The notes under the pieces: generated by a model | The model's input: only the letters and a program-made list of their open reading frames with translations | Told to the model about the DNA's origin: nothing | The model's database searches: none | DNA from: Lytechinus pictus | Taxonomy: Eukaryota | Length of the DNA stretch: 64,000 nt | Direction of reading: 5' to 3' | Assembly (NCBI RefSeq): GCF_037042905.1 | Contig: NC_087251.1 | Span: forward strand, 9,858,001 to 9,922,000 | Program-made: the position numbers and the translations under genes | Shown: in pieces, positions 1 to 64,000 of the stretch | How positions within the stretch are numbered: the first letter of the stretch is position 1 | Layout: the number at the start of each line of letters is the position of its first letter

Positions 1-13
1 CTCTTTCTTGTAG

Positions 14-7204
<7,191 letters not shown>

Positions 7205-10200
7205 GATGATCACTACATAGGATCACAACTTGCCTGGATCCCCCACCCCACCATGCCCCATCCCCACCCAGACTGCACAAATGATGCCAAGAAGTATACT
7301 CTCTTAGGACGTAGCTACTAAGATGATCCCTACATAGGATCACACCTTGCCTGGATCCCCCACCCCACCCAGACTGTAAGAATGATGCCAAGAAGTATAT
7401 TCTCTGAATGTAGCTATTAAGATGATCCCTACATAGGATCACACCTTGCCTGGATACCCCTGCCCCATCCCACCCAAACTGTAAGAATGATGCCAAGAAG
7501 TATACTCTCTTTGGATGCAGCTACTAAGGTGATCCCTGTACAGGATTACACCTTGCCTGAATCCCCCTACCCCCACCCTTATCCAGGCTGCAAAAATGCT
7601 GAGAAGTACACTCTCTGTAGACGTAGTTTCTTAGATGATCCCTGTAAAGGGTCACTCCCTAGCCCCCCCCCCATGTAGTCACCGAGACAAAATGCTGTCA
7701 GCATATTTTAGAAGGCTAACCATTACCATATGGTAACCACCCTATAATATTCCTTTATGTTACAATTTCATAAAAGAGTGCAATACTCATTTTCCACACA
7801 AATGCTTAGTTCTAATCAACTCCTACACAAAATAGAAGAGTGATAGTTTTTCAAATTTATTTGTAAAATTGTTGTTACGATATTTATATCCATTTCTATG
7901 TACTCATATGATTCATTCTTATTCTACTAAATTCCCTCCTTCCACCCTCTTCCTCATAAATGAAAAATACATTATTTCCTGAAGGGGATTGATATGTATG
8001 CTATATAACTGAGATTACCAACATGTAATGAACTAAGGTATGCACTGGTTAACCATGTACATGAATTGATTTAGTTTTTATTTCAGCATATTGGTTGTTT
8101 AAAGTGCCTCACAGCAAAGATTTCTATAATGAGTGTTCCATCTTCACATGATGATATGAACCAGACACATCTCCCCCCCCCCCCCTCTCTCTCTCTCTCT
8201 GCTCCATTATCTAACCGCATAGTTCTTACAATTTATTTCTTTGAAAAAAAGATATATGATACCATTTCAGCAGAGAGAAAAAATATATTGAACAATTTAT
8301 TTCAGGTATAACACATACAGGTATGTCGATAATATCAGACTTTCATGTATTTCATTGAAAAACGTTATTTATATATGATTCTCAAGTTTTCAAGACTTTT
8401 TCAAGAGTCATCTTTAACACTCACAGTGAGACCTTTTCCTTTTCAAAAGTTTCCTTTCTAAAAACGTTTTTATTTATGTTCATATTTTCTAGGAAAGAAC
8501 AAATTCTTTGCTCCTTAAACAAAACCTAATAATTAGATGAGCTAATCTAGTTGGTCATGATATACTGACAACAGTATATTATATGGTACAAACATCAATA
8601 CCTGCCCAATCTCTGCACAGCTCTGATGTATTATACAAGCATATAGATTTCAATGAAAATTAGTCTCTTGCTTCATCTATACTATACATAAAAGTTTCCA
8701 TTATATTACTACACTGAAGCAACATGAAGCAGTGGGGTCACAAATCTCATATCTCAAAAAAGGCAAATATTCAGGCGGTAAGTGAGAGAGAAATGACTGT
8801 TATCACATTATAACATTGCTTTTACTCAGTTTGCTTCATCGTCTTGGTCCTGTGCACAAAGCAATGGTGCTGTATTATAGAAGTTATACCACTAGTTACA
8901 TTGGTTATTATGTATATTAAAGTGTTCAAATCAACTTTATGATCAATCACTGAGCTTGATGTTACAGGCCTTTGATAGGAAGCTGTGATATGGACTGACA
9001 AATGTTTGTCTGATTTTTGAGAGACTAAATATCATGTTCAGTTGTTGATTGAAAATAAATTTTAACAGAATAACTACCCAAGTGTTATATGTATGAATCA
9101 AATCATGTGCTTAACGATTTTGCTGGGTTAGGGTTACTTGATCAATACTGATGATAACTGAATTTTTGTTTGACTAGAACTACATCAGTGTCACACAAAC
9201 AAATGATTTTCACTGAAATTTGATATACAAAGTTTTTATCACATTTCTGGTTATTCATCCTGCAGGTATATCATGGTAAAAAATGGTTCTAACCATATCT
9301 CTTTGTTTGAATGAGTCATATACATTTACTGTCATATGATGTGGTTTGTAATTCCCACTGTTTAAAAAAGTACTTTATAAAATCTAACATGATTGTATTC
9401 CAAATATTGCGTTTGGAGATTCCTAGTTTTGGGTAAGAAACTATTTATGAGAATACAATTGCTGCATTTGCTAGGGACAGGTTTTGAGATTTCAAAATCA
9501 ATAGCATGACATGGGATACAAGAGTTAAACATGATATTGATATATTTCAGGTCAAAAGTTCAATATATTTTCATTTTGAAATATACACATTCAAGTATAT
9601 TGCATTTACAAAAGGAACATTGTCAATGACTTAGAAATGTAGATCTATCAAAACTTAACCATTAAAACTTTTTGATATTTTAGCTGAAAATAAATCCAAT
9701 TTTGTATCCTTATCTCTATACGTTTCTCGTCATATTATTTGCATTTCATTCTTTTGTTAAATCAAGATTGTGTGAGTGACATTCTGATTGTATCAATCAT
9801 ATTATGGTGGATTGATAGATTTAATGATTGGCTAACTGACTTTGTAAAGTATTGATTGATTGATTGATTGATCAATTTTTTTATTTTTCTACAGTTGTTT
9901 ATTATGTGAGGTTGAGTGCATGTGTAGTTACTATTGATTAACTCTATATATCTCATTTTCATTTGATAAAGAATAAGTCAAGGTAGTAGATAAAATAACA
10001 AATTAAACAACTTCATGATATCACATTTATGTATCAGATCAATGAATATTCTCTGTAGGCCTACATATTAATGTCAGTTACAATAATTAATCCAACATTT
10101 CGGAACAAATTGTCACAATACACGTCAGTCTACAGTATCATATTTTTTGAAGGTACATTCTGGTTGTTTTGTACATGAAAGAATAATGCATTGAAAAATA

Positions 10201-10478
10201 CATGTATACAATTTGTGTAGAAATTATGAATACTTTTTTACTGAAAATTATCCAAACAAGGTTACTTTATAATGTACTTCTGGCAGAATGTTTGATGAAT
10301 GATGTAGATTTCAACCAATCCATAGTGTTTATATGTAGGAAACGCAAATGCTAAATACATGTGCATACATTACATGATTGTGTTTCCAACAAATTCAATA
10401 CGTCCGTCATCATATATCTCCATAGAAATAGATTCCCCACTTCTCCATCCGTCTGATTTTCTTCTTATTCTTTTGTCG

Positions 10479-13400
10479 TCATAATTCTTTGACAGCACCG
10501 AACGATTTTGAACGATCTTTAGGATGAATCAAAGGTTCTTGTTCATTTGGTTTGCCATCACTTGGTATCATTCCTGAGAATGTACTTGGACGGACTCTCA
10601 TTCTTGTCACATTCCCATTGGTTGTACGGAAGATGATGAGAGTAGGTATAAACATGATACCAGATTCTAATGTCAAAAGGAAGCAATGCCATTCTGTTGA
10701 AAAGAAAACATCAAAATAACGTTTAGTAAGGATTGCTGCAAAAAAAAATGATAATGATATTAGCCATTAAATCATAGTCCCCAGAGTTACGATGGATTCA
10801 AGTCAATCTCCCAACCCCTTTCATCATTACCTCATTTTCATTCTTTTTTTCTAGTATATATTCATTCTATTTGTTTTCATCTGTTAATTCTTCTTTTCTT
10901 TTCCCTCCCTTCGTTTTTCTTTTCTTCCTTTTTTTTTGTCTCGCCTGAATGAAGTTCGTCAGAGACCTAGAGATCACTTTTCCTGTTAGTCTCTTGGTCT
11001 CTTACAAAACTGTTTGTGAAACTTGCTATCATTAATTTCTTCATTTACAATGATACATTTGTTGAATGTTGACTTACGATATCCCCTGTCTGGTGTATTG
11101 AATGGTTTGTTGCACTGAACGACGTCGAATCGAGTAAGGATGACAAGGAGAACGGACTGGACGTTGCTGAGTATGAGAGCTGTTTGCACACAGAGAAACT
11201 TTATCCGTATTCTGTAAGGTTTCAGAAAGTTTTTACTCGCTGAGAAGAGCACGATTAGAGCTGAGACAGCAAAGATGGCGGACACGAGAGTAATGCAGTT
11301 TAATGTGAGCATGATGGTCGAGGCAGTGTCCTAAGAGATAAAGATAATCAAATCTTAAACCTCATGAATGCTATATATCATTATCATTATTACTTAACAT
11401 TGATAGGCATTAAATGATATTTCCCTTGGTTGGTTATCTGGAAATGCTTCTTGACTTATGTTTCATGGATAACAATATGTCGAAAAAGAATTTCCTTTTC
11501 TCCCCACCGATCTTCCCAAATGATTTATTTTTTTACCTTTGTGCTACAGGGTTCGATTCACATGTCAGGCTCTAGATGATAATTTGTGTCAGTCAAATAA
11601 ATCTTCTCTGCATTACCAGCTTGGCACAAAAAGTAAGCAACTTGACCACAAAGTTAGTCATCCCATGGAGCTAGATGGTCATACAATGAGATAAACTAAT
11701 ATTTACCGGGTTTTCATTGATCGAGCCATCTATGTTGAGTACCTCTGTGATGAACAGCAGAACGGGTCTAATGATAGCAGTCTGTAAAACACATGCCTCT
11801 AGTATGCGATAGTTTCTCCTTTATAATAAAGCAAACATATACCACGTCGATAATGGTTCAAGATGCCGCGACAGAAAATAATATGTAGTTTTTGTCTCAC
11901 CTGCATAGCAGAGTGAGACTATAGGCGCCGCTTTTCCGACGGCGGCGGCGTCAACACCAAATCTTAACCGAAGGTTAAGTTTTTGAAATGACAGCATAAC
12001 TTAGAAAGTATATGGACCTAGTTCATAAAACTTGGCCATGAGGTTAATCAAGTATTACTGGACATCTTGCCTGAGTTTTAGGTCACATGATCAAGGTCAA
12101 AGGTCATTTAGGGTCAATGAACTTAGACCATGTTGGGGGAATCAAAATCTTAACCTAATAAGGTAAATCATGAAGCTATTAATAGCTTCATGGGTAAATC
12201 AAGTATTACTTATCATCCTGCTTGAATTTCACGTCACATGACCAAGGTCAAATGTCATTTAGGGTCATAAACTTTGGCCAAATTGGGGGTATCTGTTGAA
12301 TTACCATAACTTTGAAAGTTTATGGATCTGATTCATAAAACTTGGACATAATAGTAATCAAGTATCACTGAACATCCTGTGCAAGTTTCAGGTCACATGA
12401 TTAAGGTCAACGGTCATTTAGGGTCAATGAACTTTGGCCAAATTGGGGGTATTTGTTGAATTACAGTCATAACTTTGAAAGTTTATTGGTCTAGTTCATA
12501 AAACGTGGACATAAGAGTAATCAATTATCACTGAACATCCTGTGCGCATTTCAGGTCACATGACCAAGGTCAAAGGTCAATGAACTTTGGCCATAATGGG
12601 GGTATCTGTTGAATTACCATCATAAATTCGAAAGTTTATGGATCTGATTCATGAAACTTAGACATAAGAGTAATCAAGTATCTTTAAACATCCTGTGCGA
12701 GTTTCAGGTCACATGACCAAGGTCAAAGGTCATTTAAGGTCAATGGACTTTGGCCGTTTTAGATATAATTATTAGATTGCTGTCATAACTTTCAAAGTTT
12801 ATAGATGTAGTGTATAAAATGTGGATATAGCTATGGGTAATCAAGTATCACTGACAATTAAGTTTTAGGTCACATGATCAAGGTCAAATGTCAATGAACG
12901 TAGTATTGTATCATTATATGAATGGTGTTTTTCGTGAATAATTATTTTATAGTAGTTTTCAAAGTCAGCACTGCTGATATGCAGGTGAGACCGCCAGAGG
13001 CATTCCACTTGTTCTGTGACGACATTATAAATGCCCAACTTTCGCAAAAGGAAGCAAGTGATGCATCAGTCAAATTTGAGTTATTGTTTTTGAAACACCC
13101 TTTTTATGTTGCACGTTCAGGCAAAATTGGGGGAAGAAATGATCGTCCTATGGAAAGATATTGAAAAAAATATGCTGTTAAATTGCATTGAAGCCTATGT
13201 ACATGTAAATGTACATACATTGTTCATTTACAACAAATGATACTTTTCTAGCTTGTTTCTTGTTTTAAGCGCTTTTGCCAATTTAGGAAAAGCCCGGCAT
13301 ACCAATAATGATAATAATAACAATAAATGGATACATATTTCTTTTGAACGTTTTTGTGTATTTTTTTAACGCAAAATTGTTTTAGCAAGTTAAATAAGTC

Positions 13401-16400
13401 GACTTGGATCTATTTGTTCTTTTTAGTGATTTTTGTTCTTAAACTGGTCATTATTACTTTTTTTTATAAAATGATCATCATGCAAAGAGTTATCCTCAAG
13501 ATATTCTCATACGTCCATATGCGACTAGTTAAATGGGAATAATTTGTTGAACGGTTATAAGTGGTACTCAATTTAAGACATTGTAATTGAAGTTTGAAAC
13601 CAGACAAGATCAAAGGTTCACTATGATTTCCAAACAGAGCATACGAAAGATAACTGACACAATGTTGTTTTCATAAAAACTTATTCAGGGCCCGTGATAT
13701 ATAAAGCTTATTTCTACGAGGATTTTTTATTGATTATGTGATCAATCCAAGGAAGCTCCTTGATAGCCGTAATTTTATGCAGATTTTTTTTCCTAGAGGT
13801 GGGGGGCAAGACGTGTTAATTTTTTAAGAAACTCTAAAGCGAGGGAGCGAAGCGACCGAGCTTGTCATGGGGCATTTTGCATTTCCTTAAAGGGATGGTC
13901 CAGGCTGAAAATATTTATATCTAAATAAATAGAGTAAATTTCATCAAAATCGGATAACAAACAACGAAGTTATTGAATTGTAAAGTTTATCAATATTTTG
14001 TGAAAACAGTTATATGCACATCGTCGTGAATATTCATTTGGTTGGCTGATGAATGTCATATCCTCACTTTCCTGTTTCTTACGTTACTACATGCAATTAT
14101 AATTGTTTCATTTTTTATAATGTGTAAATGATGTGTCTCCATTATGATAAAATACGTTGCGGCAATAAATAACTAATGCACTTAATCAGTTGTCAATCCA
14201 ATTGTTTTAGTTCTTGGTAGAAATGTTTGAATAAAACTTATTTCATATAATAGAATACAAAAGAACAAGTGGGGATGTGACATCATCGGCCCACCTAATG
14301 AATATTCAGTCCACCCCCCCCCCCCCTTAGAGCACGGCCATAAATCTGCCCATGATTAATCAAACTTTATGTTACAGTGCCAAGGTGGTGATACACACAT
14401 TTCTATATGAAAAAATGTGACCGAAGGTTGACATATAATATTTCATGAGACATCGTAAAGGTAAATTCTAACCTGGTCATTTTGAGTTTTGGTAAGCATT
14501 GAAACAAACACATGAGTGGTGGTCTAGCGATCGAGAACTTAGTCCCATCCATCCTAGTGATCATTGCATCAAGACCTCCGAAATAGTCAACGATCAATGT
14601 GATGAACTCGTATAGACAGACAGCGAAAAAACTAGGGGAATAGAAATGGAAATCATTCAGAAATATCTTAAAATACCATTTCAACTTATTACAGTGTTTA
14701 AATCAGTACGGCTCCGGTGATTATTTTTTCTTAAATAGTACACCTAAGTCTTCTGTGATTTGTAAATTATTTTGAAGTAGATTAATCATAGTTTTATTCT
14801 TTTATAATTGTAACATGATTTTCGTTTTCTTGGTTAGAGAACTGATTATTCTAGAATCAGAGTATCTCCGCCATTCGAATCAAGATATTGACTTGCTCGT
14901 TAGACCTAATCTTTGGTCAAGTAGTGCTAAGAAATCAAATGAATTACCATCAGCATTTCTCCCTTTATCTGAAGATTAAATATTAATATATATATTTTTT
15001 TCAATTCATAGATAAACATGACTTCTGCCCTTGATATAGGATGTGTTTGTCTTACAACTAGTTTCTTATCTTAGTGTTTGTATTATAGTTACTGAACTTC
15101 TGAAGATCAGTGATCAAAGTTGTTATCAATCAAAGGGAAAAGTAGCTAGTTCCCGTTCATATTTCAAATACGAAATATACATAGCAGAGAGGTTTATCTT
15201 TATTAGATTATCGGTTAAAAAAAAGCTCACGCTGTTCCAGTGAGAGTACATAATCCAGCAGCCCTTGGAATGTAGAGACCAAGTAGACATGTTGCACAAA
15301 ATACCTGGAATATGATCAAACATATAACATTTCATAAACTTCTTTGAAGATGTAAGAATAAATGCAAACTTCGATTTTTTTTCTTACGGTTTCTCCACAT
15401 TGCTTACATCATGAAACATAGAAAATGGTAATATAGAAGTATTAGTGTTGGTTAATGTAGTCGTNNNNNNNNNNNNNNNNNNNNNNNNNNNNNNNNNNNN
15501 NNNNNNNNNNNNNNNNNNNNNNNNNNNNNNNNNNNNNNNNNNNNNNNNNNNNNNNNNNNNNNNNNNNNNNNNNNNNNNNNNNNNNNNNNNNNNNNNNNNN
15601 NNNNNNNNNNNNNNNNNNNNNTGTTCAATATACAAGTGCCATATAAATATCACTATGAAAATCGAACAGATAAACTGTACAGTTCTTCGATGTCAAAATG
15701 TCCATGATTTCTATGCCTAAAGCAAATTGACATTAAAAATTTACACTCTGACGGACCGTTCAGACTTCGGTAGGTTTGTACTTTGAATAATGAGATGGAC
15801 AATTAATTAGAATAACGAAGAGGAGAATTGTCCATTACATAAAGCTGTTGATAAGATACCAGTTTATTTCATTTGAGATAATTCTATGTACAGATCGAAA
15901 CTTTATGAATGTCAAATATCATTTATCAAGGTTTTCATTTGTTAGAAGGAGGGGTAGTGGTAAAATGAGTATAAGATATAAAATATTTCACAAATCTGTC
16001 AAAACCGAATGTTCGTTGATTTTGGTAAAGTATTTGTATTTTATTATTTTTCAAATAATTTATTTCCCTTTGTGGGGTGGTCTTATTATACTGCTGTACT
16101 GGCATATACATGGGGGCTTAGGGAGCCATGGCCCCTTCATAGGTTTCGCGACCGTGAAAAAAAAAAGGAGAAGAGGAAAGAGAAGAAAAGGAAAACCGGA
16201 ATATGTATTATTTTCTTAATATTATTTCAAAATCTGTCATAAAATTACATTTGCATTTTGAGAAAGTAAACATATTTGCGCGATCTGAAATTTTTCGGAT
16301 ATTTTGTCGCGTACAGACGCCATGTTCCGCCCCCTCAATTTTCGGGCTCATTACGCCACTGCACCGTTGAATATACATACCGGATATATACCAATGATCC

Positions 16401-17282
16401 AAACAATAGATGTTCGTCGATCACTGTAGGGTATATGTTGTAGCACCCACATCCAAGCTTCAAAGAATAATATAGCTTCTATCAAGGTGATGAGAGTACA
16501 CGTTATCAAGATTGGTAGCATCTTAGGATTCTCCTCCAGGAGATCTTGAAATTGAAATGAGAGAGAAAAAATAATAATTGAAAATCAAATATAGAACTAT
16601 AATGACAATAATCCTAATAATGGTAATGATAATAATTATTATATAATTAAATCATTGAACAAAGAATAACAATACACGGATTCTCGGTGCCTATGTAGTA
16701 AAGTTACTGTTTTTCAGAATAATTTCAATTTCGATGAAAAGATCAATGAAAATCCATAAAATTGTTCAATTGCCCTACGAATTTAAATATGATATGAATT
16801 GCGTAGGCCTACATAACAAAAACATTTATCCATAAACTGATGGCATAAAAGGCAAGATTAGATAACAACATTTTTGTACAGATCACGTTGTTTTACTAGG
16901 ATAAGCTTAATATTCTGAATATTAGACTGATATTGTTTCACATCAAACAAATATGATTCGGCTATGAAATGAGGTTATTTGAAATAAAAATCTTATTGAA
17001 CTTGAAAATGATCCAGCGAGGGAATAACCATTAAAATCACCAAGCATTCAAACCAAATATCATTCTAAGATTATGGTTGCTGATCTGAAGAGAAGATCCG
17101 ATGAAAGATAGACATGTCTCAAGAATCATTTTTCCCTTTATGTTCAGGCTATTCCTTTAAAAGAAACAATATCAGATAAATAATATCCATAAATCCTTAT
17201 GTCGAATTGGTAAAAATTAATAGATAATCATACTATCCAGCATTTCTTTCGCAAGCGGTGTATAGGAGCAATTGTCGGCCAT
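10479..17282 (-). CDS. SLC51A: Organic solute transporter alpha-like (SLC51A/TMEM184 family), 341 aa, complete
   Basis: Exons 17282-17234, 16544-16381, 15304-15231, 14631-14473, 11818-11707, 11330-11078, 10693-10479 total 1026 nt in frame. Sequence: MADNCSYTP..., WIIGIYPVFCATCLLGLYIPRAA, LIVDYFGG, PPLMCLFQCLP, CVLQTAIIRP, KFLCVQTALIL, multiple hydrophobic segments. Orthology versus paralogy is not resolved. Confidence 0.88.
11890..13012 (+). mobile_element. Non-autonomous Helentron/DINE-like element with an internal ~157-bp satellite (6 units)
   Basis: Subterminal inverted repeat GTCTCACCTGCATA (11894-11907) / TATGCAGGTGAGAC (12978-12991), GGC microsatellite near the 5' end, T-rich insertion site. 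Unit anchors at 12094, 12245, 12404, 12567, 12720, 12881. Confidence 0.75.
13891..14308. mobile_element. Truncated Kolobok-like MITE
   Basis: TTAA|AGGGATGGTCCAGGCTGAAAATATTT start. Shares AAATTTCATCAAAATCGGAT with the 25766 element and its terminus with the 54344 copy. Confidence 0.6.
15465..15621. other. Assembly gap (N run)
   Basis: Run of n in an OST-alpha intron. No coding exon appears to be missing. Confidence 1.
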
Positions 17283-17675
17283 GATGTGGTCATGAATCTC
17301 ACTCGGTCAATAGATCATATTAATTAATCCTGGAAATCCAATATAAATGCCACTGATAGTTCAAGACTCCGGTTGTATGCGTGCAAACGTTAATGCAAAT
17401 CGGAGATCAATAATCCCTTAACATGATGATGAGTTGAATTTTTAACATTTCATGGAAGGAACAGTGTTGTGAAGAGCCTATATTCGAAGACCACTTTACT
17501 AGTGAAGTTCGAAAATGCACTTTGGCATTTGCTTGTTGTAGGTATGCATGTGTTGACTTAATAGGACTCGACAGGACTGAAAAATACTGTGTTTGTAAAA
17601 GAACTTCTATATATTTATTTAACAGATTCAGATCAGAAGTGGGTCAACGGAGAGGAAGTCCTTTACATACATGCA

Positions 17676-17831
17676 GGGACCCATTCCATAAAGAGTTCAA
17701 CTGCTGTAACTTTCCCATTATGGCAATCACTATGGTAACAGGGCTCAGGAGCCAATTAGAATCAAGATTTCTTGGGAATTCACGACGATTGCAAAATTAC
17801 AATAATAACTTTTTTTATATAAAACAGGACC
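17676..17831. mobile_element. Degenerate short MITE
   Basis: Imperfect inverted ends GGACCCATTCCATAAAGAGTT / AACTTTTTTATATAAAACAGGACC, similar in layout to the 5070 and 40868 elements. Confidence 0.4.
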
Positions 17832-18647
17832 CTTTGTCTTTTTTTACAAGATCATTCCAGTCGGCGGTAGCGATGTCTGGACTAAGTGCAAACGTTTTCA
17901 AACTATTGTGACATAAAACATGAAAGTGAAAGTTGAATTCGTATTTCATCAGACACTATAGTTTTCCCCATATAACTACACTCCTTCTCAATTTGGTTGA
18001 TCCTACCAGAATACACTCCTATAACACCAGGATAACAACATCGTCGAGGACGTGTTAATGAGTATACAAGTGATGTAATAGTTGGAACTTGTCCTGTGTC
18101 TTTATCACCACCGCAAAGCTAAAGCTCAATAGATTAATAAATAAACTAATTAATCGAAAACTAGACTTAATTGGCCATGTTATTAGACTTTGAACGATTC
18201 CCTATTGCACTTAAAAACGTCCCAGACAATTAAGCTTCCGAAAAAATAATGATGCACAACGAAAACCCACATCCATCGGGTCATTTCATTACAAATAATT
18301 GTTTTGTTGCGTACATGATCGAAATGTCTGCGTTCACTGTAATTATTAAAACTATCATTGATCATAATGCAAAGGTTATTGTACTTAGAAATTCATTCTG
18401 CCCAATCTTTGACTAAACATTTTGAAGGTTATCGACAGAGCTGATATTTTTATAAATGACATTCGCATACATTAATCAATCATTGTCATTTTGGAAATCA
18501 ATGGTTAGGTACATGGCATGAACGATTTGTAATGAAAACATAACCTTTTGGCTCATAATGCGAAAAGAAAACTGAAATATTCTTAGTTAGTTTATATTTG
18601 CGGCTTTCACGTTCTGAAATTGGTTTACTGGTAAATGCTGTAATGCA

Positions 18648-18952
18648 CAGGGGTTCATCTAGCCTTTTTTCCATGGACGGGGTTTGACCGAGAAATTTGA
18701 CAAGCAAGCAAGCAAAAAAAAAAAAAAAAAAAAAGCTTCTCTACAGAATGTTAGTTGTTTTGGTGCAGAGACATTAAATTTGACAAGCAAAAAAAATACC
18801 AAATGAGCAAATGAAGGTCATTTTGGTAACTAGAATTTTAATTTGGGATTGGCTCCAAAATGTATGTCATTGCTTTTTTTTTAACTTGGGAGCCCAAGGG
18901 GGTGGGGTTAAACCCGGTCCTACCCCCCCCCCCCCCCGTAGATCCGCCACTG
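18648..18952. mobile_element. hAT-like MITE (CAG(T/G)GGCGGATC family)
   Basis: Ends CAGGGGTTCATCTA / TAGATCCGCCACTG. Internal AAATTTGACAAGCAAAAA is shared with the 21949 element. Confidence 0.6.
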
Positions 18953-20039
18953 ATGCATTGTAGAGTGCTTCATTTCGAATAATAATAATAATAATTGGAT
19001 TTATATAGTGTTTTTTCCAGAGTATGCAAAGCGATGTGAATCTGGATTGAACGGAGCATTGCGATTCATATTTATGCATGTTTAACCCAAATATAAATTT
19101 TCTGAATCTAGGTTAATTGGGCTCGCAAATTGTAATGAAAAAGACCCAATGTAGGTGTATATTTGTGATTGAATGAAAACGGCTTTGGGTGATGTCTATA
19201 AGCGCCTATAGTATACTCCTTTTAAGTGTCTAATCACTGGATTCATACCAATAAAATTGCCTTTATGATCTTTATTAATATTATCAATACGTTAACTTTA
19301 TCATTATCATTGTTACCGCTATCTTTATCATTTTTATTTTTCACCATTTATCCTGATGATGACTTTGTTATTGTTATTATTTTACTATCATAATTCAAGG
19401 CTGGCGCTACGGGGGGCAGGGGTGATCGCTCCGAGGATTTAGTAGTGAAAACAAATGGGAGAGGAGGGTGGGGGAGATTAAGAAGTGTATCTATATTATC
19501 CGTGTTATTCAATTGAGAAAAAAATGAATTCAAATTTAAGTCGTCTTTGCCTCCCCCATAACAAAATCCCCTGATGTCGCCCCTGCCATTACTGTAATCG
19601 TCGTCATCGTCAATTTTGACCGACGTGTTAACATCACAGTCGCGGGATAAGGGTGATAAGCTTGGTAGCTCTTCGATGCACACTCTCTAGCCGTTTCTGA
19701 TCACCTATTCTAAAAGGTGACCAAACTGAATGGACATATTCTAATAATTAGACCCTTAAACAGAAGCTTCACTCTCGGGCTTCACTGTATCTTCATCCAA
19801 ATTTACAAAAGACCCCTCATTAAACCTGATATAGGCCTATATCTATACTTTAATGCCCGCTTTAATCATTGGGGTCTACTTCAAAAGTTTTGATCCTGCC
19901 TTTCAAACAAAATATATTGTATGATGCTTGTCACGTTGAACTCTGTTTCATTATGTATTGGCTTTTCTCTCTTGAGGACGATAATAGATTTGGGGGCTGA
20001 CCCCATGCTCTATGGACCAAGCAACGTATAAACATTCTA

Positions 20040-20208
20040 CCTAGCAACTCCTATTCATCACACCCCTAACTCGGTGACCGCTATATGCACGCATTCTGTG
20101 TATGCGACGTCTTTCATGTGTGTGTATTCCGTTTACTACTATATTTAGTACTTCCAATGCACCTGTTTCATGCTGATAATTGATTGCGATTGTGTAGTTA
20201 CCGGGTAC
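20040..20208 (+). promoter_or_regulatory. Putative RFX X-box-like sites upstream of the ankyrin gene
   Basis: CCTAGCAAC at 20040-20048 and GTTACCGGGTAC at 20197-20208, within 230 bp of ATG 20267. Motif match only. Confidence 0.35.
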
Positions 20209-20266
20209 TTCTGGGAAAGTTTGGGAAACCTTTTATTTTCCTTCATGTATTCGGAAGAAGATCATC

Positions 20267-23200
20267 ATGCCTGGTAAAGTTAATAGTCAGGATATATATC
20301 ACCTTGCCCATGCAGGATATGCGCAAAAATTGAACGAATATTTGTCGAAAAATGCGAATAAATCAAACATCAACGAGTTCTCCAAGGACGGAGCTACACC
20401 TTTGATTTTGAGCGTACAGGGGTCTCGAGTTGACCCCGCAGCTCCGGGGACGAGCCACGTCGAGTGCTGTGAACTCCTTCTCAGCCATGGGGCTAATCCA
20501 AATTTATCGGATAAATTGGGAAGAACTGCCCTTCACTGGGCGGTCTTCTACAAGAAACCAGAGTTTGTCAAAGTTTTATTGAAAGAGGAATGTGACATCA
20601 CTAAAGAAGACAAGAAGGGACAGAATGTGATGCAATTTGCAATAAGAATGAATGCTGCCAAATGTTTGCAACTTATTTGTGAGACCATGACCGATGAAAA
20701 GGTAAGTTCTTTCAAGTTGTAATATCACTTCTTAGCATTTTAATGAGTAATATATACCAAGAAGTTTAATAAAAATATGAATTGAGATGTCTCTTCATTT
20801 ATCAATTTCAGCTCATTCCACTCTTTGGATTGTTTAACTGTGGAATGGAAATCATTGTGTTTATGCATTCTTACCTTTCACTTGATTCTTGAATGTCTTC
20901 ACTTTTAAACGCAAGGTTATTGTAGATTTTGTACTATGATTTTGATATAAAGCTTGAGTTCAATAATATTTTTAATGTTCTGTATAATATTTTTTTTTAA
21001 TGTAAGAGCATCATTTCTTATAGGCCTACGTGTATTTGTAAGAGATCAGATTATTTGTTTAATACCAACTTAGTTGTTCCTGTCTGTATGTTCTTCCTCT
21101 ACATGGAAGTATTTTAAATATATGCCAATAATTTTCCAGATCATGATCTATCAGTTTGTTATCAGACCTTTCATACCATGCTAATTGCAAGCAATTGTCT
21201 AAAATAAAATCACAAGAAGTAAGAATGAACTTGCATATCAGGAAAAAAAACATAATATGTACTTTGGTTTCTTGGAATTTAACACATTTTTTTGCTCGAA
21301 GAATAATTTTTTAGTCGTGCTGAGCCTTACAAAATATTAATCACCCAAATGTATCTGTGCAGGATCTGCTGCTAATGATATGCCTTTGAGGGGCTGTTGA
21401 TCAGGTCTTTTTTTTTTCATCTTATGTGAACCAAACTATCAGATTTTGTCCAAGCCAAGTACATCTGTTGGTACCCCTCTCATCCAAGCAACCAAACTAG
21501 GCCATCAAGAATGTTGTCAGATCCTTCTCCAATCTGGAGCTAATATAGATATCCAGGACCAGGCCTATTTTGATAAGACAGCTCTTCTTATTGCTACTGA
21601 ACTCAACAATCCAGATATTGTGGAGATGCTCATCAAGTAAGCAATCTCACTTATTATGAGAATTAGTTTTATATTTTCAACAGTACGTATATTTAATGAA
21701 TTATGCTTTACTTTACAGAGGTTTTTATTGTCAACTACTGTGGGATTAAATGAATTATTTATATTGGTTCATAGACTTGCAACATACATGTTTGGCACAA
21801 TAGATTGTTGAATAGGGCCATCAATTAAAAGATCAAAAGGTTTATGACAAAATAAATATTACAAACTATATTTTTGCTTATCTTGAATACAAGTTAAATG
21901 CATTGGTGATGAAAGTTGATTGAAAAAAAAACTATGACAGTATCTAACCAGGGGCGGATCCAGGATTTTCAATAAGGGGGGGGGGCATTTTTGTACAGGA
22001 AAAATTTGACAAGCAAAAAAAAAAGGCCTTAGTAGCATACATGTATGATATATTCCTCTAAAAATATTTTTGGCGCCTCTCAAAAGGGGGGCACGGGCCG
22101 GATGTGCCCCCCCCCCCCCTGGATCCGCCACTGTATCTAACTGTACTTATGTACTTCTAAGTAAAACATGAAAGTGTATTTTTCATTATCATGGATTGCA
22201 AATGGCTGCCACAGCTTCTGTACATGTACAAGTGAAGACCAGTTAATTTAATGCCATTAATACATTGAAATAAACATGAGTTGATTAGAAATTTGACATT
22301 AAGTTTATTTGTGTGAAGAATCATTTTAAAAGCTATTAATTACTTTCCAAAATTAATTATATATTTTCAGGAAATTCCTGTTATGATGTATTCATACAAC
22401 ACAAGATCCATATGTTTTACATATCTTCCTTATTGATTGGTTTGAACTCCTAAACATTAATTAAATTGATTTTATTCCACTTTTTATGTTTTAATCAGAT
22501 AAGTAAAGATCTATGTTTGATGAATTGATTTGAATGGGATTCAGTCAATAAATGAACTCAACCAATAATTGAAACCAATATCATTACATCTATTATTAGA
22601 TAGTGAATATTGATGAATGCTACATGTAATCCATTTATCAAATTGGGCTGTCACCCTTTGCATGAATTGTTAATTCTTTCAGTTTTCAACCATTCTAATC
22701 AGATCATAATATCATTGATTTTCATATTATTAAGTGATCTGGCCCAGTTACAGTGCTACATGTATTCATTAATTATTGATAGTTTTCATATTTTAGCAAC
22801 TTAGTATGCCATAATTAATTGGCATGGGTGTGTTAGTGAATTTGTGTATATCAGTAGTGGGAAGCAAGCACATCTAAAATATAACAATAACATAAATTGC
22901 ATCTATGGAGTAGAAATTTAGAAAAAAACTTGAAGAAAAGTCCAACAATATTTAGCATAAACTTTCAAATAGCCTCAGCAATTTTATTAATATTTACTAA
23001 GTATTGTAGAGTGGCCAAAGTATTAGCCTACACACTACACCTCTACATCATTTAATTTGAGATTTTATTCCTTAAATGCACTGAGGACTTGAAACGGCAG
23101 CAATGAGCTAAAGACGGGTTAATATAAAAGTGCACCTCAGAATGGATTGTATCTTGAGAGATGGAACAATGTTATCAATGTCTAATATTATGAAGTATTT

Positions 23201-26200
23201 GTATAGATATTGATTATTTTGATCTCCTTTGCCAGATTTAGCTTGAAATTTAAATAACTTCTATTTTGAAAAAAAAAGTTTTTATATGCACACATTCTAG
23301 TTAAGTTGAAATTCCAGATAAAGTGTATAATTCCAACAATAAGAAATGAAACCCTTGATAAGTGATACATAGAATTGACTAGAAATACCTGATATGAATT
23401 CATCAACCATCCTGTACACCTATAATGGACTATTCTCCTCTTCATCATTCTAATTACTTGTCCATCTCATTACTCAGAGCCCTATAACTGAAGTATGGGC
23501 AGTGCGCCAGAGTGAATAAACTTACTATAAATTTTTAATGTAAATTTGCATTACCATATTAATTAGGGCATAGACCTAATGGACATTTTGACAGAGAAGT
23601 ATTGACCTGAAACGTTTAGCTGGATGGAAAAAAATGCAAACGGTTTAATTTATCTTTTTGATTGTAATTGTGATGTTTCTATATATAAGAGACAACTTTG
23701 TGTGAAAAATATTGCAAGTATATTATAGACTTGTGTCTCATTTTTCAATCCAACTCTAAAATATTTCCCTTTTCATTACTCTTCCTTCTCCTACACCCGG
23801 GGGGGGGGGGGGGCACTCACATATATGGGTGGTACGGGGACGTTCCGCTTTGATGACCCCCTTTTTCAGACCTAATTTTCAGTTCTCTAGATCTCCTCCT
23901 CCTCCTCCTACTTCTTCCACTTGGACCTCTTCCTCTTGCACAGTGTTGCATGTGGTTCATTCCAAACTCCCTCCGTGCTATATTTAACAAATTCATTCAC
24001 TTTTACTTCTAGATTTTCTGCTTTCCAAGAAGAAACAGGGGAGAGGGAATGATATGTAATTTAATCAAAAGCATGAATCATTATTAAAGCTCTCTCATGT
24101 GAATTATCACAATCAATTGTAACACATTACAGATATGATGCCAATATCCAAGCTGAAGATGCCCAAGGCAACACCTGCTTGCACCTGTCCTGTACCCTTA
24201 CCAGTCCAAAATGTCTGGAGCTAGTCCTGCAGGGGTGTAAAAAGGCTCCTGACCTGGTAGGAAAGAGGAACAAGGCAGGACTGACACCACTCATGGTAGC
24301 ATGCCAGCAGGGTCTAGAGAAACATATAGAACTTCTTCTTAAATATGTAAGTAATTTTTTAACATTTATCTTATGAGCAAGATATTATTTATAGTCACAC
24401 TATCCTTTGGCTTGATGGCTTCACCTAATTATTCTTGTTCTTTGTTCATGCAAAAAAAGGTATTAAACAAAATAATAGGACAGTTGTAAAGGGAAAGAGT
24501 ATGAAAAGATATTGATCGTTAAGATTTCTACCCCTTTCCTTAGAAATTATCACAAAATGTATTAACTATTCCTTTTTATCAATAATTAAGTCAGTAACAT
24601 TGTCATTTTCACTCTTTTTCATTTATAGTATTAGTGCTATGAAAACTGCTATTTGTTTGTAAGATTGCTCTGGAAGTTATTGTCAAAAATGTATGACAGA
24701 TATAAAAATGATTGAAAAAAAAGAATATTTCATGAATGTCATGAAAAATGACTATTCATTATTAAGCGAAGGTTACTCATTTAACTTCACCATTAAGGAC
24801 ATGGCTTTAATAGCTTTCAAATGGCCTTGTAGATATATTAATAATAAGAGTTTCTTTGGAATTAATGAATGAGGTTATTACTGTCTGTCCATTTGCTGCA
24901 AAAACAATTAATTATGGATGGGTTCGGTCAAGCCTTTTGTGTGTTGGCTTTTGTTTGTAAATTGTCAAGTACAGTGGTTTTTTTGTATGTAGACACTAAT
25001 AATAAATATGGCAATTTTCTTCATTAAATAAAGTTGTTGCTGACAAATTGTTTGTGTCACAAATCTATCAATTGTTAAAATAAACAAAGCATTTTAAGAT
25101 TCCAGACAATTATTAATGAGAACCATTTACATGCATCATTTTGTCAACATATTCAGTTTGAGAAATGTGAATGATTGCACTCTAAAAATGACAAACCACA
25201 CGCATGTAACCTAGTTATAACCGCAGTGTCCCAATTTCATCTGACCACAGTCTATGGCTGTCATTGCATGAATATGACTCTTTATTGATGCTTTTTAATA
25301 TATTCATTAGTCAATTGAACATTTATTGAGTGTAATAAATAATGCATTCATGACAGCTGCAATTTGTACCTTGAATTTTTTTATTATTATTTGTTGATGG
25401 CAGCAATGGAGGTAAAAGTAATTGGTCATTGCCAATGAGAAGTTGATGTCATTGAGATATTCATCATTTCAAGTACATGTACAGTTATAACTAGAAATTT
25501 ATCATAAAAATAGAACGTCTTAATCAGGATATGTAAAAGTAGAAGAATGTATATTTTAGTATTTTACCCATCCAATGTTTGTTTAGATTCTAGTATGAAG
25601 GAAATTGACAATATGAGGAGTCAAATATTTAGAATAAATTGAAAAAATAGAAGTAGGGATTTGTAAAGAATATAGCAAAAATAATAGGGGTGTAATCCCA
25701 AAAGAATACAAAAGGGAAACATAGAAATTGGCGTGTGGATCATTTGACACCAACTGCTCACTTAAAGGACAAGTCCACCCCAACAAAAACTTGATTTGAA
25801 TAAAAAGAGAAAAAATCAACAAGCATAACACTGAAAATTTCATCAAAATCGGATGTAAAATAAGAAAGTAATGACATTTTAAATTTTTACTTCATTTCAC
25901 AAGACAGTTATATGCACATCTCGGTCGGTATGCAAATGAGGGAACTGATGACATCACTCACTCACTATTTCTTTTGTATTTTATTATATGAAATATGAAA
26001 CATTTTGATTTTCTCGTTATTGTCATGTGAAATGAAGTTTCATTCCTCCCTGAAGACGTGGAATTCCAATATTTTAACATTTTGTGCTTCAGGCAAGGAG
26101 GTCCTAATCATCAAATTCATAAAAATTGAAATATTGTGTAATACAAACAATAAAAAACAAAAGAAATAGTGAGTGAGTGACATCATCGACTCTCTCATTT

Positions 26201-29200
26201 GGATGTAACTGGCTCGTTCATATAACTATTTTGTTAAAAATAAGCGAAACTTTGAAATGTCATAACTTTCTTATTTTACATCCGATTTTGATGAAATTTT
26301 CAGCATTGTGCGTGTCTGATTTTTCTCTATTGATTCAAATCAACATTTTTCTGAGGTGGACTTGGCCTTTAATACACAAATTTAAAGTATGAATATTCAT
26401 ATCTAAAATATTTTGTCTGAAGTAATTTATGTTTTTACTTCTTATTTTATAAATATTTTATTAATTCATTATGTAAGTAATTGTGTTGTGTATCATTTTG
26501 AATGTAATTGATTTCAATTAAATAGGAATCACCTGCTAGCATCCAGGATGAGCAAGGTAAAACTGCTCTCCATTACGTTACCGGGAAAGGACTAAAATCA
26601 TCTGCAGAGCTCCTTGTAGCCACAGACTCTGGTCTACCATGGACTCAAGATGCAGAAGGACGTACACCGCTTCATCTGGCAGTCATTGAGGGCAAGAAGG
26701 ACCTTGTTGAATTCTTGATTGAGAAGAGTGGTGTAAATGCACAGGATAACCAAGGACATACTCCCATTCATTGGGCTGTTGGTAAGATAATGTACTTAAT
26801 AAGGCTCAGTGTTATGGGCATTAGGTATAATTATAGATGCAATCATTTGTTACATTTCATTGTGACAAGGAGTAATAATTAAAAATGTTCTTAAAGGTCA
26901 TGTACACATACAATTAGTTCTTTTAATAGACAGAAAAATAATCATAATAAGCTTGAAACCTCTTAAATCCAAACAGAATCAGATGTCACCTAAAAAGTTA
27001 TAAAATTTGTAATTTTTTGCTTCATGTTTTATTGAAATATAATACCACAATACATATAATTGACAGAGATGACTATGTCTTTTGTATTTTATTATAATTA
27101 AGGAATGTCAAATTTTCTTTTTTGTAGACTTGATAAGTAAAGATGTCTTTGATTGAATCAAAAATTTCATATGGCAGTTCTACATTGTCAAGATGATGTC
27201 GAACCACATTTTACAATTTACATTATTTTAGTTTCAATGTTTTTATCAAAATGTGACTTATCTCAGGAAACTGAAACATTCAATTCAACATTTCATAAAA
27301 TGCAATTTCATTCTTTGTTCAAAAATATAATTAGTATATGGGTTGCATGTGTACTTTTACAATAATCTGCTAGATACAAGAGGAAATGAAATGTTATCAT
27401 CTTTTAATATTAAAGTGCACACCATTGAAGAAGTTAAAGGGGAAATCATTTAAGGCCCATTTACTGTAAGAGATAACCTGATTTAATAGTTCAATTCACT
27501 TGATCAATATTTGTGATTCCTATGACAAATATCAACAAAGTTAAAGGGTATTATGTGATTGTTGAGCAATATAGTGAAATAACTGACCAACTTTTAATCA
27601 TGTGTCTACATAGCAATATTAATGTGATTATAATTGCCTCTATGTATACATGTAAGGCAATATTGATCTGAACTTATACTGTGTAATGTGCTTAGATGAG
27701 TCATTGATAAGGCTATATGATTAACAGATGAAATATATGATAAATGAGATATTAACCTAACATGTTAAGTCTTTAGAGCATAATCACTAATCTTCTTGTG
27801 CTATAAGTAACTTGTTGATCATTATAATATACAAGTTCTCTTTTACTTAGTGTAAAATATAGATCAGGCTTGTGATATTTAAGAAACATATATACTCGTT
27901 TCTCATCAGAAGGAAAAAAATGATAATATAAAACATTTAGTTATATAATTGTAGGTCTTTTACTGTTAGATATTTCTTTATAATTATGTAGTTTATTCCC
28001 TTACCGCACAAGCAAATGGAATTTGAATTTATGATTATGATACTACATGTACTCTTGCATTAATTTATCATAAGGACTGGATAATTGATTTTATACAAAT
28101 TGAACCATTTATTGTACAGCTGTATGTATCTATTTCTTTCTCGCTTTGAAAATTTAGTTTGTGGTGTCCATGACCTGATTGAAACCCTGGTTGATCATGG
28201 AGGTGATCCGTCCCTGATTGATGACCACGGTGCTAGCCCCTTACACTATGCTGCACAAATGTGTGGGGATCCAGCTGTGTCAGAAATTGGTATTTTATGC
28301 CTGAAGGTAAGTAATATAATTTGCTTACTTAATTATTCATCAAGTATATTCATATTCTCTGTGTTAATTTAGCAAGCATTATGCTTGCCTTTAAGACTAT
28401 ACCAATGTACTGGTATATTCATCATTTCTTAGAATTTTGACATTTGAAATTAAATAGAATAATGACATAGATTTTATGGTTTTTGATCATGCCTATTTCA
28501 CAAGTATCTCAATGTTACATTCTCTTCTGATGATCATATCAAGATAAATATATGCAAAATTGATGATATGATTGGTCCAATACTCTTGTTGTGAAAATTG
28601 ATATTTTATTCTTATTTTTAAATAATATTCAATATTTTTATGGTACTCTTGTCCATTAAACATTCGTGAATACAGTTCTTACCAATCCCCTTAAAGCCCA
28701 ACACAATTCTTGGATCGTATATATGTATTTACATTTTTCATTTCAATATTCTTTCATTTAAAGGCTTTAATCAAGCGAGGAGCCAAGGTAAATGCCATAG
28801 ATAATGGACATAAGACACCTCTTCTGTGGGCATCAAGTGCAGGAAGCAGTGAGGCTTGTAAGTTGCTCAAGGAAGCAGGAGCTGATGCTACATTAGCTGA
28901 TCTTGATGGACTTACAGGTATGAGATGAAATCTATATTGGTTTGTTATATTTTACAAGAAAATGGAAAGGATATTTCATCCGTCTCAATGTATAAGGTCC
29001 TTTTGCATGCTTTTTACCCATGTTATCATAAAATCTCAGCCTTTTGCAGCACAATAAATGATCAAAAGTTACAATTTAAGAAGTTTTGTTTACAATAATT
29101 ATGTATATGGAAAATGAAGAGTACGTTTGGTTTACTTGTTAGCTTATGCTGTAGAAGAAAGTAAAAACATCAAAATATAATTTGAAATTGTAATTGTATA

Positions 29201-32200
29201 TTTGATTTCAGCTCTTCATTGTGCAGTGACATGTGACCATCCATCCTGTGTAGAGACACTCCTGAAGGAATGTGATGCTGCCGTAGACGTACCAGATAAA
29301 AATGGTTGTACACCTCTCTTTTATGCTGCTTCCATGGAACAACTAGGGAATGTCCAAACGTTACTGGAGAGTGGAGCTTCTCCCAACCACACTGATAATA
29401 AGGGAAAGAGGTAAGCTTGAATTATATTCTCAATGAATTTGGCATATTTTAATAATTGTAACGAACTTACAGATACATGAAATAAAAATAGCCGACAAAT
29501 TAATGAGAAACTAATCAACCTTTTTTCGTTCATGCTATAATTCAATGATATCTGAATGAACTATAAGGGATGCTCAATCCATTATAGTGTCAACTCCCTT
29601 GATCTTGAGCTTTCACTCTTTCATTTTTCAGTCTTCTTTACTATATTACTCTTTCTCCATTCCTTGTCTTCTACCCAGTCTATCTTCTCCATACTCCTTC
29701 CTTCCCCATCTCTTCCTCCATTCCTTGTCTTCTTCCCAGTCTATCTTCTCCATACTCCTTCCTTCCCCATCTCTTCCTCCATTCCTTGTCTTCTACCCAG
29801 TCTATCTTCTCCATACTCCTTCCTTCCCCATCTCTTCCTCCATTCCTTGTCTTCTTCCCAGCCTATCTTCTCCATACTCCTTCTTCCTTCTCCATCTCTT
29901 TCTCCATTCCTTGTCTTCTTCCCAGTCTATCTTCTCCATACTCCTTCTTCCTTCCCCATCTCTTCCTCCATTCCTTGTCTTCTACCCAGTCTATCTTCTC
30001 CATACTCCTTCTTCCTTCCCCATCTCTTTCTCCATTCCTTGTCTTCTTCCCAGTCTATCTTCTCCATACTCCTTCTTCCTTCCCCATCTCTTCCTCCATT
30101 CCTTGTCTTCTACCCAGTATATCTGTTTCTTATTTTACATCCTCGACTTCACTATTAACATACCATCACCCCCTTTCTATCAGTTTTGTATAACCTCAGT
30201 CCCTGTCCTTTTATAGTGAATCTTCTTTTTCCTTTTTAGCCCAATGCATTGTGCTGCTGGAGCAGCCTCCCTGGATGCTCTACGGCTCCTACAGGAGCAT
30301 GATGGCTCCATGAACCAAGCTGGATCTGAAGGAGAGACTCCTTTTCATGAGGCCCTTCAGAAGGGAGATCTGGGTCAGTTAACTCGGTTGTGGATATTAT
30401 TATTATCATTATTATTATTATTATTCCTCTAAACAGGATCAAGTCCGTATTATCATTAGCATTATTATTATTATTATTGTTGTTATTATTATTATTGTTA
30501 TTATTTTTATTTTTTTCATTTTTATTATTATAATTGTAAGTGTTATCTTCTTCTTCATCACTATTATGCCATTCATTCACTTTTCAAACATGTACCTTTA
30601 TGATTGAGATGCACTTTTCAATGTCAAGGGACAATTTGTTCATATTAATCAGGTCCAGCCAGATTAGACAAGAGTTTAGAGGGCTCCTGCAGGAACAAAA
30701 CTGCAGAACTCTTATAAGGTGGATCTGCCACTAAATAAAGACGAACTTGAACTTGTTAGTTAGATATATAGGGTGCACCCAGTCTTGCAAATAAGTTCCA
30801 TATTCTCTTTCATTTGGTTTGTTTTGTATCTATAGACATTATAAAGTTCATGATTGAGAATGGTTGTAAGCCAGGGAGTCCTGATAAGAATGGCCGTACA
30901 CCACTCCACATAGCAGCAGTGAATGCCAATGTAGACTTATGTAGATACCTGGTGGATCTCAAAGCAAACATTGATGCTTTCTACAAGAGTGATAATGTAA
31001 GTACTAGTCATTTTGGAATAATCAATATTACAATGGTGATATTGTGAAAAGACCCCTTCTCCTGTACCTCCATCTCCCTCAGATTTGACAATATTTCAAC
31101 ATGGATCACAGTGTTAAAACCAGGGCATTGAGTGCCCATTCCCACCACGATTGTTGTGAAAATAATAATCTTTGTGAATTAATAGCATGTGATTTACCAA
31201 TTTTTGTCAATGTACTTTGATGGGGATTGTTTCTATGTAATGTATTCGTACACAATTTGGAAATTGCCTCTGAATGTGGTCAGTCAGTTAAGAGTCAGCA
31301 TGTGTGAAGCATTTAGATATGACAAGCTTAGTATAATTGTAATCAACAAACTTCAGATCTTAAAGAAAAGTCTTTAATACATTTATATTATCATTCATAA
31401 AACTATTAATTTTTATTATGTTTTCCAGGGCTTACAGATGACTCCCCTAGACTGTGCCTGGGATAGTGGTGCAGTGTCCTGTATGGACTATCTCGCTTCC
31501 ATCGGAGCAAAGAGAGGGAGAGAGCTTGATCACAAAAAGACCATTAACCCAACCAATAACTTATTGAATCCTCCACATCCTAGCTATACAACCAAACAGG
31601 ATAAGTCCAATGTTAGTGGACCAAAGACTGTGAATAGAACTACCAGTAGAGATGAGAAACAAGACAAAGAGGGTACTAAAGACCAGAAAGAAGATGATGT
31701 TAGGACATCTCCGAGGAATGAAGCATCCATTATTGAGAAGAGTCCTTACATGAAAGCTCCACATTCTAGTTATGATCATGCAGAGAGGAGGAATGAAGAA
31801 GAACAAAGAGAAGCAGAAGAGAGGAAGAGGTTGAGGTCAGCATCTGTTGAAAAGAAAATGGCTGATTGGGAGAGTTACATCAAAGGTATGCAATAATGTC
31901 TTTCTAAAATTCAACTCATTTGTTTGTTTTTATATTCTGAAAAGTATTGTTTATTATCTTGATTTGTAGATTGATTTCTTTTACATTTCAAAACATAAAT
32001 ATGCAGCCATGAGATCTTTAAGAAATAAAGGTTCAGGCTGCAGTTTTATATTTTTACACTCAAAAGATTCAATGCTTTTTCAAAATGCCAATGGAGTATT
32101 TCTACTCAGAACTTTAGGTCTTACATTAGGCCAAGAGAAAAAGTGTGCAATTTTAAGACTTCATTTTACTTTTAGATGTAATATTCTACAATAGAAAATA

Positions 32201-35200
32201 TGTTTGATTTGATAGACATTAATTTCAAGATAATTGGTATATTTTCAGAATAATATATTTTTTCCTGATTTTATGATGATCTATGGTGCCCAGAAAACTG
32301 TTATTATGTGGTTTGTACAGGGAACTCCACTTGTGCAAAATTATTAATATCAAGTGATTGCTTTATCATTCTCCATTCAGAACATGTCAACTTTTTGGAT
32401 GACTTGTTAGAAGTGGAACACGAGAGGCTTGAATCAATTCAATCTCATGCCATCGAAGAGAAGGAATCTCTTGTGAAGAAACTTGAAGAAATAAGAGAAG
32501 AAATGGAAAAGAGAGTAGAGAAGAAAAACTCAGAAGCTGAGAAACTTAGGGTAAGTCAGATGAAATAAAGTGGTGTTGGATTGGTTACATTAAAGTAGTT
32601 ATAGTTATAGTTATAGTATGAATGATTATTATCATTTTGACATCATCTGAATCTTCACCTTGTCCATGAGATTGATGGTAAATATATTTTCTCTCAATAT
32701 TTTTGATATTTTCAGGGAATTTTTTTCCCTCTGAAGAATGGTGACATTGAATGTCTAATATTGATCATAAATTTTTATTGTGAATGATTTTCTTTAAAAA
32801 AGACGAAAATACTTCTCGTTTTCAGGTATGAGAAATCAGTATTTTATGATCTATGTTATGACATGGAGATTGACCAAATTTAAAGAATCAGATGATTATT
32901 TCTGTTTCATTCTCATTCTTTTTTATGACAGGAAGAGAAAAGAAAACAGGCTGCAGAGGAGAAGAGACTGATGGATGAACGATGGAAGAAGATACAACAA
33001 CATTATTTAGTATGTCTACATTTATTCCTGTTAGTGAATATTGAAAAAAAAAATCATTGTTGAAATAATGTTACCTAGTATTTTAGAAATCTGAATATGA
33101 ATAACTTACAAAGCACGAAGATTAGATAATCATTGCTTTTGTATTACTTAGTGAATAATATTATATACAGTATATGAAAAGAATCTTTTTATCCAAAAAT
33201 TATTCTGATTGTTTTTGCCATCAGAAATTTCCTTGAAGTTTAAACACACAAATTAATAAGTTAAGTGAGATGTATTAAATATTCAAACACAAGATATAAA
33301 ACTTAAGAAATAAATTAAAAGATTGAAATAAGAAATTTAGTATAATGCCACATGTGTATACATTGAAGTACTAACATTTAATCTGCAGATATTCTAGAAT
33401 GAAAAATTAGTGTTGAAGAAGTTAAATTAAAGTCTTAGGTACATGTACAGGTAACTCTGCCTAGGTCAAATCTCTTGGGACCAGAGAAGTAAGTTTGACT
33501 TAAGCAAAATTCGACTTAAAAAGAGGTATATAAACATGATTTGAATAATCTGGCCTAAAAAAATTGCTTTGACTTTGGGCGATTATTTGACTTATGGAAG
33601 GTTGACTTAGGGAGAGTTACCTGTATATTGTTTATACTTTAGGACCTATATTCATTATCAATGAAAACCATTTATCATCATTGTTTCTCAATCCTTCTAC
33701 AATGTTACTTGTTCCTTTATAGAACATTGATAGCAAAGTAAGTGATCAGATAACGATTCATCGCCAAGCAACTCAGACCTTGGACACCAAGATGACCAAG
33801 TTTGAGAAAAAGAGAATCAGGAGAGAGAAGACTGACATGGAAGTATCATCTAGAAAGTCACCTTCAAGGAATTCTAACAGTGATGAGTAAGTTACTCAAA
33901 TTTGATAAAGGTTATCACCTTTGATGTACATACAAGATGTTTACTAGGGATAATTGTAACTTGTTTTAGGTTTTCAAACTTTTGAATATTCATCAGCCAG
34001 TTTTATCCATTCTTGTTTTATAGATTGAATTACATTTAAGTTGACAATCTCCTCACCATAAGTGGTAGGAAATATGACTTCTTAGTTAACTAATTTATAT
34101 GATTGCCAACAATTATGAAGCCTCTGTAGCAAACTAATCCTATCATGAATATGAATTTTACATAGCTCATTGGCTGATAAATACTCAAAATAATATTAAT
34201 CACCAGTGACTTGCAGCAATAACCTGTGGAAATAGTATTGATATATCTTATAGTATGTAATTTAGATGTCTATTAAATACTAATGGGATATTTTAAAACC
34301 TTATTCAGATCTTACATGCAATTCCAGTATATATTTTCTATTAACTTCTATATAGATATACATCATACTTTTTAGATTATTTAGTGAAAATTCATTATAT
34401 GTTTCTATTCACTGTTATATGAAGACACATCATACTTTGATTATTCAATACATTTCTCTCTATTTTTTTTTCAGCCCTGAAAGGATTCAGAAGCATGCGG
34501 ACTGGTTAAAGCGAAAGAATAAGGAGTACTTGGAGAAGAAAAATGCAGTGAAAGTACAAGCACATGTGAAAGTTGACAGTGCTGTTCTCAATGCTCATCT
34601 TAAAAGTAAGATTACCACAATTTATTTTCAAAAGATAAAAATGGTATATAATGGTAAATGAAAGTATGTGTTTTTACATCTCTCTTTTATTATATTACAT
34701 TCCATTACCTGCTCATAATATAATGAGTAGAAATATGGTACTTAAATGTGAAGACAGAAAATTGAATTTCAATTCCAGCACACACACAAAAAAAATTGTG
34801 AAAAAATTTGAGTTTACTGGTTTGTCCATCTTAAATTCATCAGAGTTAAACAAGGAAAACAATGAAGGGTCACTTTCTCAGTCTTTGAAGGTTGAACATG
34901 ACTAGTTTTGTTGCTGTTTTTTCACTGTGAACTCTCAAATAGTAAATGGTAAAATTGTACAACACCTACTTAGCTTGTTGTACGCGAGCAAATGGGAGGC
35001 TGAATGTCAAACATTCGTACCGTTGCACACAAGACGCACGGCTTTAGGAGGTGACGTCACAATACAATTTAATTCATTGCGCTCAGTAAAAATGAAGGTG
35101 CAGGTGCAATACGTGTAGAAGCCAGCTGGCTAAATGCGCAATGCTGCCTCGGGTCATGTGCGCTTTTGGGATTTTGCCTTTCGCTTTCAATATTTTTGCT

Positions 35201-36364
35201 CCCTTTTGATAGATTACTGCATGGAAAAAACTATTTGCTTTTATATTTTCGCTAAATTCAGAGGCGTTGTACAACATAAATAGCGAATATTCTTATTCGT
35301 GCAATGGTGCGATATTTCTCATTCGGTGAAAGGAAGACTCCGCTAACGCCTTGTTGAATAGAGCATCTTTCACCTCATGCGAAATCTCGCACTCATGCCT
35401 ATTTGCTATTTGTATAATCTTGTGGTAGTTAAATCCATTGTTAAATTTTAAAACTTTTTTCTTTAGGAACATCTACTCCCAAGTGTCCGAAGTCTCCAGT
35501 GCCATCACGAGTAGATCATTCTCATAGAAGAAGGTCACCTTCACCACCTCATGATCGCATACAGTACCAGCGTCAAGAACTTGAGAAGCAGAGAAGACAA
35601 CTGGAGGAGCAGCACCAATTCAGCAAGCACAGACCAGGAACTGTTGCTGGTAGAACTTCAAGCAGGAGTACATCATCTCCATCACCATCCAAACATTCAT
35701 CATCATCACCTCATCCTCCTACCAGCTCTTATAAGGGACCTAGGAAGCTGGATGGAGGGCGTACACAATCTGCTGGAGAGGTTACTGAAGGCAGAAAGCC
35801 TTCTGGTCCTGATGCAATAGGTCCAACAAGTCATAAACTAGCCCAACTCAGACGTAGCCATGGAAACAACCTTAACAGAAAGCTATGGCCGAAGTCGTGG
35901 GAACTTCAAGATAAAGTGAGCAGGTCAAGTGATGAGGGAGAAGAGATATTTGATCTTAAGCGTAAGTACCGTGTGTTAACTTCCTTTTACTCAGTGATGC
36001 ATTGTGGATATATCAAGTGAATAGATATGCATAATACAGAAGTACCAACACTGTCAAGTTCTTAAACTTTTGTTTTTAATCGCTTAATTTGGGAAACAAC
36101 TCTCTTTTAACACTTGGTAACTTTTTGTAGATCTTCCATAAGAATCTTAGTGTGTGGAATATGTGAAAAGAAATCATTGGATACAAAATATACATGTTCT
36201 TATGACTGTTAATTTCATTTTGATATTAATCAAAGTGATTTCATTGTTTTTCATTGCTCATAGAACACTTTTCACCAAGATGGAATGGACAGCTGAGACC
36301 TAGACATGTCCTACAATTCAGATCAGTAGGTGCCTCAAGACAAGAAGGACAGGCAGAAGCATGA
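20267..36364 (+). CDS. Ankyrin-repeat protein (inversin-like N-terminal ANK array, charged coiled-coil and S/P-rich C-terminus), about 1163 aa
   Basis: Exons 20267-20701, 21443-21636, 24133-24346, 26526-26781, 28158-28306, 28764-28917, 29212-29410, 30240-30373, 30836-30996, 31429-31885, 32381-32550, 32932-33009, 33723-33886, 34475-34605, 35467-35961, 36264-36364 total 3492 nt in frame, all GT-AG. About 15 ANK motifs (GRTALHWA, GLTPLMVA, GRTPLHLA, GASPLHYAAQMCG, KTPLLWASSAG, GCTPLFYA). The last exons are less certain. Confidence 0.88.
21949..22133. mobile_element. hAT-type MITE with 8-bp TSD
   Basis: TIR CAGGGGCGGATCCAGG / CCTGGATCCGCCACTG flanked by TATCTAAC at 21941-21948 and 22134-22141. 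Confidence 0.9.
25766..26368. mobile_element. Complete Kolobok-like MITE (TTAA TSD)
   Basis: TTAA|AGGACAAGTCCACC ... GGTGGACTTGGCCT|TTAA with long imperfect inverted arms (GAAAATTTCATCAAAATCGGATGTAAAATAAGAAAG and its reverse complement). Confidence 0.85.
29657..30117. repeat. Polypyrimidine minisatellite, about 8 units of 61/64 bp
   Basis: CCATTCCTTGTCTTCT.. starts at 29657, 29718, 29779, 29840, 29904, 29968, 30032, 30096. Confidence 0.95.
30395..30535. repeat. (TTA)n-rich microsatellite region
   Basis: Interrupted ATT/GTT triplet runs. Confidence 0.85.
33448..33623. mobile_element. Tc1/mariner (pogo/Tigger-like) MITE
   Basis: TA|CAGGTAACTCT ... AGAGTTACCTG|TA with repeated internal TTGACTTA motifs. 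Confidence 0.8.
35277..35412. repeat. Imperfect hairpin repeat, probably the end of an unclassified DNA element
   Basis: AAATAGCGAATA..GTGCGATATTTC..GGTGAAAG pairs with CTTTCACC..GAAATCTCGCAC..TATTTGCTATTT. Confidence 0.45.
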
Positions 36365-36489
36365 TCAACCGAAACAAATTGAGTAACACTGTCAAAATCA
36401 AACAGTGGAAGCGTTCCTGGCTATTCGCTTGTAGTTATCGTTGACGAAGCTGTATACACTTGGCATTAGACATAATTATGTTTCATTTG

Positions 36490-36613
36490 CAGGGATGCCA
36501 GTTTTCAGGCCCTGGCAATTTATTTCAGGCCGTAGTTTTTGCATTTTTGTGTACAAAATGTTGTATTCTAGGTGATTTTCATGCCCTCTGATCAATACCA
36601 ACTGGCATCCCTG
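36490..36613. mobile_element. Short MITE just downstream of the ankyrin stop
   Basis: TIR CAGGGATGCCAGTT / AACTGGCATCCCTG with flanking direct repeat CATTTG. Confidence 0.75.
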
Positions 36614-37785
36614 CATTTGGAATAAGAGGTGCCATGAATGCCTGATTGTGTAGACATCAGCTCTGCTGGAGACTTCATAGTGTCATCATCATCAAAAACC
36701 CTGACAGAAACTGGACTCCTGTTTTTCAGCTTGTTTTAGGCAATAAGTCACTTTATTACTTAGGATACTGTCAGATGCAACGTTTAACACCCCTAAAAGA
36801 GGGTGGGTGTCATATATTTAACACATGTGCCTCACCAAGTGCCTTATCGATAGGCTATTGGCAATGGTCTTTGTACAGAAATTACTGGAACTCATCAGGT
36901 TAATGTTCAATGTTCTGACGAAGAGGTTGTTGCAGATAATTAGATTCTTTTCAATTGCTTTTGTGTTGTTAACTCATCTTTTTTCTATGTATCCTTTGAT
37001 AATAAAGTGATGAGTAGTACAGTGTGCCAAATTTATCCTGCCCTTTGCTTCTTTCATCTTGCCTATTTTGATACAATCTTGGCTTTACATGTACTTTATC
37101 TATCACTCAATTCATCTCCCTATAGTAGTAATTGCATATGATCTTATTTCATTCAGTTTATGGAAGTAATAAATTCAATACTTTCTAGTTACATATTTAT
37201 TTATTCAAGGGATTTTCCTCATGAAACTGAACAAGATATTCATCTGCTGTTCAATGTTTATTTATAAACATGTATCAAGGCTGAAACATTTAATCAGAGG
37301 TTGTTTCATAAAGCAATGACTGTATTGCGATCACGTTAGCAAGACTGATATACTTTGAACACACATATTTGATGCAAAGTTTACTTACAACACTTTAAAT
37401 GTGTTTATCAGTTAAGAAGTCACACTTTGTTGAAATTCAAGAGAAAGAAAATTGGCTCGAATTTATGGACTTAAGATTCTGTTCAATCTTTATCTACCAG
37501 ATCTTGCTGATATTAAAACCTGTGTGTTTGAAATTTGTACCTTGCATATTATCATTTATGCTGAATGTTAATTTATTGATATTTTTCAGATTTCAAATGC
37601 CATTAGTCACTATAGTAACTTATTTTAGGTTTATTTATAATTACATTTCAAGTGCCTCGTATATGCTGTATAATGAAAAAAAATGCAACCGTTGAAAGGT
37701 GAAAAATACTTAAAATGTAATTGCATTCAATTTACCCCTCAACTTTGTTGGTGAGGAAAAGAGACACAATACAGTGTATTATATA

Positions 37786-38593
37786 CAGTGCGTCCCAGAA
37801 AAAACGAAACCGAGATTTAGCGATGATTTTATCATAACTTAATCACAAATACAATAGACAAATGACCTACCAATGTAAAGCTTAGAATCTCCTCTTTCAT
37901 CTGATATTACTTAGATTATTCCTCATTCACGCATGAGTGAGCAAAAACAATTGGAAGAAAGGATACCAAAAACTCATTTGGCGGGGGTATCTGAATTTTA
38001 AAAAGAAAATCACATGCATAAAAAGTTCAATATCTGCTCTTTAATTTGATACCTTAATCACAAAAAATGGTCAAGAAGTAAAAAAATTACGTTCCCTCAA
38101 AACAATGCTTGTATTTCCATAATTTCACTGAATAAACGTTTTTTCACCGGTTTCCCACAGAAGCTATCGCATGGTTAACAAAAGACTTCATGCATGGCTG
38201 ATCGTCAACAAAACGGAGTGTCGAGTGAGTTTGTACGCTAGCCTGTAAAACCTCTTCATTTTATGAAATTATTGAAATTCAAGCCTTATTTCAAATAACC
38301 AGAACTTTCTTATTTCTTGACCATTTTCTGTAATTGAGGTATCAAATTAAAGAGCAGATATTGAACTTTTTAGAAATGTGGTTTTCTTTTTGAAACCCAG
38401 ATACAGCCCGCCAAATTACTTTTTGGTATCCCCTTTTCAAATTGTTTTTGCTCACTCATGCGTGAATGAGAAATAATCTAAGTAATTTCAGATGAAAGAG
38501 GAGATTCTAAGCTGTCATTTGTCTATTGTATTTGTGATTAAGTTATGATAAATCATCGATAAATCTCGGTTTCGTTTTTTGTGGGACGCACTG
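37786..38593. mobile_element. Tc1/mariner-type MITE with ~300-bp TIRs
   Basis: TA|CAGTGCGTCCCAGAAAAAACGAAACCGAGATTTA ... TAAATCTCGGTTTCGTTTTTGTGGGACGCACTG|TA. The arms stay complementary for roughly 300 bp. Confidence 0.92.
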
Positions 38594-40867
38594 TATATAT
38601 CAGATTTATTCCATCCAACCTTGATGTATTGTTTTGTTATTATGTCCTGTCAATTATGTCTTGTATAGATATGTAATATCAAATATTATGATAGCTCATT
38701 CATAATTTGATGTAATGTATATATCTTAATACTAGTATATTATCATGCACATGACAATCATGATCTTAATTGGAAATTGAACAAATCTATTTTATTTTTA
38801 TTTATACATGTATGTTTCAGAGGCTGATGTGCAATATAACAGTAGCATCTAAACCTTGAATATTTATTCATCCAGTCAACCTCGCATACCACTTCACAGG
38901 TTTTAGTAAACTATAGTCATAATCATCATCAGTCCATAAGATATTTCATTACATTGTAACTTGAGGCTGCTCAAAGCTGTCTCGTCTGTTGAACCTGTGG
39001 TTGATTCCAAATGTTTTGGGTTTTTTTTTGTCTCTCCTGCAAAGTTAAGAGGCCTCTGTAGCCATTGTGTTGACCTTATCTAATGCAAAGCAAGCTTAAG
39101 TCCCAAAATCAAGCATAATTGGGTGTTGCAAGCAAGCTGAGATGGAATTGAAAATATCTTTCTTCCATGCGTCTGCTTGTTTATATAGCCTGTGCTACCA
39201 CAAGGCACATTTGGTTGGAGAAAATTATTATATGTTGTTTTATGATGTGATGCTCTGCACTATACATATTAATTCATAATTATACAATTAAACTGGACAG
39301 TTATGCTAATAATTAGGAAATATTTGAGAAATTTCTCAAACAGCTTGTGTACTTGAATAATAACTATAGAATACTGACAAGCGCAAGCATTTCCCCAAGG
39401 AAAGCAAATTTCAAAAGAAAAGAAAGTAACAAATTAATTTGGAAATATTTCTTCTCAACACCTACTAAGCGAGCGAAGTTTTAATTCAAGTCAACCAAAA
39501 CTTGTAAAATTGCTTTAATTTGTTAGGTGGGTCCAAAAATAACAAGAGAATAAGAGAAAGGTCTTAGGGTCATGTTCAACTTATGCAGTATTTCCGTTTA
39601 TAAGAGGTTGACTGAATTTAATACAACAGTCCTGAGCTTTCTTGTCAAAATAAATTTGCAACATATGAGCTCAAGATTTCTTTTGTCACATATTTTCTGT
39701 GACCGTGTGTTTGAATGTGTTATGATTGAAAATAGATAAAGGTAAATGGGAAGCTATAAAGGGTATCAGAGAGATAGGGAGTGGAGGGAAGTGTGAGTAA
39801 AAGAGAAAGACAGAAATATGAAAAAAATACTTTATTTGGAGCTTTGAATATTTTTACTATACATCTACTGTATAACAAAGGAGAGAGTATTGTATAGGTA
39901 GGTGGTAGTGAGAAGCACAGAAAGTGATAAAAGGAGCAATAAGCATGAGTATACAAGTGAGTATGCAGAGTAGAAAAGGAGAAGATGGAGGGGTGGGTCA
40001 GTAGATCAAGAATGTGAATAGAAGAAAGAGTGGAAGGATTATGTCATTGCATACAGCTAAACTTTATTCCTCCATTGCCGGATATGATATAATACACATC
40101 TAATTTCTAAAGTATTCAAATACGTATGATGTGTATAGTTAGATTGGACAAACATGAACCCACATAGAAGTTAATTATGTACATCAAAATGTTCTTTGAT
40201 TATCAAGAGACAAAGCCATGTTAAGTAGATGATGACCTTCAAGCTGAAAATATCAAAGCTTTTTGAAAACATTTCAACAGGACAACCGATGACCTAAAAC
40301 ATACATCCGGCAATGATCCATGGTAAATGAAGGCAGACCTTAAAAAAAAGAAACCTCAATGATTTGAAGCAACTCTACGTACTGGTTAAAAAAAAGAGAG
40401 ACAGTAAGTAATCCGGTAAAGAAATTAAAAATGTATTTCATAGCTCTTCACCTGTACATATGCTGCAATCATATTTTTTGTGCATATATATTTAAATACA
40501 ACATCATGCTTAACAGAGAAAATAAATTCTCCACAATCTCAGAGCAACATAGTCATGCATTTGGACATAGTCCACACAGAATAATTATTTCATTATAACA
40601 GCAATACAATTCAAGACAGAGCTTAGAGTGATATATTTCACTTGCTGTTCAATCAAACTTCATATTTGTCTGAATATGAACAATTTCTACACGACAGCTT
40701 AATAGAAGCTGAGAATGATGTTTAAGTTCTTAAAAGAACAGTTTGTAATTTATGTCATTGCAAGAATTTTATTCAACTTGGTCTATTATGACACAAGTTA
40801 TAGCAGAGAATACTATACACAAAGCACATATAGTGTTATTCATGCTTAACTGCTCTTACAAACTCTA

Positions 40868-41074
40868 CTGGGGGTATTTCACAAAGATTTAAGTATGACT
40901 TCAAGTCGCACTTAAATGCCCACGCGCAACACGCAATCTGATTGACGGATACGCAATAGTGCGTGTCCCGTTCGCATGATCAGACCAATGTGGTGATGTC
41001 TTCTATAACGTACGCAACTGGGAATTTAAGTGCAACTCTAAGTCACACTTAAATCTGTGTAAAACATCCCCCAG
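40868..41074. mobile_element. Palindromic MITE
   Basis: CTGGGGGTATTTCACAAAGATTTAAGTATGACTT ... AAGTCACACTTAAATCTGTGTAAAACATCCCCCAG. Confidence 0.78.
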
Positions 41075-43989
41075 GACTTTCTATTTCGTAAATTCTAATA
41101 ATGAATGAGAACTGTATGGAAGCAAACATTAGCAAAAGGGAAATTGATATTAGAAATCGAATGATACAAAGAGAAATATATCTTGTTTTAAATGGTGTAT
41201 ACATAAAACTTAACTTAACAGATTTCTCATGAACTATCATTTTACTAGAAAGAAATTCAAAACAGAAAGGAATTGAAAAAGAAAACAATTTACTGTATTA
41301 AGTTGAAGCCCCATACCTTTCTAGAACATAATGATGAGTTTATCAAACTCAGTCATGCATAAAAGTATAGTTTGAAAAATAATTATCAGACCAATATCCC
41401 ACTAAGCTCCCATATGGTACAGTCTAATAGTTGATTACGGTACCAATGCTTTACATACATGTATATTTCGCTTCTTTCACCAGCCATTCATAGTTTACAG
41501 TCATTTAAATATGGAAAATTACCTTCATTGCAACTTACCACCTTGCACAATGAACACAATATTTTCCTTCATAAATGGTAATGAAATATTTGAAATGAAT
41601 TTAATTGAATTATGCCTTCCAAGACAAGAAGGCTCAGTGAGGGATCATTTGCTTCATAAGATGTTTATTAAATTCAAAATCTCCTTACCGAGTCCCTTTG
41701 ATAGGAAGTAAGGTCATAATCCTCTGGTTGTTTACTTGGAAGCAATGCTTTTAAAGCATATCAATCAGCATTAAACCAATCTTGCTTTCTACATATACCA
41801 TCATTGTACGTAAATTGACTGAGACCCTATCATCCGACGTTATAATTTATGTAACAGCATGTTGAAAGTATTTGTTCTCTTTATAAGAAAATCCAAATAT
41901 GAAATTCATTGTGTCAAAGCAGAAAAACAAGAAAACACAATGGTGAAAATCTGTGAGATTATTTTGCCAATTTTTAAATATTTCGTAAGAGCTGAAAAAT
42001 TATTGCAACAGCAAAAAAAAGGCTCTCCTTCCTCCCTAAACAATGTGCAGCAGTTTCGTAAAGTTACATGATATACAGCAATGTAGGATTGAGGCAAGTC
42101 ACTTGAAATTATACCATTTTGCTCAATCCTCTTTCTTTCACACTCTCTCTCATTCATAATTCATAGACAATACATTTGAGACCTGGTAATGACGAAAATC
42201 ACAACTTGCAGAGAATCCCATCAAAGTTATACAATGAATCATTTAGACCTCCTACTAGTACCTGATTATGATAGGCAAGCAAAACTGATGCTTACACATG
42301 TAAGACTAAAGAATCTTATATATGGCATGGAATTATTAGCGAAGACTTACATAGAGAAAATAGAATAACTAGAGCCATCACCATCAGGATACATAGTGCA
42401 TGTAGTCCCATAAATGCATTAGTGAGTTTGCTTGATTTCTTATATTTTCCTATAGATGTATTCAATTTTTATTTGAAATGGGTTTCTCTTGAAGTGCAGT
42501 TCCACTGCCAAAACTCCAAAGATCACCTTGACTTAATCTATATGAGCAGAATTATAACAAGGTTAATCATTCACACATATCAATCTTTCAACTAGCCCAC
42601 ATCAACATATAACATATATCTCATGTTGCCAAAGTGGGTTTACTTTAGTGACTAAAGTCAATATTCAATTCAATACCTACATGAAAGTGAGAAAGAAAAA
42701 TGTACAGTGTATACAACTGAAGTTTTTTTTTTTTTTTATCCAATTAATGAATTATGTTCAAAATAGGACCCATTTCTTGGATACTTAGGCCTGTATTCTG
42801 AACTATAGTTTAATTCAAACTCTGGTCTAAAGTTGCAGTTTAACTATGGAAAGCTAATTCTCACACAAATCTTTAACAGTACAAGTTTAACTTATCAGGT
42901 CAACTGTCACTCAAATCATTCGTAATTGTTTGGAAATAATACGTGAATAGGTTTGTTTGTTTTTTCGCCATAATAGCATGATGAAAAAGTACAATGAACA
43001 TTAGAAACATACAATGTAAACAAAGAGTTGACATTTTTGGCTTCCCATAAATTTAGCACAGAGTATGACTATGGCCTAATTTAAGCTGGACTTTTGCCTT
43101 TGAGTTAAGTAAAATTCCAAATACTGAATCAAGTATGATGCAAGTGATTTCCCCAAACTATGAAAAACACTTAAAAGCTTTCCTCAATTCAAACACTGAA
43201 TTTAATACCAGCACATGGCAATGAATTTGAGCAATATCAAATAAACATTATTTCTGGATCAAGCATTGATCAGTAGGTTCTACACCCAAGAACAAACAAA
43301 ATATGAATCATTGCTTCTCAGCACTTGGACAACAAAATTGAATAAATAAACCTCTAATTGATATTTCAATGTCTAAATTAAACCACTAATCTACATACCC
43401 TAAAATTCAAAATAATATCAAATGCAGATTGCATAATATTTTTCAGTCACATAATTATCAATTGAAAATAAGAACCACCTATTAATTGAAATTCAATTTT
43501 CTCTACTCACTTTCAAATGCTTCCAATAGTGTAATTCCTTTCAAAGAACACTGTATAGTGTTAAGGCTGAAATAAACTTCATTCACAATGTCAAGAGGCC
43601 ACATGTAGACACAGCCTGATCATATGCCAAAATGGCACTGTCATCCGCTTTAGTCTCAGCCACAAAGGCCCTTTTAATATGGCCAGAAAGATAAGTTTGA
43701 TGTTATTACAATCCAAATATCCTCTATGATGAAGAACACTATCGGCAAAGCTTTGCTGATAGTCAAATCTTCTTGTCCAATAATCTTCTGGAGCCAAATT
43801 TGACGAACAGTTGTCATGGGAATCAATGACTCTGTTCCTAGCATTTTTGCCCGACTACCAATCACCTCAAGCAGAAACAAATCGGATCACAGCATTCTTC
43901 CACAGTCCTTAAGATTAAATCATCAAACAGAAGGAAACCAACAAGAAAAAAGAAAGGTCCAATATGGTATGGTTATTGTCCTGATTCAT

Positions 43990-46900
43990 TTACTTCCACT
44001 TGCCTGGCCATTGTTGATCTTTAGCAGTAAGGGGTACATAGACTACACCCATGAGAGTCTTCTTTGTGATTTGTCCTTCTTGTGATTTGTCATACTGCTC
44101 TAGATTCTGAGCTGCTCCTTGTGGTCCTACCGGGATGATGAGACGACCACCAGGCTTCAGTTGCTCAATCAGCTGGTTAAAGAAAAAGATAAATACAACC
44201 TCAATCCATTTACAATAAGATCATTTCTGCATTTAATCCAATTAATTTTCTACTTACATAATAGATCTGCAAACGTGTGGATTGGGGGAAGGTGGTTGAG
44301 ATGCACCAATGAGAGAGGGTCTACCCCCCCCCCCCCGAAAAAAAGTAATAAAAGTAAATAACTGTCCCAAAAGAGTAGGTTCAACTCGTACAAATTTCAT
44401 GATGTTGTGCCATTATCGTTGAATTTTCAAATATCAAAAATGCTTTTTTTTCAATGGATTCTTAGTTGCTTTTTATCATTGAAAAACATCCTACTCTCCA
44501 ATCAGAGTTCAAAATTGGATATGTTATTGGTAATTTGTTCAAATCCAGTATTGCCTATAAACATCAACTCACTGCCTGTGGTAATGTTGGAGCAGCAGCA
44601 CCAACATGAATAGCATCATATGGGGCACCAGAAGCATATCCTTGTCTACCATCACCAACTGGAAATTAAAATAAATCATAAGGATTTAAAAGTTACAATG
44701 AAGACTGGTTATTTTCCTTTTTCCATATAATGGACAGTGTAAACATGTAAAATGATTTTTTTTCTTCAAATATCTATTTCAGCAACGTAACAAGAGTTGA
44801 AACAGATGATAATACACCCATGAAAATTCAATATTATGTCTCTAACTTGAGTTACTGTTATTCACCCTCAAATATACACAGCATATGAGTATTGTAATTT
44901 CTTTGAGAATCAATATAGTACAAGACAAAAATAAACAGCTCTACTTTTATCAAGGGTGAGGACAGAACATGGTAAAACTTCAATCTCATTTATGGGTTCA
45001 CAAATCTGGAATAGCCTTCCTGATGAAGTCAAATGGCTTAAATCTGTAAATTCATATGCAGAACACTTAAAATCATTTTCATACAAGAATATTCATAAGT
45101 TCTTCAATCACTTGTAAATATTGTATATATGTTTTTATTCATTTGTATGCAATCTTGCTTGTACCCTATCGTGCTAGAACTATTCATACACTTTCATTTT
45201 ATTTACACTAGATATATTATTTTATGCAAAGTATAACTTGTAAACTTACATTTTAAACGTTATTTCATGCTATTAATTATGATTATGTATATTATAGGAT
45301 AGGATAGGGCTCCACCTCCCATTAGCAGTACTTGCTATTTCTGTGAAATCCTTTTTCCAATGAAGTATACAACAAATAACCTTGTATAAATGTATTTGAC
45401 ATTGTTTTGGTAATAAATTCAGTTGTTCAGTTCGAAAAGACACATTTCTTACAATATAAAAAGCCATACCATAACTCACCTACTAGCTGCATCCTACCCG
45501 ATGTTAGAAGATCAGGGTTATCCTTTTCTATATTCTTCCTAGATTTATCAACCAATTCTTTGATGTGGTCTATCCCTACTACCTTCCCTGTGGATCCAAC
45601 CTAAAAGATAAAGATAATGTAAAAGTTATAAGGGTTTAATTTCTGCTATATGCATAGAAAGGACATTAAATTTTAAGTTAAATCAAGTGTTTAAATTTTG
45701 GCCAAAATTATCCAAAGTTTATAGACAAGTCATCAAAATAATGTGTGGTGTTTTCTAATAGCATGAATGCCATCCTTATTTTGGTATCTAGTCTTCATGA
45801 ATCAGGTCACAGATAAGATTCCAAGTCTGATTGAGGTGTTTACTAAGAGATGTATTAATTTAATGATCATAAATCATTACTACTAACAATAGGCTTCAAT
45901 TTGATCAAGATTCTCATGATTTCTATCTTTCCATTTTCAGTATGATTGGCTAAGATCAAGATTCTTATCATGACCGCCATCCATGCAATTATTCATGATA
46001 TTAGCTCACATTCTATCAAAATTCTTGGAATGATTTCCATCCATCTAATGTGATTGTTCACACTCTAAATAACAAAAATATCAATATGATGCCTGATATT
46101 CTTTTCAGATTCCTACCAGATTACCATCCATCAAATTATGAATATATATATGTTTTATATTCTTACCATGATTGCCATACAGGAAGTCAAATAACCACTT
46201 CCAGATCCAACATCCAATGCTGACTTGCCTTCACTAAGATGGTCTTTCAGTAGTTCAAGGGCATGTGCATGCTGGAAGATAAAGACACAATATATTTGTT
46301 ATTATTATGACTATTTTACAGTGGCACAGTTTCACTTTTAGACTTTCCAATATTCCATTATATTATGAGCTTTCAAGGTTTGAATGGTGGTAAGACTAGG
46401 GTGATAAGATTTGCAGTGACACCATGTAAGGTAGTTCTGAAAAGAACTGCTTGGTAATCTTTCTAATAATTGTTCTTAAAACAATTGTTAGTTTCAACGT
46501 TTTAAGCATGAAGAGCAGAGTTCTCATGTATTTATTTTTTATGAATCAAAGCAGACCTAGCAGTTTGCATTGCAATCAACATTAGGCTAACAAACAATTA
46601 AAAATCATATCAATTTGCAGACAGTAGGGGAAGGCGGGGTAAGTTGAGACACTTTTTGCATTTTGCATGATAGAATTGATATGACTAATGATATTGTAAA
46701 AATAAGTACCTCACCTTTAAATATGATTCTTGGGAAATCTTTTTCACCTATATACAACTTTCTACCCCCACACAGAAAGTCGTTGTGACCTTTGAAAAAA
46801 AACGATGTCAAGTGGCACAACTTGCCCCATCTGTGGGGTAAGTTGTGCCACCTTCTAGGGTAAGTTGAGCCACAAAAACTACATGTACAAAATGAATGAG

Positions 46901-49900
46901 AGAAGAACCAGCATGTCAATATTTCATTTAAAGTCTTTTCACTTGCTAATTCTCTATAAATACTAACATTCTCTAAAAGTAAAAAGAACTGTCATGTGAA
47001 TTTGCTCTTTTCTGCCTGCATATCGATGGATTTTTAAGGTTTGATTGTTTTTTTATTTACATTACCATAAGAATTACCATGGCTCAACTTGCCCCATGTT
47101 GGCTGGCTCAACTTACCCCAGTCCGAACTTAATGCGATAATTTCACATCCACACATTTCTTATGCATTCATCATGTAAAAGACTATGACAAGAATGAAGG
47201 TCCATACCTGGACTAACAATATTGTTCTTATGTCTTTATTATATGTAAAGACGTGTGTGTGTAAAAAACACTTATCTATTTCACACCCGTTTTTACTTTT
47301 TTGGCTGAAATTTGTATTTTTCCCTCTAAAAAAGTACTTTTTGTTTCAAAGGTGAAAACAATGTGGTGGGGTTAAAGGTTATGTAATGGGTCATCAATAC
47401 ATGACACCACCATAATAGCTGACTCATTCATTTTTGGCCTGGGGCTGGTGGCTCAACTTGCCCCTATGCTCAACTTACCCCGCCTTCCCCTACATACATG
47501 TACTTGTTGGTATTTTGATTTGAATTTAATTGCTAATTGCAAATGAAAGCATCCAACTATCTGGGAGACAGTGTATGAAACACAATATCACAAGTGCAAC
47601 TGCTGATCTGACAACAGGGAATAGCAATTTGAGTGCTTAAAACAATAATCTTTTCATATCCACTATCTCATGCTGTTGTATTTGTTCTCATATTGACTTC
47701 CTTAGAAAATGATGTGCAAATATAAACTTACCATATGAGGTGCACTAATAGTGACAGCATACCCTGCAGTAAAAAACAAAACAATTGAGAAAAGGTTAAT
47801 ACTCTGATAGTATTTAAAAAATATCAAAAGTAAAGCATTGATGACTAAACCAAAATTAGTTGCAATTGTATTCTTCAACATGTGCCATATTTTAATAGTA
47901 AAAAATGCCTAAACTATCTAGCAATCTAGCAAATTCTAGTAATCATAAGTTCTATACATCTTCTATAAATGAATCCCACACCATTTCTGTGTTTTTTAAA
48001 CACATTTTCTGAACTTTTATCATTAAATAAACAAGGCAAAAGCAATTTTGTGTCTCGCCCACTTATGAAAATAACCAGAAACATCGTGATTTGCGAGGGC
48101 ACACAACAGAACTGTATCGAAACTTCATTGTGAAATGACTGGGATGGAATAACACTTGTCATAAGAGCCTTGCACGTAAACTTTAATGTTGACCTGAAAA
48201 TAACCTTTGACCTTACCATGTGACCTCCGACTGCAGCATCACATGCAGGTCCTCCAAGTCCATCTACCATCCAAATTTGGTTGAAAAGTGACTTACGGTT
48301 GCAGAGTTAGGTGACATAAGAGAGTCTTGCATGTAAACTTTAACGTTGACCTGAAAATGACCTTTGACCTTACCATGTAACCTCTGACTGCAGCATACCA
48401 TGCAGGTCCCCAAGTCCATCTACCATCCAAGTTTGGTTGAAAAGTGACGTATGGTTGCAGAGTTAGGTGTCATAATCTGAGTCTTACATGTAAACTTTAA
48501 CGTTGACCTGAAAATGACCTTTGACCTTACCATGTGACCTCCGACTGCAGCCTAACATGCAGGTACCCAAGTCCATCTACCATCCAAGTTTGGTTGAAAA
48601 GTGACTAACGGTTGCGGAGTTAGGTGTCATAAGAAAGTCTTGCATGTAAACTTTAACGTTGACCTGAAAATGACCTTTGACCTTACCATGTGACCTCTGA
48701 CTGCAGCATAACATGCAGGTCCCCCAAGTCCATCTACCATCCAAGTTTGGTTGAAAAGTGACTTATGGTTGCGGAGTTAGGTGTCATAAGAGAGTCTTGC
48801 ATGTAAACTTTAACGTAGACCTGAAAATGACCTTTGACCTTACCATGTGACCTCCGACTGCAGCACAACATGCAGGTCCCCCAAGTCCACTTACCATCTA
48901 AGTTTGGTTGAAAAGTGACTTACGGTTGCGGAGTTAGGTGTCATAAGAGAGTCTTGCATGTAAACTTTAACGTTGACCTGAAAATGACCTTTGACCTTAC
49001 CATGTGACCTTCGACTGCAGCATAACATGCAGGTCCCTCAAGTCCATCTACCATCCAAGTTTGGTTGAAAAGTGACTTACGGTTGCGGAGTTAGGTGTCA
49101 TAAGAGAATCTTGCATGTAAACTTTAACGCTGACCTGAAAATGACCTTTGACCTTGCCATGTGACCTCCGACTGCAGCATAACATGCAGGTCCCCCAAGT
49201 CCATCTACCATCCAAGTTCGGTTGAAACTGAAAAGCGACTTACGGTGGTGGAGTTATGTGTCATTAGGTTTGTGACGGACGGACGACATTTGGATCCCTA
49301 AGTCTCACCTTCACCTCTGGTGGGCGAGACAATAATAAACAAATAAAAAATAAACTCATATTATTAACTTATAACACCAAAACTGCAACTTATAAGATTT
49401 TTAATGCAGCCCAAAAAATTATACTGACATTTTTATCACTTCCTGGAGGTTTTGTTCAAAAACTTTGAAACTATTAAGCACTGATCTTACCAATACTCTG
49501 TGGAGAATCAGCATATGGACTATTACTGCTGTAGTGTTTGCGATCAACAGCTCGCATTGCCTTCAAAACTGCATCATTCTTGATGATTCCATTTTCTACA
49601 ATTAATGAAACACAAAATAGTGTATTCCATCAAAAGTGATTTGTGAACATAAATACATACATGTAATTGGTAAATTGAAAAAGATAATGGTTGGAATTCA
49701 ATCAAAATGGAATTATGTAATGTTTTGTAGTTTTACGTGTTACCTTCACAAAATCAAAATAGGCATATGTGACGTAAGGCCTGGCATAGTGTAAATTAGA
49801 CAGCTGAAATTTGTCTATTTAGAAGATTGTAGCTCTACATTATTTTATTCTTGTTTTGTTATGAAATTGCATTCCTAGTACCATTGAGGTCAAAATATAT

Positions 49901-52900
49901 CAGTATTGACCTCATAGGCAGCAATTACAAATACGGGGTGCTGAATTTGTAGAAAGTCGACACCCACAGTAACACACAAATGCACACATTGATGGGATGA
50001 ATCGTCTAGTAGTGTTTTTTTTTTATTAGTTATGAACTCTTTAGAGTGAAAGTAGTTATTGTTTATTGCAGTTTACTTTAGATATCACAGATTATACATT
50101 TAATCTAAATTTTTACCTTAGAAGGTAAAAACTTTGATTAAATATCTGTAGATTCTGTACAATAGTGCTTGAAAGTCAATCTAATCTGGCAGCTTTTTTT
50201 TCAACCTTATTGAGGTCCCAATGTCCCCTAGAGTGATGAAATTGCATCAGGGTGATGTTGATTAATAGAATCTGATTATTCTAAAACTTAAATCATTCAA
50301 AGACCTATATTTCAATGAAATATGTTAAATAATAAACGTAATCATAAATTAATATTTAGGTATAGATTCTTTGCACAGAGAATAAGACAGATTCCAGTCT
50401 ATTTGACTATGCGTGGAAGAAGTTTAGACTTTAGTGAAGCAAGATGGAGTCCACTGGAACAACCAACAGAAACTAAAAACTTTGGGTTTAAGACATGTAT
50501 TATAGAATACATGTCTTGGTTGGATACCTCTTGAAAAGTGCAGAGAAGATTCAATACTGGTGCTCATGTACAAGCTACACTGCAATCTAGTTGACTCTCC
50601 AGTAAACGAGTACATCACCCCACTTACTGGTGCTACAAGAACTAGATCCTCACATGCTGCTGTCTACAGGTCCCCCAATGCAGGACAGAACTCTACAAAC
50701 AATCTTCCTTTCCAAGAACTGTCAGGATATGGAATGCTTTTCCATCCAGCTCCATCAATGCCTTTAATCCAAAATCCTTCCGTCAAAGCTTGACGGAAAT
50801 AAGAAACTAAACTGCCAATACTTTTTACTTGCACCTTGTAAATACGCACACTGCACCTGAACCCAGCTACTCACACTATTGCTCCAATCATATCCACAAG
50901 AATCTTCCATCTTGAAGGAGGCAGATCAACCCAGAAGAGTAAGAAAAATAATTAATAAACAGGCTTGGTCTATTTGATGATAAAAACATTTTATAAAAAT
51001 ATCTTATTTGATTGACGTGCATGTTGTATCAACAGACACCCATTGACAGCACCATCATATTGTGACAGGCTCAAAATACAATTTATCTTTCATTTAGGCC
51101 AAAGTCTTTCTTTAATATAAAAAAAATCACCTTCAATCTTCATTTCCCCTTTTTTCAGCTTCATCTGCCCTTGCCAAGTAAAATTATGAATAAACCACCA
51201 AAAAAAAAATTCCTAATTTTATGACAGAGAAGTATAAACATGTGCCAGGGCTTAAAATGAAAGCCCAAGCCTTGAAAAGATTAACTTTAATAAGTAAATA
51301 AATGCCATAACTACCGTCATTCTATCAATGTCTAACTTATGCACCTGAAATGCCTGATGCACCGCATTACACACTCACACGTATTGCGAGGTTAGTATAT
51401 GCTATACTAACCTCGCACAACCAACGTGTTCACGCCATGGATTTTAGAGTTAACTTGTCGTTAACATCGCTTCATAACGTAAATGTTAGCCGAAACCCAT
51501 TTCGCTACTCACCAGGGCTTTTTCTGGTGAAAAGCGTTCCATTTTCAATTTTTAACATATTTTTTAATTTAAAAAGGACACAAAAAAGAGCAAAATCGCT
51601 TACCTCGGCCTAGAAAGTGGCTTCGCATATGTCTCTTCCACGGAAATAAAAGGAAGGTCGTTGGTGGCGCTAATACAGTTCACAACCTTAATTCAGCTTG
51701 TCGGTATTTTTAAAACTAGATTCTTGATTCATTGTATGCGCATTCCAATGATTTTTTGATAAAATAGAGACACCAATAAATGCAATAACTTAAAAAACAT
51801 AATTTTTTATTATTTTTGCTGACGATAATACTTTTTGGAAATATTCAAAGCGATGACAAATTAAACAAAAAATATAGAAAATTCTACGTACCTTGGACGA
51901 AGCCCCGCAAGTGCTACCGTTCGTTTGTCAATTAAAATTCCACCAAAGTCTTTACAGTTAAAAAGATTGGACACTTTGCCGACTTCGCGTAACCCTTTGC
52001 ATCGATTTACGTGTAAGATAGTTTTTGTGTCTAGTCTTTCCCTTGTAGGGTCTTTGATATGAAGATAAATCGCGCGCCCTCTTTCGCTCATTAGACGAAA
52101 AATTTGAGAACTCGCAAGGTTGCTCCGTATTTTGTCAACGAGAAGAAAAATCAGCGCTTAAATGACGCTATTTGAGGGATATTCATCATATTAGGAGGAA
52201 ATGACTTCACATCGTTTGGTAAGTTTCGTAGGAGGACTTCATTCTGTAAATCCTCTTATTAAATTTGCGGGAATTTGTTGCATTGTTGAATGCGCCGTGC
52301 CTTCAATTTTCCCACTCATTCAATGAACAAGGTTATGATATAACCTTGTTCTCTGTTATATCTCCATGTGTGGCAAAATAAGGGTGGCAATGTTTGGCTT
52401 ATTTTCTCTTTTTCTTTGGAAAAAATGCTTGATTTTTTTACACTGACAGTTTCCATTACACCTTTTTCACCATACAACTTGGCTCTTAATTTGATTCTTT
52501 AAATTATGTTTTTCTTAATTAAAAATAGAGATTGAAAAATTAAAATTTTCTTGCCATATTACTTTCCACCAATAGAGGGCATACACAAAAATATGCCCAA
52601 AGTTCAAGGTTTTGAGCGCTCTGGTGAATACTTACAAAATTTATTCCCAAGTTACTAACTGACTAATGAAAAATAAATTGCAACTGTATGGCATGGCCCG
52701 GGATTAGTAATTTTGGTCACAAAACTCAAAAGTGATATTTTAACGAGTTTTTAAAGTGTGTGCTCTGTACAGCATTGGGATACCATAGTCCTACCTGTAG
52801 ATTCCCCACATGCACAGGCAGGATGGTTGCAGTGAGCTAGTGAATTTTCCTGTACACGGCACGGCGGCAGAGATGCACCCATGGGCATGGGTGCGCATTA

Positions 52901-53323
52901 CATATAAAAAATAACTAACAACATTTTACACTAGTGGGGCTGTATAAAAAATTCTAGTTTATGATACAAGCATACAGAAAGCTTCTTATGATTGAGCTCA
53001 TTCGACTTTATCATCGACCGTTTAACATTGTCATGGCATGAATTGAAATTATTAAATGACCATTCATGTATACCTTTAAGTCTTGTTATGAGCTCTTCAT
53101 GCGATTCTCCACTGGATCTCCAAGCCATCTCTGCTCGATGAATGTACCGCGCCCCAGCGGCCCCCATAGATTTACACGATCCGTCGGGTTGAAACTCTCC
53201 GTCACAGACTTCTTCTTCGGCCTCAGCTCTCACACTGGTGACACAATTTAAAATTGTAATTGAGAACTGAACTAATATTATTGCAAAATAAGAAATTTGA
53301 ACATATTTTATTTTACTTGACAT
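43990..53323 (-). CDS. PCMT1: Protein-L-isoaspartate(D-aspartate) O-methyltransferase (PIMT); 228 aa from ATG 53128 or 293 aa from upstream ATG 53323
   Basis: Exons 53323(53128)-53074, 49595-49491, 47763-47732, 46271-46167, 45600-45480, 44658-44573, 44172-43990, all in phase. Motifs: [42 protein letters not shown] (SAM motif I), [40 protein letters not shown]-terminus QWPGKWK. Confidence 0.97.
44870..45100 (+). mobile_element. L2/CR1-group LINE 3' fragment
   Basis: Translates [33 protein letters not shown], typical of the ORF2 C-terminal WNxLP motif. Confidence 0.65.
46627..47490. mobile_element. MITE with TA TSD (Tc1/mariner/pogo-like)
   Basis: TA|GGGGAAGGCGGGGTAAGTTGAG ... CTCAACTTACCCCGCCTTCCCC|TA. 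GGGTAAGTTGAGCC / GGCTCAACTTRCCCC are repeated internally. Confidence 0.88.
48030..49338 (-). mobile_element. Non-autonomous Helentron/DINE-like element with 7 x 157-bp satellite
   Basis: Inverted repeat TGTCTCGCCCAC (48051-48062) / GTGGGCGAGACA (49320-49331), GACG microsatellite near 49274. Unit anchors at 48195, 48352, 48509, 48665, 48822, 48979, 49136. Confidence 0.8.
50480..50795 (+). mobile_element. CR1/L2-group LINE ORF2 3' fragment
   Basis: [22 protein letters not shown]...TRSSH then, after a frameshift, [17 protein letters not shown]...SFRQSL. Confidence 0.75.
51330..52790. mobile_element. Unclassified CpG-richer insertion in PCMT1 intron 1
   Basis: Abrupt rise in CpG content relative to the flanking intron and a perfect hairpin at 51385-51417. 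Termini not identified, so boundaries are approximate. Confidence 0.35.
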
Positions 53324-53434
53324 ACTAATCGAGAATATAAGATCGGGTGCAATCACAACAAACTAATATAAACTTTCATATTTTGTATATCAAACAGTCT
53401 TTCGCGCAGTCTGTAGTCAATTATCTCGCCTCAG

Positions 53435-53573
53435 GGCCCCGCCCCCATACACAAGCCTCCATCCAAGGCAAGAAAAAGCTCGATTATTTAGTCTTTAATT
53501 TTATATATCACAAGAACTAGATTTTCAGTTCTCCTTTTTTTTCTGTCTGACTTTCTCAAATTCGGTTACGTCA
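53435..53573 (-). promoter_or_regulatory. PCMT1 proximal promoter motifs (GC box, CRE-like)
   Basis: GGCCCCGCCCC at 53435-53445 and TTACGTCA at 53566-53573, upstream of both ATGs. Confidence 0.45.
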
Positions 53574-53984
53574 GCTTTGGCGTAAAGACTCATTTAAAAA
53601 GCAAAATATGTTGAGATCATATTTTAGCCACATTAAACGCACTCATCATGATGCTCATAAAATGAGTTGATCGACGAGAGGGTACCGTAATAATCGGGGG
53701 ATCGGGGATATACTTTATCTTTTGTGTTTTTAGGCATTCATAAGAGCCATAAAACCGTAATAATTAACCTTATAGCAAAACATAGGTATAACCAATGGCC
53801 ACTAAATTAGTTAATATCAATATCACCATACATTTTCATATTCTCTTACATGAAATGCAAGATCCATTGGCATATGGTGTCCGATCCGCGGCGGCGGGGC
53901 AGGGGATTCCATGGGAGTGGGGATATACCCCCCTTCATGTGGGGGGGGGGGGATGGCCTGTATGATTATCATCCCCCAACAAAT

Positions 53985-54137
53985 NNNNNNNNNNNNNNNN
54001 NNNNNNNNNNNNNNNNNNNNNNNNNNNNNNNNNNNNNNNNNNNNNNNNNNNNNNNNNNNNNNNNNNNNNNNNNNNNNNNNNNNNNNNNNNNNNNNNNNNN
54101 NNNNNNNNNNNNNNNNNNNNNNNNNNNNNNNNNNNNN
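53985..54137. other. Assembly gap (N run)
   Basis: Run of n. Confidence 1.
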
Positions 54138-54343
54138 AACAGCAACAATAGTGTTATCAATAAGAATCATGAACAATAGTTCAAGATATAAGAAACAAAA
54201 TAGGCCTACATTCAATTTCCCGGATCGCGGAGAAAAAGCCCGAGAAAAAGGAAGCTATAATGTAAAACGGCAAAGAGGGCGTCCTACATGTCATTTGATT
54301 CAGTTGCTGGATCTAGCCCTCACCCCAAACAATCCCCGTTTAA

Positions 54344-54525
54344 AGGATTGGTCCGGGCTGAAAATATTTATATCTTAATACATAGAGTAGATTTCACTGA
54401 GCAAAATGCCGAAAATTTCAACAAAATCGGATAACAAGTAATAAAGTTATTGAAGTTAAGTTTAGCAATATTTTGTGGAAACAGCCGTCATTAATATTCA
54501 TTAGGTGATGGGCTGATGATGTTAT
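54344..54525. mobile_element. Truncated Kolobok-like MITE end
   Basis: TTAA|AGGATTGGTCCGGGCTGAAAATATTTATATCT, nearly the same as the 13891 terminus. Confidence 0.65.
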
Positions 54526-55742
54526 ATTATGATATGATGTTAAAAATTCGAGATTTAAACTTACTGAACGAGACACTCTATTCAGGTTTTGTAAATCATG
54601 AAAAGGATGAGTAAGCGGGGATCTTCCTTACATTAATAATGCGAGCGCAGAGCGCGAGCAGAATTATTTTATATACGTTTTGTACTGATCGAAAATGTAC
54701 CTGTTAAGGACTGCTTGCACTTAGCCATGAAGACGTTACATATTTCAACAATTTTGACTTTTCTACATAAAGAATGTAAAGTTTTAATCAATTTTTGTAA
54801 TCGTGAACAGGATAGGTATATAACTAAACAATTGTCGATGCGAGCGCGAAGATGGAGCGGAAAAATCGAGATTTAGACCTAAAAACGGGACACTCTATTC
54901 ATGTTTTGTATATATCATGAAAAGAATGAGTAATATAACGCGAGCACAAAGCGTGGGCGGAAAATTTTTGATATTCAAGCATTTTATACAGTGACATGAA
55001 AGATTTTTTTTTATTTCCCTAGTCTTCCCCTCATCTTATTTCATTCACTCATCTTCCTCCTCTTCTTTTTTCTCCTCTCTTTTCCCTCCTTTTCCCCCTT
55101 TTTTCTTTCTTTCCTTTTTCTTTTTTTTTGCTCCGCCAATAGGGGGGGGCCGGCCCCCCCTGGATCCACCTATGCATGGGCGCCAGTTGTATAGGTCCAT
55201 GGTCAGACTATATAGGGGACAGGGGGACAAGGAAAAAAATGTAAAGGAAACAATAGTCCAACGGTCCCCTCAAAAATATTTCGAAGCCTTGTATATCGGT
55301 TGGTTTATTTACCGACAAAAGTATCTAAAAGTTTGCTAAAACATTCCCTTTCATGGTTTCGATTCCCACTTGATTTTCTAGTGCCCTTTGGTAAGGCATA
55401 AATCCTCGTTGTGTTATGTGTTACTTTAAGATTGACCAGAGTGAATGTTGGTTTATGCTTCTCACATGCCTAACAAGTGTGTATGAGATCCTGAAAATAA
55501 TTATATGGCATCAAAGTGATCATTAGATTTAAAAAATACTTAAAAATCTGAAAAATATTAACCGTGCTTTATCAATCGGTGTAGACTTGGGTAAAACGCA
55601 GAGTATATAGGACCACGAATGTTTTACTGTGAGAGGGGCTTTTGGCTGAAATTATTCTACAAGTAAATTTTATCTCTGGAAGAGGGGCGGGTAGCCCTTA
55701 TATGCGTTATCAACCTTTATTTTGTTTGCATTATGCCCGGAA

Positions 55743-55931
55743 TGAAGTAATATGTCCTCATATTGTAGGGATGATCCAGACTCATTAAGAGCTCGAAGAC
55801 ATAATAATTAGTCAGAGTACAATCAGTCTTAGGAACTAGTAGCCATGATGTTTATTGCTCTTCTGTTATTTGTTCGCGCCGCATCACATCTTGCGCGTAG
55901 TCACAATATAGATCTTGGACATATCACAACA
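55743..55931 (-). repeat. 3' LTR (189 bp); PPT AAAGGAGGGGGA immediately internal at 55932-55943
   Basis: Direct repeat of 62586-62776. Contains AATAAA on the minus strand. Confidence 0.95.
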
Positions 55932-56787
55932 TCCCCCTCCTTTTAATACAAGTATGACCAAAGTTATTTCTATAACACTTACAAGGTGCAACCTCAAAAT
56001 GAAACTTCTGTATCAATAATGATGCTTAAAACCATTGAATAGTTTTGATAAACATTAACAATGCAAAGTATTTCCTAACAACTTTTGCTGTTGGTTTGTA
56101 ACAAGTTTGAACATATAGTATCATCTATATATTACATATTAATTTCTAAGATTGAACTATCTATCCAATATAAAATTGAAAGTTTTGAATAACACTTTAT
56201 ACATTATTACAATGCATCTATGTAAACATACTATGATGATTGTAGTGTGCAATAATCATTTTGAGTTCCATGTTATTGCAAATGCCTTTGCTATGTTTAA
56301 ATTAAAATAAATTATCAAAATTACTTTTGTTTTCCTTGTACATTTGTCCATTTCTCTCAAATGCTAATCAAGTATCGAATATTAACTTCAACTGCATGTA
56401 TTTAAAAAAATATTAAAACTATGCACTTAGCTTTTCAACCTTCAGCTTTCTCATCACAAACTTAATCAATTCTTAGAGAAATGATTTGATCTAAATTAAC
56501 TTCCATCAAAGATTTTCATAAAATTTACTGACTTTTCTAGGTAAACTTCCTCTGCTTTGAATTACGGTTGGTTTAAACACATACTTAACAAATTGTATGA
56601 TACATCTCTCCTTATTGGAAGTTAACACTTTTCTCAAAACCAATAAGAGTATGTTTCCTTAAAAGGTGGAATTCAACATATATACATATCAAAATGTGAT
56701 TCTACTCTATATCTAATTATTTTTTTAACTGTATGTGTGTTTTGTTTTATTTGATTTTGATCCTTGTTTTTTAATTATTTACTTATT

Positions 56788-59700
56788 TTAATGTGTGTGA
56801 TTTCTGTAGCGAACTGGTCGATGGATTTGGCGACCATACCGTGTGGTGTATGTATGTCTATCAGACTGAGAGTTTGGAGTTCTGTCTGAAGTGTGCATGT
56901 GTGGTGTTTGGTTATCGGTCTCTTTTGCCTCTTCATCCTCAAGGTCTAGTCTCCGTGGATCAAGACTAGCTGACGAGGTGTCACTTTTTGGCTGGCTTGT
57001 GAACATCTCTCTGAGGTGTGACCGGTTTCGTCTTAGTGTCCTTCCATTAGGAGTGGTGACTTCGTATGATCTTGGTGCTTCACACACTCGAGACACTTTG
57101 GCTGGAATCCATGTGTTATCATCTGTATCCAGCATCCTTACTCTCTGACCAACGGTTAACTTGGGTAGTTCTTTACCAGCATGTTTGTCATGGTCATGCT
57201 TCATTTTCTCCCTTCTTTGTTGGATTTGGTCGTGCATATCGTTGTGTGGATATCCGTAGCTGCGACCTGGGAGCGTTGTTTTTACTTTTCGTCCGTACAT
57301 TAGTTCAGCAGGAGATGGCAAGTCTGCTTGTGGTGTTGCACGAAGATGCAAGAGTGCTTCCAGGAGATCCTGTCCTGTTTGTCTGCATTTCTTGATCATT
57401 GATTTCACGGTGCGTACCATTCTCTCCGCAAGACCATTCGAGCGAGGATATCGTGGCGATGAAGTTGTATGCTTAATGTTCCATTTTGCACACATCTCTT
57501 GGAATGGTTTGCCACTGAACTGAGGGCCATTGTCCGATACAACCTCTGCAGGTACTCCGAACATGCTGAACGCTTCTTTCATCACTGTAGTGACTGCAGT
57601 GCTAGTCGTACTATGCATCCTCCTGATGACTGGGAATTTGGAGTGGTAGTCAGTGATGAGGAGAAAGTCTGTACCATCTAGGTGAAACAGATCTGCAGCA
57701 AGCTTTGTCCATGGAGTTGGAGGAACCTCATGTGGTTCGAGTGGCTCTTTCTGCTGTTGATCCTGATTCTCTTGACATGCTTGGCAGGTTTTGACAATGT
57801 TTTCTATGTCCTTGTTTATTCCTGGCCAATACACACAGTCCCTAGCGAGCCGCCTGGTCTTCTCAATGCCCATGTGGCTGGTATGTAGTTGTCTCAAGAT
57901 GTCTTCTTGGAGTGCCTTGGGTACGACTACTTGTCTACCCTTGAAGACTATACCGTTGACGGTGCCTAGTTCGTCTCTGTATGACCAAAATGTTCTCAAG
58001 CAGTTTGGTACCTGTCCAAATTCATCTGGCCATCCGTCCCTGATGATCTGGGCCAACATAATCATGACTGGATCAACTGCGGTCTCTCTTCCCAGCTGTG
58101 TTCGCTTGTCTTCAGAGAACACAGACAAATCATCTTCGCTATCAGGGATTGTTAGCATTTCATCGACATGTAGATTGATTTGTACGTCTTCTGTCTTCTT
58201 TGGGTTGGGAAGTCTGCTAAGCGTATCTGGGAGGACTAACTGACTACCTGGACGATACACCACGTTACAGTCATATCCTTGGATCTTGACTAATAGTCTC
58301 TGGAGCCTCGGTGGGGCACTCCTCAGGGGCTTGCGGCAAATGATTTCCAACGGTTTATGATCTGTGTGGACAGTGAAACTGCTGCCGAACAAGTAAGTGT
58401 GGAAACGTGTGATGCCAAATACCAGAGCGAGCGTCTCCCGTTCAATGTTTGAGTAGTTTGATTGTGCTTCCGAGAGGCTCTTAGATGCAAAAGCTACAGG
58501 CTTCCCATCTTGAAGTAGGCATGCTCCAAGTCCCTTGCCTGATGCATCCACCTCCAATACTGTCGGGGCATTAGGTTTGTAGTACTGGAGACAAGCTCCC
58601 TTTGATACCTCAGCCTTGAGGGACTGGAACACCTCTTCGTGGTCATCTTGCCACAGGAATGGCACATCTTTCTTGAGAAGTTCTCGGAGGATTGCTGCTT
58701 TCTCTGAGTAGTTGGGTATGTACGGTGAAAGATACGTCATCATGCCAAGGACCCTCTGCAGCTCATCTTTGCTTCGTGGAGAAGGCATGTCCTTGACGTC
58801 TTCCAGCTTACTCGGATCAGGTAGAATACCTTGGTTTGTGTACAACGATCCGAAGAAGTTGATGCTCTGTGTCTTTATTACACACTTTGCACTGTTGAAC
58901 ACAAGGCCTTCTTTCTGTGCAACCTCTAGTAGTTTCCATAGATTGGCATCGTGCTCTTGTTCTGTTTTGCCAAAGACTGCAACATCGTCTGCAATTCCAA
59001 CACAGCCTGGCACCTGTGCGATGATTGAGTCCATCCTCTGTTGAAAGATGTCTTGACTCACTGAAAGTCCGAATGGCAGTCTGCAAAAACAGTGTCTCCC
59101 GAAAGGTGATCTGAATGTTGTAAGCTCTTGAGATGCTTCATCCAGATGTACGGACCAATATCCTGCCTTGGCGTCGAGCTTTGAGAAATACTTGGCTTCA
59201 GAAAACGCAGGATTGAGTTCCTCAAGTGTCGGCACTTTGTGAGGGCACCGCTTCAGACTTTGGTTCAGCTTTCGGGGATCCAAGCAAATTCTAAGTGAAC
59301 CATCTTTCTTTAAGGCGGTGGTGAGTGAGCTACACCAATCTGTGTGGTGATCCACTCTTCTGATGATGCCGTTGCTTTCCATCTGATCCAACTCTTGTTT
59401 GAGTTTCTCTTGCATGTGCACACTGCACTTTCTCGGCGGGTCAATTGATGGAGTAGCATCATCCTTAAGGTGAAGCGTTGCTGTCCCCTTGAAATTTCCA
59501 ATCTTGTCAAACTGCTCAGGGAACGCTTCCTGTAAGTCCCGCACTGACTGTATACGGGGTCGTTCAGTCTTCTCCTTCACAGATTCTCGTATCTCATTGA
59601 TGGTGACAATACCAAGCTTTGTGCATGTTGGGAGTCCAACAATGATGGGTCCATTCGCGTCTACGACATACCAAGTCTGCTTTTCCCAACGTGAGTCTTT

Positions 59701-60915
59701 GAATTGACTTGAGATGACTATGGTACCCAGACAAGGAAGTTGAGTTTCGCCGTACGCTGTCAACTGCGCATGAGTGGGAGAGAGCATTTCTTTCCATCGG
59801 CTTCCATAAAGCTCCTTCAATGTCCTCAGTGGGAGTATGTTCCCGCCGGATCCTGTGTCAATCTTTGCTCGAAGACGTGCTTGTCCTCTGCGACGTGGAC
59901 ATTCAACCTTTAGGCTAGCAAATGCTTCTGTCTGCTTGGAGTCTATCGAGTTGATCAGAATCTCTATCGTGTGCAACTCTTTTTCCTCAGTGTTTTCTTG
60001 TGCGATCTCTAAGTCCAGTTCATCAACTCGCTGTCTGCTTGTCTTGTTTGGCAGAGTGTGCCTTGAGTGCTGAAACTTGGACTTTCCTTGCCAGTCTTGA
60101 AAGTGACCCTTCGGCTTTGACTGTGGATATCTGGACTGCCTTTCTTGACGACCCCGGAAATTATCCTGTCTATCTGGTGGTGGTCGTCCCTGTTCAGGCT
60201 TCCTCTGTTGAGGCTTTGTACTCCTCGCCTTTGTCTTTGAACACATCTTTGACCAGTGTCCTAGTTTCCCACAAGCATGACATGTATCTCTGTAGGCTGG
60301 ACATTGTCTTGGGGGGTGGCTGAGTCCACAATTTCTGCAATGCCCATAATCCTTCCGGATGGCATCAACCTGGGTGCTCTGTAACGTCTGTAAGCACTGC
60401 TTGCCTGCCAAGATTGCTTCGTACTTGCGTCCTGTATCGACTAGATCCTCGACCTTGAAGCCTTTTGGTCTGTCTAACAAGTCCTTTTGAAATGCTTCAA
60501 TAGGTGTGGAGGCTATGACAAGCTCTACGAGGCGTTCGCATAACTCTTCCGAGCCGAATTCACATTCCCTGGCCTTGGTGCGACACCTGTTCACAAAATC
60601 ATCTATGCTTTCATCTGACCTCTGCTTGTATCTCATAAGTTCCAAGCGATGTATTCTGAAGTTCACCTTGACCTTCAGCTGATCCTCAAATAAGCTCCAC
60701 AACTTATCAGGCTTATCTTGCTCCTCTGGAGATAGACCTGAGGCATTTATCTTTCTGAGGCCTTCGTTACCTAGAGCTATCTTAATTTTAGTTGCTTGTT
60801 TCCTAGGATCTTCTATGTTATTATCTAACAAACACAGCTCGGTTCTCTGTTTAAACAGTTTAAACTCTTCAGCTACATTGCTGACACTCCAGTTCATTTC
60901 TGGAAATCTGGCCAT
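56788..60915 (-). CDS. Gag-Pol polyprotein, 1375 aa (Zn knuckles, PR, RT, RNase H, IN)
   Basis: CHACGKLGHWSKMC knuckle; IDTGSG protease; LDAKAGYW, RLPFGL and IADD (RT); VDASGKGLGA, YSNIERE and TDHKPL (RNase H); HTSH..CQAC, ADLF, SDNGPQF and NGLAER (integrase). Domain order is Gypsy. Confidence 0.97.
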   Translation of the reverse strand: MARFPEMNWSVSNVAEEFKLFKQRTELCLLDNNIEDPRKQATKIKIALGNEGLRKINASGLSPEEQDKPDKLWSLFEDQLKVKVNFRIHRLELMRYKQRSDESIDDFVNRCRTKARECEFGSEELCERLVELVIASTPIEAFQKDLLDRPKGFKVEDLVDTGRKYEAILAGKQCLQTLQSTQVDAIRKDYGHCRNCGLSHPPRQCPAYRDTCHACGKLGHWSKMCSKTKARSTKPQQRKPEQGRPPPDRQDNFRGRQERQSRYPQSKPKGHFQDWQGKSKFQHSRHTLPNKTSRQRVDELDLEIAQENTEEKELHTIEILINSIDSKQTEAFASLKVECPRRRGQARLRAKIDTGSGGNILPLRTLKELYGSRWKEMLSPTHAQLTAYGETQLPCLGTIVISSQFKDSRWEKQTWYVVDANGPIIVGLPTCTKLGIVTINEIRESVKEKTERPRIQSVRDLQEAFPEQFDKIGNFKGTATLHLKDDATPSIDPPRKCSVHMQEKLKQELDQMESNGIIRRVDHHTDWCSSLTTALKKDGSLRICLDPRKLNQSLKRCPHKVPTLEELNPAFSEAKYFSKLDAKAGYWSVHLDEASQELTTFRSPFGRHCFCRLPFGLSVSQDIFQQRMDSIIAQVPGCVGIADDVAVFGKTEQEHDANLWKLLEVAQKEGLVFNSAKCVIKTQSINFFGSLYTNQGILPDPSKLEDVKDMPSPRSKDELQRVLGMMTYLSPYIPNYSEKAAILRELLKKDVPFLWQDDHEEVFQSLKAEVSKGACLQYYKPNAPTVLEVDASGKGLGACLLQDGKPVAFASKSLSEAQSNYSNIERETLALVFGITRFHTYLFGSSFTVHTDHKPLEIICRKPLRSAPPRLQRLLVKIQGYDCNVVYRPGSQLVLPDTLSRLPNPKKTEDVQINLHVDEMLTIPDSEDDLSVFSEDKRTQLGRETAVDPVMIMLAQIIRDGWPDEFGQVPNCLRTFWSYRDELGTVNGIVFKGRQVVVPKALQEDILRQLHTSHMGIEKTRRLARDCVYWPGINKDIENIVKTCQACQENQDQQQKEPLEPHEVPPTPWTKLAADLFHLDGTDFLLITDYHSKFPVIRRMHSTTSTAVTTVMKEAFSMFGVPAEVVSDNGPQFSGKPFQEMCAKWNIKHTTSSPRYPRSNGLAERMVRTVKSMIKKCRQTGQDLLEALLHLRATPQADLPSPAELMYGRKVKTTLPGRSYGYPHNDMHDQIQQRREKMKHDHDKHAGKELPKLTVGQRVRMLDTDDNTWIPAKVSRVCEAPRSYEVTTPNGRTLRRNRSHLREMFTSQPKSDTSSASLDPRRLDLEDEEAKETDNQTPHMHTSDRTPNSQSDRHTYTTRYGRQIHRPVRYRNHTH

Positions 60916-62571
60916 GACTGCTTTGTATTAAGGCCAACAAAATATGAACTATGAAGATGTATTGTGTAGTTTGACTGTTAACACTGGCAAAATGCAATGT
61001 AATGTGATCTGTATTAGAATGCTTTACATCAATATAAATTCACAATTAAAACGATCATGTACATGTAGTTGCAAAAATATCACAATAACACATATTCATA
61101 TATGACTTGACTTGGACCCAACTCTCTGGTCCTGGAACCGAAATATACTCAGGGAACAAATACAAAATGAATCAAAATCAACAACTAGTTTGCATGAATA
61201 TTGACCTGGATATATGGATTCACACTTTAGACCTCATCTGGTCCTGGACTACACATCGACTAGGATTTGGCTTTAGATTCGCCTTCCTATAAACACTACC
61301 GTAGATCTAGGCCAACTGCCTCTTGGACCTGCAGATTGGTCCTATTACTTAGCCCTATTCTGGCTTGGACTAGTCTAGATTTAATCTAGGCTAGGTCTAG
61401 TTTCTTCCTATAGCTGACAACACTTGGCCTAGTTCTTGCCAAGAAACATGCTTCAAAACATTGAAACATTAAATCGGTCCTGATTTATAGACCCATTAGT
61501 CTACACATTTAGATCTAGGCTTAGATTTAACTTTGACTGGTTCTGCAGTCTCACTCTTAAAATTCTAACCTAGTGGTCACGCTTAGATAAAGCGCTGAAC
61601 AGCTATAACATACTTAACGTTCTAGTCTAGAACTGGTCCTGGTCCTGTTCAATTTTGGACCTTATCATCCTTTTATCAAGGGTTCTAACTAATACTAAGT
61701 CTAAGTTCTAGTAACGTTAGACTAGATTCTTATCTAGGTCATTTAGATATCTAGAAATCTAGATCAGACTGATTGACATTAATTGAATAAACATATCACA
61801 AATTGGATATTGACACACATCAATCACAACAAAAATGTCAACAGCTAGTTAAGAATTGGTATCGATTGAACAATGCAAAGTCAACGATATTGATACATAA
61901 AATGACATGAAAATGTGATTATGAGTCCACAGTAGAACTGAGTTCAGGATTTAAAATTCAAATGATTTTCCATCTGATCTGTTCGTCAATGTCATTTGAT
62001 TGATCTCAGTTCTCATCTCTTTCTCTCTCTGACGATAGGTTCTGCATTCATTTCAACATCAAGTTCGAGTTCAGTGTATAAATCATTCATCACGATCACG
62101 TTGACGACCTTGCACTATCGCGATGACGATGATCGATCGTTGATCGGCGCTGTCACCCGTTCTGATCCTTCCGGCCAGCAACGCAACAGTTCTGTTTTGT
62201 CCCAGCTAAGTAACAGTTCTGAACTCCTGGTCCCGGTCCTGGTCCAGTCGACACTCGACAACATTATCAATGACAGTGGTGATCTAATGTGTGCCCGTAA
62301 GCGTCCATAAAACTCACACATATTCACCCATTCAGTAGCAAAATAAAAACGACCCAGCAATTAATGTGTGCAGCTCGAGCGTCCATATAACTCACACATA
62401 TTGCCGTACCGGTACTCCTATCGTCTGCATCGCAGGTTCCGAGCGTTGATCGTTCAACCAAAATTAGCGTCGAGAGCAAACGACCGTGGCAATGTATGCT
62501 CCTTAGCGTCCATAAAACTTACACATTGCTCACTTTCCCGTTCCAAGGATAGATCAAAATATCAACAGCAT

Positions 62572-62585
62572 CACCGCTGCCACCA
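62572..62585 (-). promoter_or_regulatory. Primer binding site, tRNA-Leu type
   Basis: TGGTGGCAGCGGTG directly after the 5' LTR, complementary to ...CACCGCTGCCACCA, the 3' end of metazoan tRNA-Leu(AAG/TAG) as recalled. Confidence 0.8.
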
Positions 62586-62776
62586 TGAAGTAATATGTCC
62601 TCATATTGTAGGGATGATCCAGACTCATTAAGAGCTCGAAGACATAATAATTAGTCAGAGTACAATCAGTCTTAGGAAGTAGCCATGATGTTTATTGCTC
62701 TTCTGTACTGTTATTTGTTCGCGCCGCATCACATCTTGCGCGTAGTCACAATATAGATCTTGGACATATCACAACA
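62586..62776 (-). repeat. 5' LTR (191 bp)
   Basis: Matches the 3' LTR except for two small indels. Confidence 0.95.
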
Positions 62777-62811
62777 CGGAATTCATGTCTTTTTCATGGA
62801 ATGGAAGGGGG

Positions 62812-62972
62812 CAGTGGTGGACCGTGACCCGGAGGAGACAAAGCATTGGGGGGGGGGGGCACTGTATTGTTTGTGAACAATGCTGTGCCCCTCCAATGCT
62901 TTGTCTCCTCCGGGTCACGGTCACTGAACTAGAAATACGTATCTCTAGTTCAGTGGTCACGGTCCGCCACTG
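62812..62972. mobile_element. Palindromic hAT-like MITE with a nested 34-bp palindrome
   Basis: CAGTGGTGGACCGTGACCCGGAGGAGACAAAGCATTGG ... CCAATGCTTTGTCTCCTCCGGGTCACGGT [34 bp] GTCACGGTCCGCCACTG. Confidence 0.8.
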
Positions 62973-62987
62973 GCAATGTACACCCCA

Positions 62988-63627
62988 CACGGTGCGCTGC
63001 GATGACTGCGCGGTATAAAAATGACCGTTTTGAACAGGTTTTGGGGGTGTTGTGCCAAGTAAAATAGGCTCTTACATGAAAACGGGCAAAAACGGGCAGC
63101 TAAATTTGGTATCGACTTAAAGCTTAGACATCTGGCAAAATGATGATGATAGAATTTAAACGGAAATATAAACGTTTCTAATGTAAATGCTAAAAACATG
63201 GATTATCAGCCTATTTCGAGGAATAATTGTTCTATAAACCTCCTGAAATGTGTCTTTTATCTAATTTGAACCATTTCACACGAAAAAAAGAATACATCAG
63301 GATTATGTGAGTGCCATTTCAGATTCCTACATGAAAAACCTCCCATGAAATTGCTTGTTTTACAACTAAGTTGTCATACACGCGGCATTTCGCAAAATGT
63401 CACATTTTACGATTTGAGGTAGGAAATTAACAACCTTTATGCAAATTCCCGAATGAAATATTTTGCTGAAGTATTACGAACCTTTTGGAATTACGAAGTG
63501 TAACCACAAAAGTGCGCCAAAAGTCATTTTGGGCAATTTCAGATTTTTAATTTTTGTCATGCCCAGCTGAAAGACAACACTTTGAAGAATACTATGCGCA
63601 CTTTGGTTTTGCCCCCGGCCCACTGTG
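62988..63627. mobile_element. Possible non-autonomous Transib/Chapaev-like element
   Basis: Ends CACGGTG (62988) and CACTGTG (63621-63627), the latter followed by CGTCG. No matching TSD on the left. Confidence 0.4.
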
Positions 63628-63861
63628 CGTCGGTCCTCTTGTTGGTTGCTTGCTTACAAGCATTCATGATTTCTTAGCAATGCAGGTAAAAAAATCACCA
63701 CCACCACCATTACCGTTATCTTTTGTCATGGTTGATATGATCATTGTGAAATACACATTTCTTTCACAGAAATAATTTAAAACTGAATTTGATTCACTTG
63801 TATCATGCAGCGACCGATCAATGCAGGGTTTCACGAGCCCCACAAATCTCTTCTTGAGTCC

Positions 63862-64000
63862 ATTTATTTTATTTTATTTTATTTAATTAAAATTATTTTA
63901 TTCTATCTTATTTCATTTTATCTTATTTTATTTTATTTTATTTTAATTTATTTTATTTTATTTTATTTTATTTTACTTTACTTTACTTTACTTTACTTTA
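63862..64000. repeat. (TTTTA)n/(CTTTA)n pentamer microsatellite
   Basis: Seen directly. Confidence 0.95.

Follow-up and report, generated by a model that had tools for sequence, protein, structure and literature searches.

A conserved N-terminal extension with signal-like anatomy on a sea urchin PIMT: a candidate ER-targeting signal nested in exon 1

PIMT/PCMT1 is regarded as a repair enzyme of the cytosol, a view into which an -RDEL terminus without a signal peptide and the presence of PCMT1 outside cells fit poorly. As summarized in PMC7859441, which cites the original reports (MacLaren et al. 1992; Potter et al. 1992), vertebrate PCMT1 isozyme II carries a C-terminal -RDEL, and the idea of an ER pool was raised. 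The zebrafish study itself found no signal with TargetP in the canonical PCMT forms and mentioned N-terminally extended isoforms that "may be generated", which were left untested there (PMC7859441). Extracellular PCMT1 has been reported (PMC8760697; PMC12150319), and a 2025 study described PCMT1 as having no secretion signal and as being secreted unconventionally (PMC12187236). Here, we examined a sea urchin PIMT gene on the minus strand of a 64,000-nucleotide stretch of Lytechinus pictus DNA (NC_087251.1, positions 9,858,001 to 9,922,000; hereafter the window, whose own numbering is used throughout) and asked whether the open frame preceding its canonical start is coding sequence, and whether it is built to direct some of the PIMT to the secretory pathway.

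Gene model and the starts of exon 1

The PCMT/PIMT gene was rebuilt on the minus strand as seven exons with AG/GT at every border (Table 1). The resulting coding sequence of 882 nt is stop-free, and the model yields products of 293 aa from the upstream start M1, 241 aa from M53, and 228 aa from M66, reproducing both the 228-aa and the 293-aa lengths given in the first-pass annotation of this DNA. Matches to the Pfam profile PF01135 (PCMT) were found at 44017-44175, 44567-44668, and 46086-46280 with scores of 52.7, 39.6, and 42.1 bits, respectively, so that single exons already exceed the curated cut-off of 20.3 bits. The glycine-rich SAM-binding motif, the block GGRLIIPVG, and the other conserved PCMT blocks are all present in the 293-aa product. 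Judged by profile, motifs, and intact frame, the sequence identifies the gene as protein-L-isoaspartate O-methyltransferase (PIMT/PCMT). The 293-aa protein has no N-x-S/T sequon and contains four cysteines (C27, C40, C50, and C160).

The PCMT gene is single copy; the animal's own genome was searched for a retrocopy that would reveal the 5' end. Weak PF01135 matches lie elsewhere in the genome, at G000:C17:9894740-9894940 (L004, 30 bits) and G000:C21:277149-277409 (L005, 27.6 bits), the latter within a 217-aa open frame, and both may be PCMTD-type or other PCMT-domain paralogues. Intron 2 of the PCMT gene houses a tandem array (48157-49227; 6.8 copies of a 157-nt unit, 93% matches) that reads on the minus strand as repeated open fragments and probably represents satellite DNA or a mobile-element-derived repeat.

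Re-reading of exon 1 confirmed that 65 codons without a stop run from the ATG at 53323-53321 (minus strand, A at -3) in frame into the canonical MAWRSSG start at 53128, as the first-pass annotation had claimed. The frame before the canonical Met is open for 78 codons in all, with in-frame stops upstream of 53323. A third in-frame start, M53 (53167, MGAAGAR), was absent from that earlier account. Among the three Kozak contexts, that of M66 is the best, that of M1 is adequate (no G at +4), and that of M53 (tctATGg, identical in three of three taxa compared below) is weak owing to T at -3. Few AUGs in other frames occur between M1 and M66, these are species-specific, and those before M53 (one in the window and one in a relative, L006) close before M53, so that downstream initiation would be possible by leaky scanning or reinitiation. 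The exon ends with the donor AAAG/GTATAC, its last base being 53074.

Table 1. Features of the PCMT/PIMT locus in window coordinates
Feature	Coordinates	Strand	Basis or remark
GC box GGGGGCGGGGCC	53435..53446	minus	~112 nt upstream of M1; not conserved in relatives
uORF MKVYISLL-stop, out of frame	53353..53379	minus	sequence reading; 54 nt upstream of M1
Exon 1 (coding from M1)	53323-53074	minus	AG/GT model; splice to exon 2 seen in RNA reads
M1, upstream in-frame start of 293-aa form	53321..53323	minus	context ttAgtATGt, A at -3; kept in L006 and L007
n-region S2-K6 (SSKIK), net positive	53306..53320	minus	flank charge +2, free amino terminus excluded
Hydrophobic core Y7-V31, 25 uncharged residues	53231..53305	minus	best 19-residue KD mean 2.0
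Candidate signal-peptidase site V31-R32-A33	53225..53233	minus	by inspection; cut before E34 (between 53225 and 53224)
Acidic linker E34-S52 with Cys pair	53168..53224	minus	invariant residues in three taxa; C-flank charge -5
M53 start and 12 codons (M53-E65)	53129..53167	minus	best conserved piece of extension; fits N-myristoylation pattern
Canonical start M66 and remainder of exon 1	53074..53128	minus	context GagATGG; donor AAAG/GT
Exon 2	49491..49595	minus	AG/GT model; joined to exon 1 in RNA reads
Exon 3	47732..47763	minus	AG/GT model
Exon 4, SAM-binding motif	46167..46271	minus	AG/GT model, motif match
Exon 5	45480..45600	minus	AG/GT model
Exon 6	44573..44658	minus	AG/GT model and Pfam match
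Exon 7, tail ...QQWPGKWK and stop codon	43990..44172	minus	AG/GT model and Pfam match

The GC box that had been placed upstream of the ATG at 53323 was located at 53446-53435. Alignment of the upstream sequence with that of the relatives revealed only a weak shared AACTGCGCAATAT-like element and no conserved GC box; a sigma-70 promoter scan was set aside as irrelevant to an animal promoter. The short uORF at 53353-53379 matters for the use of M1 only if transcripts start upstream of it, and the leaders of both relatives (L006 and L007) also contain an upstream ATG each, at positions that do not align with the uORF of the window. Runs of N occur at 53985-54137 (153 bases) and at 15465-15621 (157 bases). 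Since the former lies ~660 nt upstream of M1, the far promoter and any divergent neighbour are unreadable.

Four raw-read RNA runs were compared with 52950-53750. The three rRNA-depleted runs (X21-X23, from one organism) gave 0 reads and hence constitute no test, and the cDNA run (X24, from a second organism) gave 13 reads at 95-99% identity, spanning 53058-53273. Of these, 11 are spliced at 53074 with loose ends that correspond to the start of exon 2, which confirms the exon 1 donor and the exon 1-2 junction. A further observation concerns two reads, likely a mate pair from a single fragment, that span ~53121-53270. The mRNA therefore extends 145 nt or more beyond the canonical AUG in the 5' direction, through M53 and the Cys-pair linker and into the h-region coding sequence. 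Read depth is ~10 at 53085-53111, falls to 2, and is then 0 above 53273 (M1 being at 53323), which is compatible with a main transcription start downstream of M1 in that sample, 13 reads being too few to place it. Four of nine X24 reads carry a plus-strand A>G at 53123, a synonymous change (GCT to GCC, Ala) in the second canonical codon that is presumably a polymorphism.

Conservation of the extension in two relatives

Relatives were sought with the 83-aa exon-1 product by scanning 1.84 billion representative proteins and by word-indexed searches (proteins up to 250 aa). Two were recovered, namely P0001, encoded on contig L006 from Logan, and P0005, encoded on scaffold L007 from a Tara metagenome, and both sequences are genomic because their open reading frames continue into the intron after RLKG. 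Three further candidates from the representative search (P0002-P0004) were rejected as low-complexity chance matches. The word-indexed search found no 79-250-aa proteins sharing exon-1 words (18 residues), perhaps because databases contain longer models of sea urchin PCMT or none at all. A scan of JGI metagenomes with the extension alignment returned 199 pattern matches, of which 0 were confirmed, and a feature search of the ESM Atlas returned no usable match. The comparison accordingly comprises three taxa, namely the window, L006, and L007.

In both relatives, an ATG that also has A at -3 aligns with M1 (191-193 in L006; 221-226 in L007, as ATGATG), and in both the frame is open from this ATG to the canonical Met. 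The indels between the window and L006 measure 3, 3, and 9 nt, all frame-preserving. ATG, frame, and hydrophobic core are kept in L006 and L007, with neither stops nor frameshifts in their extensions. Nucleotide identity between the window and L006 is 48% upstream of M1, 72% over M1-S52, 92% over M53-E65, 85% over the canonical part of exon 1, and 62% in intron 1.

Nei-Gojobori estimates gave a dS of 0.7-2.3 for the canonical part of exon 1, which indicates that the three sequences come from well-diverged species. Over M53-E65, dN is 0-0.05 against a dS of 0.17-0.38, and over M1-S52, dN/dS is 0.24, 0.56, and 0.16 at a dS of ~1 or more. All 11 differences between the window and L006 from M53 to K83 fall at third codon positions. 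Before M53, eight residues (C40, G42, E43, D47, G48, C50, K51, and S52) are invariant in the three taxa, and synonymous third-position changes occur in the codons of invariant linker residues, including G and E codons. This coding-type conservation argues that the stretch upstream of M53 is translated, and M1 is the only conserved AUG able to serve. On this comparative evidence, the 65-codon extension is very probably real coding sequence.

The extension is unusual even as a single sequence, because both its open frame and its core are rare in simulation. In a first-order Markov simulation of the local (dinucleotide) composition, at least 65 open codons upstream of a fixed point arose with a probability of ~0.014 (1.4%), and at least 65 open codons together with an in-frame ATG that far upstream with a probability of ~0.004 (0.4%). 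Given the open frame, a best 19-residue Kyte-Doolittle mean of at least 2.0 has a probability of ~0.04, for a joint single-sequence chance of open frame, ATG, and hydrophobic core of ~2e-4.

Signal-like anatomy and alternative readings

The first-pass annotation had described a basic n-region, a hydrophobic core, a V-x-A site, and an acidic linker with a Cys pair. This layout stands and is kept in both relatives, the cleavage site being a candidate. Excluding the free amino terminus, the N-flank carries a charge of +2 in the window, +3 in L006, and +1 in L007, and the uncharged core that follows measures 25 residues in the window (KD 2.0), 26 in L006 (KD 2.69), and 14 in L007 (KD 2.42, over a 19-residue window). 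The core diverges in sequence among the three taxa with its hydrophobic character kept, and an h-region conserved in character rather than in sequence is typical of signal peptides. By inspection, the -3/-1 residues after the core are V/A (V-R-A), I/A (I-R-A), and I/G (I-R-G), each followed by E or S-E. The positive n-region, the h-region, and, by inspection, the small neutral -3/-1 residues of a Sec signal peptide are all found. The C-flank of the core has a net charge of -5 over 15 residues and contains the Cys pair. The positive-inside and charge-difference rules are established guides to membrane orientation. Applied to the charges on either side of the core, they predict a cytosolic N-terminus and an exoplasmic C-terminus, so that the catalytic domain would be translocated whether or not the signal is cleaved. 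Against an ER signal, Q, S, T, and N residues occur within the window and L006 cores, and the window core is only moderately hydrophobic, with an unweighted Hessa sum of +1.9 as compared with -2.6 for L006.

We propose that exon 1 holds nested in-frame starts, where the conserved upstream AUG, M1 (53323), would add 65 residues whose first ~33 act as an ER-targeting signal, either cleavable (cut after V-R-A) or retained as an uncleaved type II signal anchor. The acidic linker, the Cys pair (likely a disulfide), M53-E65, and the whole methyltransferase domain would then be translocated into the ER lumen, and the M1 form would be destined for the secretory pathway or the cell exterior. The downstream AUGs, M66 with its strong Kozak context and possibly M53, would give the ordinary cytosolic enzyme, through leaky scanning, through reinitiation, or from transcripts that begin further downstream; an additional transcription start between M1 and M53, of the kind seen in COMT, is just as possible. 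That the extension is an ER-targeting signal sending part of the PIMT into the secretory pathway is probable, at about 0.6 in our estimate. That M1 is used, that its product is translocated and cleaved, where it finally resides, and that it is active there are all steps that we infer. The pairing of a cytosolic form with an ER-targeted or anchored one, already suggested in the first pass, gains from the coding-type selection, the conserved signal anatomy, and the charged flanks, and retention in the ER finds no support in the main -GKWK tail. We know of no source of SAM in the ER lumen, which counts against a lumenal PIMT.

An untranslated 5' leader that is open by chance, with the signal being pareidolia on AT-rich sequence, has some points in its favour: frames in AT-rich DNA are often rich in I, L, F, and K, equal hydrophobicity is reached by 6 of the 76 natural stop-free fragments of at least 65 aa on the minus strand of the window, and none of the 13 reads from one run covers M1. 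Such a leader would not, however, be expected to keep its frame, ATG, and core in three taxa at saturating synonymous divergence, with dN/dS below 1, indels in threes, and an identity that rises at the ATG, and the joint chance calculated above speaks against it even for one sequence; we strongly disfavour this explanation. Alternatively, the functional extension could be limited to the 13-residue block that starts at M53; the product would be a 241-aa cytosolic enzyme, maybe N-myristoylated on Gly54 and located at the membrane periphery, and the stretch upstream of M53 would be 5'UTR or promoter conserved for a non-coding cause. The exceptional conservation of M53-E65 favours this alternative, as does the invariant MGAAGAR, which in the M53 form only fits PROSITE PS00008, whose pattern is G-{EDRKHPFYW}-x(2)-[STAGCN]-{P}. 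The drop in read depth between 53165 and 53273, to 0 above, likewise fits a transcription start between M1 and M53. The conservation at the protein level nevertheless continues before M53, through the eight invariant residues and their synonymous third-position changes; frame-preserving indels and a kept ATG and core are unexpected of a UTR at a dS of ~1, and the initiation context of M53 is weak. Since the M53 form is unable to explain the coding-type conservation before M53, it would be an addition to the M1 signal rather than a replacement of it. As the whole explanation it appears improbable, while a 241-aa, possibly myristoylated M53 form may exist alongside.

A different outcome for the M1 form is that the hydrophobic stretch serves as an uncleaved type II signal anchor, which would make the PIMT a membrane-bound ecto- or lumenal enzyme rather than a soluble one. 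With 25-26 uncharged residues, the cores of the window and L006 are longer than is usual in a cleaved signal and could reach across a bilayer, and they may be type II anchors; the Hessa sum of L006 and the orientation predicted from the flanks agree with this. The core of L007, in contrast, is too short to cross a membrane and so speaks for cleavage, the small -3/-1 residues are conserved in three of three taxa, and the window core is broken by Q19, S21, T23, and N26. We consider the anchor unlikely.

Whether the M1 form would stay in the ER depends on its C-terminus. The main C-terminus is -GKWK, and no KDEL-type retrieval signal was found there; the PROSITE pattern for ER retrieval is a C-terminal [KRHQSA]-[DENQ]-E-L. 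Inside the PCMT tail (43990-44010, minus strand) lies a consensus GC donor, CAG/GCAAGT, at which the exon would end at 44004, and its joining to an AG acceptor (40439-40452; first exon base 40452) would give ...QQWPGEEL. This hypothetical -GEEL tail has G at -4, which is non-canonical for retrieval, and the pyrimidine tract of the acceptor is weak (10/20). The position of the alternative splice is alike in the vertebrate -RWK/-RDEL switch and the putative sea urchin -GKWK/-GEEL switch. ER residence of the long form is not supported, and secretion or another destination beyond the ER is no less likely, which leaves the ER-resident, lumenal-repair reading speculative. A still more elaborate arrangement, in which M1 would give a lumenal or secreted, disulfide-stabilized form, M53 a myristoylated, membrane-peripheral form, and M66 the cytosolic enzyme, with -GEEL making the M1 form ER-resident, is doubtful in our view.

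Known isoforms and implications for PIMT biology

Nested starts that partition a small methyltransferase have a precedent in COMT. The long form, MB-COMT, is made from an upstream AUG and bears an N-terminal hydrophobic anchor of ~50 residues, and S-COMT starts at a downstream in-frame AUG through an internal promoter and leaky scanning; the catalytic domain of COMT is generally placed on the cytosolic side. The likeness to the sea urchin PIMT is that of a small SAM-dependent methyltransferase with long and soluble forms from nested AUGs. However, COMT acts on an unrelated substrate class, and the charge distribution around its anchor is different, whereas the flanks in the sea urchin PIMT predict a translocated catalytic domain. 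Closer to the family, vertebrate databases hold human and mouse PCMT1 models of ~285 aa with an upstream in-frame AUG and a hydrophobic stretch that directly precedes the canonical Met, so that neither an acidic Cys-pair linker nor a counterpart of the M53-E65 block lies between them. The literature searched yielded no paper describing a Sec-type signal or an N-terminally extended animal PCMT, including the ~285-aa vertebrate models.

Within the family, vertebrate isozyme II offers an ER or secretory hint through an alternative isoform of one gene. Its hint, however, is a C-terminal retrieval motif with no known signal peptide, whereas the sea urchin element is N-terminal and the tail reads -GKWK. 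In Arabidopsis PIMT2, alternative transcription starts and splicing of the first intron add N-terminal targeting peptides, as described in PMC3847293 with reference to Dinkins et al. (2008). PIMT is there localized differently by including or excluding a 5'-encoded N-terminal extension. Its extensions, in contrast, lead to chloroplasts and other organelles rather than to the Sec route, and the mechanism involves alternative splicing, whereas the sea urchin starts all lie in one exon. Neither the -RDEL isoform nor the notion of an ER pool is recent; what is new here, as far as the searched literature goes, is a conserved signal-like N-terminal extension on an animal PIMT. Should the 293-aa form already appear among automatic gene models of sea urchins, the value of this work would lie in the evolutionary evidence and the reading of the extension rather than in the model.

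If the main reading is true, the sea urchin would naturally produce a PIMT equipped for classical secretion. If the three-start arrangement with the -GEEL tail were also true, it would imply isoAsp repair of secretory or matrix proteins and a lumenal or extracellular supply of SAM, and the long-standing puzzle of -RDEL in animal PCMT1 would find an answer in classical secretion. Sea urchin embryos are suited to mRNA injection and imaging, which makes isoAsp repair in the lumen or matrix, the presence of SAM there, and the partitioning of one enzyme by a single exon directly testable in this organism.
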